This document shows, piece after piece, positions 1 through 64,000 of a stretch of DNA of 64,000 bases. A model generated the notes under the pieces. The model saw nothing but the letters and a program-made list of their open reading frames with translations. It ran no database searches and was not told the DNA's origin. Origin of the DNA: Escherichia virus TH43. How positions within the stretch are numbered: the stretch's first letter is position 1; the number at the start of each line of letters is the position of its first letter. The position numbers were made by a program, and so were the translations under genes. The stretch is from the sequence record MT446414.1. The stretch is one strand, 5' to 3'.

Positions 1-207
1 GGCTAACAAAGCTCTTGGTGGTGATTGTATTCAATTATTCAACACAAGACAAGAGGCTCGTCTTGCTAAGAAAACTATAAAAGCTACAAAAGCTTTAGGA
101 ATCGCTGAAAAGGTGGAGATTCATCGTTGGATTGAAAATATCCAGAACAGTGCTGGATTCATATCCAGCAAGGTTTATTACTAGTTGGTAGTAGATATGA
201 TAACTCT

Positions 208-230
208 CAAATGTATATACAGTATAAGAA
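208..230 (+). promoter_or_regulatory. candidate phage-specific promoter motif (AAATGTATATACAGTATAAG)
   Basis: member of the recurrent TAATGTA(T)ATA motif family; lies upstream of the first ORF. Confidence 0.35.
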
Positions 231-236
231 TATTGT

Positions 237-584
237 ATGAAACAGGAGAGAGTTATGTTAGATTTGAGTAAAGTGGCCCCGCCATCTGAAGAGATTAGCA
301 AAGCTAAAGTTATGCAGCAGTTCTATCATCGTGATATGCTTGGTCGTTATATCAAGAATCGTGATGTTGTTGCATGGTCTATTGGAAATCAAGGTTATCT
401 TCTCAAAGTGTTGCAAGTTACTGGCTCAACAGCCAAGCGTGTTAAGGTGTATGACCCTGAAATGGGGCGTTCTAAGTCTGTAGACCCACAGAACTGCATT
501 GTTATTACCCAGCAGGTCATGGACAACATTGCTCGTAACGTAGCCAATTCAACCAACTTAGAAGGAGAGACTCCTAATGCATAA
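237..584 (+). CDS. hypothetical protein (more likely start ATG 255 after RBS AGGAGAG)
   Basis: ORF track; RBS at 243-249. Confidence 0.5.
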   Translation: MKQERVMLDLSKVAPPSEEISKAKVMQQFYHRDMLGRYIKNRDVVAWSIGNQGYLLKVLQVTGSTAKRVKVYDPEMGRSKSVDPQNCIVITQQVMDNIARNVANSTNLEGETPNA

Positions 585-1143
585 TAATGTCTTCGACTTA
601 CCTGAACTAACACGAGTGGGTTCTAGTAACCCATTCTCTACAACTGACTCCTCTATCTCTCGTCTTGAGGGAATGAATAAACTGATCAGCGGTAACAGTC
701 TAGAGCACATCCTATGCGGTGTGCAGGCTAACCTTGAGCTTCTACACATCAAAGCAAAGAATTACCACTGGAACGTCTCTGGAGCTGGTTTCCAAGGTGT
801 TCATGGTATGTTCGATGAATTAGAAGACTATGCTCGTGAAACAGGAGACCGAGTAGCTGAGCGAATGCGTTATCACTGTATCAAAGTGGATGCAACAGCT
901 AGTAGCTATCTTAGTTGTGCTTGGTTCAGAGAAGGTAGTGCTGATCTCGACATGGACGGTATGCTTTCCGACATGTGCATGACTCTGATGTGTATCATTG
1001 AAAAGATGGACGAGTTTGATTCAGACTTGTGCACCTATCCAGTAGACCAGAGTATGCTTCAAGAAATTAATGAAGGTCTTGGCAAGTTCTGTTACTTCGT
1101 CAAGAGCAACATGTCCCACTCTAGTGGTGACGTGTCTTACTAA
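577..1143 (+). CDS. hypothetical protein
   Basis: ORF track; RBS GGAGAG upstream; start overlaps previous stop. Confidence 0.55.
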   Translation: MHNNVFDLPELTRVGSSNPFSTTDSSISRLEGMNKLISGNSLEHILCGVQANLELLHIKAKNYHWNVSGAGFQGVHGMFDELEDYARETGDRVAERMRYHCIKVDATASSYLSCAWFREGSADLDMDGMLSDMCMTLMCIIEKMDEFDSDLCTYPVDQSMLQEINEGLGKFCYFVKSNMSHSSGDVSY

Positions 1144-1164
1144 TCAAACCTCCGCCCTGTCTCT

Positions 1165-1386
1165 TTGTTTAAGAGGTGGGGCGAACTTCTTTATAAGGAT
1201 GTGAATATGTTTTCAGCAATCGTATGGTCTGTGTGGGCAATTCTTGTTGGTGGTATCGTTTATCTGGCTCAGAAACAGATGCTTAAAGAAAATCCGAATG
1301 ATGCTAAACCCATTAAACATGGCAGCATTGCTCTGGTAATTTTCTCTGTTGTCATTCCTTTCCTTCTCCACCTGTTGACTGCATAA
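1165..1386 (+). CDS. small membrane protein (alternative start 1207); paralog of the next ORF
   Basis: hydrophobic helices; RBS AAGGA before ATG 1207. Confidence 0.45.
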   Translation: MFKRWGELLYKDVNMFSAIVWSVWAILVGGIVYLAQKQMLKENPNDAKPIKHGSIALVIFSVVIPFLLHLLTA

Positions 1387-1395
1387 GGGTTTGAT

Positions 1396-1581
1396 ATGAT
1401 TTCACTGATTGTGTGGGCCGTGTGGTCGTTAATAGTTGGTACTGTTATATATAAAGCTCGAAATTTAGCAATTAAAGAAAACCCAGCAGAAGAGGATGTT
1501 AAAGCTATCAAGCTAGGTAGTGTTGTTCTGGTACATTTTGCTATAACACTACCTCTTGTTATTATTCTTTGTATGCTGTAA
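1396..1581 (+). CDS. small membrane protein; paralog of 1165..1386
   Basis: shared VW-x-W..LVGG..Y.A....KENP...K.IK.GS pattern. Confidence 0.45.
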   Translation: MISLIVWAVWSLIVGTVIYKARNLAIKENPAEEDVKAIKLGSVVLVHFAITLPLVIILCML

Positions 1582-1593
1582 GGAACCTGAAGA

Positions 1594-1770
1594 ATGAAAC
1601 TAAAACTCCCTGAAGAGTTGCAAGCACACGCCATTATTGTTAGTGGCTGTGTGATGGGTCTTGGTCAGACAAAGAAGATTGCTCATGACTTAGCAAAAGG
1701 TCAGTATAAATCTTTTATTGTTGTTCCTGCTACCCAGCGTCATATCAACCTGTTTATTAACAAGGAATAG
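1594..1770 (+). CDS. small hypothetical protein (58 aa, below track cutoff)
   Basis: manual translation; RBS AAGGAA 9 nt upstream. Confidence 0.35.
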   Translation: MKLKLPEELQAHAIIVSGCVMGLGQTKKIAHDLAKGQYKSFIVVPATQRHINLFINKE

Positions 1771-1771
1771 A

Positions 1772-2047
1772 ATGAGTAAAGTAATTAAGTTTTACAGTAA
1801 TTCATGTGCTCCGTGTGCAGCTATGGCTCCTGTGTTTAAGAAGGTTGTGGCTGACTACAGTGTAGAAGTTGAAGAAGTAAATATCTCTGAAGGTGATGGT
1901 CGAGAGCGAGCCATTGAATACGGTGTTCGCAGTATCCCAGCCTTTGTCGTCCCTGATAAGAATAGTGGTGCTCATTATAGTTTATCAGGTATGCAAACTG
2001 AATCTAATCTCCGTGCATTTTTAGACACGGCTCTGAAAGGTATTTAA
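1772..2047 (+). CDS. thioredoxin-fold redox protein (CxxC)
   Basis: N-terminal KFYSNSCAPCAAMAPVF motif; RBS AAGGAA. Confidence 0.6.
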   Translation: MSKVIKFYSNSCAPCAAMAPVFKKVVADYSVEVEEVNISEGDGRERAIEYGVRSIPAFVVPDKNSGAHYSLSGMQTESNLRAFLDTALKGI

Positions 2048-2048
2048 T

Positions 2049-2264
2049 ATGGAAAAGAAACCTTGGATTACTTTTTGGGTAGTTAAGTGGTTTAATTTTG
2101 ATAGCACAATCCCTAGTTTCTCCTCATATACAACACGGAGAGAGGCTCGCCGCTTTAAGCGAGCTTTAAAAATTGCTAACACTGGCGCTTCTAAGATTAC
2201 AATTCAGAAAGGGATTGAAACAGAAAGTGGAAGCAACATGATTTATAAAAAGATTCATTATTAA
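2049..2264 (+). CDS. hypothetical protein
   Basis: ORF track. Confidence 0.4.
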   Translation: MEKKPWITFWVVKWFNFDSTIPSFSSYTTRREARRFKRALKIANTGASKITIQKGIETESGSNMIYKKIHY

Positions 2265-2278
2265 GGAAGAGTTCAAGG

Positions 2279-2929
2279 ATGAATGAACAATTACAAGCAA
2301 CACTAATCGAAGCAATGGGTTCTGATAAATCTGTTGTTAATGCAGCTCGAGTTTCCTTTGGGGTTACTCGTGAAGGAGAGTTAAATGAACGAGATGAACG
2401 CCTTATCAAATTCCTTGCCAGAGAAAAGCATGTCACACCATTCCGTCATCCGACAATTAGCTTCCGATGCAAAGCGCCAATCGCAATTGCGAGACAGTTG
2501 GGCAAGCATCAAGTTGGATTCTCGTGGAACGAAATGTCCCGGCGGTATAAAGATGGAGCAGTTGAACTCTTCATCCCTAAAGAGATTTTTGAAAGACCTT
2601 CGGACCTCCATGCAGGTGCAGGGAATCTCCTCACCACAGGAGCACAAAACTCTGCACTAGTTCTGATTAATCGAGCATATGAAACAGCTCTTGAGTCGTA
2701 CGATGAATTGATTAAGTTCATTGCTCCAGAACAAGCTCGATTCGTATTACCTCAGGGTATGATCACTGAGTGGGTATGGACTGGTTCTCTATATGGTTGG
2801 TCAGAGTTGTGTCGTCAGAGATTGTCAGACCATGCTCAGTACGAAGTACGAGTGTTCGCATCAACAATTGATGAAGAGCTTCGTAAAATATACCCAATCT
2901 CTTGGGATGCATTACGTGAAGCCCACTAA
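2279..2929 (+). CDS. thyX: flavin-dependent thymidylate synthase ThyX-like protein
   Basis: AARVSF...TPFRH...FRCKAPIAIARQ...SWNEMSRRY resembles the ThyX core; canonical RHR appears as KHQ. Confidence 0.6.
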   Translation: MNEQLQATLIEAMGSDKSVVNAARVSFGVTREGELNERDERLIKFLAREKHVTPFRHPTISFRCKAPIAIARQLGKHQVGFSWNEMSRRYKDGAVELFIPKEIFERPSDLHAGAGNLLTTGAQNSALVLINRAYETALESYDELIKFIAPEQARFVLPQGMITEWVWTGSLYGWSELCRQRLSDHAQYEVRVFASTIDEELRKIYPISWDALREAH

Positions 2930-3101
2930 AGCATGTAGCTTCTGTCGAAAGCAGAAGCTTCTTATCAATTTCAAACTGAATGAGGAAACAGGTTTGGGTC
3001 ATGCTTTTTGTCATGATTGCAGGCACTACCTCGAACAGAAGCAATACATAAACTGGTTGCATTACTACAACCCTAACATCTATAATCACAAGGTTATCTA
3101 A
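2906..3101 (+). CDS. small zinc-ribbon protein (CxxC...CxxC); overlaps thyX 3' end; start uncertain
   Basis: ORF track 2793..3101; Cys pairs CSFC and CHDC. Confidence 0.35.
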
Positions 3102-3581
3102 ATGAAAGCTATTTTTGAAGGAAGGGAGTATGATGTTCCTGATTGGGTTAAATACATAGCCCGTGACTATGATAATCTGGTTTGGGCATATGGAGACGTA
3201 AGACCTGTGTTTAATGAAAACACTGGTAGTTGGTCTAACATGTCAAAATTGCCAGGATTTATTCGGGCACTTGGCTCTTCTAGTCGTCCTGTAGGTTTCG
3301 CTGCTGACTCACTTGTTGAGGTTGGTGTTGAAAAGGAAATAGACAAGCCAGAAACGATTTGGGTTTTATCTTCGAGTACCCCAATCAAAGGGAGTCGTGG
3401 GATTTCCTTCTATGTTGAACCGGTCGCTTACTTCAAAAATAAGCCAACCATCAACGCTCTGATGTTAAAGAACATTCCTTATTCACAAGTTGCTACTCTG
3501 TTAGATAATGGTACAGTGCTTGTTGAGAATAATGGGACAAATCAAATCTTTTATGATTTAGAAGAAAGGGTTTTGGAATGA
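3102..3581 (+). CDS. hypothetical protein
   Basis: ORF track. Confidence 0.5.
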   Translation: MKAIFEGREYDVPDWVKYIARDYDNLVWAYGDVRPVFNENTGSWSNMSKLPGFIRALGSSSRPVGFAADSLVEVGVEKEIDKPETIWVLSSSTPIKGSRGISFYVEPVAYFKNKPTINALMLKNIPYSQVATLLDNGTVLVENNGTNQIFYDLEERVLE

Positions 3582-3787
3582 GAATCTACAAATTAAGTCT
3601 ATGCTTTAGTGAATGGACTCACGACACAGAAGTAAAAGCAACTTATTACAAAGACCGTCCTACTCGTGGTCAGCTGATGCTAGATGGTATGGGTAGTGAT
3701 GCTTGTGATGTTGTTCTTCAATACGGAGCTGTTCAGGACTCTTCTCCCGGATATGTTTGGAAACTTGGGATTATTGAGGTTAAGTAA
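3578..3787 (+). CDS. hypothetical protein
   Basis: ORF track; ATGA overlap with previous gene. Confidence 0.45.
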   Translation: MRIYKLSLCFSEWTHDTEVKATYYKDRPTRGQLMLDGMGSDACDVVLQYGAVQDSSPGYVWKLGIIEVK

Positions 3788-4000
3788 ATGAAAGGTTTAG
3801 TATTAGGAAAACATCGATTTACTTTCCGTATCTCAGACAGGAATCCATACCCCACCAAGATTGAACCTTATGAGATTATCTCTGAAGTGTTTATCTGGCC
3901 TTGGCAAAGCATCTATGATGTTGCCCTTAAATCCAAGAAGAAGCTGATACCTGTTGGTATTTGGGCTGATGTTGATTTAATTAAAATCGAAAAGGTTTAA
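3788..4000 (+). CDS. hypothetical protein
   Basis: ORF track. Confidence 0.45.
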   Translation: MKGLVLGKHRFTFRISDRNPYPTKIEPYEIISEVFIWPWQSIYDVALKSKKKLIPVGIWADVDLIKIEKV

Positions 4001-4001
4001 A

Positions 4002-4322
4002 ATGATTAATGATAATACATTTAGGACTGGTAACGGAAACGAGATTAGTCCTGCTGAAGTGATTAAACGACACAGAACGCAGATGCTTATCCACTCCTAT
4101 TTGTATTATTGGTTGGATGACCCAATCTGGTCTGATGATAAATGGCAACAAGTGGCTGATGACTTAACCACTTTGCAAGAGATGTATCCTGAGCCTATTG
4201 GATTCTTTGATTCAGAGTTCAATGGGTGGAATGGCTCTACTGGTATGCATCTCCCTCATGACGAGCGTATTGCTTGTATGGCTACTGAAGTATATCGTTT
4301 ACATAAGGACAAATCTATCTGA
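4002..4322 (+). CDS. hypothetical protein with NAD-ligase domain Ia-like motif
   Basis: HSYLYYWLDDPIWSDDKW...LQEMYPE resembles the LigA N-terminal Ia domain (recalled). Confidence 0.45.
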   Translation: MINDNTFRTGNGNEISPAEVIKRHRTQMLIHSYLYYWLDDPIWSDDKWQQVADDLTTLQEMYPEPIGFFDSEFNGWNGSTGMHLPHDERIACMATEVYRLHKDKSI

Positions 4323-4500
4323 AATGTTTTAAATGTGAATCCACTCTTCTCCATCTGGACTCGAAAGTAATACGAGAGCTTGCTAAAGGCTCTCCGACGA
4401 AAGGGAAGAATAAGAAATTTGTCGAAGTTAAGGTTATAGGTACTCATTGTTCAGAGTGTAAATCCTGTAGCTACACGTATGAAGAACTTGGAGGTAGAAA

Positions 4501-5238
4501 ATGAATCGCAGAGAAACTCGTAGAGAAGCACGGAAAGCAGCTCGTCGTGGTGAACAGGTGACTAATAAAGGTAAACGTGAGTATCAAGAAGTTGTTCTTG
4601 CTAAGCCTGTAGTCCCTCAGAATCAGTTTCAATCCGAACTGCTCAATGCTATCAAGACTAAACAAGTAGTCTTTACGGATGCTCCTGCTGGCTGTGGTAA
4701 GACCTATGTTATCACAACAACAGTTATTGATGCTCTGAAAAGTGGAAAGATTCAAAAGATTATCCTAAGCCGGCCTGCTGTTGGTATGGGTAACTCACTT
4801 GGATTACTTCCCGGTGGATTGCGTGAGAAGTTCGAACCTTACCTGATGCCTATCGTTGATGTTATCACTCAGCGTTACGGTAAAGGCTTCTACGAGTGTC
4901 AAATTGGTAATGGTAACATAGAGTTCGTACCTCTGGAATACCTCCGTGGTCGTTCGTTCAATGATGCTATTGTGATTGTTGACGAGTTTCAGAACACCAC
5001 CCCTGATGAAGCATATTCTATTATGACTCGTCTTGGTGAAACCTCTCAGATGTTCTGTATGGGTGACACTAACCAGCACGACATGCGTGGTGAGAGTGGT
5101 TTGGAATGGGCTACTGACTTCATTGACAAGCACAACCTGTTTGAGTTTGCTGCTTTGGTTGATGGTGAGTCAGATGATATTGTTCGTTCAGGTTTCTGTA
5201 AAGCTATTGTTAAAGCAATGGAATCTGAAAAATCCTAA
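4501..5238 (+). CDS. phoH: PhoH-like ATPase
   Basis: Walker A GCGKTY; Walker B VIVDEFQN; PhoH-like LEYLRGRS block. Confidence 0.75.
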   Translation: MNRRETRREARKAARRGEQVTNKGKREYQEVVLAKPVVPQNQFQSELLNAIKTKQVVFTDAPAGCGKTYVITTTVIDALKSGKIQKIILSRPAVGMGNSLGLLPGGLREKFEPYLMPIVDVITQRYGKGFYECQIGNGNIEFVPLEYLRGRSFNDAIVIVDEFQNTTPDEAYSIMTRLGETSQMFCMGDTNQHDMRGESGLEWATDFIDKHNLFEFAALVDGESDDIVRSGFCKAIVKAMESEKS

Positions 5239-5239
5239 A

Positions 5240-5256
5240 CATAATGTATACTCCTT
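5240..5256 (+). promoter_or_regulatory. candidate phage-specific promoter motif (ATAATGTATACTCC)
   Basis: TAATGTATA-like motif 27 nt upstream of the 5283 gene. Confidence 0.35.
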
Positions 5257-5282
5257 AGTGTACACTGATATATTAAGGAGTT

Positions 5283-5600
5283 ATGATGACTGATAAGGCA
5301 AAACGTGATTATGCACAAGAACGAAGAACTGCAATCGCAAGGGGTGAAACCGGCGTTGGTAGCAAGAGCGGAGATGCTCAGCGCCACCGTGCACGTCGCA
5401 TCGTTGAAAAGCGCGATGGAAAAGCTGCTGTCCGAGGTAAAGATGTTGGACATAAACGATCAATCAAGTCGGGAGGTTCTAATGCGTCAAGTAACTTACG
5501 TGTTGAATCAGTCTCTGGAAATCGCTCGAACGGCGGCAAAAGTGGAGATCGTGCTGGAAAATCAGCAGGCGGTCGCAAAGGAGCTTTAAGCTCAAGTTAA
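5283..5600 (+). CDS. basic Gly/Ser/Arg-rich protein
   Basis: RBS AGGAG before ATG 5283; terminator follows. Confidence 0.5.
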   Translation: MMTDKAKRDYAQERRTAIARGETGVGSKSGDAQRHRARRIVEKRDGKAAVRGKDVGHKRSIKSGGSNASSNLRVESVSGNRSNGGKSGDRAGKSAGGRKGALSSS

Positions 5601-5604
5601 TATA

Positions 5605-5636
5605 AGGCTACCCATTTCGGGTGGCCTTTTCTTTTA
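5605..5636 (+). terminator. rho-independent terminator
   Basis: AGGCTACCC-ATTTC-GGGTGGCCT hairpin followed by a T-tract. Confidence 0.6.
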
Positions 5637-5656
5637 TATAATCTAAGGTAGTAAAT

Positions 5657-5908
5657 ATGTCTAAAGTAACTTATATCACTGTAACTGATTTCCTCCCTTC
5701 TCAGAATGTAACTGAGAGCTACACTTTTCCTGTAGAAAATGTTACAAGCTCTGTTGAAATGATTCAGTTTAACCCAACAACAGCTCGCACTAATGTAGCC
5801 CTTCGTGGTGCTAATGGTAAGTTCATCTCCTTCCGTGATAAGAGTGTTCCTAAGCGTATTGCTAAGTCTATTGAAAACCTGAAACCTTTCCCTAACTTTG
5901 GTGCATAA
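5657..5908 (+). CDS. hypothetical protein; paralog of the next ORF
   Basis: shared TARTNV.LRG..GKF.S.RD...NLKPFP. Confidence 0.5.
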   Translation: MSKVTYITVTDFLPSQNVTESYTFPVENVTSSVEMIQFNPTTARTNVALRGANGKFISFRDKSVPKRIAKSIENLKPFPNFGA

Positions 5909-6167
5909 TATGAAGATCAGCTTAATCCAAATCCGTGATCATCTTTTTAATGGTGATGCTCAGACTCATGATTACAAGGTTAATCAAGGACAACACCCTA
6001 CCAACCACCTGATTGGAGGGATTTCTTTATTGCCTAATAAAACAGCACGAACTAATGTAATGATTCGTGGTAAGGATGGAAAATTCCTTTCTTATCGTGA
6101 TCTTGAAATCTGTGCTGATGTTCGTACAGCTATGAACAATCTGAAACCTTTCCCGACAGTGGAGTAA
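5898..6167 (+). CDS. hypothetical protein; paralog of 5657..5908 (possible start 5910)
   Basis: shared TARTNV.IRG.DGKF.SYRD...NLKPFP. Confidence 0.5.
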   Translation: MVHNMKISLIQIRDHLFNGDAQTHDYKVNQGQHPTNHLIGGISLLPNKTARTNVMIRGKDGKFLSYRDLEICADVRTAMNNLKPFPTVE

Positions 6168-6170
6168 GTT

Positions 6171-6524
6171 ATGCCAGTACCTCAACGCCTAGAACGTCAC
6201 TGCGTTCTCAAATGGGACAATATTCATGACAACCTCTCCATTCAAGAGTTTCGTCAGTTTATTGAATTAACAGCGAAGATTAACCGAAACCAACCAGCTC
6301 GAAACTTTGTAGTGGTTAGTGATAAGTATCCTGAGTTGTATGAGCAGGTGTGGGGTATGAAACTTGCACAGGTTCAGAGAAACAGCAATGAACGAAGAGA
6401 AACTCGTAGACAGCGAGCAGAAGATATTCCAGCAGTCTTTTATGTGGATGAATTAACGGAATCCTATGAACAGTTAGATATTGTCGAGGATAACCAAGCG
6501 TTCACTGATTTAATATACCAATAA
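6171..6524 (+). CDS. hypothetical protein
   Basis: ORF track. Confidence 0.5.
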   Translation: MPVPQRLERHCVLKWDNIHDNLSIQEFRQFIELTAKINRNQPARNFVVVSDKYPELYEQVWGMKLAQVQRNSNERRETRRQRAEDIPAVFYVDELTESYEQLDIVEDNQAFTDLIYQ

Positions 6525-6537
6525 TTATAAGGAGTGG

Positions 6538-8385
6538 GTGATGGATAACCCTGATAAGTTACCTTTCATAACGGAGATGACAGTCGCTGATATAATCTCA
6601 AAGCAGGCGAAGCATGGCGTCAACTTCCACAGAAGAAACGCTCGGTGGTTTGTTCACCTTCTCAAAGAGATTATTGTCAATATTGATAAAGAACTGATTC
6701 CTCTCCTCCCCAAAATGCGGGTGGATGGTTCAACTTATTCGAAACCTTTTAAGAAGTCAGGTGCTTTACAGAAGTGGCCTCAGCTCTATTGTGACAGAGT
6801 TGGTCTTAAAAGAGAAGATATCGGTGGGGCGTTTACTTGCGTTGAGTATGTAGACTTCGACCCATCGAAAGATGCACGTATCAAAGAAGCCTTGATGGAC
6901 GAAGGCTTTATTCCTCCAGAGTGGAACACATCCAAGAAACCTTGGAATACTTACGAAATCCGTAAAGCGATGAAGAAGTATGGCACATATGCTGCTTGGT
7001 ATTCTGCTTGGATGCGGGGAAACGCTAAAGAAAAACAGACAGCTGAGATGATTGACGCTGACATTCGTCGGTTCTTGGATAAACACTTCCGTTATCACAC
7101 TGTCAATTACATGAAAGCGTACGTTAGTGGTTTAGGTTTGAATCCGAACAGGAAGAAGCCTGTAACCTTTGATGAAATTAAGAAAGCTTTAGCCATGTCA
7201 AACAAGTGGCCTACAGCTCCTACAAACCTCGAGGAGACGCTTGAAGAAGGTCTTGGGGGTGAGCTAGGGGGTGTGGGAGGTTTGCTTAAGAGACGTGTTG
7301 TAGCGGCTCACAGGCTTGGCTTGATTAATGGTCTTATAGACAAGGAACGAGAAGATGGTAAGTTGTCCGCCGAAGCTAATAGCTGCGCTACTCCGACATT
7401 TCGTTTTAAACACCGTATTGTTGTTAATATTCCTTCTCGCGGTTTGTTTGGTCACGAGTGCCGCAGTCTATTTCAGTCTGACTGTACCTCAAGTGATAGT
7501 AATCACAATCCTATCATCATTACCAACCATATCCCTGATGGGTGTTACGTACGAAAAGGTACAAACACTATCTACGAAGTGGGAAAACCGGGCAAGAAAG
7601 ACAAACCGATAGGTGCTCTGAAATATTACATACCTTCTGGTCATGAAGTATTTCTTGGTTATGATGGTTCAGGGTTAGAACTGCGTATGCTGGCTCACTA
7701 CCTTATTAAAGAGTGTCGTGAGATGTTGGCAGAGGCAGAACAAGAGAATAACCCAGCTAAGAAACGAGAAGCTGAACGCGGTTTAGCATCTGCCGTATTG
7801 TACAGAGATATTCTCTTACAGGGTGATATTCACTCCCATAACCAGAAACTTGCTGGCTTGCCTACCCGTGATAATGCTAAGACGTTTATCTACGCATTCA
7901 ACTACGGAGCTGGTGATGCTAAGCTAGGTAGTATTGTTGGTGGTGGGGCTGATGAAGGTTCTATAATGAGAGCTAGATTCTTAGCAGAGAACCCTTGTAT
8001 TGCAATCCTTATTGAACGTATGACAGAGAAAGCACAAAGTGGATACATCTACGGTGTTGACGGTCGTCGTATTACAATGAGACGTGACGGTACAGGAAAG
8101 GTCATGACACACAAAGCCTTAAATACGCTCTTACAGAGCGCTGGGGCGATTGTTATGAAGTATGCAATGCTATTCCTCAATAAATGGATTGAGCGTGATG
8201 GTGTTCGTTGTGCGAAGGTTATCGACATGCATGATGAAGGCCAGTTCACTGTACATCGTGAAGATGTTAACAAACTTCGTACTCTCACTGAAGAGTGTGT
8301 TCGTAAAGCGGGTGAATACCTCAAGATGGAATGTCCTCTTGCATCAGATTGTAAGATTGGGCTTAACTGGAATCATACTCACTAA
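6538..8385 (+). CDS. DNA polymerase, family A (Pol I-like)
   Basis: motif A DGSGLELRMLAH, motif B RDNAKTFIYAFNYGAG, motif C MHDE; RBS AGGAG. Confidence 0.85.
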   Translation: MMDNPDKLPFITEMTVADIISKQAKHGVNFHRRNARWFVHLLKEIIVNIDKELIPLLPKMRVDGSTYSKPFKKSGALQKWPQLYCDRVGLKREDIGGAFTCVEYVDFDPSKDARIKEALMDEGFIPPEWNTSKKPWNTYEIRKAMKKYGTYAAWYSAWMRGNAKEKQTAEMIDADIRRFLDKHFRYHTVNYMKAYVSGLGLNPNRKKPVTFDEIKKALAMSNKWPTAPTNLEETLEEGLGGELGGVGGLLKRRVVAAHRLGLINGLIDKEREDGKLSAEANSCATPTFRFKHRIVVNIPSRGLFGHECRSLFQSDCTSSDSNHNPIIITNHIPDGCYVRKGTNTIYEVGKPGKKDKPIGALKYYIPSGHEVFLGYDGSGLELRMLAHYLIKECREMLAEAEQENNPAKKREAERGLASAVLYRDILLQGDIHSHNQKLAGLPTRDNAKTFIYAFNYGAGDAKLGSIVGGGADEGSIMRARFLAENPCIAILIERMTEKAQSGYIYGVDGRRITMRRDGTGKVMTHKALNTLLQSAGAIVMKYAMLFLNKWIERDGVRCAKVIDMHDEGQFTVHREDVNKLRTLTEECVRKAGEYLKMECPLASDCKIGLNWNHTH

Positions 8386-8696
8386 TGATTGATATCAAAA
8401 CTGAAGTTAAATATAATCCCAAGCTCAATTTTGATGCTTGGGCAAAACGGATTCTTGATATACCTCTCCAAGATGTGGGTTACACACAAGTAACCTGCAC
8501 AGCAGAAATTCCTACTCATGGGTTACGTCCGTGGAAAGGCGTATCAGTTGTAGATGTGATAAAAGAGATGGTTAAAAGATGTGCCACTCAGTACGGAGGT
8601 GCATTAGAAGGTCGTCATTTCTACTACACCCGTAAGCAGGAGTCAACACAATACGAAACTTTCATTGAAGTTAACCTCTTTGTGGTGGAGAAGTAG
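8385..8696 (+). CDS. hypothetical protein
   Basis: ORF track; ATGA overlap with polymerase stop. Confidence 0.5.
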   Translation: MIDIKTEVKYNPKLNFDAWAKRILDIPLQDVGYTQVTCTAEIPTHGLRPWKGVSVVDVIKEMVKRCATQYGGALEGRHFYYTRKQESTQYETFIEVNLFVVEK

Positions 8697-8777
8697 TGAT
8701 TAGTTCAGTGGAAGAGTTGAATGGTATTACGAAATGAACTAGTCTTATTGATTAGTTCTTTTTAAGGAGACAAGGAA

Positions 8778-8912
8778 GTGGAAGAAGTAAAAAGTTCTGA
8801 ATGGTGCTTGAAGCAACAAAAGCTCGCACAGGATGAAGGTCGTTTTGAAGACGCTAAAGCTTATGGTGAATTATTTCAAACATGGGTAGAACGAGAGGAG
8901 AAAGCTAAATGA
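8778..8912 (+). CDS. small hypothetical protein (GTG start, 44 aa)
   Basis: manual translation; RBS AGGAGA upstream. Confidence 0.3.
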   Translation: MEEVKSSEWCLKQQKLAQDEGRFEDAKAYGELFQTWVEREEKAK

Positions 8913-9076
8913 TGGACCTGATTCGTAAACCCGCCCCAAAGTGGAACATCTATTACCAAGATTCCACTGGTAAATTTCATAACCAACTGGTTTATACTGA
9001 TGAAGAGCGAGATGAAGTCGTTGCTCAGATTGAAGCAGATGGTGGTACAGTTCTCAAAATCTACGAAAGGAATTAA
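8912..9076 (+). CDS. small hypothetical protein (54 aa)
   Basis: manual translation; TGATG overlap. Confidence 0.3.
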   Translation: MDLIRKPAPKWNIYYQDSTGKFHNQLVYTDEERDEVVAQIEADGGTVLKIYERN

Positions 9077-9078
9077 TA

Positions 9079-9321
9079 GTGACTCTAACCTCTAAAGAAT
9101 TAAAAGAAACTCTGGAAACAACCGAAGGTAAACAACATCTCCTTGCACAGATTCACTCTATGGGTAAGGATACCTTACGTCAAGCTTTGTATGAACTGAC
9201 TACTGCTGTTATCCAGATTGAAGCTAACGCTGAAGAAAGTTTGATTAAGTTAGAAGCTGCTGATGCAGAGATCAATGGATTGAAGGTTCGTATTGCCGAG
9301 CTGGAAACACAAAATAAATAA
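9079..9321 (+). CDS. coiled-coil protein (GTG start)
   Basis: ORF track; terminator directly downstream. Confidence 0.45.
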   Translation: MTLTSKELKETLETTEGKQHLLAQIHSMGKDTLRQALYELTTAVIQIEANAEESLIKLEAADAEINGLKVRIAELETQNK

Positions 9322-9345
9322 GCTACCTTCGGGTGGCTTTTCTTG
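9321..9345 (+). terminator. rho-independent terminator
   Basis: AGCTACC-TTCG-GGTGGCT hairpin plus T-tract. Confidence 0.6.
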
Positions 9346-9359
9346 TATAAGGGGCTGGT

Positions 9360-9752
9360 ATGAAGATTGGCTTAGATTATGACGACACTTTTACAGCGGA
9401 CAAAGAGATGTGGACACATATCATAGGACTTATGAAGTCCCGTGGTCATGATGTTCGTATCGTGACTTACCGATTCGCTGAACCTAATGGGTATACAAAT
9501 GAAGAACTACTGGCAGATGCTGCTAGTCTAGATATCCCGGTTATCTTTTGCAATGGTGTTCAGAAGGATTCTGTTACCCAGAGCTTAGGTTTCTTTGTGG
9601 ATGTTTGGATTGATGACTTCCCTGTTGGTATTCCTAAAATGGACCACCTAGAAGGGATGCTGAAGGGCGTAAGACTTAACGACCTTAGAGCAGCACCTCC
9701 AGTAGAAATAGCTTCTCCTGTGTACTCTGAAGAGCCTCTGGTGATACGATGA
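9360..9752 (+). CDS. HAD-superfamily phosphatase-like protein
   Basis: HAD motif I LDYDDTF and motif IV WIDDF. Confidence 0.5.
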   Translation: MKIGLDYDDTFTADKEMWTHIIGLMKSRGHDVRIVTYRFAEPNGYTNEELLADAASLDIPVIFCNGVQKDSVTQSLGFFVDVWIDDFPVGIPKMDHLEGMLKGVRLNDLRAAPPVEIASPVYSEEPLVIR

Positions 9753-9928
9753 AAAAGTTCCTATGCTGGTCTATTGCCATTGCTCTATTTCTTTGGGTGA
9801 TGGATGCTCTTGGAGATTACAGTAAAGAAGATTGCGAGACTCGAATCTCAAAAGAGTTTAAATCAGAGACCAAGTGGGTTGACGGTCGCTGTTACATCAA
9901 GGATTGGGGGAGAGTCTTATCAAGATGA
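9749..9928 (+). CDS. small secreted/membrane protein (59 aa)
   Basis: manual translation MKKFLCWSIAIALFLWVMDA...; ATGA overlaps. Confidence 0.35.
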   Translation: MKKFLCWSIAIALFLWVMDALGDYSKEDCETRISKEFKSETKWVDGRCYIKDWGRVLSR

Positions 9929-10104
9929 AGAAATACAGCGTATGGTTTAATGAAGAAGAAGAGGGTTTTGATGAAGTTGGTGGTTGGGTTAATATCCTAA
10001 ACACAGACGACATAGAAGAGGCCGAGAAATGCGCCCTAAACTACAACTCTGGATATTATGAAAGAAATTGGGAGCACGATGAAATACTACAAAGTAGTTT
10101 ATAA
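9925..10104 (+). CDS. small acidic protein; paralog of 10672..10839
   Basis: shared VW..E..E...GGW..IL.TDD.EEAE....NY.YYE. Confidence 0.45.
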   Translation: MKKYSVWFNEEEEGFDEVGGWVNILNTDDIEEAEKCALNYNSGYYERNWEHDEILQSSL

Positions 10105-10264
10105 GTTAAATTTATACCTTCGTGGAACAGGAAGTCTTGAAGTGTCAGGGTGTAAAGTTGTAGAAGAAGAAAACCCTATTAAAGCTGTTGAGAAGGTTGA
10201 AGAGATTATCAAACTTGAAGAAATAGGAAGTTTTGAATTAGTCGATATTGAGGAAGTTAAATGA
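10079..10264 (+). CDS. small acidic protein
   Basis: ORF track 10058..10264; internal ATG 10079. Confidence 0.4.
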   Translation: MKYYKVVYKLNLYLRGTGSLEVSGCKVVEEENPIKAVEKVEEIIKLEEIGSFELVDIEEVK

Positions 10265-10485
10265 TCTACGTTCACACTTACACGATTGGAAAGAAGACAG
10301 TTGACCGAGTTCATACTGATGAATCCGAAGCTCAGGCTTCTCTAGCGGTTCTAGGTGGCAAGGTTAAAAATTATGTAGAGGCTAGTAAACCAGCTAGTAG
10401 CCCACCTGTTCTAGAGTATCTCGGAACAAATAATCCAGTCACAGCGATGACTATCATCAATAATAAACAGAGGGAGTTGTTGTAA
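10261..10485 (+). CDS. hypothetical protein
   Basis: ORF track. Confidence 0.45.
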   Translation: MIYVHTYTIGKKTVDRVHTDESEAQASLAVLGGKVKNYVEASKPASSPPVLEYLGTNNPVTAMTIINNKQRELL

Positions 10486-10688
10486 TGTCTAATATTTACG
10501 TCACACAAACTGTAGGACATATCAGTGATTACAAATACCAAGTGATTGCTGATCGGCATGAACTACTGACTTTTGTTGACCTTATGGCTCTGAAAGAAGA
10601 GGTTGATAAGCTGGTGTCAGATGAACAATCCCGACTCTTACAAGAGTCTCTCAGCGGAGATTATATCTGCGATGGCTGTACTATCTAA
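10485..10688 (+). CDS. hypothetical protein
   Basis: ORF track. Confidence 0.45.
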   Translation: MSNIYVTQTVGHISDYKYQVIADRHELLTFVDLMALKEEVDKLVSDEQSRLLQESLSGDYICDGCTI

Positions 10689-10839
10689 AAGGTTTAAAGT
10701 CTGGCTAGACGAAGGGGCTGAATATCCTGAAGGTTTTGGCTGGAGAGTGATTCTGGAAACAGACGATAGGGAGGAGGCTGAAACGAAAGCCGAATCCTTC
10801 AACTACTCATATTACGAGGACACGTACGAGAATGGCTGA
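10672..10839 (+). CDS. small acidic protein; paralog of 9925..10104
   Basis: ORF track 10603..10839; internal ATG 10672. Confidence 0.4.
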   Translation: MAVLSKRFKVWLDEGAEYPEGFGWRVILETDDREEAETKAESFNYSYYEDTYENG

Positions 10840-11452
10840 AGTTTACTTTGCAGGTGATGGTCACCTAGGCCATCGTAACATCTGTAATTTTAGAAAGAAG
10901 TTTAGCAGTATTGAAGAACATGACAAAGCTATCCTAGCAGCTTTTGACCATGTTACTAAACGTGATAAAACTTTCTTTACAGGTGATTGGGTGTTTGAGA
11001 AATACGCACTTGATATTATCGCTGAAGTGAAAGGAGAGAAACATCTTGTCCTAGGAAACCATGACAGATTAGAACTTCTCCCTGATATGATGAAAGTCTT
11101 TAGACACATCAGTGGTGATTATAAGTACAAAGAGTTTTGGGTAACTCATATTCCTATTCACTCTGATGAAATGAGAGGGAAGTATAATATCTATGCTCAT
11201 ACTCATAATTCTACTATTAAAGATTGGAGATACTTTTGTACTTCTATGGAACAAATTGATTATAGAGCTGTATCTCTGCAAGAGATTAGAAAAGAACTAG
11301 AAAGTAGGAAAGAGTGGGTAGCTTCTTTATTACAAAAAGATTATCCAATTACCAGCGAAGTACAAGAGATGTTAAGTAAACAAGCTGAATCTAACTCACC
11401 TTTTCAGAGAACAGTAGAACAAACTAGCTTTAAAGGTCTTTTAGAATGGTAG
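10832..11452 (+). CDS. calcineurin-like metallophosphoesterase
   Basis: GDGHLGH and LVLGNHD metal-binding motifs. Confidence 0.65.
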   Translation: MAEVYFAGDGHLGHRNICNFRKKFSSIEEHDKAILAAFDHVTKRDKTFFTGDWVFEKYALDIIAEVKGEKHLVLGNHDRLELLPDMMKVFRHISGDYKYKEFWVTHIPIHSDEMRGKYNIYAHTHNSTIKDWRYFCTSMEQIDYRAVSLQEIRKELESRKEWVASLLQKDYPITSEVQEMLSKQAESNSPFQRTVEQTSFKGLLEW

Positions 11453-11724
11453 AAGTTCTTGTTTTTAAGTTAAGTTAATTAGTTTTCTTTTGATTTTAAT
11501 AGAGAATCAAAGTCCTAGGAGTCCTCAACCTAAATCAAGGATTTCCTTAATTCTCTATTTTTATCTCGCAGGTGTCTCCTGCCCTTCGGTACTTGCAAGG
11601 GTTACGATGATTGCCCAATATACAAGCCTGCAATAGCTTTACTAGCTATACCATATATACATTACTACTTACTGTTATCTACTACCAAAAAGGTTATAGT
11701 ATAATAGAACCTTATCTGTATAGG

Positions 11725-11745
11725 TGTAATGTATATAGTATACCA
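11725..11745 (+). promoter_or_regulatory. candidate phage-specific promoter motif (GTGTAATGTATATAGTATACC)
   Basis: best copy of the TAATGTATATA motif, 50 nt upstream of the SSB-like gene. Confidence 0.4.
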
Positions 11746-11794
11746 ACCGCTCAAAGAGAGCAACAATCTTAAATTTATATAAGGAAATATTAAT

Positions 11795-12535
11795 ATGTCT
11801 ATGATCCCTGAACTGTCTGTATCCCGTAAATCCAACTACGATGTAATCCCTGATGGCGAGTACGAAGCACGCATTGTTCGTGTAGTAGGTTTAGGTGTTC
11901 ACAATCGTGACCCTTGGATTGACCCTAAGACCAAAGCAGTTACTCCTAAGAACCCAGCTTTCCGTATGGACTTGGCATTTGAACTGATTGGCGTTGACGC
12001 GACTGGTACAGATAATGATGGTAAGGCATTGGACCCACGTCCGGCTTGTCAGTTTAAATCCTTCGATGTAAACCCACGAGCTAAGAACTCTGGTATTCTG
12101 AACCTAATTAAAATGATCGACCCAAGTGTTCAAGCACTGAAAGGTGATTTGGGTTGGTTCAAAGATATGCTGCTTGGTCAGCCTGTCAACATTCTGGTTA
12201 ACTCTTACACCAACAAAGCTGGTGAGAAGAAAAACTCTATCAAGAGCATCACCCCCATCCCAACTAAGTATCGCGATGCTGTAGGTGCTCCTCGTAGTGA
12301 GTTGATCTTCTTCGAACCGTATGCTGAAACTGACGCTAACTTGGCTGCTTATCAAGCTATGTTCCCATTCCAACGTAACCTTCTGACCCAAGCTAACGAT
12401 GCTAAAAACATTCCTCTGGCTGGTCGTGAGGTTACTCGCGCTTCTGACACTGAACAGAAAGACGCGACTCCAAGTATCCCTACTATTAATGAAGAGCCGC
12501 AATCTACCTTTGAAGAAGATGACAGCCCTTTCTAA
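11795..12535 (+). CDS. candidate single-stranded DNA-binding protein with acidic C-terminal tail
   Basis: C-terminus FEEDDSPF; strong RBS; sits after a 340 bp noncoding region. Confidence 0.5.
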   Translation: MSMIPELSVSRKSNYDVIPDGEYEARIVRVVGLGVHNRDPWIDPKTKAVTPKNPAFRMDLAFELIGVDATGTDNDGKALDPRPACQFKSFDVNPRAKNSGILNLIKMIDPSVQALKGDLGWFKDMLLGQPVNILVNSYTNKAGEKKNSIKSITPIPTKYRDAVGAPRSELIFFEPYAETDANLAAYQAMFPFQRNLLTQANDAKNIPLAGREVTRASDTEQKDATPSIPTINEEPQSTFEEDDSPF

Positions 12536-12557
12536 TGAATCTCTCCTTGTAATAGCT

Positions 12558-12583
12558 TAGCCACCTTCGGGTGGCTTTTTTCG
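12558..12583 (+). terminator. rho-independent terminator
   Basis: AGCCACC-TTCG-GGTGGCT perfect hairpin plus TTTTTT. Confidence 0.65.
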
Positions 12584-12594
12584 TTGGAGTTAAA

Positions 12595-12942
12595 ATGGAA
12601 AAGCTTCAAAACAATATCGGCTTCTTAGTCTTTACAGCCCTTGTATTCTTTGGTGGGATGAAGTTTGAGCAATATCGAAATGATAGTAACACTCTTGACC
12701 AAGAGAAGAAACAACAAGAGATTGAGATTGAGAGAGCTAAGGCTGCTGATGAAGTAGCTCAGAAAGTTCTTACCAGTATAACCAACTGGAAGAAGAACAC
12801 AGAAACTGTTTATAAAGAGATGCATTATGAGAAGACTAAGCCAGTTTTTTACAATGTGTGCGCTAGCGATGAGTATGTCAGCTTGTTCAACGAGCGACAA
12901 CAGCAGGCAGCTAATGCCCTTACCAACAAACCTAAAAGCTGA
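12595..12942 (+). CDS. i-spanin-like protein (N-terminal TM helix, periplasmic coiled coil)
   Basis: TM IGFLVFTALVFFGG then a charged coiled-coil region. Confidence 0.45.
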   Translation: MEKLQNNIGFLVFTALVFFGGMKFEQYRNDSNTLDQEKKQQEIEIERAKAADEVAQKVLTSITNWKKNTETVYKEMHYEKTKPVFYNVCASDEYVSLFNERQQQAANALTNKPKS

Positions 12943-13087
12943 GTGTGATGTTGATCTCCCTTTGCTTCAGAGTGCACAGGGAGTGGCATTTGCAACGACA
13001 TTAGAGTGGTATCAGGATAATTATACAACCTGTGCTGCTAATCATAATGGTTTACTGAAAGCTCTCAAGGAGAGAGGAATACAATGA
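12854..13087 (+). CDS. o-spanin-like secreted lipoprotein candidate
   Basis: signal peptide MCALAMSMSAC; Pro-rich with Cys residues; starts inside 12595..12942 in a different frame. Confidence 0.4.
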   Translation: MCALAMSMSACSTSDNSRQLMPLPTNLKAECDVDLPLLQSAQGVAFATTLEWYQDNYTTCAANHNGLLKALKERGIQ

Positions 13088-13308
13088 TCAGAGCGGAACT
13101 TACAATACCAGAAGGTGTTACTCAATTTCATGCAGTATGGGAACATAATAATCAGATTTGGGGACGAACATTCAAATTCTTCATCAACGATGGTGAGTCT
13201 TATTGGGCTTATTATATAGCAGAAGATGATGAATGGGATAGAATTAGGCAACCTAGTGATCACATCCCTTGTCCTGACACAGCAATGTATTTGTTCTGTG
13301 TAGTTTAA
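13084..13308 (+). CDS. hypothetical protein
   Basis: ORF track. Confidence 0.45.
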   Translation: MIRAELTIPEGVTQFHAVWEHNNQIWGRTFKFFINDGESYWAYYIAEDDEWDRIRQPSDHIPCPDTAMYLFCVV

Positions 13309-13332
13309 TATAAAATAAGTTAAGGACGACTT

Positions 13333-13983
13333 ATGAAGAAGAAGACAACACCCACACGCTATCGTATTCATGGCATTCCTATTAAATATTATCCAACCTT
13401 CGATGAATTCTATCGAGAGAACTGGAAAGTTGTGCATCGCTATTTCATGTATGACATTAAAGATTATCACGAAGCAGAGGATGTTGCTCAGGAAGTGTTA
13501 CTGAACGCTTGGCGTTTTGTGTTCGCAAAGCAAGAAGAACTTCTGCTCACTGATGAAAAAGATATTGAACACATGACCTATCGTGTTAAGAATATCATCT
13601 GGTCTATTCGTTCTAATCGTCAGACAGTTGGAGATCGACGTATCTATTCTATTCCAGAGGCTGATATGTTTAGACCTCCTGAGATGAACTCATGGGAAAG
13701 TCCTTTAGAGATTGCGATGGATAAGCATGACTCTACTGGAGACCCATTCTTGGAATCTAGAATCTTTTTCTTCTTCCAAGACTTAAGTGATATTATGGAT
13801 ACCAAGAAAATGGCAAGCATGTTCTCTATGCTCTTCCTTGGAATACCTCATGATCATATTCAGCAGCAGTTAGGAATTTCACACGGAACCTTCTATCGCC
13901 GATATGCAGAGAATCGTGATCTGTATGAAGCTGTAGTAGAGAAGCACTTTGATAAAGAAGATCTTCAAGGGATGATTCAATAA
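13333..13983 (+). CDS. phage-encoded sigma factor (sigma-70 family, ECF-like)
   Basis: region 2-like RYFMYD...[14 protein letters not shown]; region 4 HTH-like [21 protein letters not shown]. Confidence 0.65.
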
Positions 13984-14579
13984 TGAGTAAACCATTAGTA
14001 GTAATTCTGAATGGACCTCCGGGTTGTGGTAAAGACACAATCGCTAATGCTTGGCTAGAATTCACTAAAGAGAACATCGAATTTAAGCCACATATAAAGG
14101 CTTTTAAGGAGCCTATGTACCGAGTTGCTGCTGCTGCATTAGGTATTCCTATTGACGAGTTCATGGAGCTGTATAGCGACCGTGAGTGGAAAGAACGAAG
14201 CCGTCCTGAATGGGGCGGTAAGTCAGTTCGAGATTTAATGATTGCAACTAGTGAGAGCTACTTGAAGCCAATGTTTGGTGACACCTGTATGGGTAAATTG
14301 GCTGTTAGTAGTATCAAACAACAACTGTTAGGACAGAAAGATGTTATCGTCTTCTCTGATGGTGGATTCAAAGCAGAGGTTTCAGAACTGGAAGAACAAT
14401 TCCATGTTCAAGTAGTTCAGATTCTTCGTGATGGTTGCACTTTTGAAGGAGACTCTCGTTCTTACATCGAAGGCAGTCAGAGAAACACATATTACCTAGT
14501 AAACGATTCTACTGTAGAAGATGCAATAGACTATTTAAATTGGATTGTTGTACGGACACGGAGAGATCTCTATGTCTGA
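13983..14579 (+). CDS. P-loop kinase, deoxynucleoside monophosphate kinase-like
   Basis: Walker A GPPGCGKDT. Confidence 0.55.
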   Translation: MSKPLVVILNGPPGCGKDTIANAWLEFTKENIEFKPHIKAFKEPMYRVAAAALGIPIDEFMELYSDREWKERSRPEWGGKSVRDLMIATSESYLKPMFGDTCMGKLAVSSIKQQLLGQKDVIVFSDGGFKAEVSELEEQFHVQVVQILRDGCTFEGDSRSYIEGSQRNTYYLVNDSTVEDAIDYLNWIVVRTRRDLYV

Positions 14580-15393
14580 TGTAATTTATCCTGAAGTAGC
14601 AATTGTGGATGCAGATGTTCTGCGATATGAAGTCGGTGCTCTTACACAAGAGCATCCTTTTCTAGACACAGGTCGTGTTCCAGTTGATTATGGATTCTTG
14701 ATTGAACGACTTCAACATAAAATAGATGTAATCATTGCAAGGTCTGGTTGCGAGAAAACAATCTTTTACTTCAGCGAAGGTGGTAATTTTCGGTTTGATA
14801 TTGCTAAGCAGCAAGGTTATAAAGCTAATCGACCACCGGGAGAAAGACCTCACCACTGGCAAAATGTTAGTGATTACATTAAAGAGAATTATGAATTCGT
14901 TGAAGTTTTTGGGAGAGAGGCAGATGACGCCTTAGCTGAAAGACAGAGACGTGATAAGAACACTATCATTTGCACCCGTGATAAAGATTTGTTAATCACC
15001 CCCGGATGGCATTACCGTTGGGCTTGCGGGGAGAGACAGAAAGAAGTACCTCCTCACTATGTACCAGAGGAAGTAGCATGGCAGAACTTCTTCTATCAGA
15101 TGTTGATTGGGGACAGTACAGATAACATCCCCGGATGTGGTGAGAAAGTTGAAATGATGTGGGGCGGTAACTTAGTTATGCGTCGTAAGGGTATTGGTAG
15201 CAAAGCTGCTATCAAGCTTATTGAGAAGGTATTCGATAAGTGGACTCTTTATCATATTATACGAATGGAATACTATAAGAGGTTCGAGGAAGAAGCAGAA
15301 GCTAAGATGTTAGAAAATGCTCGATTGCTCTTCGTTGGACAAGCTGAAGGCGACCTCTTTGATTGGTCGTGGTTAGATAAATCTTGGGAATAA
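14572..15393 (+). CDS. 5'-3' exonuclease / flap endonuclease
   Basis: FEN motifs GYKANR, READDAL, TRDKDLL, GDSTDNIPG; RBS GGAGAG. Confidence 0.75.
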   Translation: MSDVIYPEVAIVDADVLRYEVGALTQEHPFLDTGRVPVDYGFLIERLQHKIDVIIARSGCEKTIFYFSEGGNFRFDIAKQQGYKANRPPGERPHHWQNVSDYIKENYEFVEVFGREADDALAERQRRDKNTIICTRDKDLLITPGWHYRWACGERQKEVPPHYVPEEVAWQNFFYQMLIGDSTDNIPGCGEKVEMMWGGNLVMRRKGIGSKAAIKLIEKVFDKWTLYHIIRMEYYKRFEEEAEAKMLENARLLFVGQAEGDLFDWSWLDKSWE

Positions 15394-15403
15394 GGATATT
15401 ATA

Positions 15404-15595
15404 ATGGGTAAATTTGACTATCGTTCGTATGATGAAAATTCCTCTAATCGTGAGTCTCGTAAAGACCAGAAGATTAAACATCAAGCATTTGATCGTCGTA
15501 CTGGACGTATCCCTCGTGCTGAAAAAGAATCACATCGTATTAACAAACGTATTTGGGAAGATGCTGATATGGATGTAGGTTATGGCGAAAGCTGA
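15404..15595 (+). CDS. small basic protein
   Basis: ORF track. Confidence 0.4.
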   Translation: MGKFDYRSYDENSSNRESRKDQKIKHQAFDRRTGRIPRAEKESHRINKRIWEDADMDVGYGES

Positions 15596-15986
15596 GAAAA
15601 CTAGATGCTCCGGTCAGTGGACTGAAGCACGATATAACTCCTTCATCAAATCAGGGATTCGTTCTCTGACTAGAAAATGGAAGCCTATGTTTGACTCTCT
15701 TAAAGAGGCTCAGACAGAGCGTAAGATCAACCCTAAAACTGGCAAGCTGGCAATGCACTATAAGTGTGCCTTGTGTGGTAATGACTCTCCTCTGAAAGAG
15801 GTAGCTGTCGACCATATAGAACCTATTGTTCCAGTGGACCATGAAGCTACTTGGGATGAAATTATCGAGAGAGCTTTGGTTGAAGTAGATGGCTTTCAAG
15901 TCTTGTGTAAAGAACCTTGTCATAAGATTAAAACTAAGGAAGAGAATGATGCAAGACGAGAATTTAAAAAATCTAGAGACTCCTGA
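15582..15986 (+). CDS. HNH endonuclease
   Basis: CALCG...VDHIEPIVPV...CHKIKTKEEN. Confidence 0.65.
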   Translation: MAKAEKTRCSGQWTEARYNSFIKSGIRSLTRKWKPMFDSLKEAQTERKINPKTGKLAMHYKCALCGNDSPLKEVAVDHIEPIVPVDHEATWDEIIERALVEVDGFQVLCKEPCHKIKTKEENDARREFKKSRDS

Positions 15987-16248
15987 AGAAAGAGAAGTCT
16001 TTGAATCTATGAATAAGGAAAACACCTATGATCAAGTATCTACGAAACAAGTTCTTCGCTTTAGCTATCGTAATTGGAGAGGTGAAATTGCAGACCGCTC
16101 CGTTGTTCCTATACGAACCTCAGTTGCTTCTTCCCGTTATCATAATGGGGGCAAACCTTGTTGGATAATGACCGCTTGGGACAACGATAAGAATGACATT
16201 AGAGAGTTTAAGCTCTCTGATATTATTAAGTATTATGATTTAATCTAG
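15946..16248 (+). CDS. hypothetical protein
   Basis: ORF track 15889..16248; internal ATG after RBS AAGGAAGAGA. Confidence 0.45.
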   Translation: MMQDENLKNLETPEEREVFESMNKENTYDQVSTKQVLRFSYRNWRGEIADRSVVPIRTSVASSRYHNGGKPCWIMTAWDNDKNDIREFKLSDIIKYYDLI

Positions 16249-16256
16249 GAGAACAA

Positions 16257-16523
16257 ATGGATTTTAGTTCAGCACTTGTTAAAGTAAAAGAAGGGAAAAA
16301 GATCACCCGCTCTGGTTGGAATGGTGCAAACCAGTTCGTCTTTAAAGCAGGTGGTTATGAAGTAGAGGAAGCTCGACCGGGTTCTCTTTATGAAAAAGCT
16401 GATATTGTAGGTCAATTCTATATTGCCCCTCATTTAGTTTTAAAGAATGCTCAAGGTATTATACAGCCCGGATGGGTTCCATCTCAAGGCGACCTGTTTG
16501 CAAACGATTGGGAGATTTTATGA
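16257..16523 (+). CDS. DUF2829-like small protein (candidate Tad2-like anti-Thoeris sponge)
   Basis: MDFSSALVKVKEGKKITRSGWNG...GW.PSQGDLFANDWEIL pattern, recalled as DUF2829-like. Confidence 0.45.
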   Translation: MDFSSALVKVKEGKKITRSGWNGANQFVFKAGGYEVEEARPGSLYEKADIVGQFYIAPHLVLKNAQGIIQPGWVPSQGDLFANDWEIL

Positions 16524-16718
16524 TTGACTTCGAAGAAGAAAATTGGGATGTATGATGAATTCGATGGATTCTAGTAGCCTTGGGTTTTCTCTTTGTTCTA
16601 ATAACTTCTATTAAGAGCAAGGACACACCCCTACTGTACAGTAGATATGGCAAGAGAAGTGGAAAAGGTTTGATATTTAAGTGTCGAATCTTTTCTTATT
16701 TATATCTAGAAATAAAGA

Positions 16719-16752
16719 AGCCCCCTTCCTTTTCAGGTTGGGGGCTTTTCTC
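16719..16752. terminator. bidirectional rho-independent terminator at the convergent junction
   Basis: AGCCCCC...GGGGGCT hairpin with T-tracts on both strands. Confidence 0.6.
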
Positions 16753-16754
16753 GT

Positions 16755-19700
16755 TTACTCTTTAGCTCGAACTCTAACCCGGAGTTTAGCTTGACGCTTA
16801 CTTCTCTCCAACTTGTCAGACAGAGAACCACGTTTGACTTTCAACTCTCCCTCGTCATTATACTTCTCCAAGAACTGTAAATACTCTTGTCGAGTAGTTG
16901 TCTTGTAAGAAGGAATCTTAACATCAGGATTCTCTTCAATCACACGTCTAATCTTCGCTACATCATCCCGCCCTAAAAGTTTCCCTTTAGCTTGTTCAGC
17001 AGTAGAACCAAAGATTTTCTCCAGTGCTCTAGATTTGTTACCACCCGCTGAAGCAGCACCAAGTTTCGCAATAGCAGAGTAATCGTCAGCACTAAACCAA
17101 GCCACTGGATTATCTCCATATTGTTTCTTGTTCTCCGCAGCAGTTTGTAAAGCACGCACAAAGCGACGGTTATTACCAGCTTTGTCAGCACCATGAACCC
17201 TATCTAGAACTTCTGCTACACTAGCCAGCTCCTGCAAGTCTTTCCCTTCGATAAAAGCTTTCTCTGCTTTGTTAGCAAAGTCATCTTCCTGCTTCTTAAT
17301 ACTTTCCAGTATATCAGAGGAGGCTTGAGACCTTTCATCTTCCGGCAACGCCGAACGAACTTTCTCCATTTCCAACTCTTCATCCTGAAGTTTCTTCAAC
17401 TCAGAATCTACCTTCCTAGCATCTTCGATAGCTTTCGAAGTATCTGCATCCACCTCTACCTTCCCATCCATATCACCAGTTGCCTTAGCAATATCTTTCT
17501 CGATTGGTGTCATCTTCTCAAAATCCTTAGCAAACTTTGAAATATCCGATTCAATACGAGAACGAGCATTCTGGTGCTCAGTAGGAGTCATAGGTTTCTC
17601 CAGAAGAGAGTAACGGTTATCCATATAAGAACCTGCAAAGATTTCTGCATCTTCTTTAGGAATCCCTTTATCCTCCATAGAACGCATCAGGCGCTTATGA
17701 ATGTCATCACGTTGGCGTTGTATTGCCATGCGATCGTTCTCTGCTTCCTGAGCTTCTTTGAGCTTCTTGTCACGTTGTACACGGGAATCAATGTCGTATT
17801 TACGGTTCATCTCTTCCGCCTGTTCGTACATCTTATTCCACTTAGCTTCTCGAGCATCTTCTTCCGCTTCAGTGAGACGACGCTTACGGTCAATGTAATC
17901 ACTTTCTGCGTTGTGGATACGTTCGATAATACTACGGAAACGCTCCGGTGGCACAGGAGAGTTCTTATCGTGGTGAGCTGCTAACTGTTTCAGTGTACGA
18001 CCTTCCTGAGACTCACGTACCGACTCTGGTAAATCTTTCAACAGGTTCTCCATCTCCGATTTCTGAGCCGCTATAGCTTCGAGAGACTGTCTTTCTGTCT
18101 CTACTGCTGCCTTGGCATCACTACGAGCTTTAGCCCTGTTACGGAGCGTCTCAAGACGTTCTTGACGTGCTTGCAAATGTTTAGCTGCTGCTTCGTACTG
18201 AGAGTTCTTATTAGCTTTGTTGAACATGTTAACTTCACGGTTATATGTGTTAATGAAGCCATCCCATATATCCTTCATCTGTCCCACTTCCAAAGCATCT
18301 TCCCTTCCAGCCTTCTCTGAAGCTTTAAACTTCCCATCTACAAAGTCTTCCATCAACTTACGCATAGCATCTTTTTGAGCTGGACGTAATGGCTCTGCAT
18401 CAAGAAGTAAATTGATTTCGCTGTGTAACTCTTTCTTCTGGTCAACCAGCTTAGGAGCATCAGCTTTATCAAGCTTCTTATTCTCTGCAAGAGCTTCTTC
18501 ATACATCCTATTAAATTCATCATCACGTTGTTTCTGATACAGACGTTCAGACCTACGCTTCAGTGAGTCTAGACTAGTCACGTTCCCACCAATACCTTTC
18601 TCCTCAGCACGTAATGCCTTGGTAGCAATATCAGAAGGTAGACCACGTTCCTTAACCCAATCAGCAAACGAAGAACGAACACGTTGTGACTTAGCAGCAG
18701 CAATACCCTGTTGAGAAGCAAGTTGGTTACGAGCCATCTCAGCATGACGTTCAGCATTGTTGGCTTGGTCTTCCTGACGGATACGACGCATCAACTCTTT
18801 CGGGTCACCTTTATAAGAAAGGAAGTTCTCAGCTGTGGCTTTAGCCTTAGCACCTGCCGTATACAGAGAACGAGCAAAGCGATCTGCACGATCTTTAGTA
18901 GCTTGACGGGCAGCACTTGACATAGCAGCCAGACGCTCTATTCCAGTAGCTGGTTTAACAGGCTCAGGCTCAACCTCAGGAGCTTTAGGAGCACGGGTAG
19001 GTAATGGCTCGGCTTGAACGATAGGCTCCTCAGGAACGCTCTCAGCAGCCTTGCTAGCCTCTTCTGCTTCTTGACGTTTACGAGCTTCTGCAACAGCACG
19101 ACGCTGAGCAACTAAATCCCTTGCGGTAGTAACTGGTTCTTGTGGAACTGGCTCTGGAGTTGGTTCTTCCTGAACCCTGTTAGCTTCGGCTTCTTGACGT
19201 CTAGCTTCAGCTTCCTTCAAAGCACGTCTCTGTGCGACCAAATCACGAGCAGTTAAAGGAGAGGTTTCTGGAGAGGAAATTTCTTCCGTCACAGTAGTAG
19301 CAGAAGGCTCCCGAACCGGTTCGATTTCCGTGTCATTTTGAGTCTTAAATTTAATGTCATCAACTTCAGGTTCTTTCTCCATCGCAGCACGGGCTTCATC
19401 AGCCTGAGCACGAGCACGAGTTACTTCCATATCACTACGAGCAAGAGAACGAATAGCTTCACTGTTAGCAGCCTGCTGGCTTTCACGTTGAGAGCGAGCA
19501 CGGTCAGAACGGAAACGGTTAAGAACATGCTTAGCAGCACCAAGAGGATTCTTAATCAGAACTGGAGGAGCAGCTTCTTTAAAACCATCAGCAGTCAGAG
19601 AAGTCCAACCACGGTCTTGGTTACTCATTAACTTAGCTGTGTTATTCAGAGTGAAAGCATCTTGGATTGGGTTGAAACCTTCAGGCATTCCTTTAAGTTT

Positions 19701-21173
19701 CTTCAAACCACCAATAGCAGTTTTCATTTCTGGAGATACATTATCAGCCAGTTTCTGAAGCTCTGTAGCTTTCTCTATGAAGTTATTAAAGTCTTCACCA
19801 TCACGAGCTTTGAATCGATTAGCTTCGTTATAGAAAGTTTTATAAGCATCAATGAAATCACGATCTGCTTGGGTACGATTCTTAATGTCCATAGCACTAC
19901 CAGTAAAATCACCACTGGCACGAGCAGCTGTTAATTCACGATCAAGGTTATCCAGAACATCAGACAAAGATTTAGTGTTGTCTTTTGTATAATCAGCCAT
20001 TGCATCTTTCATTGCCACAGCTTGTTTCTGGTTATGTTCGTTGTCTGCGTTAGCTTTACCTTGCTTCTTATTAGGAGCAGCAAGAGGATTTAAACCCGGA
20101 ACATTAGAACGATCTTCCAGAATAGTAGCAGCCTTCTCGGCACGACTTTGATCAGTATTAAGGATACGCTGAGCAGCAGGAGAGTCCATAGCCACAGCAT
20201 CAGTAACACGGAAACCGTTCTCATCGAGGAGATTAAGAGCAGAAGCTGTGTTAGCGTTATCAGCTTTAGAGTAAGCCTCTCTTAGTTCGTCTGCATTTTT
20301 AGCTGAGCGAATAGCTTCATCTTCAGCGGCAATGTCAGTCTTAACGTGTTCTGGAGTACGGTCAAAGACTTGAGGACTAGGACGACTTATCAATCCATGA
20401 ACCCCACCAATAGCCCCACCGTAAGCAGCACCCATCGCACCTTCTTCTACAGCACCTTCAATGATATTAGCAAGAGTAGTGTCATCACCATATTTGTTCT
20501 GTGCTTCAGCAGCACCTACAAGAGCACCACCTTTAGCACCAGCCACTGCGTTAGATGCTACACTCTGACCAACACGACCTAGGGTAGTAGAAGCAGTGCC
20601 TGTCATCCCCGGAAGAATCTTCTGAGCTGCAAAGTTAGCACCACCAACTAAACCAGCATCAAGAACAGACTTCTCTTCACCCTCTTCTGGAGTTTGGTCT
20701 GCATAAGCTCTACCTGTTTCACGAGCTGCAATAACAGCAGCAGCTACAGCTGGGTTAGCAACCGTAAGACCAATATCAGCGGCAACGCCAGCATACTGAC
20801 CTACAGATTTACCTACACCATCTTCGATTTGAGAGAGACGTTCTTCTAGTAAGTTTTTAGAGTTGTCTTGAATACGCTTACCGTAACTTGTCTGTGTACC
20901 AGCTAGATTTTCTCCAATCTCAACTAATCCACCAATACCTCTAGCAGCACTGGCTGCAATGTTTGCACCACCTGATTGAATAGCGTTGGACACACCTTGG
21001 GCAAAATCACCAACCAACCCCGGTTGCTCTTCTTGTTTAGGAGCTGGAGCAGCCTCAGGAATCGTTCCACCCGCTGCTTTATACTGTTCTCGCATCTGAG
21101 ACTGTTGCTCAGGGGAGGCATTCAAATACGCAGGGCTTTTAGAAGCTTCTTCCCACGGTTTTAAGTTCGCCAT
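16755..21173 (-). CDS. large virion structural protein (internal/ejection protein candidate), 1472 aa
   Basis: long charged coiled-coil regions with internal tandem repeat; last gene of late block. Confidence 0.55.
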   Translation of the reverse strand: MANLKPWEEASKSPAYLNASPEQQSQMREQYKAAGGTIPEAAPAPKQEEQPGLVGDFAQGVSNAIQSGGANIAASAARGIGGLVEIGENLAGTQTSYGKRIQDNSKNLLEERLSQIEDGVGKSVGQYAGVAADIGLTVANPAVAAAVIAARETGRAYADQTPEEGEEKSVLDAGLVGGANFAAQKILPGMTGTASTTLGRVGQSVASNAVAGAKGGALVGAAEAQNKYGDDTTLANIIEGAVEEGAMGAAYGGAIGGVHGLISRPSPQVFDRTPEHVKTDIAAEDEAIRSAKNADELREAYSKADNANTASALNLLDENGFRVTDAVAMDSPAAQRILNTDQSRAEKAATILEDRSNVPGLNPLAAPNKKQGKANADNEHNQKQAVAMKDAMADYTKDNTKSLSDVLDNLDRELTAARASGDFTGSAMDIKNRTQADRDFIDAYKTFYNEANRFKARDGEDFNNFIEKATELQKLADNVSPEMKTAIGGLKKLKGMPEGFNPIQDAFTLNNTAKLMSNQDRGWTSLTADGFKEAAPPVLIKNPLGAAKHVLNRFRSDRARSQRESQQAANSEAIRSLARSDMEVTRARAQADEARAAMEKEPEVDDIKFKTQNDTEIEPVREPSATTVTEEISSPETSPLTARDLVAQRRALKEAEARRQEAEANRVQEEPTPEPVPQEPVTTARDLVAQRRAVAEARKRQEAEEASKAAESVPEEPIVQAEPLPTRAPKAPEVEPEPVKPATGIERLAAMSSAARQATKDRADRFARSLYTAGAKAKATAENFLSYKGDPKELMRRIRQEDQANNAERHAEMARNQLASQQGIAAAKSQRVRSSFADWVKERGLPSDIATKALRAEEKGIGGNVTSLDSLKRRSERLYQKQRDDEFNRMYEEALAENKKLDKADAPKLVDQKKELHSEINLLLDAEPLRPAQKDAMRKLMEDFVDGKFKASEKAGREDALEVGQMKDIWDGFINTYNREVNMFNKANKNSQYEAAAKHLQARQERLETLRNRAKARSDAKAAVETERQSLEAIAAQKSEMENLLKDLPESVRESQEGRTLKQLAAHHDKNSPVPPERFRSIIERIHNAESDYIDRKRRLTEAEEDAREAKWNKMYEQAEEMNRKYDIDSRVQRDKKLKEAQEAENDRMAIQRQRDDIHKRLMRSMEDKGIPKEDAEIFAGSYMDNRYSLLEKPMTPTEHQNARSRIESDISKFAKDFEKMTPIEKDIAKATGDMDGKVEVDADTSKAIEDARKVDSELKKLQDEELEMEKVRSALPEDERSQASSDILESIKKQEDDFANKAEKAFIEGKDLQELASVAEVLDRVHGADKAGNNRRFVRALQTAAENKKQYGDNPVAWFSADDYSAIAKLGAASAGGNKSRALEKIFGSTAEQAKGKLLGRDDVAKIRRVIEENPDVKIPSYKTTTRQEYLQFLEKYNDEGELKVKRGSLSDKLERSKRQAKLRVRVRAKE

Positions 21174-21204
21174 AATTTCTCCTTATAAATAAAAATGTCC
21201 TACC

Positions 21205-21222
21205 TCCTATATACATTATAAG
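21205..21222 (-). promoter_or_regulatory. candidate phage-specific promoter motif (minus strand TATAATGTATATAGGAGG)
   Basis: TAATGTATATA motif ~35 nt upstream of ATG 21173. Confidence 0.35.
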
Positions 21223-21238
21223 AGATAGGACTTAGGTC

Positions 21239-22870
21239 TTACTGAGTCATCCAATCAGTGTTAGAAGACAAAGCACCGTTAAGTTTAGGATTGGTTGCTG
21301 AACCACCAACAGCTGCTTCAGACTCTGCTTCGAATACACCGAGAGGGTCATAGAAACCAGCAGAAGGAATAGCTCGGTTAACAAGAGCAGTTGCACGTTT
21401 CTTGTCCATACCAGAACCAACATAAGCTTCAATAGTTGCTTTCTTAGAATCTTTAACACCTTTCTCAGCAGAAGTAGCACCGACCGTCGCTTGTTTACGA
21501 GCATAAGACAGAGCAGCATCAGATGGACGATAACCAGCTTTAAGAGACCAAGTGTTACCTACCTTAACAAGAATGGATGGGTCTTCTGCGAAGTGTGACA
21601 AGTCATCAGCTTGCAGAGAACGGTTAGCTCCAATCTCAGCTCTTGCGGAGTTCATAATAGCCTGCATGTAAGCAGAACGAGCAGTCTGATAATCACCATC
21701 CTTAACTGCTTTGTCTGCCAAATCCAAATCTTTATGAGACTGGTTAAACAGTCCTGCCTTCTCTGCCCACTGTTTAGCAACCGTACCTTCAGCAGTGTTC
21801 TGAGCAAGACGAACTTCTTTCGGGTTAAAGTTAAAACTTTGAGCAGCTTGTTCTGCACGGTCTGCCTTAACTTGATCACGATAACCAATCAACTCTTTCT
21901 GTTTCTCAAACTGAGCATCAGCACGTTGTTCAGCAGCACGACGAGTTTCAGCAGCACGTTCCCGCATCGAATTCTCTTGAATCTGTTGACGTCTGTCCCA
22001 CTCTTGATTAGCACGAGCTTCGTCTTGAGCGGCTAGAGCCATCTTCTCTTGAGGACTAATCTGACGCATCTTCAGAAGAGAAGGATCACCAGCAGCTACA
22101 GCAGCAGCTACAGAATCCTGAGAGTAACCTTGTTCGATCAGGTTATCACGGTTCAGTTCTAATTGTTGTTTAGCTTCATCCTGAGATGCCATACCAGAGC
22201 CAATCTGGAATGCTTCAATCGGAGATTTACCAGACATAATAGAAAGACCCACACCCATCAATCCTGTATAGAAACTAGAGTTTTGATAGAAAGGTTGTTT
22301 CTGCATAGTCTTCCAAGCTTCTGCTGGATTCTTGGACTGTGCAACTTTAAGAATATCCTGATTCACACGTTCCTGATCAGCAGCACGAGTAGCACCACCC
22401 ATACCTTCACCCTGAGGAACACCAGAAGCGATAGTATTCATGACACCTTGGGCCTGTTGTACTTGCTCAGGGGCAAACTCTTTATCTGACTCTTCAATTG
22501 GTTTAGCAGGAGCTGTAACCGGAAGAGGGTTAGAAGCAGGAGCTACGTCAGCAGGCATCATAGAGCCTTCATCACCCGGATTAATGCCAGCATCAATACC
22601 AGCCAAACTAGTAGGAGTAGAAATACCCTGCTGTTCATAAAGACGTTGCTTGAATCCCGGATTCATCATAGCTTCTTGGTCAGCCTGTGCTTGTTCGACT
22701 GTAGCTCCTAAGACAGCAGGAAGAGCTGGACGCTGATACATAGATAAGTCAGCTGCTGGACCAGCAGGTCTGGACATGTAAGGAGAGGCCGTAACCCCTC
22801 TCTGACGATCACCATAAATCTGATTTCGCGGGTCTTGACTACGAAGATACGCGTAAGATGTTTGTTGCAT
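21239..22870 (-). CDS. virion structural protein (internal virion protein candidate)
   Basis: position in structural block; low-complexity regions. Confidence 0.5.
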   Translation of the reverse strand: MQQTSYAYLRSQDPRNQIYGDRQRGVTASPYMSRPAGPAADLSMYQRPALPAVLGATVEQAQADQEAMMNPGFKQRLYEQQGISTPTSLAGIDAGINPGDEGSMMPADVAPASNPLPVTAPAKPIEESDKEFAPEQVQQAQGVMNTIASGVPQGEGMGGATRAADQERVNQDILKVAQSKNPAEAWKTMQKQPFYQNSSFYTGLMGVGLSIMSGKSPIEAFQIGSGMASQDEAKQQLELNRDNLIEQGYSQDSVAAAVAAGDPSLLKMRQISPQEKMALAAQDEARANQEWDRRQQIQENSMRERAAETRRAAEQRADAQFEKQKELIGYRDQVKADRAEQAAQSFNFNPKEVRLAQNTAEGTVAKQWAEKAGLFNQSHKDLDLADKAVKDGDYQTARSAYMQAIMNSARAEIGANRSLQADDLSHFAEDPSILVKVGNTWSLKAGYRPSDAALSYARKQATVGATSAEKGVKDSKKATIEAYVGSGMDKKRATALVNRAIPSAGFYDPLGVFEAESEAAVGGSATNPKLNGALSSNTDWMTQ

Positions 22871-22884
22871 AATTAATCTCCTAA

Positions 22885-23853
22885 TTAAGAACTAGCCAAC
22901 CCACCGATAACCCCACCTGCTAACGCACCCCAAGGTCCGAAGGAAGAGCCTGCTGCTGCGCCACTCATAGCACCACCTAAGAAACCACTCCCACCACCTG
23001 AAACCTTATTAGTAGTTGTAGTACCTAAAGCACCGTTGAGAACACCAGCTGCACCGAGTTGGTTGTTAATGTCTTGCCAGCCCCAATTGGCTGCATTCTG
23101 AGCATTTGTATAAGCATTATCCAGACCAGCTTGTTGCTGTTGCTGTTGCTGCAAACCTGCTGCCCACTGATTCTGCATCTGCTGCTGGGATAGTTGACCT
23201 GCTTGGGTTCCTAGATTAGATAAAGAACTACCAATTCCAGAGAGTCCACTTAGAGCAGAAGCTTGAGATTGTCTATTACCTGACAGAATGCTTTGAGCTT
23301 GATTAAGAGCTGAATCATAAGCACTGTTGGTAATATTGGTTGCTGTGTTCTGCATCTGATTAAGAGCATCACCTTGAGCAAAAGATTTAGCCATTCTAGC
23401 ACCTGAACCTTGCTGTCCAGCATATTGCTGAGCCAACTGAGGTAGAGCATTACGAGCCAAATCCTGTTGTGTCTGTTCATTGTTAGCTGTAATAGCAGCC
23501 TGAACAGCTTCATCGTCATAGAGCTGACCAGCCAAGGCACCAATCTGTTCACCAGTAATTTGACCAGAGTTAGATAGGTTGTTATATCCTGAATTGGCTT
23601 GGTCGAGATACCCCAGACCAGATTGAGCAGCATCCATATATTGAGAAGACAGAGCACCAAGTGCTCCTGATTGAGAAAGGTTATTCAGAGCCTCAGTTTG
23701 GTTCTGATTGAAACCTACATTATCTCTATAAACATAATCGCCTGAACTTGTGTTATTCACCTGATTAACCAGTTGGTCAATATAGGATTGAATATATTCA
23801 GGTCTTGTCATTTTGGAAGTAGAAGAGCTACTCCCTCCACCGAATAAAGCCAT
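22885..23853 (-). CDS. Q/N/G/S-rich low-complexity virion protein; paralog of 23863..24912
   Basis: M-x-LFG N-terminus, Q/N-rich body, Gly-rich hydrophobic C-terminus. Confidence 0.5.
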   Translation of the reverse strand: MALFGGGSSSSTSKMTRPEYIQSYIDQLVNQVNNTSSGDYVYRDNVGFNQNQTEALNNLSQSGALGALSSQYMDAAQSGLGYLDQANSGYNNLSNSGQITGEQIGALAGQLYDDEAVQAAITANNEQTQQDLARNALPQLAQQYAGQQGSGARMAKSFAQGDALNQMQNTATNITNSAYDSALNQAQSILSGNRQSQASALSGLSGIGSSLSNLGTQAGQLSQQQMQNQWAAGLQQQQQQQAGLDNAYTNAQNAANWGWQDINNQLGAAGVLNGALGTTTTNKVSGGGSGFLGGAMSGAAAGSSFGPWGALAGGVIGGLASS

Positions 23854-23862
23854 AAACCCTCC

Positions 23863-24912
23863 TTAGTTTGCCCCGAAGGCACCTAGAACACCACCCAAAA
23901 TATTACTCCCAGCTGTAGACAACCAGTTATTCTGATTACTCTGATTGGACAGGTTAGACCCACCGATCATAGGACCAGCCATACCAGATTGACCACCCGA
24001 AGCATTATAAGAGTTCCAAGCATTCTGAGTTTGTTGACTAGGAGTGAAAGCACCCAATCTACCAGCAATACCTAGACCAGTCACTCCAGCACCGAGAATT
24101 TGCTGGGATGTGTTAGGAGAGGCTCCTTTATTAGTAATTGTATAACCAGCCATAGGGCTTACTGAGTTTAATACATTTAATTGGTTGTTGAGTTGATTCC
24201 ATCCGTACTGTTGACTACCAATAGCATTCTGCCAATTAAGGTCAGCTTGAGTCTGATCTTGCTGCTGCTGTAAGTTACCAGCAGTAAGTTGATTCTGGAT
24301 AGCCTGTTGAGCTGCCTGAGTGCCTTGAGAGCCGAGGTTAAGGTTTTGTCCAGCCAACCCTGTTTGTGCGTTCAGAAGGCCTTGCTGGAAGGAACTGTTA
24401 GACCTTAAAGCGTCAACACCTAAGTTCTTACCAGAGATAGTACGAGACAGGTTGGTATTAGCAGAATTCAAAGCAGCACCCTGAGCAGCAGCCCTACGAA
24501 GAGACCCTGAATCAGAACCATTACCAAGAGATACGTTAGATGCAGCCTTTCCTGTTGCCTGAGCCAGTGCAGAACTGTTTAGACCAGAACTGAACTTGTT
24601 AACATCACTAGCACTGATTGAACTATTAGCCAAGTCTTGATATCTCTGAGCCAAAGTGTTCATCTGATCCAGACCTTGTTGTGTCCGAGGAGTATACATA
24701 TTACTCAGTTGATTCAAGGTGGAAGAGTTAGCTAAGTTAGATAGAGCAGCTTGTTGGTTAGGGTTAAGGCCAGCTAGTTGCTGAGAAATAAATCCAGCAT
24801 CATTGCTGTTCATATTCTGAGCATTAGCCACAATCTGTTTTAACAGAGCATCAACCTGAGAGGATGGAGCCACTGTAGTTTTAGTCTTAGAAGCAGACCC
24901 GAATAAAGACAT
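23863..24912 (-). CDS. Q/N/G/S-rich low-complexity virion protein; paralog of 22885..23853
   Basis: same architecture as its neighbour. Confidence 0.5.
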   Translation of the reverse strand: MSLFGSASKTKTTVAPSSQVDALLKQIVANAQNMNSNDAGFISQQLAGLNPNQQAALSNLANSSTLNQLSNMYTPRTQQGLDQMNTLAQRYQDLANSSISASDVNKFSSGLNSSALAQATGKAASNVSLGNGSDSGSLRRAAAQGAALNSANTNLSRTISGKNLGVDALRSNSSFQQGLLNAQTGLAGQNLNLGSQGTQAAQQAIQNQLTAGNLQQQQDQTQADLNWQNAIGSQQYGWNQLNNQLNVLNSVSPMAGYTITNKGASPNTSQQILGAGVTGLGIAGRLGAFTPSQQTQNAWNSYNASGGQSGMAGPMIGGSNLSNQSNQNNWLSTAGSNILGGVLGAFGAN

Positions 24913-24924
24913 ACGTCCTCCTTA

Positions 24925-25719
24925 TTATTTAATAACACCAACACTTGCCAAACGTCTAAGAACGGCTTGTGTCTGTGGGCTGTATTGAGAACCTGCTTGA
25001 GTTGGTGCATGTGCTCTCTGAACTGTTTGAGACTTAGGAGCCTTTCCTGCTAACATCGCAGCAGCAGCTAGTGCAGCATTACCGAAGTTCTGTTGTGGTT
25101 TCTGATCTTCCCCAGCCTCTTCTGCATCGTCAGAATAGAACTCAGCAGGAGAACCTCCTAGAGCGCCTGTCTTAGCAGCAGCAATCTCAGCTTGAGTAGG
25201 AGCATTAGCAGCACCTTCTTTAGTAACCAACTCAGGAGAGAATTGGTTCACTGGCTGTGCTGATTGTAAAGCCCCAACAGGATTAGCCACCTGACCAGCA
25301 GCATCATTAGCTGTATAGAAAGGAAGGAAGTTCTTATTGTTCATAGAATCCAAGGCTTGAGGTGTAAACCCCTTCTTACCAGCGAACATTTGTTTTGCTC
25401 CACCAGTCCCTTCAGAGTATCCCACCATAGCTTTCTTCACATCACCATTAAAAGCTTTCAAATTATCACGAATATATCTAGCACCCATGTCAATGTTTTT
25501 GGCTGGGTCTAAACGATCTTCTAGTTTGTATCCATAGTCTTTAGCCAACCCTTTACTAATTTGCATTAAACCTACTGGCCCTGTACCTGATGCAACAGAA
25601 GGTCTACCACTAGACTCCCTCTGAATGACCGCATGGATAAGAGCAGCAGGAATGCCATACTTCTTAGAAGCTTGCTGGACCATAGGGTCAAGCTCGGACA
25701 CTCCCATGCGTATTGTCAT
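24925..25719 (-). CDS. lytic transglycosylase (SLT domain) virion protein
   Basis: SLT motif IQRESSGRP...GLMQIS...Y. Confidence 0.7.
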   Translation of the reverse strand: MTIRMGVSELDPMVQQASKKYGIPAALIHAVIQRESSGRPSVASGTGPVGLMQISKGLAKDYGYKLEDRLDPAKNIDMGARYIRDNLKAFNGDVKKAMVGYSEGTGGAKQMFAGKKGFTPQALDSMNNKNFLPFYTANDAAGQVANPVGALQSAQPVNQFSPELVTKEGAANAPTQAEIAAAKTGALGGSPAEFYSDDAEEAGEDQKPQQNFGNAALAAAAMLAGKAPKSQTVQRAHAPTQAGSQYSPQTQAVLRRLASVGVIK

Positions 25720-25731
25720 AAATCCTCCTTA

Positions 25732-26763
25732 TTATAGACCCGCAAAAACTTTAGCCGCATTTATTACCGGAATTGATATATTAATGGCAGAGTTAGAACC
25801 TAGGTCATAATTGGTAGACCACTGGAACATATACCTACCATAGCCAGTACCTATAGAAGATCCTGTCATTACATGAGATCTCATTTGCTGATAGTACCAA
25901 CCACTACCACTACCCCGAATAGCACCTACACCAGAGGAGAGTGGTATCATTGGGTATGCCATACCAGTATCACCTCCAGCAGAACCTACAAAATTATCAA
26001 CAGTAAAAGGTGTTCTATTAGTAGAGAACACACACTGAGTTGTTCCGGGAGAATAAATATTTAATCCACCATTGTGCTCAGGAACTCCTGCTCCATTACA
26101 GAATACTGCGACCCTAGCAAATACAGAACCGCCTTCGTTAGAGTTTCCGTTATTATAAGATCTGTTCTGATATACACGGATCACTCTATCTCCAGATGTA
26201 TAAGAAAGGCCAACCCCTCCGTCAGACCAGTTAGCAAAGACTACAGCATTAGGCATATAAAACCCACCAATGTCAGGAATCTGTAAAGCGCCGTTTATAG
26301 TCCCTTGCCAAGCCCAAATACACTGACCAACAACACCAGCATCAGAGATAGAGAAGTAATCAGCTGTATTAGAGAAGGTAATACCATAATTTCTGTCAGC
26401 TCTTGGGTAGATTTGGTAAACGTTAAACCCACAATCAAACAGGGGGTTACTTCCGGGATTCTGGTTTAAGTTAACTCTGAAAGAGGAGTTATTCTCTACA
26501 TAAATGTTATTAACACAATAAACATCAGGAACCAAGTTAGGAGGAACTTCCCACTGCCAGCACAGAGACCCAGTAGGGACGATAATTATCTGACCGCTAC
26601 CATCCCAACCATTAATAGGGAAAGATCTCCCACCCCCGTTAAAGTTGAAACTCCCACTAATAGAGTTCTTAATCTGAGGGAATGTACTCCCACTATCAAT
26701 AAACAAAGGAGCCGGAGAGGCTGGCCCCGGTCCTACAGGTTGACACCATATTCCATATGCCAT
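25732..26763 (-). CDS. tail protein (Gly/Asn-rich, beta-rich)
   Basis: position; composition. Confidence 0.45.
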   Translation of the reverse strand: MAYGIWCQPVGPGPASPAPLFIDSGSTFPQIKNSISGSFNFNGGGRSFPINGWDGSGQIIIVPTGSLCWQWEVPPNLVPDVYCVNNIYVENNSSFRVNLNQNPGSNPLFDCGFNVYQIYPRADRNYGITFSNTADYFSISDAGVVGQCIWAWQGTINGALQIPDIGGFYMPNAVVFANWSDGGVGLSYTSGDRVIRVYQNRSYNNGNSNEGGSVFARVAVFCNGAGVPEHNGGLNIYSPGTTQCVFSTNRTPFTVDNFVGSAGGDTGMAYPMIPLSSGVGAIRGSGSGWYYQQMRSHVMTGSSIGTGYGRYMFQWSTNYDLGSNSAINISIPVINAAKVFAGL

Positions 26764-26764
26764 A

Positions 26765-27787
26765 TTACCAACTCCCTATTCTAATTCTCAAAGCACCACC
26801 ACCGTCATAGAAATCAATCCTGTTACCATTCATCCACAGCTGTGCCCCACCTGTACCACCCATAACAAAATCCCCACCAACTGTAAGTCTCCAGTTAGAA
26901 CCACTCATAGAGCCAGCAGTAATCTTGTTAGCAGTAAGGTTAGCAATCTGTCCATCTTGAATCCACACGTTATCAATCTGAGCAAACTGGATTCGAGCAT
27001 TAGCAATCTGAGCAGTTGTAATGTTGACATTCTTGATATCAGCGAATTCCATTCTAGCTCTACCACCTTCAAAAACAAAAGGAGTATTACCAGAGTTGCC
27101 ATCACCAACAATAAACTTATTAGCCGTTACTTGGAATTGGCTGTTCGTGCCGTTGTTAGTTAGTTTAACACCAGCGTACTGACCATTAACAGAAGAGTTG
27201 ACACCCCATGTAGCTTCGTAACTATCTAGTCTCATGTATTGAGAAAGAGAGTTCTGTACAGTAGTAACCTTACCATCCACTTCGGCAATCTGAGTACCTT
27301 GAGCAGTAAGTTCTGTCTGAACTAAAGCAATCTCTTGTCCTTGTTCATTCACAATACCTTGTACTGTCTGAATCTTTAAATCATTACCTTCAATAGAAGT
27401 TTTGAAACCTGCAACTGTACCATCTAGTTTAGTCGGAGGGTTAGTGCTTCTATCCCAAATATCTTCAGTAGAAAGATTACCCATCTGTGTTTGGATATCA
27501 GCAATAGCTGTTTCAATCTCTGTAGTAATTCGGTTCTCAAGTTCATCAAACTGTAGGTTCATTGCATTAAGAGCTTTAATACGAACATCTATCTCTTCAT
27601 GAATCTCGTCGATTGCTTGGAACATCTGGTTAGTTGCTGTACTGACTTTCTGTAATTCATCATAAACTGCAACGTTGTATTTATCCGTATCCTCTACATT
27701 GTTTAGAAACCCAACGTTGTAGGGAAGTGTGGTGTTGTTTCTTCCAGTATTCTTACGAAAACCTCCAGCACCCATAAGTACCTCCAA
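26765..27787 (-). CDS. tail fibre-like protein
   Basis: N-terminal coiled coil then repetitive beta-rich region. Confidence 0.5.
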   Translation of the reverse strand: MEVLMGAGGFRKNTGRNNTTLPYNVGFLNNVEDTDKYNVAVYDELQKVSTATNQMFQAIDEIHEEIDVRIKALNAMNLQFDELENRITTEIETAIADIQTQMGNLSTEDIWDRSTNPPTKLDGTVAGFKTSIEGNDLKIQTVQGIVNEQGQEIALVQTELTAQGTQIAEVDGKVTTVQNSLSQYMRLDSYEATWGVNSSVNGQYAGVKLTNNGTNSQFQVTANKFIVGDGNSGNTPFVFEGGRARMEFADIKNVNITTAQIANARIQFAQIDNVWIQDGQIANLTANKITAGSMSGSNWRLTVGGDFVMGGTGGAQLWMNGNRIDFYDGGGALRIRIGSW

Positions 27788-27824
27788 TTATAAACAATAA
27801 AAGGGAGCCGAAGCTCCCTAGTTG

Positions 27825-30800
27825 TTATCTTCGACCGCCAACAGCAAACTCTATGGTTAAACCATTCATAGACGCATTACTGTTAACATCATTATCTATA
27901 ACATTATAGAATAGGTATGGATGGTTCAGTCTGACTGCTACGTGACGATCTACACCAACCCTAAACTCTTTAGTAGAATGGTTGTGTCCATACTCGTTAG
28001 AGAATTGACTACCACCTGCTTCAAAAGTATAAGTCCCTGTTCCTGTTACTTGAGGTCTAAATCGGTTAATGTGTTTCTGATTCCATTCATTAGTGACGTT
28101 ATCAAAATCAATCCCCGTTCTCTCTAGTCTCATTTCCAGAGGCTTCTCTATAACCACATCATTTGTTCTGTCATAGATATAATCCAAAGCTCCTATATCA
28201 ACTTGGTAGAATCCTTTCAAGAAAGAACCTATGATTGTAACTCTCTGACGGAAGTTAGTTGCATCTTTTCTCCACACCAGTTTGTCAATCGAAGGGTCAT
28301 CCCAAGTGATCTCTTGGAAATCAGCCCAGATAGGACCACGTTCCAGAACCGGAGGATCAACCAGACCAATACAGTAAGAGTAAGGAATCGTACGGAAAGA
28401 CCAAGTATCGAACTCATAATTCCATACTGCTGCTTTAGTACAGGCAAAACTTTCCTTAGGCTCACCCGGACCTACATAAAGAACCCATACTTCTTTCTTA
28501 TCCTGATGAAGATGAACTCGTGTAGCAATTGGGTTCACCAGACAAATCTCATTAATGAGCATGTTCTTCACTCGGTTAGAAGCAATAGATTTCTTAGAAG
28601 CACCATTGTGCAGAATGACGTCGTTCTGAGTTACCACAAAGTGACCACCTTCAACTTCCACCACACACTCAGGAGCAAGTATCCCTGAATCATTAAACAG
28701 CTTTTTAAACATCAAAGGCTGATATGTGTTGTTAGTAGGAGAGCCGATATAAGTTTCAAACTCAGTGTAAACGAACAGATAATCTTTCAGAGGAAGAACA
28801 TCTAACAAACTACCATTAGAGTCAGCCAAATCAATATATCCTGCATAACCATTCTCAAGAGCTTCTGTCTGTCCTACGATGTTAGCTGCTAGGTCAGAAC
28901 TCACTGCTCGGTCATATGCATAATCATCCCAAAGCTGAGGGGCTTTGTTTTCCTCTGCAAAGTTAGACCAACGCAAACGAAGAGGGTAGTGAGTAGTAAC
29001 ACCAGAGGCATTAGACTCTCTCATATTCAGAGCAAACAGTCTATTGTTAAAAGCTCTCACTCGTTCACATTTCCAGTTATACTTCTTAACAGAAGGATTA
29101 CCATCTGCATCAACAACCGTCTGCTCACCCCATCCCGGAAGGTCAGTGAAGTATTCAGAATCGAATTCCTTAACCTGAGGAGTTTCGTAGTGAGTAGTTG
29201 CTACTGCACAGTTAGAGATGATCGCATGATACCAAGGATAATCTTCAAACGCATCATAGTCTTTCTGAACCATCTGGCTTACAGTACAAGTCACTTTAAC
29301 CTCACCCTTACGAATAGCAGTAAGTTTCAAAGTTGAGTTAGTTGTAGAAGTAGTAGAAACATAACCACTCTTATCAACTGTCCACTTGTAAGTATAGCTT
29401 CCAGTAGGAGATGCTGTAGCTGTGATAACAATCTCTTCACCTACATCAAGAGAGGCATCAATAACATCAAGAGTAACTCCAGTCAAAGGTGGATCATTAG
29501 CAAGCATTGCTGCTCTACCAAAACCTTCCAAGTCCATGACGTTAGAGTAGTCGTAGAAGTTGTTTCCTTCCGCCATCCCTGTTGTATCAATGCCAATTGT
29601 ATCAGCGTCAAAATAAGTAACTTCTTCTGACTCAACAATTGGTTCTTCTACAGGAGCTTCTGTAGTGATAGTCATTGCTGACATAGCCCTACTTGCCAGA
29701 CGAGAAGATAAATCAACACGTACAGTACAAACTGCTGAACGACCTCCTTCCGCTGTAACTGCTGTAATCTCTGTATACCCCGCAAGCAATCCAGTTATTG
29801 TAGCTTCTGTACCTGTACCACTTACTGTAGCAATGTTGGTGTTAGAAGAAGTCCAAGTGATCGTTTGGTTGGGTGCGTTAGCTGGACTAACTGTTGCAGT
29901 TAAGATGTACTGAGTACCACGACTCATTTGAATATCTGTCTGACTTAATGTGATGCTATCAATTTGAGGTATTGCTGTTACTGTACAAGATGCAGTCTTT
30001 GTTCCATTATCAGCAGTTATAGTTACCTGTCCTTCTCCAAGAGCTGTAAGAACAACTGTCTTTGTATTAGCATTAGGAGAAACAGAAACTAAGGATGGGT
30101 TAGAGGAAGACCAAGTTACAGACGGTTTGCCTGTAATTGCTGTAAGGGTTGATGTACCACCTTTACGCACAGTCAAAGTGTCTTGGCTCAAATAGATACC
30201 TGAATCACTATCAAGGATGTTAACTGCAATCTGAGCTGAGATAGATTCATCAGATGTGCTCACTGTCACAACTAAATTACCTTCAACAGACTTAGAAGTT
30301 AGGGTAGCCTTCTTGGAGTCAGTAGGGTCAACTTCAATACTACCATAAGAAGAGTTGCTTACTTCCCAAACTAGATTAGCATTTTGAGCATCTGTAGGGG
30401 TGACTTCAACTTCGAGAATCTTGGTCTGGTTAAAATTCATAGATACAGAAGTCTCTTTAGGAACAATATTTGAGACTACTGGATAAATCTTAATTGTCGC
30501 TGATGCTTTCTTTGTCGCTGTAGCAACCTTACGGCTGATATCAGTTAAACTCTCGTCGGTAAGTTTATACAGTTTCTTATCTGTACCTACCACAAGAAAG
30601 CTATTACCTGCGCTATAATAATCGAAAGGCATTGAAAGGAATGAGAGAGGAGTCAGATCTTTATCTTCGTCTACATAAGAAAGAGGGGCATTGCCCCCCG
30701 TCTTAAAGACTCTCTGCTCAACAAACCGAGCATTAATAGCGTTAGTGAAAGCATTTGGTGCTAAGTCAGTAGGTGCTTGGTCAGCGATAACCCCAACTGC

Positions 30801-30830
30801 GCCTAGTGATTTAATTGGATAGAGAGCCAT
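27825..30830 (-). CDS. large tail protein with Ig-like (BIG2-type) domains, 1001 aa
   Basis: repeated Ig-like segments (VTV..TD..A......SSN...A.V...G). Confidence 0.55.
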   Translation of the reverse strand: MALYPIKSLGAVGVIADQAPTDLAPNAFTNAINARFVEQRVFKTGGNAPLSYVDEDKDLTPLSFLSMPFDYYSAGNSFLVVGTDKKLYKLTDESLTDISRKVATATKKASATIKIYPVVSNIVPKETSVSMNFNQTKILEVEVTPTDAQNANLVWEVSNSSYGSIEVDPTDSKKATLTSKSVEGNLVVTVSTSDESISAQIAVNILDSDSGIYLSQDTLTVRKGGTSTLTAITGKPSVTWSSSNPSLVSVSPNANTKTVVLTALGEGQVTITADNGTKTASCTVTAIPQIDSITLSQTDIQMSRGTQYILTATVSPANAPNQTITWTSSNTNIATVSGTGTEATITGLLAGYTEITAVTAEGGRSAVCTVRVDLSSRLASRAMSAMTITTEAPVEEPIVESEEVTYFDADTIGIDTTGMAEGNNFYDYSNVMDLEGFGRAAMLANDPPLTGVTLDVIDASLDVGEEIVITATASPTGSYTYKWTVDKSGYVSTTSTTNSTLKLTAIRKGEVKVTCTVSQMVQKDYDAFEDYPWYHAIISNCAVATTHYETPQVKEFDSEYFTDLPGWGEQTVVDADGNPSVKKYNWKCERVRAFNNRLFALNMRESNASGVTTHYPLRLRWSNFAEENKAPQLWDDYAYDRAVSSDLAANIVGQTEALENGYAGYIDLADSNGSLLDVLPLKDYLFVYTEFETYIGSPTNNTYQPLMFKKLFNDSGILAPECVVEVEGGHFVVTQNDVILHNGASKKSIASNRVKNMLINEICLVNPIATRVHLHQDKKEVWVLYVGPGEPKESFACTKAAVWNYEFDTWSFRTIPYSYCIGLVDPPVLERGPIWADFQEITWDDPSIDKLVWRKDATNFRQRVTIIGSFLKGFYQVDIGALDYIYDRTNDVVIEKPLEMRLERTGIDFDNVTNEWNQKHINRFRPQVTGTGTYTFEAGGSQFSNEYGHNHSTKEFRVGVDRHVAVRLNHPYLFYNVIDNDVNSNASMNGLTIEFAVGGRR

Positions 30831-30839
30831 GCTACCTCC

Positions 30840-31643
30840 TTAGCTAATACGTCTCCAAATATGTGCTGCTCGGAATGGCGGTAATGTGTTGATAGGCTGA
30901 CGAGAAATGTCATCATAACCAAAACTAACAGAACCTGAGATTGAGTGTGAGTGAGTGTTTGTGTCAGTTACTTGAGTATAACCACCACCCGGACTATACC
31001 AGTTAGGGCTGCTGTTATGACCACTAGCATCCCCTCGGCCCATCGTAATGTTATGTGCGTGAGAGTAGGAGCTAACTTGGAAACTAGAACCATTGATTGT
31101 AGTTAGAGGCATATTCTCAGTACGAACTGTATTAAACACACGACCACCTGTACCGCCTGCTTGGAACTCAACACGCTGGGCGTTAGGAACAGACCCATCG
31201 GGGTTGACAACACCAGTACCCATAACAACACCAGTAACTTTAGCCCAAGAGCCAAAGCCGAGAGAGCTAGAATCACCGGGGTTGATATCTTCTTCAGTGA
31301 TGTAGTAAGCACCAATACGATACAGCTTGTTCTGCATCCAATTCAACATGAAAGCTTCCATCTGACCTTTGGTTACAGCGTCTTTATCACCAGTGCCCGG
31401 AGTCAGGTTTTTAATCATCAGATTACCAACATCCATAGCATCGCCAGTAAAAGTGATTTTCTCTGACAAAGCCTTAAAAGATTCAGAAGAAAGGTTCACT
31501 GGTTCAGTAATGTTAGGGAATGTGTTAATCAAGACTTGTTTGATAAGGCGGAGTTGAGCCGCCCCTTCATAAATATAATCCCTGTCACGAGGGTACAGGG
31601 GGTTTAAATCGGTAGTGACTACCGCTGTAGTTTCAATAGCCAA
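30840..31643 (-). CDS. tail fibre-like protein with His-rich tip motifs
   Basis: HAHNITMG and HSHSISGS HxH motifs. Confidence 0.45.
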   Translation of the reverse strand: MAIETTAVVTTDLNPLYPRDRDYIYEGAAQLRLIKQVLINTFPNITEPVNLSSESFKALSEKITFTGDAMDVGNLMIKNLTPGTGDKDAVTKGQMEAFMLNWMQNKLYRIGAYYITEEDINPGDSSSLGFGSWAKVTGVVMGTGVVNPDGSVPNAQRVEFQAGGTGGRVFNTVRTENMPLTTINGSSFQVSSYSHAHNITMGRGDASGHNSSPNWYSPGGGYTQVTDTNTHSHSISGSVSFGYDDISRQPINTLPPFRAAHIWRRIS

Positions 31644-31655
31644 AAGGCACCTCCA

Positions 31656-32147
31656 TTAGTATTTACCTGTGGTGTATAGGTCTGCTTCTGCAACCCTTCG
31701 GTTGTGAAGTCCCGGACTCTGTTGTTTTACACCTCTGACTGTTATTTTATCCCAACGGAGGAATTCAGAATAAACATCACCCTTCACATCTCCGTTAATA
31801 ACTTTCCTAAGTTTAGAAGTTGATAAAGCCCCACCACCAACGTTGAAATTGAAAGAGGTGAGAGCATCAAACTCGTGGGTTAACAAAGGAACCCTAATAT
31901 TTTTCTGAGTAGCACGAACAGAGTCTTGTGTGTCTCTATCTAGCAGAGCTAGACAATCCTCTATAGAATACGTTAATCCCTGTCTAACTGGATACCCATT
32001 CATATCGCGCGTAGCCCCAACACATATCGTCCAGATACCTGCGGAATCTCGGTAAGCACGAGTTCTCATACCTTCATGCTTCATGATGAATTCCATCCCT
32101 TCTGGGCTTAAGCTCAGTTGTATCGGTGGCAATGCGACATTATCCAT
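31656..32147 (-). CDS. lysozyme (GH24, T4/lambda-type endolysin)
   Basis: EGMRTRAYRDSAGIWTICVGAT catalytic region. Confidence 0.75.
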   Translation of the reverse strand: MDNVALPPIQLSLSPEGMEFIMKHEGMRTRAYRDSAGIWTICVGATRDMNGYPVRQGLTYSIEDCLALLDRDTQDSVRATQKNIRVPLLTHEFDALTSFNFNVGGGALSTSKLRKVINGDVKGDVYSEFLRWDKITVRGVKQQSPGLHNRRVAEADLYTTGKY

Positions 32148-32177
32148 TTTTCACCTCCCTTTCCAGTCAGCCCTAAA

Positions 32178-32396
32178 TTACTGAAGCATATTTCTCAGAG
32201 CACTAGAATCAGAGTCCGGACAAATAACCACAAGATTATTTTGAATTGTACGCTGCTTACATAATGCACTCAATTTCTCAATTGGTGCAGGTTGTGTTAC
32301 CAGAGGATGCACTGCGTTAACAGGAACAGCCACTGACACAGCAAAACCGGTAGCAACACAAGCTAGCCCATAACTGATTTGTTTCATCATTTTCAT
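32178..32396 (-). CDS. small secreted protein (signal peptide)
   Basis: N-terminal signal-like MKMMKQISYGLACVATGFAVSVAVPVNA. Confidence 0.45.
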   Translation of the reverse strand: MKMMKQISYGLACVATGFAVSVAVPVNAVHPLVTQPAPIEKLSALCKQRTIQNNLVVICPDSDSSALRNMLQ

Positions 32397-32491
32397 CTTT
32401 GTATCTCCTATGTGTATTCCTTTTGTGATATAGTAGTTTCATTACTTCTTGAACATACTCACTACTAAAGCCCCCCGAAGGGGCTATTAGA

Positions 32492-34699
32492 TTACTTCTC
32501 TGCTAACTTAGCTTCCAACAACTCAATACGCTTAAGCAAATCTTGAACAACCTGCATGGTATCTAAAAGCATCGGAGTTGCATCCAACTCTTTCTGTTCC
32601 TGCTCTACCCCATCGTTGCCATGGAAGTTACGAGTCTTAACATAAAGAGGTTCAACTTTCTCTGCCTGTTGTGCAATGATACCACGACGAGTTCTTCCTT
32701 GTTCATCGTTGTTGTACACAAACGATTTGAAATCCAAACCTTTTATCGCACGAATTGCTTCATCAGGTGAGATATCTTGGATGTTATGTTTCAACCTTTC
32801 ATCAGATACAGGATTCATAGCAAGAGTATAAGTTCCAGCGGAACCGGGCTGCCATGTGTAATAGAAAATCTCATTTCTGTTTGGTCGAAGGGTTAAACGA
32901 CAACCGTACTTGTTGTCTTCATTCCCCGAAATATGCCAGCAGGAGTCAGCAAAAGTTCCATTATCATTATGAATCATACCAATGTGAGTTGAGGTTTTAT
33001 ACCCACCACTAGATGATTGAGCTGCACTCAGTATAGAATTGAAAGAGTAGGTATTTCCTATTGCTTGATTGTCTATAGAGAAGGTGCCTTTTTTGAATCC
33101 AGTCTCATTCCAACCCATCGATGTCCCAAACCGAGCAACATATCTATCAGAGTTCAGGGTTCCAGAATCGTCAAAAGCTAATTGCTTAGTAACTCCTTTG
33201 GTTTTATTATAAACATTGATAATCCCATAATAAGCTCCGTCGATATAAGCATCAGTTTGGAGCGTAGTAGAAGCCTCTACTTCTGAACCAATTTTATATT
33301 CAGCAACAACAGAACCACTAGAAGCTCTGGTTCCACCAGCAGGGCGATTTGCATCACTGTTAATAACACTCCAAGAAGTGTTAGCAGCAGTAAAACCGCC
33401 ATTAGCACGGATAGTCCAAACACCTATAAAGTTACGAGGTATTACGTTTGATGTAATTCCATATCTACCATAGGTAGGATCAGATTGATTAGCATCAAAA
33501 CGAATGTTAGTATAAAGACCAGCCCCTCCACTAACAGGCCATACACCTTGAGTTGATGTGGTTGAAGTGAAAGCTCCATCAGTTGCCACCTGTCCTTGAG
33601 AGCTCGCCGCTGTTAGCAGGGTATGTGCGGTATAGCCCACGATATTAGGAAGAGCTGCATCATACATCATACCGTTATTAGAAGAATTACCACCGTCGCC
33701 ACGGGCAAACAATTCTTTAAGAGACCCTGCTTGTACGCCGTTTCTATCCGGAACCCTGAAAGTGGTTGTACCATCACCAGTAGAGTATTTACCCCTCTGC
33801 TGTGCATCCGCCAACCAAGCAGCGTCACTGATTGGAGTTAAGAGTTGAGCATAAGCCCATAAATCTGGGTAGTCAGCGCGATTCAAAAGCTGTCCATCAG
33901 AGACTACCTCAAAAGCGGGGATGAAAGCACGACTGTCACGTAGGTGAAAATCACCAATACCAAAGTTAGAAATACCACTCATGGTAGGACCACCAGAACC
34001 ACCACTATTACGAAGCTGTCTCAAAGTTACTGCATCATAATCACCTACAGCATCTGCAACAGTTACTGGTTGAGTGAAGGTTACTTTCTGAGTCATCTGA
34101 GTTATATCAGAGTTAATGCCAGTACGAGTTACACCAATAGTGCGACCCTTGGAATCCTTAACATATGAACCAATAGCTGCAAAAGGGAGTTCATCAATCT
34201 CAGGACGATAGCGTTTGGAGTAGATAGGATATTTAGTTTCTACACCACCGTCATTCAAATCTACAACCTGAAGACGACCAGCAGTGTGAACTTCTACTCC
34301 CTGAACAGAAGAAGCGTAGCTACCGATTTTGATAGTGTTCTCTGGTGTAACTTTAATCATATCGACAGACTCTACACCATTAGCCCCAGCAGCGCGGAAT
34401 GGTACATCGTTAGCTACAAAAGGGTCAGATTTAAACAGAGCACCTTCCATAATAGGAGCAATAGAGTCTGCAACATAAACCTTAGTAGCACCTTCAGTTT
34501 TTGTCATATAGGTGTTTTCAGCTGCAGTCTTCTGTAAATATTTATTAGTTAGGTCGATAGCGCCAGCAACACCATCAACAGTTGAGACACCCACCACCGC
34601 AGCATCTCGGTTAATAACAACATGAGGCATCATTATGCCAGATTTGGGCATTAATTCTCTAGACATTAAAATCTCCTTAAAGCTCCCCGAAGGGAGCAT
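32492..34699 (-). CDS. tail fibre/tailspike with C-terminal S74 intramolecular chaperone domain
   Basis: C-terminal SDERLKHNIQDI...GLDFKSFVYNN and terminal coiled coil. Confidence 0.7.
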   Translation of the reverse strand: MLPSGSFKEILMSRELMPKSGIMMPHVVINRDAAVVGVSTVDGVAGAIDLTNKYLQKTAAENTYMTKTEGATKVYVADSIAPIMEGALFKSDPFVANDVPFRAAGANGVESVDMIKVTPENTIKIGSYASSVQGVEVHTAGRLQVVDLNDGGVETKYPIYSKRYRPEIDELPFAAIGSYVKDSKGRTIGVTRTGINSDITQMTQKVTFTQPVTVADAVGDYDAVTLRQLRNSGGSGGPTMSGISNFGIGDFHLRDSRAFIPAFEVVSDGQLLNRADYPDLWAYAQLLTPISDAAWLADAQQRGKYSTGDGTTTFRVPDRNGVQAGSLKELFARGDGGNSSNNGMMYDAALPNIVGYTAHTLLTAASSQGQVATDGAFTSTTSTQGVWPVSGGAGLYTNIRFDANQSDPTYGRYGITSNVIPRNFIGVWTIRANGGFTAANTSWSVINSDANRPAGGTRASSGSVVAEYKIGSEVEASTTLQTDAYIDGAYYGIINVYNKTKGVTKQLAFDDSGTLNSDRYVARFGTSMGWNETGFKKGTFSIDNQAIGNTYSFNSILSAAQSSSGGYKTSTHIGMIHNDNGTFADSCWHISGNEDNKYGCRLTLRPNRNEIFYYTWQPGSAGTYTLAMNPVSDERLKHNIQDISPDEAIRAIKGLDFKSFVYNNDEQGRTRRGIIAQQAEKVEPLYVKTRNFHGNDGVEQEQKELDATPMLLDTMQVVQDLLKRIELLEAKLAEK

Positions 34700-34706
34700 A
34701 TATTAT

Positions 34707-37484
34707 TTACTCGGTTGGCATCTCTACACGAAGATCTACCCAACGGCCCTCTGGAATGTCAACAGGTTCTCCATCAACAACCCCTTCTTTTTCATTACTA
34801 GCAAAAGAAGGAACCTCACTGTGAACTCTGTGGTAAGTCTTAAGGGTTATATCACCAATCTCATCCACTTCATAATCCACCCACAGTAAAGGGAGTCCAT
34901 TAGAGTTTTGAGGAATAGAGAATCCACCCCCATTACCACCCCAAGAAGGGTCGGAGTTAAAACCTAAGACTCCAGAGATCTTATAAACACCAACATCTAA
35001 TCTTTCTGTGATTACGCCTTGTGCTTGATCATTAACTTCAGAGGAGCCATCTGGTTTAAGCTTGACAATAGGGGATGCTATTTTAACAAAACCGTTAACA
35101 TCCACAGTTGTGTTTAAGTCTCTGACCAAGAAGTCTCTCCAGTTAGTAATCAAAGCTGGGTCATTAGTTCTTTGACGATACCGAGGAGCTTGGTTGGTGA
35201 TGGTAGAGAAACCAATCTGAGACCAATTCCCACCACGACCTCCTTCAGAGATGGTCATAATCTCTGCATAGGAGTAGGGTGCTCCATTACCCCCGGGGAA
35301 CGGGGAAACATCTTGACTGTAGAATCCAATACCTGTTGGCAAATCTTCACTACCATAAAAAGTCGATTGACCATACTGATAGTGCATAGCTCCTAGTTTT
35401 TCAGAACCCTCGGCTGGAGTCTTCCCTCCTGTACCACCACTTATTACCGGCAAAGCTATTCGAGAAGAATCGGAGTTATTGAAATACCCCCAATCTGCAT
35501 CTGTAATAAAGAAGGTGTGTTCTCCAGAACCGTCCAGAAGTTTTGTGTCTGTTGAACTTTGAACAAGCTTATCCACCTTCAGATTGACACGAGCAGCAGC
35601 TTCAGAGGTCGCTCCTGTACCTCCTTGAGCAATATTCAAAGCTACGGTCCCTTTTGATGCACTGTAACACCCCCAAGATACGTCATTGATATAGATGTAC
35701 GATCCGTAGTCAGGAGAAATAACTTTGGTTTCCCCAACCTCTTCCCTAAATCTCCCCAAACCTAAAGAAATACGGGCATCATAAGCAGAGGTAGCTCCTG
35801 TTCCACCGGAATCTAAAGAAACAGGCACTGTAGAGCCATCAGAAACTTTGATTACTTGAGCAATGCCAGAGTTATTCATCTTCCACGCATATTGTGTATT
35901 CGGGGAATGGAAACTATTATAACTCTCTGGTCCCGTCTGATCGTTACACTCTACACCTTGGACCAAGGTGGCCCTACGGAGTGCACCAATATCAGTAACA
36001 CCTGTACCTCCCTGAGCAACAGAAAGAGGGGTAGTCAATCCACTAAGGGATGTGATATCAGAGTTAGCGCCTGAAGATGCTGCCCCAACATTAGCTGCTG
36101 TTAGAATCACATTCCCGTTAGCATCATCAGGAGCTTTACCGTTAACTGTAACAATATAAGGAACCTGAGACAAAACACGACCTTTGTAGTTAGCATCTTT
36201 ATCAGAGTCAGGGGAGCGAATAGCTTCGCCACCTGTCCAATCAGGAAGTCTTATGTTAATAAAATTAGAAGAATCAGCATCAGTAATACCATCAGCCAAT
36301 TTACCCCAAGAAAAATATTGACGAGCACCAGCTTGCCACTCTGTTTCAGAAACTACAGGCAATTGACCACTGACTAAAGAGGGTCCAAGGTCTGCTGCGG
36401 TTGCTTTCGGAACAAGACGACCGTCCGCAGGAAGAACTCCCGGATATGAAACAGTTTTAGCTGGGTCATAAGGGAACATCACCATCTCACCTAGATATAA
36501 AGATGGGTTTCCTGTTGGAATGGTAATGTCGATGTTACCTGTTGAATCAGGAGCACGAGAGTTAACAGTTAGGATACGGCCTTCTGTTTTAACTGGAGTG
36601 AGGGTCTTATCCGCTGCAACAGTATAGAATTCATACTTCGTTGAGTCCCACACCAAAACCTTTTCCCCTACCTGTCGGTATTGAGCATCTAAATCAGCTT
36701 CAGCTTTCGATTGGTATGTTTTAGTTGTTTTATCAAACTTATCGTTAATCTCTTGGCGACTATACTGAGCCACGTTCAAAACATTACCAAGACCTACAGT
36801 TTCTTTGTTGATCGTAAGAGATACTTCACCGTCAAGTGTAGGGCCTCCGTTAACAGAAATAGAACGAACAGATGGTATCAAGTTGGCAATATCTTCGAGA
36901 GTTGTTTTGTGAACAGTATTATCATCTTTGTCAACATAGAAACCAATGTCCCCCAATTCTGGTGTACCGGTAGGAGCAGTAGATAGGTCAGTAACAGAAC
37001 CATCTGCACCTTTCTCACCTTCAGGAATACCAAGTTTGATTTCACCAGTTTGGTTATTGAAAGAACCAGTAGCTTCAGAACCCGGAGGAAGGGTAGTCAC
37101 TGTAACTTTCATAGCCAACAGGATATCAAGTTGCTGATCGACTTCAATCAGTTTTTGGTTAATCAAAGCAATAGAGTTGTTAGCATTAGCAACAGCTGCG
37201 TTAGTCTGTGCAATCAGTTGCATCAGTCGAGCATCTTGATCTTTAAAGTCCTGTTTCAGATCTTCAATATCTTGCTGTAATAGAATACCTTGCTTATAAA
37301 GTTTCTCCACTTCAGCAATAAGATCATCAACTGTACCAAACTTAGACTCAGCTAAAAGTGCCCAATATTTAGAATCAGCAGCATACTCAGCTGCTTGTTT
37401 ATAGGCTCCGATAGAGCCTTCTGTTGCACCAAATTGGCCTACATTATTTACTGTAGTAGGTTCTTGGTTGTTATAAACGATCAT
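34707..37484 (-). CDS. tail fibre protein, 925 aa
   Basis: N-terminal tail-fibre-like region and coiled coil; long beta-rich body. Confidence 0.55.
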   Translation of the reverse strand: MIVYNNQEPTTVNNVGQFGATEGSIGAYKQAAEYAADSKYWALLAESKFGTVDDLIAEVEKLYKQGILLQQDIEDLKQDFKDQDARLMQLIAQTNAAVANANNSIALINQKLIEVDQQLDILLAMKVTVTTLPPGSEATGSFNNQTGEIKLGIPEGEKGADGSVTDLSTAPTGTPELGDIGFYVDKDDNTVHKTTLEDIANLIPSVRSISVNGGPTLDGEVSLTINKETVGLGNVLNVAQYSRQEINDKFDKTTKTYQSKAEADLDAQYRQVGEKVLVWDSTKYEFYTVAADKTLTPVKTEGRILTVNSRAPDSTGNIDITIPTGNPSLYLGEMVMFPYDPAKTVSYPGVLPADGRLVPKATAADLGPSLVSGQLPVVSETEWQAGARQYFSWGKLADGITDADSSNFINIRLPDWTGGEAIRSPDSDKDANYKGRVLSQVPYIVTVNGKAPDDANGNVILTAANVGAASSGANSDITSLSGLTTPLSVAQGGTGVTDIGALRRATLVQGVECNDQTGPESYNSFHSPNTQYAWKMNNSGIAQVIKVSDGSTVPVSLDSGGTGATSAYDARISLGLGRFREEVGETKVISPDYGSYIYINDVSWGCYSASKGTVALNIAQGGTGATSEAAARVNLKVDKLVQSSTDTKLLDGSGEHTFFITDADWGYFNNSDSSRIALPVISGGTGGKTPAEGSEKLGAMHYQYGQSTFYGSEDLPTGIGFYSQDVSPFPGGNGAPYSYAEIMTISEGGRGGNWSQIGFSTITNQAPRYRQRTNDPALITNWRDFLVRDLNTTVDVNGFVKIASPIVKLKPDGSSEVNDQAQGVITERLDVGVYKISGVLGFNSDPSWGGNGGGFSIPQNSNGLPLLWVDYEVDEIGDITLKTYHRVHSEVPSFASNEKEGVVDGEPVDIPEGRWVDLRVEMPTE

Positions 37485-37493
37485 ATGTTCTCC

Positions 37494-38240
37494 TTATCTG
37501 TATCTACGAATGCCGTACACTTCTCGTGAGCTATTAAGACGGCTAATAGTATTAGGGATTACTAGAGGGGAACCTGAGTATTCTGCTTTCTTACTCTGCT
37601 CCACAATCTCGTCAAGGATTGCTTTACCAAGTGCTGACCACTTTTGAACTCCATTATCATCTTGAACGAATAAAGAAGCATGACGCAGCGTAAAATATAG
37701 AAGCAGCTCAGGAGCAATAGTTAGAATAGCACTGGTATCTTCATCAGAGTGGAACTCCGGTGGGTCTGCATAATAACTTAAAACTACAGCATTCTCAGCA
37801 GGGATTTCAGGTGCTCCATCATCAGGATAAACAGGAGTATCTGCATCAATTAGAGGGTAGAACATAAACCGACTACCTAAACGAGCAAAAACAACTTCCC
37901 CTTGATTCCAATTGGATGGGTTGACTGAGTTATTTCTCTTCAACCAGTCAAGTTCTTCAGGAGAGGTTACTCTGAACATCATCCCATTTGAAGCTCTCAT
38001 AATCCATTGTGCTTCTAAAAAGTCAGGAGGGATAAAAGCAATACCATCCTTGATATCTAAATATACTTCTTTTTCCAGAGGAGGAATTCGTAAGTTACGA
38101 TAAATTTCCTTCTCTGCAAAGTTGATGAAATTTGGAATTTGATTAACAAATTCGTCGTCATCCCTATCGGCCCAGAGTGACACAGCCTTTTTAAGCCAGC
38201 CATAGGTGTTGATAGGATACTGAACTTCAGGCATTGCCAT
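37494..38240 (-). CDS. virion structural protein (head-tail adaptor candidate)
   Basis: position directly downstream of capsid; RBS AGGAGG. Confidence 0.45.
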   Translation of the reverse strand: MAMPEVQYPINTYGWLKKAVSLWADRDDDEFVNQIPNFINFAEKEIYRNLRIPPLEKEVYLDIKDGIAFIPPDFLEAQWIMRASNGMMFRVTSPEELDWLKRNNSVNPSNWNQGEVVFARLGSRFMFYPLIDADTPVYPDDGAPEIPAENAVVLSYYADPPEFHSDEDTSAILTIAPELLLYFTLRHASLFVQDDNGVQKWSALGKAILDEIVEQSKKAEYSGSPLVIPNTISRLNSSREVYGIRRYR

Positions 38241-38270
38241 AGTGTGTCCTCCTAATTATGTATAGACAAA

Positions 38271-38287
38271 GAGAGTACATTACATAT
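38271..38287 (-). promoter_or_regulatory. candidate phage-specific promoter motif (minus strand ATATGTAATGTACTCTC)
   Basis: TAATGTA motif between capsid terminator and next gene. Confidence 0.3.
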
Positions 38288-38304
38288 CTCCTTATAAGGG
38301 TCTT

Positions 38305-38337
38305 AAAATGAGAAAAGGCCACCCGAAGGCAGCCTTA
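38305..38337 (-). terminator. rho-independent terminator after the capsid/Ig ORF
   Basis: minus strand GGCTGCC-TTCG-GGTGGCC hairpin then TTTTCTCATTTT. Confidence 0.55.
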
Positions 38338-38340
38338 GTT

Positions 38341-39459
38341 TTAAGCACCAGATTTAACGGTGTAGGTTTTGAACACTGTAGAACCTGGGTCAGTTCTCAG
38401 GGTTACTTTAGTATCTTCACTAGTGATAGCACCAGAGAGCGTAATTGTTAAAGCATCACCAGAAATGGTAATACTCAATTTGTCTGCATCTGTGCCTTCT
38501 ACATCATATACGATAGTTCCTAGTGGAGCACCTTGAGGAACAGAAGCTATGTTAAAAACTCCTGGTTGGCTTGGGTCTGAGATTGTCAAAGTATCACCAG
38601 CTACTGACCCATCAGACACTGCTGAAACAACTAAACCAGTAAGTTTAGGTATTACGTCTTCTATGGTAGAAGTTGCAGTTACTGAAGTCTGGGTTTTATG
38701 AGTAGCCTTAACAGTTACATTGTCATTCGCTGTATCTGACAAGGTTAACAAGCCAGAGGTAGCATTAACAGAACCGGCAGCAGTAGGGGTTACTACAAAA
38801 TTATAGTCACTAGCAGCTGAGCGTTGAACAGTAAACATATCTGTAAAAGCGACACTGTCTCCACCAGATTTTCCAGTAATAGCAGCTTTAGCCGCGATAG
38901 TTGGAGGCTGAGGGTTGACAACAACGTTAATCACTTTAGTGACAGAAGGTTTAGTAGAAGATTTAACTGTAAGAGTAGTACTACCTGCTGCAACAGCAGT
39001 TACACGACCAGCAGTTGTTACCGTAGCCTTAGTCGGATCTGCAATTTCCCAAGTAACACCTTGAGGTGCACCAGCAGGAGATACAGAAGCAGTCAGATTG
39101 GTAGCATCTGGAACAGTTATGGTAAGAGTATCACCAGTTAGACCACCACCAGTTACAGCAATGGAAGCTGGGTCAGGGATTGGAGCTTTAATTTCCGAGA
39201 TAACGGCAGTACCTGATACATCTTTAAGAGTAGCAGTCACTGTAATATCAGCGGTTTGAGGCGAACCCGGAGCAGTGAACAGTCCAGAAACAGAAATGGC
39301 CCCACCACCGGCTACTGACCAATCGAAGCCTGTAGTAGATGTGGAGCCATCGCTTAGTTCTGCTTCAGCTGTAAACTGTTGGGTAGCCCCGGTCAGCAGA
39401 CTAGCCACTGACGCGGGACTAACAGTTACGCTGTCAACTGTTACGCCCCCGCCTTTCCC
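38341..39459 (-). CDS. Ig-like domain C-terminal extension of capsid, reached by -1 frameshift (minor capsid fusion)
   Basis: ORF in -1 frame overlapping the capsid 3' end; slippery GGGAAAG; BIG2-like repeats. Confidence 0.5.
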   Translation of the reverse strand, partial: GKGGGVTVDSVTVSPASVASLLTGATQQFTAEAELSDGSTSTTGFDWSVAGGGAISVSGLFTAPGSPQTADITVTATLKDVSGTAVISEIKAPIPDPASIAVTGGGLTGDTLTITVPDATNLTASVSPAGAPQGVTWEIADPTKATVTTAGRVTAVAAGSTTLTVKSSTKPSVTKVINVVVNPQPPTIAAKAAITGKSGGDSVAFTDMFTVQRSAASDYNFVVTPTAAGSVNATSGLLTLSDTANDNVTVKATHKTQTSVTATSTIEDVIPKLTGLVVSAVSDGSVAGDTLTISDPSQPGVFNIASVPQGAPLGTIVYDVEGTDADKLSITISGDALTITLSGAITSEDTKVTLRTDPGSTVFKTYTVKSGA

Positions 39460-40499
39460 GCAGCGGTGAACAGTACACCAGAAGCATACGGGTTGCGGTG
39501 ACGCAGACCAACTTCCATTTCGATCATCCACTTCTCGTAAGAACCATCTTTAGCCAGTTCAGTACGCTTCGGAGCACGAAGGACCATCTGAGTCCAGTCA
39601 GAGCTGCGGAAGAAGTAAACTGCATCAGTAGGCATCCAACGGTTAACGATGATTTTATAGCTCTGACCCAGCGGGTCGGTGATGCTGTTAACTTCGTAGA
39701 TGAATTGTTTAGTGTTCTCAAAGATACGCTGACGAGAACCAACAGAGTTTTCCTGCAGCTTAGCAAAAATGCTAGCGTGAGCAGGGTTAATCATGATGAT
39801 ATCAGCTTCAGAACCTGCGGTATACAGCTGAAGAGTCATATCAAAGATATCTGCTTCATCAAAGCCTACGTTAGTGGTAGGGTTAGATGCGTTCTGTGCA
39901 ACTTTAACAGTTACTGCACCGGTATCCGGGTCAGCAGGGCCGTTCTTAGTCTTATCAACAACGCTACCAGACAGACCACCATGAGCACACAGGAACTGGA
40001 AAGCACCAGTCTTACGAGCTGCATGAGTATCATTCAGACCAGCCAGAGCAGGATCAGCTGCTGAGTTAGTCAGATACTGGTCAGCCAGAACGTCGGTACG
40101 AGCCTGACCGGACAGCAAGATTTTCTCGAGATCACGTTTAATCTCTTTACCTTTCTTCTCCAGCTGATACATCAGTTCACGACCACGACCGTAGTTAGCG
40201 GTGGTGTTAGCAGTATCAGAAACACGAACTACTTTACGCAGGATCTGAGTTACGTTAGATTTGATAACAGTCGGTTGCATTTCACCGTCATCAGCGCGAG
40301 AGCCTTCAACGTGTGCGTTGTTAGCATCAACACTTGCCAGTGCATCGGTCTGCCAGCTGAAAATAGTCTGGTTGATAGACTCTTTACCAGTCATAGACAC
40401 AAACGGAGTATCTTGCGGAGAGAGGACAGAAATCCAGTTAGCAAAAGAAAGTTTTTTACCGTTCTGGTCGTAAGATACAAATAAAGTTGGATTTGCCAT
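39441..40499 (-). CDS. major capsid protein
   Basis: follows portal and acidic scaffold; strong RBS; frameshift into Ig extension; terminator downstream. Confidence 0.6.
   Translation of the reverse strand: MANPTLFVSYDQNGKKLSFANWISVLSPQDTPFVSMTGKESINQTIFSWQTDALASVDANNAHVEGSRADDGEMQPTVIKSNVTQILRKVVRVSDTANTTANYGRGRELMYQLEKKGKEIKRDLEKILLSGQARTDVLADQYLTNSAADPALAGLNDTHAARKTGAFQFLCAHGGLSGSVVDKTKNGPADPDTGAVTVKVAQNASNPTTNVGFDEADIFDMTLQLYTAGSEADIIMINPAHASIFAKLQENSVGSRQRIFENTKQFIYEVNSITDPLGQSYKIIVNRWMPTDAVYFFRSSDWTQMVLRAPKRTELAKDGSYEKWMIEMEVGLRHRNPYASGVLFTAAGKAGA
39453..39459 (-). other. slippery heptanucleotide G_GGA_AAG for -1 programmed frameshift
   Basis: X_XXY_YYZ pattern 4 codons before the capsid stop; stem-loop follows. 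Confidence 0.5.
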
Positions 40500-40539
40500 G
40501 TTATGTTAGCTCCTATACTATTTAAAAATAATTTGTCGA

Positions 40540-41619
40540 TTAATCTACGAGATACTTAAATGCATCTTCGTGACGAATGCGACCCTCTGAAAATGCCTTG
40601 GCAACCTTAGCGTTGTCTGGCGTATTGGAAGTACGAGACTTAGAAGAGTCGGACTTCACAACCTTACGTGGAGAACCCGGACGTTTAATCTTAGCCATTA
40701 CCTGTTGCTTACCTTTATCGAATTGGTATGCTTTGTGCAAAGCTAGGAAAATAGACGGACGATTCTCTTTCAAGACTTCTTCTTCTGTAGCACCGAGATC
40801 AATTGCATATTGCATCAGATTCTGATAAACACTGTCATCCCAATTAGGAATTTCACGTTTCAATACATTAACACATTCGGTACATTTAGCTTGGAAGGCT
40901 TGCTGTTCTTTTGCTGCTGCATCTTGCTTGATCTTAACTTGCGCTTGTTCAAGCTGCTGACGACGAGCAGTGTACTTCTCTAAAAAGCGTTTGTTTTCAA
41001 CATAGGCTTGTGGATCTTCAACTGCTAGCTTGTCCCAATCAAAACCGTTATAATCTTCAATTACTCGGTCTGCTTCTAAGGACGCTAATTCTAATACATC
41101 CGCTAAACCACCTACACGCTCTTCAAAAGCTTCAACATGACGCTGAAGAACAGCTTCCCGTTCAGTCATATCGGAGCCAGTAACATAGCCATTTGATAAC
41201 TCTTCAATAGTCATCTCACGACCATCAGGAAGGGTGATAACAGTTTCATAATCTACGTCGAAAGCATCACCTTCTTCGTATTCACTGTCAGTAGAATCAT
41301 CGTGATCTACATCACTTGGTTCTTCATCTTCAACAACTTCATCAGAGTCGTCGTCTGAATCACCTTCATCGTCTTCTCCTTCCTCTTCTGAATCATCCCA
41401 TCCTTCTTCATCTTCGAACGTGAGTTCATCACCCTTACCGAGAAGGTCGGAATCAAAGTCAAAGTTATCTCCAGTATCTTCTGGAAACTCACTGTCAATG
41501 TCCACTTCTGGTTCTTGTTCAGATTCTAATCGACTTAGGTCTTCTTTAAAAGATCCTTTCAAGTCATCAAGTTGGAGGAATGATTTAAAATCGTTTGGGT
41601 CTAAAAATTCATTTGCCAT
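40540..41619 (-). CDS. scaffolding protein (highly acidic N-terminus, coiled coil)
   Basis: D/E-rich N-terminal region; position between portal and capsid. Confidence 0.55.
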   Translation of the reverse strand: MANEFLDPNDFKSFLQLDDLKGSFKEDLSRLESEQEPEVDIDSEFPEDTGDNFDFDSDLLGKGDELTFEDEEGWDDSEEEGEDDEGDSDDDSDEVVEDEEPSDVDHDDSTDSEYEEGDAFDVDYETVITLPDGREMTIEELSNGYVTGSDMTEREAVLQRHVEAFEERVGGLADVLELASLEADRVIEDYNGFDWDKLAVEDPQAYVENKRFLEKYTARRQQLEQAQVKIKQDAAAKEQQAFQAKCTECVNVLKREIPNWDDSVYQNLMQYAIDLGATEEEVLKENRPSIFLALHKAYQFDKGKQQVMAKIKRPGSPRKVVKSDSSKSRTSNTPDNAKVAKAFSEGRIRHEDAFKYLVD

Positions 41620-41855
41620 TAGGAATTATCTCCTGCACTATTGATAGCAGCTTTTATGACCTCTTTTAAGCTACCAACCATTTTATACTTTTGATAACAC
41701 TCTTCGCGTTTCTTTGACTCATGCACATCAGTTAAAACTATGTCTTTCATGAGGGTTTCTTTTAATGCCTCTAATGCTGCGTCAAGAATGCCGTTATGAT
41801 TGAGAGCCGCCAAAGCGGCGGCATGCTCTTTATTGAATTGTTGTCTAGTATTCAT
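41619..41855 (-). CDS. small hypothetical protein
   Basis: ORF track. Confidence 0.4.
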   Translation of the reverse strand: MNTRQQFNKEHAAALAALNHNGILDAALEALKETLMKDIVLTDVHESKKREECYQKYKMVGSLKEVIKAAINSAGDNS

Positions 41856-41864
41856 TTAGTGTCC

Positions 41865-44108
41865 TTATTTTCTACTACCAAGCTTTCTATTAGGAATCCT
41901 AGAATCTTTGAGAGAACTCTGTTGTTCTTTCTTAGTTTCATTTGCTTCTTTCTTTTGGAGTTCCAAAGTCTTATCTTGAATTTTAGCTTGCTGGTCTACC
42001 TTCTCAAGATCAACCTGATGATTCATGGTCATCTGAAGTTCTTTCAGTATAGATTCATATTGACGAACCTGTTGCTGAAGGAGAGAAAGCTTATGCTTAG
42101 CTTGTTCAAGAGTAGCTGAGTTATCTTCCTTACGATTTTCAAGAGTCATCTGATCAGCAGCATTCTCTTGCTTGAATTGCAATTCTTCTTGACGTAAGCT
42201 GAACTCGTCCGCAGCTTTCTGCTGTTCAAACGTAGTACGTTCACGCTGGTCGAATGCATCAGCAATCATCTTCTGAGAAGAAGCCTGTACGTTCTCAACC
42301 TGAGCTTTAGTCATCTCGAGCTGGAGGATTTCCATCGGAGAAGGCTGAGGAGGTTGATACTGTTCAAGAGGCATAAGATATTTATGAGTGTCTTTAATAC
42401 CCATCAACTCAAAGATCTGTGCAGTCATATAACGATCTTGCTCCAGAGTAAAGAGAGGTGCAAGCTGAGCATCAGCAGCAATCAATTGCTTCAGGCTAAT
42501 CAGTTTCTGTGCACGTTCTGATTTCTCAGTAGGAGAGATAGCTACAACAACTTGTAAATTATGACGAGCTGGTAATTGTTTAGGATTTACTTCAACCATA
42601 CCACGAGGGGTTTGAACCTGTAAAGGAACTTCACCATTTTCTCTGATAAGGTTGTAAATACCACGCATTAATTCAACCATACCATTATGAGCAATGTTAC
42701 GACAGACCATACGGAGACGGTTCTGTGCAGCATTCATCATTAGACCTACGGTTGCATATGCGTTATCATTCTTAAATACATCAGGGTTAATACCCATACC
42801 AAGTTTAGTAACACCTGTACGAGTTTCTTTCAACTCTTCAGACATTCCTAACAGACCATCAATACCTTGAGGTAGATTGTGGTAAGGGAAGAGATCAATC
42901 GCATCCTGACGCTCCATTTCAACTACACCACCCGGACGGTTGTCTAGTAAAGAACGACGGTCATAGGCTCCTACAATGGCTTTATATCGACCATAGTTTG
43001 CGTTGTTAACGTTATCAATGTAACCACGGACAAGTGCTGTACGTAGGTCTTGAATATCTTTAGTAATGTCATACACGGATTGACCATAGAAGGAACCCGG
43101 AATAGGATAAGGACAGAAAGTAACAAACGGAATGCTAGTTACTTCTTCACAAGAGAGAATATGCTCACCTGCTTGGATTACTTGATAGAGTTTAGATTCT
43201 TTGTTATTATCCAATACACCTGTACGGATGTAATGCTCATAAACCCAAACCATGCAAGCCACATCTTCAGTGTCCACACCAATGTCTGCATCAATGTCCT
43301 GTCTCCAGTCAGTACGTGACCAAGCAACTGTAGACTGAGTGGTGTCCATTGTATCAGTCCAGTCGTTAAACGCTTCGATCTCGTCTTTAGGGAAGCCCAT
43401 TGCTAATAAATCATCTTTAGATTTACGTGTGCGATGACAGAAATACTGAGCATCTGCAAAAGAGGTAGCATGTTCATCAACAAAGATTTGCTCTGAAGGA
43501 ACATATTCTACTTTAACACGTTTTACTGTTTGTTTGTAAGTTACTTTAACATCCACTGTTCCATCATCGTTTTCAGTGGTAAAAATTTCTAAATCTTGAA
43601 GTCCGCCTGCTTCCATACCTTGTACGTATGCAGCCAAAGCTTCTGGAGGTACGCCCTCAGCCTCTTCTGTTTGAGTGGAGGTTTGTTCATCCCAATAGTA
43701 TTTGATAAAAGAGTTACGTGTAACCAAACATTCCTGAGCCGCTGAGGAAATGATGTTATATCCCGGATTATCACGAAGCAAAATTTGGTTTACCAGCTTA
43801 GTTGCTACATCAGCTGCATCAGAATCTGCTTGGTTGTCCGCAACAAACGTCACCGCTTCATCGCCTGAACAGAATACGTTAATGATATCTTGGAGAGTTC
43901 CGTTAACAGACTCCCATACTGTACGGTCTACCCAACTAGAGCTTCCAGCAGTTACTGGAGCTGGTAAGTTTCCGTAGAAATATTCCCATGCTTCACGAGA
44001 ATAGCCTTTTACAGCGAGGTCTACATAACCTTGTGCATAATTGAATCGACGTTGAAGGTCAACGCGTAATTCATCCAAAATATCTTCACTAAATTTCTTC
44101 TTAGCCAT
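41865..44108 (-). CDS. portal protein
   Basis: 747 aa ORF directly downstream of terminase large subunit; C-terminal coiled coil. Confidence 0.65.
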   Translation of the reverse strand: MAKKKFSEDILDELRVDLQRRFNYAQGYVDLAVKGYSREAWEYFYGNLPAPVTAGSSSWVDRTVWESVNGTLQDIINVFCSGDEAVTFVADNQADSDAADVATKLVNQILLRDNPGYNIISSAAQECLVTRNSFIKYYWDEQTSTQTEEAEGVPPEALAAYVQGMEAGGLQDLEIFTTENDDGTVDVKVTYKQTVKRVKVEYVPSEQIFVDEHATSFADAQYFCHRTRKSKDDLLAMGFPKDEIEAFNDWTDTMDTTQSTVAWSRTDWRQDIDADIGVDTEDVACMVWVYEHYIRTGVLDNNKESKLYQVIQAGEHILSCEEVTSIPFVTFCPYPIPGSFYGQSVYDITKDIQDLRTALVRGYIDNVNNANYGRYKAIVGAYDRRSLLDNRPGGVVEMERQDAIDLFPYHNLPQGIDGLLGMSEELKETRTGVTKLGMGINPDVFKNDNAYATVGLMMNAAQNRLRMVCRNIAHNGMVELMRGIYNLIRENGEVPLQVQTPRGMVEVNPKQLPARHNLQVVVAISPTEKSERAQKLISLKQLIAADAQLAPLFTLEQDRYMTAQIFELMGIKDTHKYLMPLEQYQPPQPSPMEILQLEMTKAQVENVQASSQKMIADAFDQRERTTFEQQKAADEFSLRQEELQFKQENAADQMTLENRKEDNSATLEQAKHKLSLLQQQVRQYESILKELQMTMNHQVDLEKVDQQAKIQDKTLELQKKEANETKKEQQSSLKDSRIPNRKLGSRK

Positions 44109-44175
44109 CTAATCTCTCCCTCGGTTGATAGCTTGGAGTAAACTACTAAAGGGAGGACTAGCCTCCCCACTATAT

Positions 44176-45717
44176 TTAGTAGCTTTGATTCCATCTGTTA
44201 ATATTTTCTTGATAAAGCGACGAGCTACCATAGCTAGCGTCATGCTTAGACCGACCTCTGTGTGTAACAGAACAAGCTGAATATCGCATTGCGTCCATAA
44301 GGTCATCATGTTCTTTAATAATCTTACCAACTTTTCGATGGTAACGTGCTTTCTCTTCAAAGAGCTTAGCACATGCGGTAGTATTAAAGACTTTGAATCG
44401 ACCTGACATCATACGCTCACGAATATCAGTAATTCCTGGCTCCACAAAGAAGTTCTTCTTACCATCCATTCCGATCTTGTTATGGAAGGTATCATTTTGT
44501 ACGTTTACTCCTGCATTTTTATAGAATTGTGCTACAGAAGCACCACTTCCCTTCTCAATGTTATCAGCATCGTGAGGAAGAATGACTGGAATCCACTGAC
44601 CACGACCATTAATAGCTGGTGCATGATACACTGGAGTAAAGCCACTTTCTTTATAGCAGTCATAAATGTAGATTGTATCGGTGTTAGCATCATAAGCTGA
44701 CCATACAGCTGCCGTCGGGTGATCAATACCAATATCAATGGCACAAACACGTTTCCACGTATCAGGAATTTCAAACGGGTCACACTTAATTGAATCATCA
44801 GATACATCATAAATCAAACCTGAACCCAACAGAGGCATACCTTTAGAGCGCATCTCTAGCTGCCATGCCGGAATACCTTCTGTCATATCCTTTATGTCTT
44901 GGTCAGAGATGTGACCACCTAGGTCCACATGAGCATCCCACCAAGAAGCATTTTGGAAATATAGAGAACCTGTGTTCTCGTCCCCTTCACCTTTCATAAA
45001 CTTGTCCACCAGCTCTGTTAATCCGTTCTCTGGTGTAGCTGTAATCGTAACTAAACCTTTAGTAGTAAGTGTACGTGTTACGCACTGAGAGAAGATTGCC
45101 ATACTTTCATAAGGATCTTCTTCGTCCAGCCAAATGTAATCCACTGTAGCACCCATTAATGTGTGTTCACCCTGTTGGGTAGAACGAAACTCTAACGTAC
45201 TCAGCCCATCAAATTCGCCTCTAGCATTTTGGTGCTTGATTTGTACGATCTGTAATTTGTTTCCATCTCGTTCTATCGTGTCAATGACGATAGCGTCACG
45301 AGGAATAACACCCGTCCCTAATAAGTTTGTATCCTTTCCGATAGGTGTTCCAAATAATTCCTTTTGCAATACCTTTCTTGTAGAGTCCCCTGTAATCCCT
45401 ACTGCCCAAGCCAATATGGGTCGATTAAATCTATATCCTGTCCACCAAGTTGGGTAGCGACCTGTGACATGACAAGCAAACTCGTATGCCTCGCTGTAAG
45501 ATTTACCAACACGGTTAGCTGCACACAGGAATCTAAAGCGATGCTTCAGTCCCGCTGCATAAAAGTCTTTCTGAAACTGGTATGCTTTAAAAGAAAGAAT
45601 CCTATTATACTTTCTCCATTGATCTCTATCCTTCAGCATTTCAAGCAGAGCCTTCTTCTCCTCTACCGATAGCTTGTCTCCAGTTAGTGCTTCATATATT
45701 TCTTTATCTAATGACAT
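44176..45717 (-). CDS. terminase large subunit
   Basis: Walker A CAANRVGKS, Walker B IWLDEE, C-terminal nuclease-like region. Confidence 0.8.
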   Translation of the reverse strand: MSLDKEIYEALTGDKLSVEEKKALLEMLKDRDQWRKYNRILSFKAYQFQKDFYAAGLKHRFRFLCAANRVGKSYSEAYEFACHVTGRYPTWWTGYRFNRPILAWAVGITGDSTRKVLQKELFGTPIGKDTNLLGTGVIPRDAIVIDTIERDGNKLQIVQIKHQNARGEFDGLSTLEFRSTQQGEHTLMGATVDYIWLDEEDPYESMAIFSQCVTRTLTTKGLVTITATPENGLTELVDKFMKGEGDENTGSLYFQNASWWDAHVDLGGHISDQDIKDMTEGIPAWQLEMRSKGMPLLGSGLIYDVSDDSIKCDPFEIPDTWKRVCAIDIGIDHPTAAVWSAYDANTDTIYIYDCYKESGFTPVYHAPAINGRGQWIPVILPHDADNIEKGSGASVAQFYKNAGVNVQNDTFHNKIGMDGKKNFFVEPGITDIRERMMSGRFKVFNTTACAKLFEEKARYHRKVGKIIKEHDDLMDAMRYSACSVTHRGRSKHDASYGSSSLYQENINRWNQSY

Positions 45718-45783
45718 GTTTCCTCCAATTAAAACAGAAAAGGGAGAGATCCCTCGCGAAAAGAACCCTCCCCTTTATTCCTA

Positions 45784-46251
45784 TTAACTCTCGTCCGCTT
45801 CCTCCTCCTTTTCAGCGTCCTCAGAGTCCTCTGGAGGTAGCACATCTGCACCTAATGCTCCAGCCAAGAAGTCCTTGATTTGTGCGTTCAATGAATCTTC
45901 ATTAATTACATTCTCTTCCTCAATCTTAATCTCAACAGAAGCTGCCTTCGGATATACCAGATCTGCAACTTTACTTGCAGCCTTGAATCTAAGATCAGGT
46001 GGAATATTTGGATCTTCATAAATTTGAATCAACACTTCATCAGGGGACAGATGACTTGAAGCAACTCGGTCCAACATGAGCTGTGTCAACTTACCTCTAC
46101 TACCTTTGGGTCGTCCGAACTTATTTCCCTTTTGGAACTTCCCTGTGCTTGGCTCCATACCACGGTTTTCCAATTCATCAGTTACACCGGGCAATCTTCC
46201 TGTAACCTCAGCTACCTGTGCAGGCGTGAGTTCTCCTTTTTCTCCAAACAT
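45784..46251 (-). CDS. terminase small subunit candidate
   Basis: small basic/acidic protein directly upstream of TerL with HTH-like GNKFGRPKGSRGKLT. Confidence 0.5.
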   Translation of the reverse strand: MFGEKGELTPAQVAEVTGRLPGVTDELENRGMEPSTGKFQKGNKFGRPKGSRGKLTQLMLDRVASSHLSPDEVLIQIYEDPNIPPDLRFKAASKVADLVYPKAASVEIKIEEENVINEDSLNAQIKDFLAGALGADVLPPEDSEDAEKEEEADES

Positions 46252-46260
46252 CTTATACTC

Positions 46261-46275
46261 CTTCTACATTATCGT
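46261..46275 (-). promoter_or_regulatory. candidate phage-specific promoter motif (minus strand ATAATGTAGAAGGAGTATAAG)
   Basis: TAATGTA motif immediately upstream of the terminase small subunit. Confidence 0.3.
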
Positions 46276-46279
46276 TATA

Positions 46280-46306
46280 ACAAAAAGCCTCCCACTAGAG
46301 GAGGCA
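46280..46306 (-). terminator. rho-independent terminator
   Basis: minus strand GCCTCC-TCTAGT-GGGAGGC hairpin then TTTTTG. Confidence 0.55.
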
Positions 46307-46316
46307 ACACTTTTTA

Positions 46317-47003
46317 TTAATCTACATTACCTACGTGCAGGTTGAACAAAGTCTGGAGAGCTACGGTTTCACCTTCCCAAGTCACTGGAACAGATTTGTC
46401 ATTCTCTACATCAAAAGAAGAGGACGCCAAAAATTTTTTGTATTCTTCAAGCTCGGGGTCCAGAGCTTGTTCACTAGCATGTACCCACGTAACTACTTCA
46501 TTACCTTCTTCATCAATTACTACATTACGTGACCATTGATCTTTTGAATTTAAATAATTATTCAGAGCCTCATACTCGGCTTCTTCAATCATCTCAATCA
46601 TCTCACGGGCATAATCCGGTAGGTGTGCATGTTTGTCAGCTACATACGGAACAACTTCTAAATTGGATGGACACTTACGTTTAACTTCTTTTGCTACAGT
46701 GAAATAGTCTTTCACATCTTTAGCTTCTGTACGAGGAATCAAACCTTCCCATAGTTCACGGGTTGAAGGAGCGTGACCATACACAGAACCATGAGCCAAT
46801 TGTTTTACCATCTCAACTCGGGATTTACCTCCAGTGGTTTCATGAACACGATTCAGATAGAGAGTGTCCTCTGATAAAGGACGGAGATTACCATTGTAAA
46901 CAACCTCACCTTTACATCCCATGTTCTCGTAGATTGCGTTCAGTGTACTAGTTCCTGTCATATTGTTATTCATCATTCTCTCCTTCAGTGTCAGTGTTAT
47001 CAC
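46317..47003 (-). CDS. hypothetical protein
   Basis: ORF track. Confidence 0.5.
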   Translation of the reverse strand: MITLTLKERMMNNNMTGTSTLNAIYENMGCKGEVVYNGNLRPLSEDTLYLNRVHETTGGKSRVEMVKQLAHGSVYGHAPSTRELWEGLIPRTEAKDVKDYFTVAKEVKRKCPSNLEVVPYVADKHAHLPDYAREMIEMIEEAEYEALNNYLNSKDQWSRNVVIDEEGNEVVTWVHASEQALDPELEEYKKFLASSSFDVENDKSVPVTWEGETVALQTLFNLHVGNVD

Positions 47004-47232
47004 TATAACGATAGTCTTTATAAGTCTCAGCTTTGTAGGTTACAAAGCATCTCATGTACAACCAGCCCAATGAACTCAGGTCTATTGTAACATCAAAATC
47101 TTCATCATCGTCTAGGTCTACTAATCTACCCAAACAAGTTATTACTTCAGTGTCCCCAACTTCTTCAACTTTAAATGCACATTTTTCAGTGCGGAAGTAA
47201 GGAATCAACTCTGATAAAAAGTCTAGAATCAT
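46966..47232 (-). CDS. hypothetical protein
   Basis: ORF track. Confidence 0.4.
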   Translation of the reverse strand: MILDFLSELIPYFRTEKCAFKVEEVGDTEVITCLGRLVDLDDDEDFDVTIDLSSLGWLYMRCFVTYKAETYKDYRYSDNTDTEGENDE

Positions 47233-47264
47233 TTTTATATCTCCTCTGATAAACGAGAGTGGCT

Positions 47265-47361
47265 AACCCATAAAGGCGTATTCATCTAAAGGCCCACCCA
47301 TGTATGAACCCATGTACGCTGATGTAAAGGGGACTCTATAAAGGCATACCCATAAAGGCCA
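47265..47361. repeat. cluster of ACCCAT(AAAGGC / GTA) direct repeats
   Basis: ACCCATAAAGGC twice, ACCCATGTA twice, ACCCATGAG once. Confidence 0.5.
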
Positions 47362-47454
47362 TGTCACATTAAGGCCACCTCATACCCATGAGCATGTCTC
47401 CACTCTACTTCATAATCCTCTTCGGTGAAGCTACCGTAGTCTTCTTCAGTCATG

Positions 47455-47646
47455 TTAAGGCCTATCCACCCATTTACTATTCCTCACCTTACCACAGTCT
47501 GCACATCTCCATGTACTCTTGTAATAAGCGTGTAATCGTTCATCACCTCTTGATATCCGGATTGGATAGTACTCGTGATTACATTTGAATTGCTTAACTA
47601 GTAACTTAATCTTCCACATAAAGTTGTTCCTCACTCTTAAATCCAC
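47455..47646 (-). CDS. small zinc-finger protein
   Basis: CNHEY...CADCGK Cys/His pattern. Confidence 0.4.
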   Translation of the reverse strand: MDLRVRNNFMWKIKLLVKQFKCNHEYYPIRISRGDERLHAYYKSTWRCADCGKVRNSKWVDRP

Positions 47647-47819
47647 AACTAACGTTGGGGCATATAGTTATATATAAGGGTTTTAAATTCTGATTTGACC
47701 GAGTGGACCTAGCCCCTCCGAGCGCGTTTCCTAAAAAGGGGGAGTCCTCATTTAAAAAAGGGTTATTACCAATGCAATTGCCTTTAGGAAATCAATCAGC
47801 CTTTAAGCTCTAAGCCTTG

Positions 47820-48395
47820 CCCTACCTGCTATCAGTGGCATGCCTACCCATAAATACCCTACCCATTAATATAAGCCATCTATTTAATACCCATGTATAT
47901 CTAACCAGTGATTTCCTACCCGTATTTCTCTTACTCATATTGAGAAGGGATGAAAGGCTAGACTCTGATGCACTGTTAAGGGGTTATAATAAGAGGGCTA
48001 ATAGTAAGGGCTATTATAGTAAGGTTAGTGATGGTAACACCATGCAATTATATCAATCCTCACACTACCCCACGTTTAATAGTAATAACCTATGTTAATG
48101 TTTCATGAGTGGATTATTGATGTATGTATCATTAGACTGGAAGTAATAACTTTCTTTTATTATTCTCTTTTAATCTTTTCTTTTTCAGCGTGCTGTTGGT
48201 CTTTTTCTTTTGTTGTTTGAGTAAATTATTTGACTGGTAATTAACTCCCGCATGGTCTGGTCTGTCATCTGTAACTAACTTACATTATACCCTACCCGTT
48301 TCCCCTTCCTCGTTAGGCTTCTTACCCATTGGCTAACCTATGCGGCACGTTCTACCCATCTGTCGTTGCCGTTGGTCTGCTACCCGTTCTATAAG
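47820..48395. repeat. dispersed YTACCC(A/G)T repeats plus TAAG(A/G)GGCTA direct repeats in ORF-free region
   Basis: about 8 CTACCC(A/G)T copies; AATAAGAGGGCTAATAGTAAGGGCTATTATAGTAAGG at 47981-48020. Confidence 0.5.
48100..48240. other. AT-rich segment (candidate DNA-unwinding element)
   Basis: long AT-rich stretch between repeat clusters. Confidence 0.3.
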
Positions 48396-48504
48396 TGTTA
48401 TAAAGTAACATTCTGTTAGTAAGCTGTACCTCTGAGTAAGAAAGTTTAGTAAATTAAATTCCTTTTAGATTCAATGAGTTATGAAATAGTTTGAAAATAA
48501 GTGG

Positions 48505-48532
48505 TTGACATGTTTTTCCTTTAATATATAGT
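48505..48532 (+). promoter_or_regulatory. sigma70-type promoter (TTGACA-16-TATAGT)
   Basis: consensus -35 and near-consensus -10; ~40 nt upstream of gene at 48571. Confidence 0.6.
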
Positions 48533-48570
48533 TGCGACTGTAGTTCACATCAACCGAAAGGATTAATGAA

Positions 48571-49434
48571 ATGTCAAAGTTAGCAATTAAATACTTGAAT
48601 CAGGCAAATGATGTACTTTCTCTGTTAGGTCTTTCCGTTGGTGTGCCTTCTCAATGGATGGATAACCAGCAAGCTCGTACCAGCTTTAAAAACTCTGTCA
48701 TTCTGGCTTGTCTTATCATAGATTCCGCTGCGAACGCCTTACAGTGTGAAGATGAGCAGTCAATGAAAGAGAATGGTTTTACAGATATGCAAGATGCTAT
48801 CAACTGTTACATTCAGGCTAATTTAGATAGTTGGACTCAGAATGATTGGCCTGAATCTTGCCGCGATGTTAACGCAGTATTATCCCGCTTGTCTGCTATG
48901 GTTGAAGCTGTTCAGAACAAGAAGAAGAAAGATAGCAAGCCTTCTATTGCAAGTAAGATTATGAAGTCTGTCAACCTTGCAAGTTATGCACTGGTTGCAG
49001 CTATCGGTGTCAGTGCTATCGCTCCCAATGTGCAGGCAAAAGACTCTCTTTCTACTGGTCTGCAATCCTTTGTTAGCACGTTTAAGAATGCTCCTGATAT
49101 GGCTTGCCGTGACGTTGGCAGTGATGGTAATGATTCATTCTGGAAGGTGCATTTTAACTCTGTAACCGTAAAAGATGTGCGTGTCACTCTTACCCCGTTA
49201 GGTGAGAAATCAGGCATTCAGTCGGTTATTAATTTAAAGCGTGCTGACAGTGATCATGATATGGTTACTTATTCTCTATATCAGAAGATTGAGAAAGAGA
49301 AATTACAGTTTGTAACTAATCTCGTTAGTTATGGTGATGTGAGTGAAACTGTACTCGCTACCACTGCTTACAATGACGGTGTAGCAGTTTATACAACCTT
49401 TATTAACTTTGCTAATTGCGAGGCTATCCAGTGA
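48571..49434 (+). CDS. hypothetical membrane protein (one TM helix)
   Basis: RBS AAAGGA; TM segment LASYALVAAIGVSAIAP. Confidence 0.5.
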   Translation: MSKLAIKYLNQANDVLSLLGLSVGVPSQWMDNQQARTSFKNSVILACLIIDSAANALQCEDEQSMKENGFTDMQDAINCYIQANLDSWTQNDWPESCRDVNAVLSRLSAMVEAVQNKKKKDSKPSIASKIMKSVNLASYALVAAIGVSAIAPNVQAKDSLSTGLQSFVSTFKNAPDMACRDVGSDGNDSFWKVHFNSVTVKDVRVTLTPLGEKSGIQSVINLKRADSDHDMVTYSLYQKIEKEKLQFVTNLVSYGDVSETVLATTAYNDGVAVYTTFINFANCEAIQ

Positions 49435-49679
49435 ACGAATCATTTGCAACCGTAATAAACTCTCATATGTGCATTCAGCATGGTGATTTGGTTATCAGCG
49501 GTAAATATGGGCTTGTACTGATCCCTATCCGTGCGCTAGTGTCTTTATCTTCATTGCGTGCACGCATGACCATCGCTCAGTTGTCCGGCCTTGATCCGAT
49601 GGATGCTAACGAATATCGTGATTTGCTGGTTAAATCTGGTCTATCGCTGGAAGAATTACTAACCATTGAGGATAATTAA
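49431..49679 (+). CDS. hypothetical protein (GTG start; track ORF begins 49416)
   Basis: ORF track. Confidence 0.4.
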   Translation: MNESFATVINSHMCIQHGDLVISGKYGLVLIPIRALVSLSSLRARMTIAQLSGLDPMDANEYRDLLVKSGLSLEELLTIEDN

Positions 49680-49681
49680 CG

Positions 49682-49954
49682 ATGGAAACTATTGCCATTA
49701 TTGAAACACATAATTACGGCGTAGGCATTACACTGAATTATGATGCTATGGCTGACGTTGGTAATTTGTTATTGATCACCCCTAGCGATATGAAAATTAT
49801 TGCCTTCACTGGTATTATGCTTATTGGTGCGGATTATCTTGAGCTAGCCCAATTCTTTGCCCGTAATGGCCTACTATTGGACGTTGACGAGGTGCAAGCC
49901 ATTTGTGAAACCTTTGATAACTATCTAGATAAGGTAGTAAGTGGTGAGCAATGA
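49682..49954 (+). CDS. small acidic protein
   Basis: ORF track. Confidence 0.45.
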   Translation: METIAIIETHNYGVGITLNYDAMADVGNLLLITPSDMKIIAFTGIMLIGADYLELAQFFARNGLLLDVDEVQAICETFDNYLDKVVSGEQ

Positions 49955-50053
49955 TTCATAAATATTTCTTGCATTGCCTGATTGCTTTCTGTATCATGTT
50001 ATTTACCTATGACATGATTTCTTATGTTGCACGTTCCTTGTAAGGGTTGGATT

Positions 50054-50380
50054 ATGAAAATTAAATTAGCTGTATGTGCTGCCTTGTTCGCTGTTTCTTC
50101 CGTGTCACATGCTGCCGTATTCAATGAGGCTAGCCTTGATGGTCTGCAATGCACCTATCTAATGGAAAATTACGACACTGGCAAAAAGTCTAGCAAGGTA
50201 GTATTGATTGACCTGAATGATTATGATCATCGTGTCGTTGATGGCAAGCATGCAATGCTAGTCAATGAAACTACAGGCAAGCAAATTACTATTGATCACA
50301 TGATGCGGTCTAGCATGACGTTGTTCGATGAGTCGATGAACGAAATAGCATCAGGTAACGGCACTTGCACCAATCCGTAA
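50054..50380 (+). CDS. secreted protein (signal peptide)
   Basis: MKIKLAVCAALFAVSSVSHA signal peptide; RBS AAGGG. Confidence 0.5.
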   Translation: MKIKLAVCAALFAVSSVSHAAVFNEASLDGLQCTYLMENYDTGKKSSKVVLIDLNDYDHRVVDGKHAMLVNETTGKQITIDHMMRSSMTLFDESMNEIASGNGTCTNP

Positions 50381-50400
50381 CCAACCCGTAAGACTCTCTA

Positions 50401-50426
50401 AGCGCCCTTTTGAGGCGCTTTTTTCA
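50401..50426 (+). terminator. rho-independent terminator
   Basis: AGCGCC...GGCGCT hairpin plus TTTTTT. Confidence 0.55.
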
Positions 50427-50586
50427 TTTCTAAGGTGATTGCACATCTTGCCCCTGTTTATCTCGTTAGAACGCCTCCTACATGCCTAGCTTTTGATTAT
50501 AATGCTTGTTTTCTTCCTCCCTTGATGTTATTCGTGCGCGTGCTCATCTATACCTAAAAGAAAGTGAAATTATTTTAGAAAAAGGT

Positions 50587-50615
50587 ATTGCTTTCTTTGC
50601 TTGATAGATTTATAT
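50587..50615 (+). promoter_or_regulatory. sigma70-like promoter (TTGCTT-17-TATATT), weaker
   Basis: sequence match only. Confidence 0.3.
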
Positions 50616-50675
50616 TTGAATCTCAGGTTTAGTTATGCAGTCGGTAGCAAGCCTGATAGGCTAGACTTTTAGCCT

Positions 50676-50688
50676 TGCTCTTTAAAAA
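50676..50688 (+). promoter_or_regulatory. boxA-like antitermination element (TGCTCTTTAAAAA)
   Basis: matches rrn/lambda boxA consensus; preceded by short hairpin. Confidence 0.5.
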
Positions 50689-50742
50689 CTCGATTAGTGT
50701 ATCTTGATAAACTCCCAACCATGCCATAATGAGGATTTATCA

Positions 50743-50943
50743 ATGAACATCTATACCTTCTCAAGCAAAGACACACAAATCACTTGCACTAGCATTAACG
50801 TTACTAACATGATTATGAGAATAGTCGGTAGTACATTACAGCAAGCGAAAGAAATGGTAGCCGATGCCGATAAAGGTAAAGCTATCGCGGTCTTATCGCT
50901 GGTAAGTACAGATAAAGATTTAACCTTTAAACGTATGAACTAG
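50743..50943 (+). CDS. small hypothetical protein
   Basis: ORF track 50704..50943; ATG 50743 after RBS TGAGGA. Confidence 0.45.
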   Translation: MNIYTFSSKDTQITCTSINVTNMIMRIVGSTLQQAKEMVADADKGKAIAVLSLVSTDKDLTFKRMN

Positions 50944-51010
50944 GGTAAGGTAAGGTTAGCGGCCTTAATGGTCGCTAGTTTATCAAGATGCATTAATCGA
51001 AAAATAGTTG

Positions 51011-51038
51011 TTGACACGTCGAATCGTTATGATAAGAT
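51011..51038 (+). promoter_or_regulatory. sigma70 promoter (TTGACA-16-TAAGAT)
   Basis: consensus -35; -10 TAAGAT. Confidence 0.55.
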
Positions 51039-51084
51039 GTGCACATGGTCAGCGATGACATAAAACATCCGGCACTAAGTGCCC

Positions 51085-51097
51085 CGCTCTTTAATAA
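51085..51097 (+). promoter_or_regulatory. boxA-like antitermination element (CGCTCTTTAATAA)
   Basis: preceded by hairpin GGCACTAAGTGCC; followed by TTTATC as in rrn leaders. Confidence 0.55.
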
Positions 51098-51172
51098 TTT
51101 ATCGTCTTGCCCTTTCGCAAAGATTCACGCGAGATAAGGGAAGAGAACAAAAAGAAGACGATAAAAAAAGAG

Positions 51173-51200
51173 TTGACAAGGTGAAACGTTCTGATAGAAT
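51173..51200 (+). promoter_or_regulatory. sigma70 promoter (TTGACA-16-TAGAAT) with A-rich UP-like element
   Basis: consensus -35, strong -10, A-tract upstream. Confidence 0.65.
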
Positions 51201-51223
51201 GTTCACTAAGCAGTAAGAAACAC

Positions 51224-51236
51224 CGCTCTTTAAAAA
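51224..51236 (+). promoter_or_regulatory. boxA-like antitermination element (CGCTCTTTAAAAA)
   Basis: ~25 nt downstream of promoter at 51173. Confidence 0.5.
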
Positions 51237-51340
51237 TATGAATCAGAAAGTTAAGCGCAACCGCTTACAATCTTGTTAATCCAATACGTGATTAACTGGT
51301 CATTCGAAAGAATAGACGAGAAAAAGATTTAAAAAAGTGG

Positions 51341-51369
51341 TTGACACGCTAAACAGGATGATTCATAAT
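51341..51369 (+). promoter_or_regulatory. sigma70 promoter (TTGACA-17-CATAAT) with A-rich UP-like element
   Basis: consensus -35, good -10, A-tract upstream. Confidence 0.65.
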
Positions 51370-51458
51370 GAGCACTCACTAAGCAAATCACCGCGAAGTG
51401 AACAGCGTAACAACGGCTAACAGTTGCATAGTGTGAGAAAGCACACTGATAGATTTAC

Positions 51459-51472
51459 CGCTCTTTAACAAT
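51459..51472 (+). promoter_or_regulatory. boxA-like antitermination element (CGCTCTTTAACAATTTA)
   Basis: near-identical to E. coli rrn leader boxA; preceded by hairpin GTGTGAGAAAGCACAC. Confidence 0.6.
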
Positions 51473-52285
51473 TTAAACATTCTCCTATATCGGTTGAATA
51501 TGCTAGATGATAATAACCATCGGATAGCATACCAGATAAAACGGTGTAAGATTCTCTAAGTTATCAGAGTAAACAATCTCACAATCCCTTACTGGAAACG
51601 TCACCACTGATAAGCAGATTCATCGAGTGCACGCAAAGACTTAAGCTAATCGCCCACGGTTAAGGGTAGCGGCGGTCATCGCTAACAAGGCGCTACGGTG
51701 AAAGAAGTTAATCAGGGTAGACAAGCCCGACTAATTAACGCTCAATTGAGAGCGGCGGGGAGTGGTTAAAAAGTGGCAAATTGCTATTTAACAATAAGGT
51801 TTAGTGTGAACGTTTACGAAGTGAATGATTTGAGGCCACTATTGATGGCGTACATAATCAGTTTATGTAGTAAACCTGCTGAAAGATATAAAACGTCAAT
51901 GTATCAGGCGGCTAATGACTCTTTCGCAATAACCTCCCGTAGTGGGCGATGGTTAGCGATTGAGAGTTGGTATAAAAGGATAGGCGGGAGCGAAAGCAAA
52001 GTAAACGATATTACCGACGGTTACAATAAAGTAACTAATTAGAGTCGGGCACACTGCCTTATTGTGATGATTGATCATCGCTATCAGGTCGGCTTCGTTT
52101 ATAGCGACTAATTAAAGATACCAGATGAAACATCACGGATAATGGGGCGGCTAGGTTAACTCCTGATAAGACCGCCCCACTTACCTATAACTACTTAATA
52201 ACGAGCGGTTATAGTTAAGTCATTGTGACTTGAATAGCTCATAGAGAGCGGCGCATAGAGCGTTTCAATTAAAAGGTAAATTATC

Positions 52286-53188
52286 ATGGCTAAATCTTTC
52301 AATCTGGTTAACGAATCTGGCTTTAACGCACTGGCTAACAACATTCGTAGCAACAACGCAGCGATTAAGCAAGATGTTTCTAACTTCCTGTTAGGTCACT
52401 TACAGCACTTCCGTGCTAACGGTAAGAAGTTAGATGTATTGCAGGCGGCAGTAGACTTCCTGTTAACCGAGCGTTACCGTGATTTAGATGTGATTGCGGT
52501 TGCAATCTCTTTCCTCACTCCTATCAAGTACAACAGCGACGGGGCGAACGGTAAAAAGAAATGGATTAATCTGGAAGGTGAAGCGAAAGCGAAAGAAGAC
52601 GCTAAGCCGGAACAAGTTAAGGCCAAAATGGAACAAAACCGTGCCCGCTGGTCTAACTCCTTTGAACGCTTTGCGAAAGGTGAAGACGTGCAGGTTGATA
52701 ATCCAGCTTTCTATAAAGGTTGCAATGACAACGTGCCAGTTGCCAACCAAATCAACCAGAAAGTTGGCGAAAACTTCAGCCAGGATATTTACGCCTTAAC
52801 TGATCGTTTGGCTGCAATCCGTATTGAAGCGGCCTTACTGGCTGATGAGCGCAACGGTGCATCTTCTGATAACACTATCGCATTGAGTGAAGAGGTAGGC
52901 AAAGTTAAGAAAACTTTTGATTCACTCCTTAAGAAAGTAACCGCATCAACTGTATCTATCAGCGATGACTATCTGATCAATGCCTCAGCCAAAGAGCTTG
53001 AATCTCTGGATTCATACGCTGATGAAATGGAGAAAGCGATCAACGAAATGACTGAAAAATTGTCTAACCTTCGCGGTCGTATCTCAAATGCTTCAACTGT
53101 CAAAGCGAACGAGAAGGCGGCGGCAGATGAGGAAGAAGTATTGCGCAAAGCTGCCGCAATCATGGCAGCACGCCAACAAGCTGCATAA
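52286..53188 (+). CDS. hypothetical protein (300 aa), first gene downstream of the tandem early promoters
   Basis: ORF track; terminator downstream. Confidence 0.55.
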   Translation: MAKSFNLVNESGFNALANNIRSNNAAIKQDVSNFLLGHLQHFRANGKKLDVLQAAVDFLLTERYRDLDVIAVAISFLTPIKYNSDGANGKKKWINLEGEAKAKEDAKPEQVKAKMEQNRARWSNSFERFAKGEDVQVDNPAFYKGCNDNVPVANQINQKVGENFSQDIYALTDRLAAIRIEAALLADERNGASSDNTIALSEEVGKVKKTFDSLLKKVTASTVSISDDYLINASAKELESLDSYADEMEKAINEMTEKLSNLRGRISNASTVKANEKAAADEEEVLRKAAAIMAARQQAA

Positions 53189-53208
53189 CTTACAATAAAG
53201 AACATATA

Positions 53209-53242
53209 AGGCGCTATTCGAAAGGGTAGCGCCTTTTCTTTT
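53209..53242 (+). terminator. rho-independent terminator
   Basis: GGCGCTA-TTCGAAAGGG-TAGCGCC hairpin plus T-tract. Confidence 0.6.
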
Positions 53243-53296
53243 ACTAGTGCATTGATTCAGTGTACTAATCAAAGAAGCTAAAAAGAGATAAACACC

Positions 53297-53521
53297 ATGC
53301 CAAAATTGAAAACAGAAGTTAAGATGTATCGTAATATCTTAAACAACATGACCTATCGTAAAACCGATAAGTATGGAATCGAGTGTAAATGCATCCTTAC
53401 CGGTGAATGGTATCCGTCACCGATTCAAGAACAAGCATTGATTGAAAACTCTGTTACTTACACCATCACGCAGGAAACTAAGCTAGGCCGATTCCTTCGT
53501 AAGTTAGGGCTACGCAAATGA
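53297..53521 (+). CDS. hypothetical protein
   Basis: ORF track. Confidence 0.45.
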   Translation: MPKLKTEVKMYRNILNNMTYRKTDKYGIECKCILTGEWYPSPIQEQALIENSVTYTITQETKLGRFLRKLGLRK

Positions 53522-53739
53522 TCTTAACTCAATCCCACCTTTGCCCTATCTGTAAGAAAGCGCGTGCTAATAACAACCATCGCAAGTGTAGTAGAATCTT
53601 ACAACGACGTCGTAATGATGCCGAGATGGATAAGCTGCACAAAAATCAGCATGAGCACGAAAGAAAACAAGCGGCGATTAGTGCATCTTCTGTAATGTAT
53701 CGTCGTGTAAGATCACTCCAATATAGGGAGGTTATTTAA
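53518..53739 (+). CDS. small basic protein with CxxC
   Basis: ORF track. Confidence 0.45.
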   Translation: MILTQSHLCPICKKARANNNHRKCSRILQRRRNDAEMDKLHKNQHEHERKQAAISASSVMYRRVRSLQYREVI

Positions 53740-53948
53740 TGACCAGCTTAAGCACGTTAGAGAAGAAAGCTACTCGTTTGTTAGGGCGTCGTGTCCGCTA
53801 TCACTACCTGAATAAAGGCAAGGCATTAACCGGACGTATTACCACGGTATCCAGTTGTCGCGGTAAACTGATCTCTGTAAGTGTTCTCTTTGATGGCGAA
53901 CGGGTAGCAATTACGCGTAGCTGGAAGTCGTTTAGTTTGATTGATTAA
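53739..53948 (+). CDS. hypothetical protein
   Basis: ORF track. Confidence 0.45.
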   Translation: MTSLSTLEKKATRLLGRRVRYHYLNKGKALTGRITTVSSCRGKLISVSVLFDGERVAITRSWKSFSLID

Positions 53949-54018
53949 GTTATTTGGTTAAGCCTTGCTATGTGGTAAGGCTTGCACGATATAATTTATC
54001 AGCGAAAGGAATAAAGCA

Positions 54019-54462
54019 ATGGCTAAATCTAAAATCAGCATGAAAGGCGGGCGTGTGTTCTCGATGAGTGAACTGGAAAAAGATAAGCCAGTCGCCACTA
54101 ACCACGTTAGCAAACGTAGCCTTAAACGTAGAGCTATCAAACAAGCCGCTCAAGAACATAAACCGTCTACCGTAGCAAAGGTGTTAGGGCGTCGTGTTCA
54201 CCGTGCTGATGCGCTTCTTCTTGCTGATCATAAGCGTTCCTTGTTAACCAACGGTGCAGCGAAAACAGAAGAAGAGAAACGTTTAGAAATCTTCTGTAAT
54301 GGTCGCACTAAGGGTAAGCAAAAGAATAAAGGTAGCACTAAGCCACCGAAAGCTTTCCCTACTACCAGCCAATGTGCACCTGATGTTTTCTACGCTGACA
54401 GTCAGCATAAATGGGGAGTCGAAAAATACATCGACCCCATCAAGGAAGCGAGAGTGAAGTAA
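54019..54462 (+). CDS. basic hypothetical protein
   Basis: ORF track; RBS AAAGGA. Confidence 0.5.
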   Translation: MAKSKISMKGGRVFSMSELEKDKPVATNHVSKRSLKRRAIKQAAQEHKPSTVAKVLGRRVHRADALLLADHKRSLLTNGAAKTEEEKRLEIFCNGRTKGKQKNKGSTKPPKAFPTTSQCAPDVFYADSQHKWGVEKYIDPIKEARVK

Positions 54463-54494
54463 GCCTCTTCTCTGTACCAGTAGTCAACTACTAT

Positions 54495-54547
54495 GACGCT
54501 CTTCTTGAGCGTCTTTGTGTCTGCCGCCTTTGTGCGGCTTTTTGCGT
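54495..54547 (+). terminator. two tandem rho-independent terminator hairpins
   Basis: GACGCTC...GAGCGTC then GCCGC...GCGGC, each followed by T-tract. Confidence 0.5.
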
Positions 54548-54703
54548 AGCTAGTGATGCCTAAAGGGAAAGCCCTTTGTGAATCATTGGCATGGTTCAAT
54601 CCCTATTGGATGGTCATTTGACCGGGCCTTTAACGAGGCCGCTTTTTTAAGAGTCTTTACGAGGATTCTTAAATGAGTGAGGTCATGTTCACTCTTTCAG
54701 GTC

Positions 54704-54730
54704 GCCCCGTCTTCGGATGGGGCTTTTTTA
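54704..54730 (+). terminator. rho-independent terminator
   Basis: GCCCCGTC-TTCG-GATGGGGC hairpin plus TTTTTT. Confidence 0.6.
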
Positions 54731-54781
54731 TGCCCGTAAAACAGGAGGTAGTAAGTTCTGATAACGACAGCCCAGCTACTT

Positions 54782-55168
54782 TTGACATTGACTATTTATT
54801 ATGAGGCAGGGAATCAGCCAACCGCTTGCAAAGCATTAGTAGCGGATACCGTAATAAACAGAATGTCACAACGAAAACTGACTGCCGAGCAGGTTATAAA
54901 CCAACGAAACCAGTTCGAGTGGATACCCGTCTTATTAAAGAAGGAGAAACCTTTCAAACGTTATGTAAAGCTAATTCGTGATGATAACCCTCTGACGAAG
55001 AAGTCAATCAGGGAGAGCGAGCAGCTTGCAAGACGTGCACTGAAGAAAAGTTATGTGCCTTTGTATAGCGGTACATACTTTCAGAGTAAGAGCGAAGGGG
55101 TGCCAAAGTGGTATACCAATCCAATGTATTGTGGTGATTTAGTGTTCAATAATAGTGCCCGTGACTGA
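54782..55168 (+). CDS. cell wall hydrolase SleB/CwlJ-like (Hydrolase_2-like) protein; start codon uncertain (no ATG)
   Basis: IYYEAGNQP...VADTVINRMSQRK...VINQRNQFEW resembles the SleB-type domain; AGGAGG at 54744. Confidence 0.45.
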   Translation: MTLTIYYEAGNQPTACKALVADTVINRMSQRKLTAEQVINQRNQFEWIPVLLKKEKPFKRYVKLIRDDNPLTKKSIRESEQLARRALKKSYVPLYSGTYFQSKSEGVPKWYTNPMYCGDLVFNNSARD

Positions 55169-55369
55169 TTCATAGGTGCCAAGATTGACAAACTAAATTC
55201 CCTTATAAATCACCTACTTATGATTTTCTCTGCAAAAAGTGGTAGTGATTCGGAACCAGAGGTAATGACTGTATATAGACCTCTGAAAATTATTGATAGA
55301 AATTAAGTTTAGAAATAATAAATTCTAAATAATATTTCTTATAATATCTTACTTTAAGAGGATAAAGAT

Positions 55370-55675
55370 ATGACTTTAGAGGTTTATAAGCTCCTTCTCG
55401 TACTCACTGTAACGATTTCTACTCTAGGATTTATTGCTTTAAGTAATAAGTCAGCAAGCTGGAAGCGTCGTTATGAGTTCCTTCTTAAGCAAGAGGAAGT
55501 CTTTAATGCTGATATTCGTTCCAAGTTGGTCAAGATGCAGGAGCAAATTGAAGCACGTAATGATCGTTTGGCTTCTTTGGGTTGGGAGATTAAGCGTATT
55601 CAAGATCTCAATAAGCAACTCACTGAAGAAATTAAACGCCAGAATGAGGAAACAGAGGATGCGCTCAAGGGTTAA
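55370..55675 (+). CDS. membrane-anchored coiled-coil protein
   Basis: N-terminal TM helix; coiled-coil C-terminus. Confidence 0.5.
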   Translation: MTLEVYKLLLVLTVTISTLGFIALSNKSASWKRRYEFLLKQEEVFNADIRSKLVKMQEQIEARNDRLASLGWEIKRIQDLNKQLTEEIKRQNEETEDALKG

Positions 55676-55835
55676 GTTCACCACTGGTCACACTGTTCGC
55701 CTTGTTGGCGGTACTCAAACAGGTGTTATTCGTCGGAGAACAACGATTGATGGTGTTCTCTGTTATCTTGTTCAGTGGAATGGTGAATCCTCTCCTTCCT
55801 TCGAACGTCGTACTGATTTGGTGTTAATCAAATGA
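55644..55835 (+). CDS. small basic beta-rich protein
   Basis: ORF track 55473..55835; internal ATG. Confidence 0.4.
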   Translation: MRKQRMRSRVKFTTGHTVRLVGGTQTGVIRRRTTIDGVLCYLVQWNGESSPSFERRTDLVLIK

Positions 55836-56062
55836 AAATTAATCTCCCATCTTTAGTTGTTACTAAAAAGCTCAGCGATCTACGTCCGGGTGATGTATTC
55901 CGTCTACCAACTAACTCTGAACACCTCTATCTAAAGACAGACACCTGCCTGAATGATATGCATCGTGTGGTTGGTCTTCGTCAGGGAACACTATTCCAGT
56001 TACAGGAACATCATGAAGTTATCCCTGTATTTGATGTTCAAGTGACTAATATTGGTGGTTAA
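55832..56062 (+). CDS. small protein, PGDxF paralog family
   Basis: LSDLRPGDVFRL motif. Confidence 0.5.
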   Translation: MKINLPSLVVTKKLSDLRPGDVFRLPTNSEHLYLKTDTCLNDMHRVVGLRQGTLFQLQEHHEVIPVFDVQVTNIGG

Positions 56063-56287
56063 ATGAAGATTGACATTGATAGTACGCCAGAGGTTGTAAC
56101 TCTCGGAGACCTAAATCCGGGTGAAGTCTTCCAGTTTAACTACAATGAAACTCAATACTACATGCGTACTGCGTGTTATGGTGAAAACAAAAGTTATTTT
56201 GTTAACCTTTATACAGGTAAGCGTGATTCTGAGTGTAAATCGACTGTAGTCAGACCTGTACCTAACGCACAACTAACCAACAAGTAA
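56063..56287 (+). CDS. small protein, PGDxF paralog family
   Basis: LGDLNPGEVFQF motif. Confidence 0.5.
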   Translation: MKIDIDSTPEVVTLGDLNPGEVFQFNYNETQYYMRTACYGENKSYFVNLYTGKRDSECKSTVVRPVPNAQLTNK

Positions 56288-56296
56288 CATCGACTT

Positions 56297-56324
56297 ATAG
56301 CCCTTGTGCTTATCAGAGGGCTAT
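56297..56324 (+). repeat. conserved hairpin ATAGCCCT-N12-AGGGCTAT (copy 1 of 2)
   Basis: near-identical copy at 62206..62233. Confidence 0.6.
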
Positions 56325-56589
56325 GTGAGGATGTTCCTCAATTAACTATAATCTCAATGCCATATGGCTCACCGCTAGGGCGAGACTTGTCTCAAACATC
56401 CGGTGATAGACTAAAACCTGTTAATTTTCGAATGGCATTCCGATATGTAGGGGTATGTATCGGTTTGGGATAGAGAACAATCTAGGGGTAGAAAGTTCTC
56501 GACAGTTTGTACAAGCGGAAGCCTTAACGTGTAGGGCTTCCCTTTATATTAACTGGCAATCCTGCCTCCATTAACAAAGAGAGAACGTT

Positions 56590-56730
56590 ATGAAAAAGAC
56601 AACCAAACGTATGAACCGTCCTGAACGTATGGATGCAGTAGCAAATGGTGCTCTGAAGATTGAGTCTGCCATGCTCCGTCTGACAACTAACATCCGTAAA
56701 CGTCAGGGTGATTGGTTCTATGGCGGCTGA
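56590..56730 (+). CDS. small basic protein (46 aa)
   Basis: manual translation; RBS AAAGAGAGAA. Confidence 0.3.
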   Translation: MKKTTKRMNRPERMDAVANGALKIESAMLRLTTNIRKRQGDWFYGG

Positions 56731-56923
56731 GCATGACATTGGTATTCGTGAGATTATTCGTCTTGCGATAATTGACCATCCTAATAGTCGTGATGGTTTG
56801 TTGTTACAGATCTCTAAATGTCTCAATTGCGATCGGGATGTAGCAAAAGAGTTGTTCTATGCATTCCTGTATAATGCAGAAGATCGCTTCTTGAATAACA
56901 AACTGCGTAGTGCTTGCACTTAA
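56720..56923 (+). CDS. hypothetical protein
   Basis: ORF track 56708..56923; internal ATG. Confidence 0.45.
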   Translation: MAAEHDIGIREIIRLAIIDHPNSRDGLLLQISKCLNCDRDVAKELFYAFLYNAEDRFLNNKLRSACT

Positions 56924-56928
56924 ATAAG

Positions 56929-56960
56929 AGGCTGCCCTTCGGGGTGGCCTTTGTTGTTTT
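56929..56960 (+). terminator. rho-independent terminator
   Basis: GGCTGCCC-TTCG-GGGTGGCC hairpin plus T-rich tail. Confidence 0.55.
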
Positions 56961-57003
56961 AATTAAGGGGCAACTCTTACTTAAACTAACAAGAGAGGTT
57001 GGT

Positions 57004-57213
57004 ATGAACATTCGTTTAGTTCGTAAACAAGATGGCAGACAGGTTGTGCTAGGTGAGATTGTTTGTGCTGCACACAACCTACTCCCTGAAAAAGATGAAA
57101 CTATCTGGTTTGATGGAGAACAGCGCCGAGTATTATCGGTTGTTAAATCCTTTGAGCCAAAACGCAACAATGAAAAAGCTCTTACCTGTTGGTTTGAGGT
57201 TGACATTACATAA
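57004..57213 (+). CDS. small hypothetical protein
   Basis: same frame as track ORF 56914..57213; RBS AGAGAGG. Confidence 0.45.
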   Translation: MNIRLVRKQDGRQVVLGEIVCAAHNLLPEKDETIWFDGEQRRVLSVVKSFEPKRNNEKALTCWFEVDIT

Positions 57214-57222
57214 GGGGTTGAT

Positions 57223-57474
57223 GTGTTCAATCGTTTATTTGACCGTAAAGGTCGCACTGACATACTGATACCTTCTATCGGTGTGCCAGCTAAGTTCGGT
57301 GAGATACGTGCTGGTGACTTCTTCATGGAATCAGGTCGTCTTCATCTGAAGATCAACCTCGATCACGCTGTTGAAATCCTCAGTGATGATAAGCCAATCA
57401 TCGGCACTTCGGTGTACAGTGCAAACCATACTGTATTTGTTGTCAATGTTCAGATTGAGATTAAATCACCATGA
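57223..57474 (+). CDS. small protein, PGDxF paralog family (GTG start)
   Basis: FGEIRAGDFFM motif. Confidence 0.45.
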   Translation: MFNRLFDRKGRTDILIPSIGVPAKFGEIRAGDFFMESGRLHLKINLDHAVEILSDDKPIIGTSVYSANHTVFVVNVQIEIKSP

Positions 57475-57728
57475 AGACAAACTTCCGAGCAGCAGTTATT
57501 ACGAAAGTAATAGCAGTTGGCGATGTAATGATGCAGGTTCCTCTGAACACTCGTTACATTGCCATTGACCGAATGGGTTATGTGTGGGCTTGGAAGTGGA
57601 AGCCTACTTATAACGAACTGTTCGACGAATACCAGTGCGCTGGACCTTACATGCCAACCTTAATCGGTGTGTATGAAGATGGTCCTTGTCGTACTCCTCA
57701 GTTAATCGAACTACCGGCGTGTGCTTAA
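57471..57728 (+). CDS. hypothetical protein
   Basis: ORF track. Confidence 0.45.
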   Translation: MKTNFRAAVITKVIAVGDVMMQVPLNTRYIAIDRMGYVWAWKWKPTYNELFDEYQCAGPYMPTLIGVYEDGPCRTPQLIELPACA

Positions 57729-57729
57729 T

Positions 57730-57891
57730 ATGATTAAGTGGCTAAAGCGTGTCTTCCATTGTCATGATTGGAAGATTATTAACACCCGTCCTCTGGTCTA
57801 TACAGATTCAGATGGGAACAATGACAAGGGCACACGTTACGTTATTCAGTGTAAGGTGTGTGGTGATGTTAGTCATCGTGATGTAATCTAA
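57730..57891 (+). CDS. small zinc-ribbon protein, tandem paralog A (53 aa)
   Basis: manual translation MIKWLKRVFHCHDW...CKVCG. Confidence 0.4.
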   Translation: MIKWLKRVFHCHDWKIINTRPLVYTDSDGNNDKGTRYVIQCKVCGDVSHRDVI

Positions 57892-57900
57892 GGAATCATT

Positions 57901-58065
57901 ATGATTAAATGGTTCAAACGTCTATTTCATTTCCATGAGTGGGAAGATCTTTCTACTTATGAACTGACGATCACAAATAAACTTACTGACAGAGAGCGAC
58001 AAGGGTTGCGTATCTACTCTCGCTGTAAAGTGTGTGGTCTGCACAAGAAAACAGACCTGATTTAA
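57901..58065 (+). CDS. small zinc-ribbon protein, tandem paralog B (54 aa)
   Basis: manual translation MIKWFKRLFHFHEW...CKVCG. Confidence 0.4.
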   Translation: MIKWFKRLFHFHEWEDLSTYELTITNKLTDRERQGLRIYSRCKVCGLHKKTDLI

Positions 58066-58073
58066 GGGGTGTT

Positions 58074-58283
58074 ATGTTCTTTCGTAAGAAAAAGCCCGAA
58101 GATTCTGGATGTAAACACGAGTGGGTGATCACTGAAAACCTTCAAATCACTCACGCTAAAGACACTCCAGTCGAGAGAAAAGAGTCTCGTGTATCTCGTA
58201 TCTGTAAACGCTGTTTGAAAATAGAACAGCATAAAGTTCCCGGTCATATCGGTCACGATGTGGCCTTGCGTATCTTCAGTTAA
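58074..58283 (+). CDS. small zinc-ribbon protein, tandem paralog C
   Basis: CKHEW...CKRC; same frame as track ORF 58032..58283. Confidence 0.4.
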   Translation: MFFRKKKPEDSGCKHEWVITENLQITHAKDTPVERKESRVSRICKRCLKIEQHKVPGHIGHDVALRIFS

Positions 58284-58317
58284 ACAAACTCAGCATCCTT
58301 AGCTCAATGGAGGGGTT

Positions 58318-58740
58318 TTGAAGATAGAGTTAGAATACCCCTTCGTTAATGACTGGCGATTGGGCTACTTAAGAACAAGCAGAGACGGTAGGAAGCGTGT
58401 TGATTTGTATAATACCGACACGGAGAGGACAACCATTTCTTACGCAAGATATTTAATGTCTTGTCACATAGGCAGGTACCTAACTGAAGACGAGGAGGTT
58501 GATCATATTGACAGAAATAAAACTAATGATGACATATCTAATCTTCAGATACTTTCCATAGAAAATCACAGAAAGAAGTCAACATTAGAAGCAACTACTG
58601 GAAGAACAATGATTTCAGTTGTTTGCTCTTATTGTGGAAGATCTTTTGAAAAAGAAAAGCGAAATGTTAAATATGCAAATTCTTTTTGTAACAGATCATG
58701 TGCAGGTAAGTATAACGGTTTCAAATCTATCGGGGCGTAG
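58318..58740 (+). CDS. HNH homing-endonuclease-like protein
   Basis: EEVDHIDRNKTNDDISNLQILSIENHRKK HNH motif. Confidence 0.55.
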   Translation: MKIELEYPFVNDWRLGYLRTSRDGRKRVDLYNTDTERTTISYARYLMSCHIGRYLTEDEEVDHIDRNKTNDDISNLQILSIENHRKKSTLEATTGRTMISVVCSYCGRSFEKEKRNVKYANSFCNRSCAGKYNGFKSIGA

Positions 58741-58806
58741 TCTAGTGGAACAGGCAGCGAGCTTCTAACTCGCCTTACGAGGGTTCGAATCCTTCCGTCC
58801 CGACCA
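58731..58806 (+). tRNA. tRNA-Arg (anticodon TCT)
   Basis: hand-folded 76 nt cloverleaf: 7 bp acceptor, D-loop with GG, anticodon loop CTTCTAA, T-loop TTCGAAT, encoded CCA. Confidence 0.8.
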
Positions 58807-58951
58807 ATTTTAAACAAGGGCTAGTATGGGTACGGCACCAGAGTTAGTGTATCCCTGTTGAGGCAAGTGCTTTTATAACAGTGGGAATTGCTTTCTTAGT
58901 GAGCTTCTGGTTCGATTCCAGATAGTCCACCAAATCAAATAGGAGGTGCTT

Positions 58952-59278
58952 ATGAGTTGGGGTGGTGTAATTACCTTAACCTGTATCTTTATCGCCTGTG
59001 TAGCTCTTACAGGCTGCGTACAGCATCGTCCTGATGGATGGTGTGCATTATCGGTAGAAGGTGTCTGTGTTTCCCGTTGGCATAGCGGGGAGAAGATTCC
59101 TAGTGGTGAAATTGATATGCGTTATGCTGGTGCTTCTTGTTCCAATGGCGGTGCTGTTGACGAGAAGGCTTATGCAAAGCGTGATATGGCTACCCAAGGT
59201 GATTGGTCACGTTATGACTTCATCTCCCGTGGTGAGCTGTGTGGTGGCTCTGTGACAACAACAGGTAAGGAGTGGTGA
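58952..59278 (+). CDS. lipoprotein (lipobox LTGC), Cys-rich
   Basis: signal peptide with lipobox ALTGC; RBS AGGAGG 5 nt upstream. Confidence 0.5.
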   Translation: MSWGGVITLTCIFIACVALTGCVQHRPDGWCALSVEGVCVSRWHSGEKIPSGEIDMRYAGASCSNGGAVDEKAYAKRDMATQGDWSRYDFISRGELCGGSVTTTGKEW

Positions 59279-59279
59279 T

Positions 59280-59534
59280 ATGTCCGGTCATTATTCTGAT
59301 ACGAAAGCTCTACTTGAAACAGCGGCTCAAACTTCATGCCAACAGCAAGTAAAAATGCTGTTGGTTGATATCCGTAATCTTCGTTGGCTTATTAAAGAAG
59401 GTCATCTCGGTAACGCTGCCTATTACAACGTTAAAGATATCCTTCGCCGCCAGCACTTTCTTATCCACGGAAACGTGGTAACTCGCAACTATCAATGGAA
59501 CGGTGAATGGTTACAGCAGCGTATGTCCTCCTGA
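59280..59534 (+). CDS. hypothetical protein
   Basis: ORF track. Confidence 0.45.
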   Translation: MSGHYSDTKALLETAAQTSCQQQVKMLLVDIRNLRWLIKEGHLGNAAYYNVKDILRRQHFLIHGNVVTRNYQWNGEWLQQRMSS

Positions 59535-59761
59535 TTTATGTTATTGGTTGGTGGTTGGCAGCCATTGTAGTTAAATGGTGCTTCAAAACCAATACACTCT
59601 ACAACTTCTTCCATTCCTCATGGAGTGGTAAGCCTGATGAATACTCTATTTGGACGGTGATATTCTTCTGGCCTTTTATGCTGATCTTTATCCTCTTCTT
59701 ACCTTTACTTATGTTGATAGGCTGGGTAATGGATAAGGTGACAGTCTTTATTACTAAGTAA
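59507..59761 (+). CDS. small membrane protein (2-3 TM helices)
   Basis: hydrophobic segments. Confidence 0.45.
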   Translation: MVTAAYVLLIYVIGWWLAAIVVKWCFKTNTLYNFFHSSWSGKPDEYSIWTVIFFWPFMLIFILFLPLLMLIGWVMDKVTVFITK

Positions 59762-59780
59762 TATCATCCTTGGAGTTTTT

Positions 59781-60029
59781 ATGTCTTCTAAAAAGAAAGA
59801 ACTGTTCAACAAACGCCTTTCTGATGCCCTTCAGTGGCGTCGTGATGTTGCTAATGGCTGCGTAAAAGCAAGCTATGAAACATTCAGTGGGTTTGATGAA
59901 ACCTATGCAGGGTTCAAAGGAAGCATCTCCTGTGATGATCTCGATAAGATTTGTGAAAAGTCTTATGAGATGGAAGATAATCTTTGTATTGGCTGGAGCA
60001 TGGGGGAGCTTCGTCCCAACACTAAGTAA
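59781..60029 (+). CDS. hypothetical protein
   Basis: ORF track. Confidence 0.45.
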   Translation: MSSKKKELFNKRLSDALQWRRDVANGCVKASYETFSGFDETYAGFKGSISCDDLDKICEKSYEMEDNLCIGWSMGELRPNTK

Positions 60030-60305
60030 TATCGTGAAGGATTCTTACGAGAGTCCTTTGAGATAGGACTTCAGATCTCCTATCAACTAACCGCTCAATG
60101 TTGAGCATTTTAATCACATAAGCCCCTCATGGGCTGGGTTTAATGCCGGTAAGCGTTTTATGCTATCCACTACAGCATCGGATTGTTAGGTCTTACATGC
60201 AACATTAATTAATAGGATATGGGAGGATTCGTCCCCTCCCCCTATTTATGAAAGCATTCTTCCGAGAGTTCTCTCATAAATTGGTCCATAACTAAAGGTG
60301 GTAAA

Positions 60306-60560
60306 ATGAAAGTTAACATGCCAGCAGGTAAAAATTCAATACCCCTCAGTGCTTTGCGACTTGGGGATTGCTTCATGTACCCTAACAGTGAAGATGGTGA
60401 TTTGTACATCTTACTGTCTACCGAGTTCTCAACTCGCTTGTGCATTAAGGGTGCGGACGAGCACAGACTTGTAGCCTGTCTTAACACAGGCCGAGCGACA
60501 GCGCCTCGTAAAGATGTTGCTGTTATTCCTATTAAAGCTGAAGCAATTATTAAGGAATAA
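60306..60560 (+). CDS. small protein, PGDxF paralog family
   Basis: LSALRLGDCFMY motif. Confidence 0.5.
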   Translation: MKVNMPAGKNSIPLSALRLGDCFMYPNSEDGDLYILLSTEFSTRLCIKGADEHRLVACLNTGRATAPRKDVAVIPIKAEAIIKE

Positions 60561-60563
60561 GCA

Positions 60564-60830
60564 ATGACAGTTCTTACTATCAATAAGACTCGTGTTGCAG
60601 ATATCCCTCTGACTGTTCAGGGGATTCTTCCCGGCTCTTTCTTTACCCTTAAAGAAGATAAAGAACAAACCCTTTACATGAAGGTAAACAAAAGCTCTAA
60701 CGGTTCTGAATACTCTCGAGCCGTGTCTATGCAGAGTGGGTACGTTCGTAATATGGCACCTAATATGCCAGTTGGTGTTGTATTTGAATCAGCAACTCTG
60801 GATTTAGTGGAGAAGGTTAGTGAAACGTAA
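60564..60830 (+). CDS. small protein, PGDxF paralog family (divergent)
   Basis: GILPGSFFTL motif. Confidence 0.45.
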   Translation: MTVLTINKTRVADIPLTVQGILPGSFFTLKEDKEQTLYMKVNKSSNGSEYSRAVSMQSGYVRNMAPNMPVGVVFESATLDLVEKVSET

Positions 60831-61092
60831 AGATCATCCAAAATATGTGTCACTATTGGATGCAGCCCTTCTCTGCACATATTGGCTCCTCATTGTTGTT
60901 GGTGTCGTGCTAATAATATGTGGTGTCGTACAGTTCTTTATGTATCTGCAAAGCGTGTTAGATATCACATTAGCTAACACTATAATCCTTGCAATTCTCG
61001 GTATTATTGCTTTCTGTGTGATTGTCTTCTTCGTTTGGTTATCTATGAACGACGACTCTACACACCTTCTATTGACAGGAGAAAATCAGTGA
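60820..61092 (+). CDS. small membrane protein (2 TM helices)
   Basis: hydrophobic segments. Confidence 0.45.
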   Translation: MKRKDHPKYVSLLDAALLCTYWLLIVVGVVLIICGVVQFFMYLQSVLDITLANTIILAILGIIAFCVIVFFVWLSMNDDSTHLLLTGENQ

Positions 61093-61273
61093 GAAAACGT
61101 GCCTACTCTGAAGAAGAAATGGTTAACCTGAAAGGCTTTGGTCAGCGACAGCCTGATGGCTCAGTTATCTGGTACATTAACGGACAGAAAAAGGCAAGTA
61201 AATAAGCCCTCTTCTCTCCTCCCTTTAGCTACTATGACGCCTCTCTTTTCGGCGCTGTTTTGGAGCTTCAAAA

Positions 61274-61687
61274 ATGGCTGGGAAACTCCCCAACGTAAGC
61301 AAGAAATTGGCCTACCTCACGTATAAAGAAAACATTGATCTTCTGGTCAAGCTTTATCCGGCTTCATTCAACAAGCAATTCCCTCTTCCTTTGGAGCTTA
61401 ACATCCATAAGGAAATAGCCCGTAAGACCGGTTGGTCAGCGGAGAAAACAAGCATGGTGCTCAACATCTGGACTACTCGTATGGAGTATGTGATGATGGC
61501 CTGTAGCACTGGTAAACGCTTCAAGCTGCACTCTGTAGCTATGAAGATTCGTAGTCCTATTGACCCTGAGCCAATGGCTGGGTTCAGCAGCCGTCTGAAA
61601 TCTTTCCGTGATCGTGGTCGTGTAGTGAAGTTTAAGCACGACTTCTCTTATAAGTTTGGATACGAAGCGTTCCAATTCGTTGTTTAA
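61274..61687 (+). CDS. ProQ/FinO-domain RNA-binding protein candidate
   Basis: LVKLYPASF...PLPLELNIHKEIARKTGWSAEKTSMVLNIWTTRMEY...GKRFKLH resembles the ProQ N-terminal domain (recalled). Confidence 0.5.
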   Translation: MAGKLPNVSKKLAYLTYKENIDLLVKLYPASFNKQFPLPLELNIHKEIARKTGWSAEKTSMVLNIWTTRMEYVMMACSTGKRFKLHSVAMKIRSPIDPEPMAGFSSRLKSFRDRGRVVKFKHDFSYKFGYEAFQFVV

Positions 61688-61715
61688 TCTCTCTTTAATA
61701 TAAGGTAATAGAAAC

Positions 61716-61949
61716 ATGTCTAAAGTTAGCGCAATTGATGCCATCCGCCAGCCGTTCCAGTTCCAGTCCAAATCAACCCAAACCTTCAGCGAACCTCGCC
61801 AGATTCGTCTGGGCGGCACAGAGAAATCTGTGTTTGATATTGCGAAAAATAAAAGCGTGACCATCGTCGAAGGTGGTGAGCTGGTTAATGTTTCCCATCG
61901 TATCCGCACTGGTAAAACTGCCAAAGATCGTGCTAAGAAAGGTCTGTAA
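61716..61949 (+). CDS. hypothetical protein
   Basis: ORF track. Confidence 0.45.
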   Translation: MSKVSAIDAIRQPFQFQSKSTQTFSEPRQIRLGGTEKSVFDIAKNKSVTIVEGGELVNVSHRIRTGKTAKDRAKKGL

Positions 61950-62200
61950 TGCAAATTGCTAATAAAACCCCTCCTGAATCAATTATCCAAGTAAAGGATA
62001 TGTCACCGGGAGATGTATTTCGTGCAACGGAATATCCGGGGGATTTCTTTATTCGAATCCCCTCAGCATCTGTTGGTGGTATCGCTAAACCGGTAACAGC
62101 AGTTCAGCTAAGTACGGGTCATCTCTTCCGTTTAGAGATTGATATGATTGTGATTCCTGTTCCAACAGCAATCCTCCGCTTCGACGGAGCCACAGAGTAA
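61949..62200 (+). CDS. small protein, PGDxF paralog family
   Basis: KDMSPGDVFRA motif. Confidence 0.5.
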   Translation: MQIANKTPPESIIQVKDMSPGDVFRATEYPGDFFIRIPSASVGGIAKPVTAVQLSTGHLFRLEIDMIVIPVPTAILRFDGATE

Positions 62201-62205
62201 CATCT

Positions 62206-62233
62206 ATAGCCCTTGTGAGTATCAGAGGGCTAT
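62206..62233 (+). repeat. conserved hairpin ATAGCCCT-N12-AGGGCTAT (copy 2 of 2)
   Basis: near-identical to 56297..56324. Confidence 0.6.
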
Positions 62234-62441
62234 GTGAGCTATTCTGGCTCAACTAACCTAAACTTAATTTAATCTTACCCGTATGGGGCCGATGCTAGGG
62301 AGAGGAACAGTCCTCGAACATCCGTCGGATAGAATATTTTAAGAGCAGGTTATCCACAGATATTGGGTGATATCTATTTAATTGGCCTTAAAGCTTGGCT
62401 CTCTTAGGAGAGTCCTTTTTTAAGTTCAAAGAAGAGGTTGT

Positions 62442-62609
62442 ATGGATAATAAGTTGAAAGTTAAGTTCTTATTGGCAGCAATCTTTATTTGCTTAGCCAC
62501 CGTGGGGTTTGCCCGTGTGACTTCCTTTGTATCTTGTGAATTAAGCAAGAACAACAGAGGGTCTTATAACTGGCTTACCAATCAATGTGATAAACAGGAG
62601 AAGTTATGA
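62442..62609 (+). CDS. small secreted protein (55 aa)
   Basis: manual translation MDNKLKVKFLLAAIFICLATVGFA...; RBS GAAGAGG. Confidence 0.4.
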   Translation: MDNKLKVKFLLAAIFICLATVGFARVTSFVSCELSKNNRGSYNWLTNQCDKQEKL

Positions 62610-62968
62610 ACCTACGCCCCATCAAAGGCCATGTGAACCTGTCTACGCTGCATAAAGTAGCAAATGATTTGGGTGGCATGGACGAGAATGATTTGGAGCA
62701 GCAATTGCTCTGGATTGCTCATGGCATCAAGGCGGCAAAGGCCAAAATGGCTCGTGCACAAAGCAAGTTAAAGGCGAATAAATATCTTATTCGTCGTCGT
62801 AATACCTTACCTCAGGATGTGGTGAGTTTGGCTGTGGCAGGATACAATGCAGCAGAGGTAGAACTTCAGGAAGCAGAATTCGAAAAAATGCGCTTCCAAG
62901 AAAACTACCGAAACTTCCGTAGCATTGCCTACATTCGCAAATCTCTGGGCCTTCTGGTAGCAGAGTAA
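62606..62968 (+). CDS. hypothetical protein
   Basis: ORF track. Confidence 0.5.
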   Translation: MNLRPIKGHVNLSTLHKVANDLGGMDENDLEQQLLWIAHGIKAAKAKMARAQSKLKANKYLIRRRNTLPQDVVSLAVAGYNAAEVELQEAEFEKMRFQENYRNFRSIAYIRKSLGLLVAE

Positions 62969-62979
62969 AGAGGTAAAAG

Positions 62980-64000
62980 ATGTTCCCTGTAACACTTCAA
63001 AGCTGGAAAGAATCAGAAGATGTTGTAACCGTCTGGCCTCCTTGTTATGGTTTCCTTAAAGCAGGTTACTATCAGGGTGGTGATTATGATGAAGATGATG
63101 AAGACGGTGATCCTGACTACTACAACACGTATGACAGCAACTACGGCTGGAATATCCGCATCAAGGTGTGGAGTACAAATATGATGGTTCGTCAAGGCAC
63201 TGCTGAAGAGAATGTTCTTGAGAATATGTTGCCTATGTCTGAAATCAAGTATATCTGGAACTCCGGAACACATCTTCCAGCTCACGGTGTAAGACGTTAT
63301 GGTGATACTGAATATATCGCTACTCAGTATTTCCGTGAAGGGTTAGAAAATGAAGACCCTCGTCCTCCTTCTCATGTAGAAACATGGGCAGAAGAAAACA
63401 ACCGTCCTGACATCACTGATCGTGTTGTTATGGAAACCTTTGCAGCATTTATGGACAAAGACTCTGACTCATGTCTGGTGTGGCATGAAGTGGGGTTCAT
63501 GGGTGTTTGCACTGATGGCTGTCCCGCTGATCGTGCTCTGTTCTATCTGATGTTGAATCGCACATTCTATACAGATGATGAAAAATCTGCTGTGTATGAA
63601 ATGTTGAACAAGATGTATAAGAAGGGCTGGTCTCCTTTAGCCTCTCTTGCATTCAGCCGACTGATCAACTCTTCAGTGGATGTGTTCGGTAACGAACGTG
63701 TTGCTTTAACAGGGAATGATTACGATTCCTGTATCTTCCAAGCATCTCTGTATACAGTGGGTGTTGGTAGTACAATGGTTGAGCCTCGCCAGACCAAATG
63801 GCGACAGTGTGAATACACTGAAGGTGAAGGTCATCTTCGTGATGAAGACTTCTCCAGTCTGATCTATCGCAGTGAAGGTGTTCGTGATTGTCGAGTGAAC
63901 AACTCGATGTTCTTGCCAATCCTTTTGCCTCAATATTGCCATCTGTCGGAAGATACCCGCCCAATCATCACAGAAAAGTCACTCTTGGTTGAATTTATCC
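62980..64000 (+). CDS. hypothetical Cys-rich protein, 5' partial (open to window end)
   Basis: manual translation from ATG 62980 after RBS AAGAGG; no stop before 64000. Confidence 0.5.
   Translation, partial: MFPVTLQSWKESEDVVTVWPPCYGFLKAGYYQGGDYDEDDEDGDPDYYNTYDSNYGWNIRIKVWSTNMMVRQGTAEENVLENMLPMSEIKYIWNSGTHLPAHGVRRYGDTEYIATQYFREGLENEDPRPPSHVETWAEENNRPDITDRVVMETFAAFMDKDSDSCLVWHEVGFMGVCTDGCPADRALFYLMLNRTFYTDDEKSAVYEMLNKMYKKGWSPLASLAFSRLINSSVDVFGNERVALTGNDYDSCIFQASLYTVGVGSTMVEPRQTKWRQCEYTEGEGHLRDEDFSSLIYRSEGVRDCRVNNSMFLPILLPQYCHLSEDTRPIITEKSLLVEFI

Follow-up and report, generated by a model that had tools for sequence, protein, structure and literature searches.

A probable -1 ribosomal frameshift at the end of the major capsid gene of Escherichia virus TH43, predicted to yield a minor capsid isoform with Ig-like domains

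The DNA analysed here, a stretch of 64,000 nucleotides from Escherichia virus TH43 (MT446414.1) that is referred to as the window, comes from a phiEco32/SU10-like coliphage of the Gordonclarkvirinae, within the Kuravirus-like group. At the capsid–Ig locus, the nearest records are those of Bas88, EK010 and E20-1 (97.5%, 95.5% and 95.4%, respectively). The order of the structural genes, i.e., portal-scaffold-capsid-Ig-adaptor-tail fibre, is shared with phiEco32, SU10, EK010 and Bas88, in which synteny is identical. A single tRNA-Arg(TCT) gene is found at 58731..58806 on the plus strand, opposite to that of the structural genes. The features of the capsid–Ig locus are as follows:

40514..40510, minus strand: Shine-Dalgarno sequence of the capsid gene, AGGAG (SD duplex energy -6.5 kcal/mol)
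39441..40499, minus strand: major capsid protein gene, zero frame, 352 aa, 38.6 kDa (from the ORF and Pfam)
39459..39453, minus strand: slippery heptamer G_GGA_AAG in X_XXY_YYZ register, 9 nt before the capsid stop
39441..39452, minus strand: dual-coding overlap, read as A-G-A-stop in the zero frame and as the Gly linker GGG into the first Ig module in the -1 frame
39411..39452, minus strand: downstream hairpin (-20.7 kcal/mol)
38341..39453, minus strand: -1 frame extension, 370 codons plus TAA at 38343..38341
~39444..39184, minus strand: Ig-like β-sandwich module 1
~39171..38914, minus strand: Ig-like β-sandwich module 2
~38901..38650, minus strand: Ig-like β-sandwich module 3
~38640..38344, minus strand: Ig-like β-sandwich module 4
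38305..38336, minus strand: intrinsic terminator (9-bp stem, TTCG loop, T tract), adjoining the extension stop

The terminator (38336..38315 plus the T tract) ends the capsid/capsid-Ig transcription unit, and the SU10 record carries an annotated terminator at the equivalent place. The adaptor gene (37494..38240) comes directly after it, with no insertion in the window. A gene annotated as an HNH endonuclease lies between the Ig ORF and the adaptor gene in Bas86 and IME267, and the same interval in PAS59 holds a 513-nt ORF that has the size of the HNH-annotated gene and is annotated as hypothetical.

The capsid protein belongs to the SU10_MCP family, the sole Pfam family that it matched (E=2.8e-78), and it aligned with the SU10 major head protein in the PDB (7z45) at E=5.9e-229. 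The 3' end of its ORF reads ...GCT GCG GGA AAG GCG GGG GCG TAA, in which AAG is the fourth codon before the stop. Direct reading thus bore out the initial annotation, which had placed the capsid ORF at 39441..40499 on the minus strand with G_GGA_AAG at 39459..39453, four codons from the stop; its coordinates were all correct. As a bare heptamer GGGAAAG is unremarkable in the window, with eight copies against 6.7 expected. The copy at 39459 is the only one that lies in slippery register within a long ORF. In a scan of both strands of the window for ORFs of at least 100 codons with an in-register canonical heptamer within 90 nt of the stop and a long -1 read-on, this site was also the sole hit. 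By eye, no SD-like upstream stimulator of the dnaX type was seen in TTCACYGCTGCGGGAAAG.

From 39453 the -1 frame stays open for 370 codons, up to the TAA at 38343..38341, as had been claimed (about 370 codons, to 38341); at the base composition of the window, an open run of this length has a chance probability of ~1.4e-10. The trans-frame product would comprise 349 + 370 = 719 aa, in agreement with the fusion of about 720 aa proposed initially, and would have a mass of 74.9 kDa as compared with 38.6 kDa for the capsid protein alone. Its predicted junction is ...GVLFTAAGK/GGGVTVDSVTVS..., i.e., ...FTAAGK/GGGVTVDSV..., and the trypsin-cut peptide of the extension is predicted to begin with GGGVTVDSVTVSPASVASLLTGATQQFTAEAELSDGS... 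directly at the slip site.

The Ig-like character of the extension was evident from several comparisons, which upheld the earlier reading of Ig-like repeats. Pfam Big_2 was matched over two stretches (E=1.8e-10) and the PHROG family 'Ig domain containing protein' at E=4e-48. An AlphaFold2 model was all-β, with a mean pLDDT of 74 and values above 90 for approximately the last 190 residues (181-370); the model was built on 32 sequences, and its N-terminal ~130 residues were poorly modelled, the alignment being thin there. A Foldseek search of the PDB with this model found tandem Ig/cadherin-like arrays as well as the Ig-like domains of the SU10 nozzle and the capsid decoration protein of N4, and no solved structure had sequence similarity to the extension. 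We read the extension as four β-sandwich modules, each of roughly 85-100 aa. The first begins within ~8 residues of the slip site, behind the GGG linker, and its segment VTVSPASVASLLTGATQQFTA could be aligned to the beginning of a Big_2 domain from a distant relative. No database protein found in a homology search with the extension was annotated as a fusion, the matches being separate ORFs of 231-646 aa (231-527 aa in phage relatives).

These annotations correspond to an alternative in which the Ig ORF is a separate gene with its own start, e.g., GTG 39408, encoding a free head-decoration protein that binds the capsid non-covalently. Every deposited record annotates a distinct 'Ig domain containing protein', and the SU10 structure paper considers that gp10 may be a minor capsid protein that is lost during purification (PMC9509320). 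To be expressed in this way, the ORF would have to be initiated independently, and the initial annotation had named an ATG at 39531 as the start that such a rival reading would require. This codon is in fact a GTG. It is the first start codon of the mechanical -1 ORF and sits inside the capsid gene. Within its first 100 codons, that ORF lacks ATG altogether, and GTG occurs just three times (39531, 39408 and 39240). When each ATG, GTG and TTG in this stretch was scored by SD/anti-SD duplex energy, the three GTGs gave -4.2, +1.0 and +0.6 kcal/mol, respectively, as against -5.9 to -10.2 kcal/mol for six neighbouring real genes. Even the weak SD of GTG 39531 does not make that codon a credible start, and since no other scored codon was credible by SD energy, independent initiation within the -1 ORF was rejected. 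GTG 39408, which is the start used in the Bas88 and EK010 records, would moreover cost the protein its first β-strand, VTVSPAS, which aligns with the Big_2 domain of a relative. On the coding strand between the capsid and Ig ORFs, no promoter- or terminator-like site was found.

Comparison with relatives also bears on this alternative. Each of the 18 Kuravirus-group sequences examined, the window among them, has an identical GGGAAAG in register, 9-15 nt ahead of the stop codon of the capsid gene. The -1 frame is open across the group, with SU10 exceptional in that its frame closes after 11 codons. The extension falls into length classes of 178-180, 264, 370-372, 455-459 and 541 codons, while the junction is fixed. 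The steps between classes are approximately one Ig module, and pairwise comparison showed that terminal modules are held in common, whereas internal modules have been gained or lost. Between the heptamer and the hairpin, indels in relatives come only in multiples of three. The linker encoded in the -1 frame is GGG, GSGG, GGSG or VGSA in relatives, i.e., Gly/Ser-rich, and lies upstream of every possible start; its retention makes sense only if translation runs through it. By contrast, the annotated starts are arbitrary among relatives, lying 6 to 180 nt past the capsid stop and cutting into the first Ig domain, and the linker and its reading frame are conserved upstream of all of them. In Privateervirus, the second residue past the slip site is already the first of an I-set domain.

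SU10 stands on the other side of this comparison. A 1-nt insertion, an extra C in the loop of the junction hairpin, closes its -1 frame and uncouples its Ig ORF from the heptamer, yet the ORF has been kept. The extra C (KM044272.1, locus 3662..3700, column 36 of alignment A1), which accompanies a longer hairpin stem, is either a true mutation or a sequencing error, given that mass spectrometry in 2014 gave a 55.4-kDa form, whereas cryo-EM and gel analysis in 2022 were without the long form. On balance, we consider a separate Ig gene unlikely and favour translation of the extension by -1 frameshifting from the capsid gene.

If ribosomes do enter the -1 frame from the capsid gene, the change of frame might be placed elsewhere, by a single-tRNA -1 slip on the G run (GCG_GGG_GCG, 39452..39444) or by slippage of RNA polymerase, with nearly the same fusion as the result. 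Five G residues directly follow the heptamer in the window and in Bas88, and tRNA-Gly could re-pair there in the -1 frame. The G run is, however, not conserved, relatives having GGTGGCGGCG, GGCAGTGGCGGCG or GTTGGATCCGCA in its place, whereas the heptamer is invariant; moreover, runs of three A or five G residues are short for transcriptional slippage. We regard a frame change outside the heptamer as very improbable. Similarly, it is scarcely credible that the extension is no more than a relic, decaying or without function as has been suggested for SU10, with only the 352-aa capsid protein of importance. Virions are still made by SU10 despite its apparent loss of the long isoform, but the -1 frame of the window is intact for 370 codons (chance ~1e-10), encodes a protein 99% identical to the extension of EK010 and folds into confident β-sandwich domains in the AlphaFold2 model.

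Slippage at the heptamer could be assisted by RNA structure. The initial annotation had drawn a potential stem-loop directly 3' of the heptamer, and one is present, the 42 nt immediately downstream (39452..39411) folding at -20.7 kcal/mol. Among 45-nt windows taken from the same strand over 20-60 kb, its stability ranks in the top 0.075%, and among windows of matching GC content in the top 1.4%; against dinucleotide shuffles, z = -2.5. The core arms (39443..39435 and 39428..39420) form 9 bp in the window. Seven of these, UAACAGU/ACUGUUA (39443..39437 with 39426..39420), constitute an invariant core that begins 9 nt past the heptamer and is identical across the junctions of 11 distinct relatives; only the G/C-rich lower stem, which reaches the base adjoining the heptamer, varies, and in part breaks. 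RNAalifold and pair counts over these 11 distinct junctions revealed no covariation, with statistics equal to those of shuffles, because the core never varies. In the -1 frame, each arm of the core is translated as Val-Thr-Val, the first using ACA and the second ACT, so that a coding constraint could by itself account for much of the conservation. No Rfam family matched the junction (39300..39600, E<=10). We give roughly even odds to the hairpin acting as a putative stimulator of slippage.

An alternative small stem, CCGC...GCGG, can be formed at 39467..39449 on the minus strand, with the heptamer in its loop. It is the form in which an enclosing stem-loop proposed for SU10, CTGCTGCGGGAAAGGCGGCGG (PMC4281155), can be drawn in the window. 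This stem was not adopted, being mutually exclusive with the lower stem of the hairpin and having an unusual geometry for a stimulator.

Taken together, the in-register heptamer, the open Ig-coding -1 frame, the lack of a usable start, the conservation among relatives and the literature on those relatives support the programmed -1 frameshift that had initially been put forward. We hold it to be highly probable, on the strength of the sequence and its comparisons, that slippage at G_GGA_AAG makes a minor 719-aa capsid-Ig isoform in the window phage. According to this model, most ribosomes would read GGA-AAG and three further codons before stopping, giving the 352-aa capsid protein. A minority would slip back by one base, with the P-site tRNA-Gly moving from GGA to GGG and the A-site tRNA-Lys from AAG to AAA, and would then pass through the GGG linker into four tandem Ig-like β-sandwich domains to produce the 719-aa, 74.9-kDa isoform. 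The hairpin just 3' of the heptamer would probably pause the ribosome and raise the frequency of slipping. The capsid-Ig isoform is expected to co-assemble as a minor species in the prolate head, presumably with its Ig domains displayed on the outside, where they would probably adhere weakly to carbohydrates of the surface. Such display and adhesion would correspond to the general view of phage Ig-like domains (Fraser 2006, cited in PMC9965538). By analogy with published work on relatives, virions of the window phage would contain two capsid species. The SU10 head has ~715 capsid subunits (PMC9509320), and with a slip rate of a few per cent such a number would imply tens of Ig-tagged subunits per head.

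Candidate slip sites were also found at the ends of capsid genes in more distant clades:

Privateervirus (L016, L017): G_GGA_AAG abutting TAA; -1 extension of 169 aa with I-set and Big_2
Metagenomic contigs, LAh_8-type and related (L009-L012): imperfect G_GTA_AAG; 90-169 aa, Big_2 or I-set
Phage PJNS034 (L021): C_CCA_AAA; 132 aa, I-set
L014: A_AAA_AAG; 42-aa read-on

The sites other than that of L014, whose short 42-aa read-on lay outside the Pfam scan, open into Ig or Big_2 domains. As judged from sequence, G_GTA_AAG in L009-L012 would be a non-canonical -1 site relying on the A_AAG slip. This motif is kept at the end of the capsid gene (~4410..4421) in the four divergent contigs, whose Ig domains differ (Big_2 vs I-set), and in L009-L011 a small GC hairpin lies 6 nt downstream of it. 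Structure downstream of the slip site was frequent in these clades without being universal: it stood out clearly in PJNS034 (top 1.4% of windows), was weak in L016 and L017 (top 8%) as well as in L009-L011 (top 7-16%), and was lacking in L012 and L014.

A different arrangement was observed in phages of the 7-11/GAP52/SeKF_80/BUCT695 type, which have two capsid paralogues and no slip site, the second paralogue carrying an in-frame Big_2 tail (366-589 aa). In BUCT695, SeKF_80, GAP52 and L013, the SU10_MCP paralogues are in tandem with a strong intrinsic terminator between them. Duplicated capsid genes separated by a terminator look like a way of obtaining a minor Ig-tagged capsid protein through transcription instead of frameshifting. 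The 124.9-kb contig L014 (IMGVR_UViG_3300033688_000038) contains four tandem SU10_MCP paralogues at 3..4430; two have in-frame C-terminal tails of ~135-140 aa without a Pfam match, and the last ends in the in-register A_AAA_AAG with its 42-codon -1 read-on.

That a short capsid protein and a longer Ig-tagged one are reached by different genetic routes suggests that the long isoform is selected. A broader proposal, to which we give slightly less than an even chance, is that an Ig-tagged minor capsid isoform is an ancient selected trait of prolate-headed podophages (Gordonclarkvirinae, Grimontviridae). The trait may have been re-implemented repeatedly by interchangeable devices, i.e., at least four slip sites (G_GGA_AAG, G_GTA_AAG, C_CCA_AAA, A_AAA_AAG) or a duplicated capsid gene with an in-frame Ig tail behind a terminator that would fix the ratio at the level of transcription, with the number of Ig modules tuned between 2 and 6 by gain and loss. 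In a search of the literature that was not exhaustive, we did not find this comparative pattern of several slip sites or a duplicated gene leading to the same isoform described, and it might be the only part of the present work that is new.

The slippage join is annotated in none of the ~20 deposited relatives inspected in GenBank; in records L001-L003, L015-L017 and L022-L029, the Ig ORF appears as a separate CDS with inconsistent starts, 6-180 nt past the capsid stop. The gene for the 'Ig domain containing protein' should instead be recorded as encoding an isoform of the major capsid protein that arises by ribosomal slippage. With such an isoform, some of the ~715 capsid subunits (SU10 count, PMC9509320) would each bear 2 to 6 Ig-like domains. 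Adsorption to cell surfaces or mucus might be influenced as a result, and with it the host range or therapeutic behaviour of these coliphages, and the capsid C-terminus would be a natural display site.

The feature in the window is real but already known, since publications on this phage group describe it at the same heptamer. As a mechanism it is textbook, and what is specific to the window is the four-module, 370-codon extension, which it has in common with EK010. In YF01 'and other group phages', the capsid protein is reported to occur in two forms through slippage on GGGAAAG near the stop codon, and the length of the extended isoform, with its Ig-like domain, is given as ~500-550 aa for the majority of members and as 892-894 aa for YF01 and Paul; the same work also noted that a premature stop interrupts the SU10 -1 frame (PMC9965538). 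In SU10, the slip site was identified with reference to phiEco32, and mass spectrometry gave forms of 38.5 and 55.4 kDa (PMC4281155). Cryo-EM of SU10 showed no extra density for the Ig protein (PMC9509320), and no long band was seen (PMC9509320; PMC9965538); the missing density fits the truncated -1 frame of this phage. Privateer, which uses the same heptamer, displayed two capsid bands, and its minor capsid protein was detected by mass spectrometry (PMC7881722). The frameshifted product is also stated to have been seen in phiEco32 and SU10 (PMC7881722, second-hand for phiEco32).

Among these systems, the Kuravirus-like frameshift of phiEco32 (gp11/gp12), SU10, YF01 and Paul resembles that of the window in its SU10_MCP capsid protein (95% identity to phiEco32), in the position of the heptamer, the -1 direction, the Big_2 extension, the gene order and the terminator after the extension. 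It differs only in the length of the extension, which is 370 codons in the window and EK010, 178 in phiEco32 and 541 in Bas88. The Proteus phage Privateer likewise adds Ig domains by a -1 slip on GGGAAAG at the end of an SU10_MCP gene, but in Privateervirus the heptamer abuts the stop, the 169-aa extension consists of I-set and Big_2, the downstream hairpin is weak and the capsid protein is only ~57% identical.

The resemblance is more distant in other phages. The lambda G/GT heptamer, also G_GGA_AAG, reportedly makes a low percentage of ribosomes slip into the -1 frame in E. coli shortly before the upstream ORF ends, a finding attributed to Levin, Hendrix and Casjens in 1993. Slippage at G/GT has been quoted as ~3.5% (PMC9965538). 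The lambda products differ from those of the window in being unrelated tail-assembly chaperones with another function and a non-Ig extension. T7 10A/10B (and gene 10 of T3), to which the window feature had initially been likened, is similar in that ribosomes shift to the -1 frame close to the 3' end of the major capsid gene, and the heads incorporate a minor capsid protein with a C-terminal extension. The T7 slip site differs from G_GGA_AAG, and the T7 extension is short and non-Ig. The analogy extends to the mechanism alone, the capsid families being different, as the window protein matches only SU10_MCP in Pfam. For T7 gene 10, a frameshift of ~10% has been quoted (PMC9965538). Finally, the Grimontviridae of the 7-11/GAP52/SeKF_80/BUCT695 type arrive at the same end product, i.e., a short SU10_MCP capsid protein and a longer capsid+Big_2 form, but do so without recoding, the long form being a second, in-frame paralogue after an intrinsic terminator. 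The accurate label for the feature in the window is phiEco32-type capsid/capsid-Ig recoding.

Follow-up and report, generated by a model that had tools for sequence, protein, structure and literature searches.

A candidate genome-end junction with one-orientation heptamer arrays in the phiEco32-like coliphage TH43

Introduction

In Escherichia virus TH43 (sequence record MT446414.1), about 1.3 kb of DNA (positions 47,233 to 48,570) separates a minus-strand from a plus-strand gene block and carries many copies of a short motif close to an AT-rich stretch. The window analysed here is the whole stretch of 64,000 nucleotides in which this locus lies. A preliminary description, made from the sequence alone, interpreted the locus as an ORF-free control region with iterons next to AT-rich DNA, that is, as a replication origin, and named packaging or terminal-repeat sequences as the alternative. 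The question raised by the locus is which of these functions its repeats serve. A terminal repeat that is both flanked and filled by a seven-base motif in a single direction, in a T7-like layout, makes a signal for cutting and packaging more likely than an origin of replication.

Position of the Genome Ends

The top matches to the window were Bas88, TH34 and TH42, with 87–90% identity. All of the 97 matching records correspond to Escherichia or Shigella phages, and every one examined belongs to the Kuravirus/Suseptimavirus group. By sequence similarity, the source phage is a podovirus of the Gordonclarkvirinae (phiEco32/Kuravirus group, Suseptimavirus-like or Suseptimavirus-type) whose linear genome the assembly closed into a circle across the concatemer junction, and the region 47233–48570 is, on the same grounds, the junction of the two genome ends in the assembled sequence of this phiEco32-like coliphage. 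Seven linear records, from several relatives, start or stop inside it. The presence of the junction here explains the inconsistent start positions in the public records of close relatives, and the region can be used as a guide to the true genome ends for the correct annotation of the phage.

The elements of the direct terminal repeat (DTR) are the following:

47711–47959, no strand: DTR of 249 bp, assigned by homology to the phiEco32 ends and by the NC-B duplication, with one copy in the circular contig
47709–47718, plus strand: left DTR boundary, CT^AGCCCCTC, repeating the right boundary sequence in inverted orientation
47730–47762, no strand: most conserved DTR core, CCTAAAAAGGGGGAGTCCTCATTTAAAAAAGGG, carrying the CCCTTTTTTA internal repeat reported for SU10
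47952–47961, minus strand: right DTR boundary, GAAAGGCT^AG on the plus strand, with the homology of relatives collapsing just rightward

The DTR itself is already known in the phiEco32/Kuravirus group; for the heptamer arrays presented below, no description was found in the searchable literature. In the group, the DTR has been mapped by restriction and primer walking in phiEco32, as cited in later papers, by 454 read drop-off in SU10 and by full-length nanopore reads in YF01. Alignment of the 193-bp phiEco32 DTR by blastn and MAFFT places its position 193 at 47711 and its position 1 at 47959. The segment 47711–47760 is 92% identical to the phiEco32 end, and the DTR core is invariant across all relatives. 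The NC-B record has exactly this stretch, of 250 bp, duplicated at its two ends; the copy number within the 64-kb window is one, and the first base of both the SU7 and HC-25922 records corresponds to 47959.

The DTRs of phiEco32, SU10, YF01 and Paul are homologous to that of the window, sharing the common core GGGGGAGTCCTCATTTAAAAAA and the same boundaries (AGCC...GGCT), and in the window as in the phiEco32 group the repeat lies between the gp1 and gp128 homologs. DTRs of the Kuravirus group imply T7-type packaging from concatemers. However, the repeat measures 249 bp in the window's clade and 192–193 bp in Kuravirus, owing to about 56 extra bp inside it, and the heptamers within it are of the TACCCAT type in the window and of the TCCCCGT type in Kuravirus. 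The lengths reported within the window's own clade also disagree: 250 bp for NC-B, 53 bp for SU7 (PhageTerm) and 275 bp, shifted rightwards, for PAS59, a repeat whose derivation is not given in the PAS59 paper. The SU7 and PAS59 records would put ends at about 47893–47907 or 48172.

The boundaries read CT^AGCC at 47710/47711 and GGCT^AG at 47959/47960, and homology among relatives stops at 47961. The 64 kb contain CTAGCCYYTC at these two DTR boundaries and nowhere else, with one copy on each strand in inverted orientation, and the boundary CTAGCC/CTAGGC is retained in most relatives. No G-quadruplex was predicted in the DTR on either strand in three lineages, and no hairpin was indicated at the boundaries, where the folding energies at both equal those of shuffled sequences. 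The alternative offered in the preliminary description thus fits the locus, which holds a homolog of the phiEco32 DTR with both of its boundaries conserved; by homology the genome ends map here, and the repeats are conserved in relatives.

Genes and Promoters Flanking the Repeat

By homology, the DTR is bordered on its left by the small genes gp1, a gp3 remnant and gp4, and on its right by a non-coding leader of about 610 bp that would finish at the sigma-70 promoter driving the first early gene. The flanking coding and promoter elements are:

46966–47232, minus strand: homolog of phiEco32 gp4, 88 aa (phrog_12698, E = 8e-42), on the left flank of the junction
47385–47454, minus strand: acidic ORF of 23 codons (MTEEDYGSFTEEDYEVEWRHAHGY), with homology to the C-terminal portion of phiEco32 gp3
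47455–47619, minus strand: homolog of phiEco32 gp1, 54 aa, with a zinc-ribbon-like CxH...CxxC pattern (phrog_7696, E = 1e-11)
47664–47700, minus strand: putative sigma-70 promoter for gp1, a conserved block TTATATATAAG..TTTAAAATT..TTGACC present in both genera
48505–48532, plus strand: predicted sigma-70 early promoter, TTGACA-16-TATAGT, with 11 of 12 consensus positions, serving the gp128 homolog that starts at 48571

The region is not free of ORFs, as had been proposed, since it contains the conserved 54-codon gp1 gene and the 23-codon gp3 remnant on the minus strand. The gp1 homolog, the first gene inside the genome end, is conserved in 13 phages with genus-specific substitutions, which in the DNA alignment fall mostly at every third base. 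The gp3-remnant ORF is missing in the closest relatives, and the gp4 homolog is annotated as a CDS in Bas88 and PAS59.

The abutting minus-strand genes had been assigned to a late block, a timing that they are not known to have. Their counterparts in phiEco32, gp1–gp5, lie upstream of the first late promoter of the phage sigma factor, P6, as cited in later papers, and in SU10 the same counterparts are termed probably early. The SU10 authors also listed the "upstream region of CDS1", homologous to the putative gp1 promoter block, as a potential sigma-70 promoter, and the promoter at 48505 is homologous to the SU10 early promoter "upstream of CDS125". In a search for the promoter of the phage sigma factor gp36 (TAATGTATA, allowing at most one mismatch), only the −10 region of the sigma-70 promoter was matched within the junction; the closest real candidates, 46263 and 46321 on the minus strand, lie upstream of the terminase genes.

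Arrays of a Single-Orientation Heptamer

The motif ACCC[AG]T is present 14 times on the plus strand of 47233–48570 (1,338 bp) and is absent from the minus strand, in keeping with the earlier count of at least 13 copies of ACCCAT or CTACCC(A/G)T. Two further words recur as well, ACCCATAAAGGC twice and ACCCATGTA three times. The copies start at 47266, 47296, 47308, 47348, 47384, 47468, 47846, 47861, 47889, 47918, 48294, 48324, 48354 and 48382. From the rest of the window, 0.61 copies would be expected per strand (Poisson P = 6e-15), and the highest count in 5000 first-order Markov simulations was five. For the heptamer TACCCRT, the whole window has 29 occurrences, compared with 8.9 expected, and 10 of the 29 are in this region. 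The copies form three clusters:

47263–47390, plus strand: cluster A, five ACCCAT (47266, 47296, 47308, 47348 and 47384) interleaved with T(A/T)AAGG(C/G) units
47845–47924, plus strand: cluster B, four CTACCC(A/G)T-type heptamers in the DTR (47846, 47861, 47889 and 47918)
48227–48400, plus strand: cluster C in a conserved block, heptamers at 48294, 48324, 48354 and 48382, spaced by 30, 30 and 28 bp

Cluster B lies 36–114 bp from the boundary at 47959 and 135–213 bp from that at 47711. A sixth left-side copy, at 47468, is located within the gp1 coding sequence. The copy number of cluster A differs among relatives through indels, and its low mean pairwise identity (0.70) is due to these unit-sized indels. 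Being indel-variable and partly coding, cluster A is perhaps to be set apart from clusters B and C.

The position and orientation of the clusters are maintained across 18 relatives. The junctions of 17 relatives contain 10–16 forward and 0–2 reverse heptamers at syntenic positions. The DTR holds four of them, and two to four follow on its right at intervals of about 30 bp, where only Bas91 and Bas93 have fewer than three. The four copies of cluster B occupy matching relative positions in every relative, phage 4E8 having six in a total arrangement of 6 + 4 heptamers with none reversed. The motif shifts in concert by lineage, from TACCCAT in the window's clade to TCCCCGT(G) in Kuravirus, and Bas93 has the variant TTCCCGTG in cluster B and cluster C alike, TTCCCGT being the third lineage form. 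When clusters B and C are pooled, 54 of 56 heptamer columns are invariant, compared with 128 of 156 columns in the inter-copy spacers (Fisher P = 0.007). Furthermore, in several Kuravirus genomes the promoter and the first early gene have been swapped for another module with cluster C retained unchanged, which indicates that cluster C travels with the end module and not with the promoter.

The search for more relatives in IMG/VR yielded none by a protein-based scan, and a DNA-pattern scan recovered only phiEco32 and one other contig. Salmonella phage 7-11 was discarded as a comparison for being too divergent; its 2.8-kb junction bears different repeats.

Against a protein reader as the cause of the concerted change, gene conversion among repeats could give it as well.

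The Leader between the Repeat and the Early Promoter

Apart from cluster C, the DNA to the right of the DTR comprises the following elements:

47960–48099, no strand: hypervariable spacer, mean pairwise identity 0.64 among close relatives, with AATAAGAGGGCTAATAGTAAGGGC... direct repeats at 47988–48024
48105–48129, no strand: conserved block ATGAGTGGATTATTGATGTATGTAT, identity 0.94 among close relatives
48140–48226, plus strand: T-rich (pyrimidine-strand) block, variable in sequence, with a constant conserved end CTTTTTCAGCGT (48181–48191)

The direct repeat noted previously, AATAAGAGGGCTAATAGTAAGGGCTATTATAGTAAGG, is indeed present at 47988, but it belongs to the hypervariable spacer and is common only to BS3, one of six close relatives. 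A block related to 48105–48129 is found in Kuravirus as TGAGTGCAATAATGATRTATGTATTAATTAAGTGGAT. Nowhere in the 64 kb is the single-base strand bias stronger than in the T-rich block, where T makes up 59% of 90 bp at 48152. The AT-rich stretch is real as well, with a GC content of 0.32–0.33 and a duplex stability within the least stable 1–2% of the window, though sites at 55287 and 11647 are less stable. The GGTCTG copies were located, with GGTCT occurring four times on the plus strand of the region (GGTCT(G) at 48254, 48259 and 48374 in the 48227–48400 block), but their enrichment is weak (P = 0.04). No match to a non-coding RNA was obtained for the junction in Rfam at E ≤ 1.

Proposed Function of the Heptamers and Alternative Explanations

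We infer that the heptamers function in cis, binding a protein that serves concatemer processing and packaging. The interpretation that we favour, with moderate confidence, is that the region is a concatemer junction and genome-terminus module, in which the heptamers mark the junction for terminase cutting and packaging. One sequence-specific protein would bind the heptamers on replicated concatemers and would position the terminase for a cut at each of the inverted boundary sequences, CT^AGCC. The DNA between the two cuts would be copied, so that, in the manner of T7-type packaging, each packaged genome would have a DTR at either end. In this model, the T-rich block and the AT-rich zone of the promoter would be spacer, bending or promoter DNA and not an unwinding element.

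The reader could be the small terminase, represented by the gp6 homolog, or else a small early protein, for example gp1 with its zinc-ribbon-like pattern. In YF01, the gene upstream of TerL has been assigned as a PaP3-like small terminase by a published HHpred match, and the candidate of the window, the gp6 homolog at 45784–46251 on the minus strand, is assigned by its position and by that match. It is 91–99% identical across lineages with differing heptamers and hence does not covary with the motif. A terminase fold was not recovered for this candidate, the single-sequence AlphaFold model being too poor (pLDDT 53) and the PDB sequence and profile searches empty.

The origin of replication proposed earlier, with the cluster C heptamers as initiator iterons, the T-rich and AT-rich DNA as an unwinding element and GGTCTG/TGGTC as possible primase starts, is unlikely in our judgement. 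Cluster C does comprise four repeats in the same orientation, 28–30 bp apart and in a block conserved in the subfamily, but the conserved unit of 7–8 bp with spacers diverging by lineage differs from tandem iterons of 17–22 bp, and the same heptamer also fills the DTR and its far side, as a junction signal needs and an origin does not. The strand-asymmetric AT-rich block is 70–150 bp away and among the least stable 1–2% of the window; however, it is variable in sequence and is surpassed in instability by the two other sites mentioned above. TGGTC, which the T7 primase recognition sequence resembles, adjoins the heptamers, although the enrichment of GGTCT is marginal. In T7, the secondary origins phiOL and phiOR lie beside the terminal arrays, which is another point for an origin, as is the absence of any mapped origin of this phage group from the searchable literature. 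On the other side, no initiator-type domain was detected in the 15 ORFs scanned from the flanks and the replication block, in a genome with many ORFs of unassigned function and about 12 kb outside the window. GC skew was rejected as an origin marker: it changes sign only where gene orientation does and, being confounded with it, carries no independent origin signal.

Control of early transcription or DNA entry appears more doubtful still. According to this explanation, the heptamers would bind an early phage or host factor, or pause RNA polymerase, thereby controlling the promoters of gp128 and gp1 or the stepwise entry of the first ~800 bp. The location of cluster C, 120–210 bp upstream of the strong promoter at 48505 with the T-rich block farther upstream, and the outward-facing promoters on each side of the DTR are compatible with it; yet half of the copies are in or past the DTR, distant from the promoters, the phage-sigma promoter element is absent, and cluster C survives the replacement of promoter and first early gene in Kuravirus genomes. 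Also in its favour, the T7 arrays sit between the genome end and promoters A1–A3, and gp1, encoded beside the arrays, varies between lineages with different heptamers. Finally, the repeats might have no sequence-specific function and have arisen by slippage or by gene conversion in non-coding DNA close to recombinogenic ends, which we consider quite improbable. The unit-sized indels of cluster A and the lineage-specific, clearly non-conserved direct repeats of the adjacent spacer would suit this explanation, and gene conversion also yields concerted sequence change. Nevertheless, all or nearly all copies in each of 18 genomes point the same way, copy number and spacing are conserved in lineages that otherwise share little sequence there, and conservation is significantly higher in the heptamer columns than in the inter-copy spacers.

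Comparison with Other Terminal Arrays

The closest analogue of the heptamer arrays is found in T7, whose terminal repeat contains and is surrounded by CCTAAAG arrays of a single orientation. These are reportedly the arrays named SRL and SRR by Dunn and Studier in 1983, and to our knowledge their function was never firmly established. The T7 junction has 13 CTAAAG and none in reverse (three in the repeat, eight to the right and two to the left, followed by the early promoters), between positions −106 and +332 as counted from the start of the repeat. Both phages thus have a short motif of 6–7 bp in a single orientation, in the terminal repeat and on both flanks (13 copies in T7 and 14 in the junction region of the window), and in both the larger array separates the repeat from the first early promoters. 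However, the motifs are unlike (CCTAAAG and TACCCRT) and the phage families unrelated, so that this is an analogue and not a homolog, and the T7 arrays are denser, with a spacing of 13–25 bp. Transcription in kuraviruses relies on the RNA polymerase of the host together with a phage sigma factor, and therefore the link between polymerase pausing and packaging in T7 is not simply transferable.

A broader and rather unlikely proposal is that T7-style packaging generally employs one-orientation arrays in and around a short DTR as a cis-element, which Autographiviridae and Gordonclarkvirinae would have acquired independently of each other. Through the arrays, a dedicated reader would direct the two cuts, staggered and placed at the inverted CT^AGCC sites, and hence fix the repeat length; here the reader could be gp1 instead of the small terminase, its specificity co-evolving with the heptamer. 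How terminases locate and duplicate short DTRs is poorly understood even in T7, in which the arrays have been known since 1983 with their role unsettled. An unrelated podovirus group with a T7-like layout, lineage-specific motifs and clean inverted boundaries provides a second, genetically tractable system for this question, and the BASEL phages Bas86–93, which grow on E. coli K-12 with restored O-antigen, make it testable.

Small terminases have been reported to touch multiple sites around the cut in SPP1, and repetitive cos sub-sites have been suggested for lambda gpNu1. Like the R-sites of lambda cosB and pacL/pacR of SPP1, the window has several short repeats about 40–210 bp from the terminase cut, a geometry expected for a multimeric small terminase; lambda and SPP1 differ in having cohesive or headful ends instead of direct terminal repeats. 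Iteron origins such as lambda ori and plasmid oriV share with the window direct repeats close to an AT-rich block, but the unit in the window is much shorter and more widely spaced, and its copies run through and past the terminal repeat.

Terminal Repeat at the Genome-End Junction

A blastn search against deposited phage genomes returned 97 records, all from Escherichia or Shigella phages, and those inspected are all members of the phiEco32/Kuravirus/Suseptimavirus group (subfamily Gordonclarkvirinae), with Bas88, TH34 and TH42 the closest at 87–90% identity. Several of the linear records start or stop within 47233-48570, the 1,338-bp interval between a minus-strand gene start at 47232 and a plus-strand gene start at 48571. 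Relative to phiEco32, the reference coliphage with mapped ends, the window runs as the reverse complement and is circularly permuted: left-end gp1–gp7 correspond to minus-strand genes of the window, and right-end gp128 to the ORF at 48571. The 193-bp direct terminal repeat (DTR) of phiEco32, the same sequence at both record ends, aligns with its first base at 47959 and its last at 47711, with about 56 extra bp within the repeat in the window's clade. In NC-B, a member of this clade, 250 bp are duplicated at the record ends, exactly 47711-47959. Only one copy is present in the window, in keeping with circular assembly of a genome that ends in repeats. Judged from these alignments, the interval is the genome-end junction with its terminal repeat. 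The preliminary description had named a terminal-repeat or packaging region as its second option, which was the right one; such a repeat is already known for the phiEco32-like group.

Features of the repeat and the sequence to its right
47709-47718, plus strand: left DTR boundary, CT^AGCCCCTC
47952-47961, minus strand: right DTR boundary, CT^AGCCTTTC, an inverted copy of the left boundary
Directly right of the DTR: hypervariable spacer, identity 0.64 among close relatives, containing AATAAGAGGGCTAATAGTAAGG repeats
48105: conserved block of 25 bp
Right of the 48105 block: T-rich block, variable in sequence, invariably ending in CTTTTTCAGCGT
Right of the T-rich block: conserved block with heptamer cluster C, followed by the promoter at 48505-48532

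The boundary 10-mer pattern is found at these two boundaries and nowhere else in the 64 kb. CTAGCC or CTAGGC occupies the DTR boundaries in most relatives, and among close relatives homology collapses directly right of 47961.

Oriented Heptamer Arrays

The repeats first noticed in the interval, copies of the heptamer (C)TACCC(A/G)T, were borne out. ACCC[AG]T occurs 14 times on the plus strand and never on the minus strand, against 0.61 copies per strand expected per 1,338 bp from the rest of the window (Poisson P = 6e-15) and a maximum of at most five copies in first-order Markov simulations. Across the entire window, TACCCRT is found 29 times (8.9 expected), with 10 of the 29 inside the interval. 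The copies fall into three clusters, to the left of, inside and to the right of the DTR.

Heptamer clusters
47266-47468, plus strand: cluster A, six ACCC[AG]T copies interspersed with eight T(A/T)AAGG(C/G) units
47846, 47861, 47889 and 47918, plus strand: cluster B, four ACCC[AG]T copies
48294, 48324, 48354 and 48382, plus strand: cluster C, four ACCC[AG]T copies spaced by 30, 30 and 28 bp

The description also held for the AT-rich stretch (GC about 0.32), where 59% T in 90 bp is the strongest single-base strand bias of the 64 kb. The GGTCTG copies are present, as four GGTCT, but only marginally enriched (P = 0.04), and the AATAAGAGGGCTAATAGTAAGG direct repeats exist but lie in the hypervariable spacer and are common to one relative only. 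The observation was largely correct.

The comparison covered the junctions of the window, of phiEco32 and of 15 other phages, 17 in total, and also that of phage 4E8. In all of them, [ACT]CCC[AG]T occurs 10–16 times per junction on the window's plus strand and 0–2 times on the other. Four heptamers sit at fixed positions in the DTR (+95, +108, +122 and +151 in 193-bp repeats; +135, +150, +178 and +207 in 249-bp repeats). Left of the DTR each junction has at least two; about 280–420 bp to the right there are two to four, some 30 bp apart, with three or four in all but Bas91 and Bas93. In phage 4E8, whose repeat is annotated as 206 bp, six lie inside and four to the right. The motif depends on the lineage, being TACCCAT in the window's clade and TCCCCGT(G) in Kuravirus, while Bas93 carries TTCCCGTG or ATCCCGTG in clusters B and C alike; the right-edge copy of each cluster is (C)TACCCGT in nearly all phages. 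Within the window's clade, 54 of 56 heptamer columns are invariant, compared with 128 of 156 in the intervening spacers (Fisher P = 0.007). At the level of sequence, the oriented array is conserved, and its copies change together from lineage to lineage.

Five Kuravirus genomes carry a different module in place of the first early gene and its promoter, and the homology break lies directly right of the last cluster-C heptamer (window ~48390), so that cluster C is part of the genome-end module and not of the promoter. These phages are 172-1, NJ01, MN03, Bas93 and PE006, and the module that they carry instead of the gp128 homolog is unrelated to it; Bas86 and BS3 have the break at ~48545. A recombination hotspot appears to lie at the edge of the terminal module.

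The arrays (ACCCRT/CCCCGT) are absent from the 2.8-kb junction of the distant Salmonella phage 7-11. That junction has repeats of its own (four copies of TACACTGA and six of CACACG) and retains a CTTTTCAGTGT element resembling CTTTTTCAGCGT.

Proposed Role and Alternative Explanations

The T7 concatemer junction, rebuilt from the T7 record, contains 13 copies of CTAAAG, all on one strand: three in the 160-bp repeat, eight just to the right and two to the left, followed by phiOL and the A1–A3 early promoters. Dunn and Studier reportedly named these arrays SRL and SRR. The window shows the same order of array, repeat with copies, array and early promoter, but with another motif and in an unrelated phage family; the T7 arrays are therefore an analogue, not a homolog, and with the oriented arrays a T7-type feature is now seen in a second group of phages. 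In the searchable literature, no description was found of the oriented heptamer arrays, their lineage-specific concerted variants or the inverted boundary sequence.

We think that the heptamers are candidate protein-binding sites for terminase positioning. One sequence-specific protein would bind these putative sites, mark the junction on concatemers and position the terminase to cut at both inverted CT^AGCC sequences, after which the DTR would be duplicated as in T7-type packaging, already proposed for the phiEco32-like group. The SPP1 small terminase is reported to contact the DNA at several points around the cut, and for lambda gpNu1 repeated cos sub-sites have been suggested. The array geometry of the window fits such recognition, cluster B lying 36–114 bp from one cut.

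The YF01 paper assigned a PaP3-like small-terminase function to the gene lying upstream of the one for the large terminase, and the homolog of that gene is the candidate here:
45784-46251, minus strand: small-terminase candidate, upstream of the large terminase

This protein is 91–99% identical across lineages with differing heptamers so that it could be the reader only by recognising the common CCC(A/G)T core; a structure model and PDB searches did not confirm a terminase fold. The zinc-ribbon-like gp1, adjoining the arrays, varies between lineages, a difference without weight since only two groups are available for comparison.

The preliminary description had preferred a replication origin, with the repeats as iterons beside an AT-rich segment. 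Points in favour of an origin are the regularity of cluster C, an AT-rich block close by with its strand asymmetry, and TGGTC elements similar to T7 primase sites; however, the same heptamer runs through and past the DTR, in units too short and too far apart for classical iterons, no initiator domain was detected in 15 scanned ORFs, and GC skew tracks gene orientation alone. Nor is the AT-rich block the stability minimum of the window, the intergenic sites at 55287 and 11647 being less stable. An origin at the junction is therefore unsupported and improbable, and it keeps a small share of our belief because no published origin mapping for the phiEco32-like group turned up in the searched literature. 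Control of early transcription or DNA entry by the arrays is weakened by the module swap, which leaves cluster C with the genome end. Functionless slippage is contradicted by strand bias, synteny and the heptamer-versus-spacer footprint test alike, and terminase positioning is the reading we favour.

Predictions did not support a G-quadruplex or hairpin at the junction. Within the window, stability is lowest and AT content highest at 11640-11790, with two exact phage-sigma elements TAATGTATA on opposite strands (11656, minus; 11727, plus), and at 55287-55370, upstream of a small ORF at ~55371; an unwinding site could be proposed just as well for either.

Conflicting Repeat Ends in Public Records

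For SU7, a member of the window's clade, PhageTerm gave a 53-bp repeat (window 47907-47959); its authors call this length unusually short, and in the YF01 paper it is "cautioned by the authors". PAS59, of the same clade, has an annotated 275-bp repeat (window 47893-48172), for which its paper gives no method. The right end of NC-B is annotated as 194 bp versus the 250 bp actually duplicated, and the SU7 and UKE3 records overlap by just 53–54 bp (47904/47907-47959). Three of these records have a common boundary near 47893-47907 (CCCATGTATAT); it may reflect a second hotspot of read starts, a nick or an artefact.

Small Genes and Promoters around the Junction

The interval had been called ORF-free, wrongly, and the following features were found:
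47455-47619, minus strand: gp1 homolog, a 54-aa CxH...CxxC protein (phrog_7696, E = 1e-11)
47385-47454, minus strand: 23-codon remnant of phiEco32 gp3
Left of the DTR, minus strand: conserved block, counterpart of the SU10 "potential sigma-70 promoter" upstream of the first gene
48505-48532, plus strand: early promoter TTGACA-16-TATAGT, matching the SU10 early promoter upstream of the last SU10 gene

The gp1 homolog is strongly conserved, being kept in 13 relatives, with substitutions mostly at every third base and some specific to the genus. It is the first gene met on going inward from the genome end, and phrog_7696 is without known function. The "potential sigma-70 promoter" is listed by the SU10 authors ahead of the first gene. 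The junction has no phage-sigma promoter (tAATGTAtA) and no Rfam match. The nearest phage-sigma candidates are two TAATGTAGA elements at 46263-46271 and 46321-46329 (minus strand), upstream of the terminase genes and the small-terminase candidate, and they match phiEco32 P6 and the SU10 late promoter "between CDS3 and CDS4". Late transcription therefore begins about 1 kb left of the junction, and the adjoining minus-strand genes, previously taken for a late block, are probably early.

No promoter has been reported at TAATGTGA in cluster A, which matches tAATGTAtA at 6/8 positions. Read on the minus strand (47263-47460), cluster A contains units CCTTAATGTGA...CCTTTATGGGT, also present twice in phiEco32 (446 and 628). 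The GGTCT(G) elements at 48198, 48254, 48259 and 48374 adjoin cluster-C heptamers, and each has a preceding T, giving TGGTC, the recognition sequence of the T7 gp4 primase; in Kuravirus they are kept as GTGGTCTG and GTTGGTCTGCTACCCGT.

Follow-up and report, generated by a model that had tools for sequence, protein, structure and literature searches.

The window, by which we mean the whole stretch of 64,000 nucleotides that was analysed, belongs to a phiEco32-like coliphage (Gordonclarkvirinae). In its early region, where intrinsic terminator-like hairpins are abundant, a small operon is followed by a spacer that stretches from the terminator-like hairpin at 50400-50420 to position 52285, a distance of 1.87 kb, and contains one ORF of 66 amino acids. 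The spacer is framed and interrupted by the following features:

48505-48532, + strand: first early promoter, TTGACA-16-TATAGT (11 of 12 consensus positions), heading the upstream small operon 48571-50380
50400-50420, + strand: intrinsic terminator-like hairpin with T-run, closing the upstream operon and opening the spacer; an annotated terminator in SU7 and SU10
50743-50943, + strand: small ORF of 66 amino acids with GAGGA 8 nucleotides upstream; SU7_114 in SU7
52286-53188, + strand: first long gene, 300 amino acids, orthologue of phi32_124, PHROG 13018
53208-53235, + strand: strong intrinsic terminator-like hairpin with a 12-bp stem and T-run, 3' of the 300 amino acid gene; an annotated terminator in SU7

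The promoter at 48505 is kept in SU7, UKE3 and Bas89, and the SU10 paper mentions 'one promoter upstream of CDS125' (PMC4281155). The 66 amino acid ORF is flanked by inverted repeats of 33 nucleotides (50690-50722 and 50968-51000) and was found in a minority of the relatives only. The original prediction had placed the start of the first long gene at 52286, which was confirmed in the ORF list. Single-sequence AlphaFold2 prediction gave an unusable model for the 300 amino acid protein (pLDDT 45.5), and sequence searches of ten neighbouring proteins in Pfam, PHROGs and PDB returned no functional label. The hairpin at 53208-53235 is possibly the end of the early unit. An orthologous spacer of about 1.9-2.0 kb without annotated genes is present in phiEco32 and vB_EcoP_SU10, where it is flanked by phi32_125 and phi32_124 and by the SU10 genes 121 and 120, respectively.

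The spacer carries three near-consensus promoters and one weaker candidate:

50588-50616, + strand: candidate TTGCTT-17-TATATT, 8 of 12 positions (3 of 6 and 5 of 6), below the scan threshold
51011-51038, + strand: promoter P1, TTGACA-16-TAAGAT, 10 of 12, TG-extended, predicted start near 51045
51173-51200, + strand: promoter P2, TTGACA-16-TAGAAT, 11 of 12, TG-extended, A-tract AAAAAAAGAG upstream, predicted start near 51206
51341-51369, + strand: promoter P3, TTGACA-17-CATAAT, 11 of 12, A-tract AAAAAAGTGG upstream, predicted start near 51375

The consensus scan returned the same three sites that had been proposed from the sequence at 51011, 51173 and 51341, all with a perfect TTGACA as -35 element. 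They lie 162 and 168 bp apart and all on the + strand, as expected from the predicted rightward array with a spacing of about 160 bp, and the A-rich, UP-like tracts claimed for the last two promoters are indeed found in front of P2 and P3. The proximal UP subsite has the pattern AAAAAARNR, and both tracts match this pattern. The weaker candidate that had been placed at 50587 is, in contrast, indistinguishable from chance. On both strands of the whole 64 kb window, 19 sites match the consensus in at least 10 of 12 positions; a perfect TTGACA is present in five of them, and four of these five are the + strand sites at 48505, 51011, 51173 and 51341. With uniform placement, three such sites would fall on the same strand within 360 bp with a probability of about 0.02. 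Promoter-like sites are depleted in the surrounding 18 kb (24 against 40.5 +/- 7.9 expected).

In all 14 related phages compared, the -35 and -10 elements of P3, its 17-nucleotide spacing and its A-tract are kept, with a drifting spacer sequence, and in the phiEco32/SU10 cluster, which has a DNA identity of 80-95%, the P3 hexamers are identical. The -35 element of P2 is likewise conserved; its -10 element varies by genus and is weaker (TGnTAAGCT) in Kuravirus relatives. Early genes of the phiEco32 family are transcribed by the sigma70 holoenzyme (PMC4281155, PMC12276001), and according to the SU10 paper the promoters of this phage 'should be recognized' by sigma70 (PMC4281155). The sequence data thus support the assignment of P1, P2 and P3 as near-consensus tandem sigma70 early promoters, oriented towards the early genes of this virulent phage. 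The promoter array alone is already published for phiEco32 and SU10, in the latter as a spacer with three sigma70 promoters (PMC4281155), and to this part we add nothing.

The likeness to the A1/A2/A3 promoters of T7, which had been suggested before, holds and goes beyond the promoters. In T7, three strong sigma70 promoters stand in tandem at distances of 124-128 bp, near one genome end and pointing inward, and T7 too contains a perfect match to the boxA consensus, CGCTCTTTAACAA at 813-823, located 63 nucleotides downstream of the A3 start and before the first early gene. In the spacer studied here, the boxA matches and the hairpins associated with them are:

50658-50687, + strand: module 0, hairpin AGGCTAG-ACTT-TTAGCCT (50658-50675) followed by boxA GCTCTTTAAAA (50677-50687)
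51071-51096, + strand: module 1, hairpin GGCAC-TAA-GTGCC (51071-51083) followed by boxA GCTCTTTAATA (51086-51096)
51098-51165, + strand: long hairpin between boxA1 and P2, outer stem TTTATCGTCTT/AAGACGATAAA
51225-51235, + strand: boxA2, GCTCTTTAAAA, without preceding hairpin
51429-51448, + strand: boxB-like hairpin TAGTGTG-AGAAAG-CACACTG (helix 4), 11 nucleotides 5' of boxA3
51460-51470, + strand: boxA3, GCTCTTTAACA, with 16 of 16 bases (GCTCTTTAACAATTTA) common to the rrnB leader

The gamma-proteobacterial boxA consensus is GYTCTTTAANA (PMC5725501). It is matched perfectly at 50677, 51086, 51225 and 51460, always on the + strand, which is the transcribed one. These four of the six matches in the whole window (0.66 expected) fall within 794 bp, each behind a promoter. 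The other two, at 3463 on the - strand and at 44310 on the + strand, run antisense to long ORFs and were rejected as chance matches. The sequence GCTCTTTAA occurs four times in the window, and these are the four boxA sites of the spacer. Behind each of the promoters P1, P2 and P3 lies a boxA, at about +41, +19 and +85 from the predicted starts. The leader had originally been described as an ORF-poor stretch in which the promoters are embedded; its reading as passive is not supported, since an rrn-type boxA accompanies every one of the three promoters. In 14 related loci, all boxA matches (58 of 58) are situated inside the spacer, on the + strand and interleaved with the promoters, and the 11-nucleotide motif is invariant in every copy, whereas the flanks and the promoter spacers diverge.

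Similarity to the rrn leader extends beyond the motif. The boxA1 region, GCTCTTTAAnAATTTATC, is identical to rrnB in 17 of 18 bases, and a hairpin is located 5' of the boxA, as in rrn, at boxA0, boxA1 and boxA3 (it is absent at boxA2). The loop region of the hairpin at 51429-51448, UGAGAAAGC, resembles the rrnB boxB UGAGAAAAAGC, and compensatory changes occur in three of its seven pairs. The long hairpin at 51098-51165 has a mean pairwise identity of 93%, with a z-score of -4.0 for the segment 51045-51172. In the comparison with rrnB, none of the four boxA copies was found to be followed by a GU-rich boxC element like UGUGUGGG; rrn antitermination reportedly does not require boxC.

Because of its AT-richness and its repeated occurrence close to promoters (in several Kuravirus genomes some 47 bp before the next -35 element), the motif CGCTCTTTAAnAAT could be taken for a binding site in the DNA, through which a protein of the host or the phage controls the adjacent promoters, and not for an RNA signal. 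We consider this very improbable: the distance to the next promoter ranges from 47 to 334 bp, the motif has a strict single orientation and matches the RNA consensus exactly, the 16 of 16 bases identical to the rrn leader include bases 3' of the core, and the T7 boxA lies behind the last promoter with no promoter downstream.

Conservation within the locus is highest in the 0.9 kb behind P3, which encode a strongly covarying structured RNA; this again contradicts the idea of a passive leader. Its parts are:

51472-51770, + strand: structured RNA domain I, closing helix 51472-51485/51757-51770, with H8, H10-13, H14-19 and H20
51771-52065, + strand: structured RNA with hairpin H21, followed by domain II, which is closed by 51791-51809/52050-52065
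52066-52264, + strand: structured RNA, 3' series of hairpins H34, H35, H36, H37, H39, H40, H41 and H42

The mean pairwise identity of the leader (51376-52285) is 89.8% against 83.6% for the 300 amino acid gene behind it. Variable columns are distributed over the three phases as 103/93/96 in the leader and as 85/54/236 in the gene, and across 14 genomes no ORF of at least 40 amino acids is shared in position and frame; a coding function of the leader was rejected on the basis of the lacking 3-nucleotide periodicity and the lacking conserved ORF. This also bears on the possibility that the leader encodes small proteins that escaped annotation. An open frame of 90 amino acids is present at 51773-52042 in the window, and ten tiny ORFs are annotated in one GenBank record, but the 90 amino acid frame is broken in most relatives and shows no 3-nucleotide periodicity inside (23/27/28), leaving this explanation with hardly any probability.

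With RNAalifold, 249 base pairs were predicted for the leader, 43 of them compensatory. Pairing is possible in 99.4% of the paired cells compared to 35-47% with slid partners, and the 43 compensatory pairs compare to 1-8 with slid partners and to 23.2 +/- 2.5 in shuffled alignments, with none of 500 shuffles reaching 43. G-U pairs account for 10.3% of the paired cells, and 59 pairs are Watson-Crick in some sequences and G-U in others; read from the opposite strand, the G-U pairs would be A-C mismatches, so only the + strand fits. An independent scan for helices with at least two compensatory pairs found seven on the + and two on the - strand. The window's own copy of the leader has an MFE z-score of -6.55. 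Within domain I, H14-19 forms a long irregular stem, and in domain II the hairpin H31 (51911-51971) consists of 21 bp with seven covarying pairs; in H37 (52144-52178) five of seven pairs covary. The RNA also carries invariant blocks of 27-28 nucleotides, one of which (28 nucleotides, 51776-51803) lies in the part 51771-52065. No terminator is found between the RNA and the 300 amino acid gene, with H42 lacking a U-run. A candidate long-range helix (helix 5) between the boxA3 flank and the Shine-Dalgarno sequence of the 300 amino acid gene was rejected, since covariation is lacking and the helix is in part disrupted in the copy of the window. What the leader 51376-52285 encodes is thus an RNA of about 0.9 kb that is both conserved and highly structured.

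These data bear on the simplest explanation of the locus, a plain T7-like promoter array in front of a non-functional spacer, in which the repeat CGCTCTTTAA is only a passenger of module duplication. The promoters are real, the modules look duplicated, and their number and make-up differ between genomes, all of which agrees with such an array. It would leave open, however, why the boxA 11-mer stays constant in 58 of 58 copies amid diverging flanks and is an exact match to an independently defined host RNA signal, and why the supposed spacer behind P3 covaries as RNA and is more conserved than coding DNA. There is little probability left for this explanation.

All 97 GenBank relatives contain the leader RNA, which was detected nowhere else in the searches. 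ARAGORN found no tRNA or tmRNA in the region 48-54 kb, and a search of 48000-54000 against Rfam (15) gave no match up to an E-value of 1; at the gathering threshold, the whole window yielded a single Rfam match, a tRNA at 58731. When the leader was compared by BLASTN with 5,426 E. coli genomes, no match was obtained, from which we conclude that the RNA is not host-derived. An invariant 19-mer of the leader was found in IMG/VR exclusively in Gordonclarkvirinae genomes and in metagenomes at 12 loci, namely six full-length homologues, three truncated copies and three chance matches. The six full-length homologues were taken into the alignment, the truncated copies were set aside, and the chance matches were removed after alignment. 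A scan with a 16-mer yielded 11 extra loci, all of which were rejected by nhmmer. The last 10 kb of the Salmonella phage 7-11 contain neither the boxA consensus nor a promoter of comparable strength, and nhmmer found no leader homologue there; the module is thus confined to the E. coli subfamily. The authors of the phage 7-11 study postulate an undefined antitermination strategy. Between the genera of the subfamily, the upstream modules differ.

A long RNA with conserved structure and conserved primary sequence, which is G-rich and starts directly 3' of the strongest promoters, might also prime replication: like ColE1 RNA II, the transcript would fold and form a persistent RNA-DNA hybrid at a transcription-activated origin. 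We know of no mapped replication origin in phiEco32-like phages. On casual inspection an AT-rich unwinding block or iterons were not noticed, the G-richness (GC skew +0.16 to +0.30 over 51600-52100) is usual in structured RNAs, and the phage has its own annotated replication proteins (PMC4281155). We regard a role as replication primer as unlikely.

Taking promoters, boxA elements and RNA together, we propose, with a probability of about 0.6, that the locus is the main early transcription unit of phiEco32-like phages and is built like a bacterial rRNA operon, a function deduced from the sequence. Upon entry, the host sigma70 RNA polymerase would fire from the tandem promoters P1, P2 and P3, and the nascent RNA would display an rrn-type boxA about 20-85 nucleotides from each predicted start, preceded by a hairpin in module 0 and behind two of the three promoters, which would correspond to the boxB-boxA order of rrn. 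NusB-NusE(S10) would bind to boxA and, together with NusA, NusG and SuhB, render the polymerase Rho-resistant and fast, the form that represents the rRNA mode of E. coli; a phage N-like protein would not be required. The polymerase modified in this way would cross between about 0.9 kb (from P3) and 1.25 kb (from P1) of untranslated structured RNA, a type of transcript that Rho would otherwise cut short, presumably in dependence on boxA. Read-through into the 300 amino acid gene, past the terminator at 53208 and to the remaining early genes might then follow.

The E. coli rrn leader has the order P1, P2, boxB-boxA-boxC, rRNA. Common to both systems are tandem strong promoters with A-rich upstream tracts, a hairpin followed by boxA about 20-85 nucleotides from the start (about +32 for rrnB P2) and a long structured untranslated RNA downstream. 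In contrast to rrn, which has one boxA per operon, the phage has one per promoter and no boxC; its RNA is not similar to E. coli sequences or Rfam families, and a protein-coding operon lies downstream. One boxA behind the last promoter would suffice, as in rrn and T7, and this speaks against a need for one per promoter; the multiple copies may be due to simple module duplication.

CRISPR arrays offer a documented case in which a boxA 5' of long untranslated RNA counters Rho (PMC7665894). The same consensus is found promoter-proximal and before long untranslated RNA at CRISPR arrays and in the suhB 5' UTR, in both cases with the proposed purpose of blocking premature Rho termination (PMC7665894, PMC5725501); these are, however, chromosomal host loci with a single boxA, whereas here a virulent phage carries several copies, and in suhB the boxA element represses translation instead. 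One group found Nus factors to be dispensable for preventing Rho termination at rRNA loci (PMC5725501), and thus the benefit of boxA might be in folding or speed and not in protection from Rho. The leader is a poor Rho substrate anyway because it is G-rich and structured. Complexes of the rrn type reportedly act on Rho-dependent and not on intrinsic terminators, so read-through of the many intrinsic terminator-like hairpins in the early region is not explained by boxA.

With the nutL and nutR sites of lambda, the phage would share an early transcript that recruits host Nus factors via boxA. The lambda boxA is of the weaker CGCUCUUA type, its boxB follows boxA and N is needed; the phage studied here has the full rrn-type consensus and the rrn order. 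T7 differs in having a single boxA and a short leader of about 175 nucleotides, from the A3 start (750) to gene 0.3 (925), and nhmmer detected no homology between T7 and the leader profile. The searchable literature contains no documented T7 boxA. Later in infection T7 uses its own RNA polymerase, whereas phiEco32-type phages use the sigma factor gp36 together with gp79 (PMC12276001).

The presence of multiple consensus boxA elements downstream of the genome's strongest promoters would also suit a decoy, in which three to five strong promoters produce boxA RNA that soaks up NusB-NusE (and SuhB and S4) and, contributing to host shut-off, deprives the host rrn operons of their antitermination and chaperone complex, with effects in cis being secondary. 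Reportedly, Friedman et al. titrated NusB with plasmid-expressed boxA RNA in 1990, which counts in favour of such a decoy. On the other hand, one boxA suffices for T7 and for rrn, the modules are not separated by terminators that could release short boxA RNAs (there is only a weak hairpin at 51252-51267), and the conserved structure of 0.9 kb would remain unexplained. We judge a decoy function improbable as an alternative; it is compatible with the unit of the rRNA operon type and the two are not exclusive.

For the leader RNA itself, our working guess is that it serves as a folded 5' leader or as a processed RNA with a stabilising or regulatory effect on early expression. More tentatively, and on balance doubtful, the element 51472-52264 (about 0.8-0.9 kb) might represent a new family of large phage non-coding RNAs that act in trans, expressed at the start of infection via the rRNA-type system and acting on the host. 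Such an RNA would do more than a mere 5' UTR, for example help to take over transcription or translation or counter defence systems. The element has a multi-domain fold and a size comparable to that of the large bacterial non-coding RNAs in Rfam.

The boxA behind each promoter and the structured leader RNA are both absent from the searchable literature and look new. The terms 'phiEco32' and 'boxA' occur together in no paper there, although the primary phiEco32 papers may already report some of this; the searchable papers on phiEco32 and SU10 mention neither boxA nor a structured RNA, whereas we find both, and the BASEL paper does not mention non-coding RNA or antitermination. In current records the leader is either blank or filled with spurious tiny ORFs, and this annotation should be corrected.

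A well-studied phage group carries an RNA that has escaped annotation, is supported by covariation and is more conserved than the neighbouring genes. To our knowledge, large structured RNAs of unknown function are rare. The leader RNA is directly testable because the E. coli system is tractable; the BASEL phages Bas86-Bas93 grow on K-12 with O-antigen. If the proposed early unit is correct, a virulent phage family uses the N-independent rRNA antitermination signal of its host at every early promoter, and host nus alleles and Rho activity would be linked to the host range of therapy phages (SU7, ES17 and others). Since T7 shares the boxA, hijacking of Nus factors without N may be general in the early transcription of lytic coliphages.

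A consensus scan returned the three sigma70 promoters of the original prediction at exactly 51011, 51173 and 51341, all on the + strand. The additional weaker candidate at 50587 (TTGCTT-17-TATATT) reaches 8/12, short of the scan threshold, and is given no weight. Promoter-like sites are depleted in the region scanned (24 versus 40.5 ± 7.9 in shuffles), and of the 19 sites with at least 10/12 matches in the whole window only five have a perfect TTGACA, including the three array promoters and one at 48505. Early transcription runs in the orientation of the window.

Early transcription layout
48505, + strand: promoter heading the early layout, from the consensus scan
48571-50380: upstream operon, followed by a terminator (50400-50420) and then by the spacer with the three promoters
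51011, + strand: promoter P1, TTGACA-16-TAAGAT
51173, + strand: promoter P2, TTGACA-16-TAGAAT
51341, + strand: promoter P3, TTGACA-17-CATAAT

The array was correctly predicted, yet it is already published and the interpretation given to it was incomplete. In phiEco32 the sigma70 holoenzyme transcribes the early genes, whose expression gp79 later shuts off (PMC12276001). Across 14 related genomes P3 retains TTGAC(A/G), CATAAT and the 17-nt spacing while the sequence between the hexamers varies, and its upstream tract AAAAAAG(T/C)G(G/A) is kept as well. The -35 of P2 is likewise kept, with TAGAAT as -10 in the Suseptimavirus group and a weaker TGnTAAGCT in several Kuravirus genomes.

Megablast with 50400-52300 matched 97 GenBank phage records, all phiEco32-type (Gordonclarkvirinae) coliphages or Shigella phages, with Bas88 (95.5%) and vB_EcoP_SU7 (92.3%) being the closest. 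In phiEco32, SU10, KBNP1711 and Bas93 no genes are annotated in the homologous stretch, the phi32_125/phi32_124 gap of 1.9-2.0 kb. For the gene that closes the upstream operon (50024-50380), several GenBank records and PHROG 13168 give the label "terminase", which looks wrong: the product has only 118 aa and, read from the ATG at 50055, begins with the signal-peptide-like MKIKLAVCAALFAVSSVSHA.

Downstream of each promoter the motif CCGCTCTTTAA(A/C/T)AAT is repeated (repeat families D2 and D3). The functional boxA consensus of gamma-proteobacteria is GYTCTTTAANA (PMC5725501), which has six matches in the window where 0.66 are expected. Four of them, boxA0 (50677), boxA1 (51086), boxA2 (51225) and boxA3 (51460), span only 794 bp of the + strand, and all four occurrences of the stricter GCTCTTTAA in the 64 kb are at precisely these sites. 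The other two consensus matches are antisense to long ORFs and were discarded. The 14 related loci contain 58 matches, four or five per genome, and all 58 are located on the transcribed strand within the spacer, interleaved with strong promoters; none was found on the opposite strand or outside the spacer in about 75 kb. The 11-nt core is unchanged across the 58 copies, whereas the flanks differ. No paper naming phiEco32 together with boxA was found in the literature searched, outside which the primary papers (Savalia 2008, Pavlova 2012) lie, and in the BASEL paper, which covers these phages, there is no mention of antitermination or of non-coding RNA.

Upstream of P2 the spacer is a mosaic among the related loci L002-L013, each genome having four or five promoter-boxA modules. 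EK010 joins Kuravirus-type upstream modules to a Suseptimavirus-type P2, and module 2 carries an insertion of ~200 bp in KBNP1711, MN05 and SGF2. The repeated modules may be recombination substrates.

The arrangement resembles that of an rRNA operon, in that strong promoters with A-tracts stand in tandem, a hairpin and boxA come close to the 5' end, and the untranslated RNA that follows is long and structured. Compared with the E. coli K-12 rrnB leader (GCGGCACTGCTCTTTAACAATTTATCAGACAATCTGTGTGGG), boxA3 has 16 consecutive bases in common (GCTCTTTAACAATTTA) and boxA1 17 of 18. Hairpins are found immediately upstream of boxA0, boxA1 and boxA3, the one preceding boxA3 (51429-51448, helix H4 of the RNA model described below) having three compensatory pairs and a loop region, UGAGAAAGC, similar to the rrnB boxB UGAGAAAAAGC. 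In having the hairpin ahead of boxA, the phage follows rrn (boxB, then boxA) and not lambda. Phage T7, to which the original prediction likened the array, contains exactly one consensus boxA, CGCTCTTTAACAA, at 813-823, 63 nt past the A3 start and ahead of gene 0.3; it is unannotated in NC_001604, and no paper on it was found in the literature searched.

In published studies, boxA was shown to bring NusB-NusE, and thereby NusA, NusG and SuhB, onto the elongating polymerase, which shields long transcripts that are not translated, CRISPR arrays among them, from Rho (PMC7665894, PMC5725501). From this work and the rRNA-operon-like anatomy we infer Nus-factor binding and Rho resistance in the phage unit as well: this device would take polymerase across an untranslated RNA of 0.9-1.25 kb and on into the early genes, with no need of an N-type protein. 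The rrn antitermination complex also speeds up elongation and aids folding of rRNA, and in the phage, too, the complex may quicken elongation and help the RNA to fold.

Several points count against this reading. No boxC-like element was found downstream of the boxA copies. The leader RNA is G-rich and structured and would thus be a poor Rho substrate anyway. Finally, rrn-type complexes are not known to overcome intrinsic terminators, and these are frequent downstream. The early operon is heavily punctuated by terminator-like hairpins: 31 were counted in 46-64 kb (13.2 ± 3.5 expected), and those on the + strand between 53208 and 56952 include four within 54495-54723 and strong ones at 53208, 56517 and 56927. 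The early/middle region also contains a tRNA gene (58731-58803, + strand; Rfam RF00005, 52.9 bits); a tRNA-Arg is present in the SU7 genome (SU7 paper).

The leader is not an empty stretch. In a MAFFT alignment of the window and 13 relatives, 50421-51095 is variable and indel-rich (67% mean pairwise identity) and the alignment is almost gap-free from about 51100 onward. Mean pairwise identity is 89.8% in the stretch between the P3 start and the gene for a 300-aa protein (51376-52285), compared to 83.6% in that gene, and the stretch folds as a covarying RNA. Its variable columns (292/916) show no phase preference (103/93/96), whereas those of the 300-aa gene (375/903) are distributed 85/54/236. 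Most relatives lack an intact copy of the 90-aa frame present in the window, and they have no frame in common. Thus, the leader is constrained but not coding. Ten hypothetical ORFs (30-49 aa, both strands) that fill the spacer in the GenBank record of vB_EcoP-101114UKE3 (1947-3617) overlap promoters, boxA sites and structured RNA, and are almost certainly spurious. Further upstream, a 33-nt inverted repeat (85% complementary; 50690-50722/50968-51000) brackets a 66-aa ORF (50743-50943); only ~12 of 97 relatives have the segment between the repeats, the rest being gapped there, and it resembles either a cassette-type insertion or a stem formed over a long range around the ORF.

A helix scan of the + strand revealed nested helices that carry compensatory changes; at least two compensatory pairs were seen in seven helices of this strand versus two of the - strand. 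The homologue set was widened by scanning IMG/VR and metagenomes with an invariant 19-mer; three chance matches were removed and three truncated copies set aside, leaving 22 distinct full-length homologues. Their RNAalifold consensus has 249 pairs, 43 of them changed on both sides and hardly any broken. Paired cells amount to 99.4%, compared to 35-47% after sliding the partners by 1-3 columns, which leaves 1-8 compensatory pairs; shuffles gave 23.2 ± 2.5 such pairs (0/500 reached 43) and 63 compensatory cells instead of 208. The best-supported helices are the boxB-like H4, H12/13, H14/15, H31, H37 and H39.

Features of the consensus RNA model
51472-51770 and 51791-52065, + strand: large closed domains
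51911-51971, + strand: helix H31, 21 bp, 7 covarying
52144-52178, + strand: helix H37, 5/7 pairs covary
ending at 52264, + strand: 3' hairpin series

G-U makes up 10.3% of paired cells, and at 59 pairs some phages have Watson-Crick and others G-U. This would be neutral only with the + strand as the RNA. The window copy (MFE -272.6 kcal/mol, z = -6.55) folds essentially into the consensus architecture, and its opposite strand folds more weakly by 24 kcal/mol. The leader is therefore a structured RNA.

A 28-nt block (51776-51803) invariant in all homologues partly pairs with the equally invariant 52056-52065 in the model. It holds a boxA look-alike, GCTATTTAACAA, with C4 replaced by A, a substitution by which the suhB boxA has been inactivated (PMC5725501). 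The 14-nt motif ATACCAGATRAAAC occurs twice within the RNA (51529-51542 and 52118-52131; 0.04 expected), is highly conserved in both places and could be a protein-binding or tertiary-contact motif. Between boxA1 and P2, a long hairpin (51098-51165; 93% pairwise identity, 11-bp perfect outer stem) is present in 14/14 genomes, so that P1 transcripts bear an additional structured element. A long-range helix between the boxA3 flank and the Shine-Dalgarno of the 300-aa gene was rejected; it lacks covariation and is degraded in the phage of the window itself.

The leader RNA matched no Rfam family and no E. coli sequence, is neither tRNA nor tmRNA according to a search for these, and was not found at the early end of Salmonella phage 7-11 or in any additional pattern match. 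In the collections searched it occurs in every phiEco32-like coliphage and nowhere else. Function searches with the co-transcribed 300-aa protein gave no clue. Several functions are candidates for the RNA. As a 5' leader it may protect or regulate the 300-aa gene and the early operon; it may be processed and act in trans; it may be a primer like ColE1 RNA II; or it may, jointly with the boxA copies, soak up Nus factors.

Judged from its sequence, the unit appears to be an rRNA-style, boxA-equipped early transcription unit of a virulent phage, combined with a large structured RNA not described before. Its interest rests not with the promoter array itself but with this RNA and with what would be an N-independent use of boxA by lytic phages.
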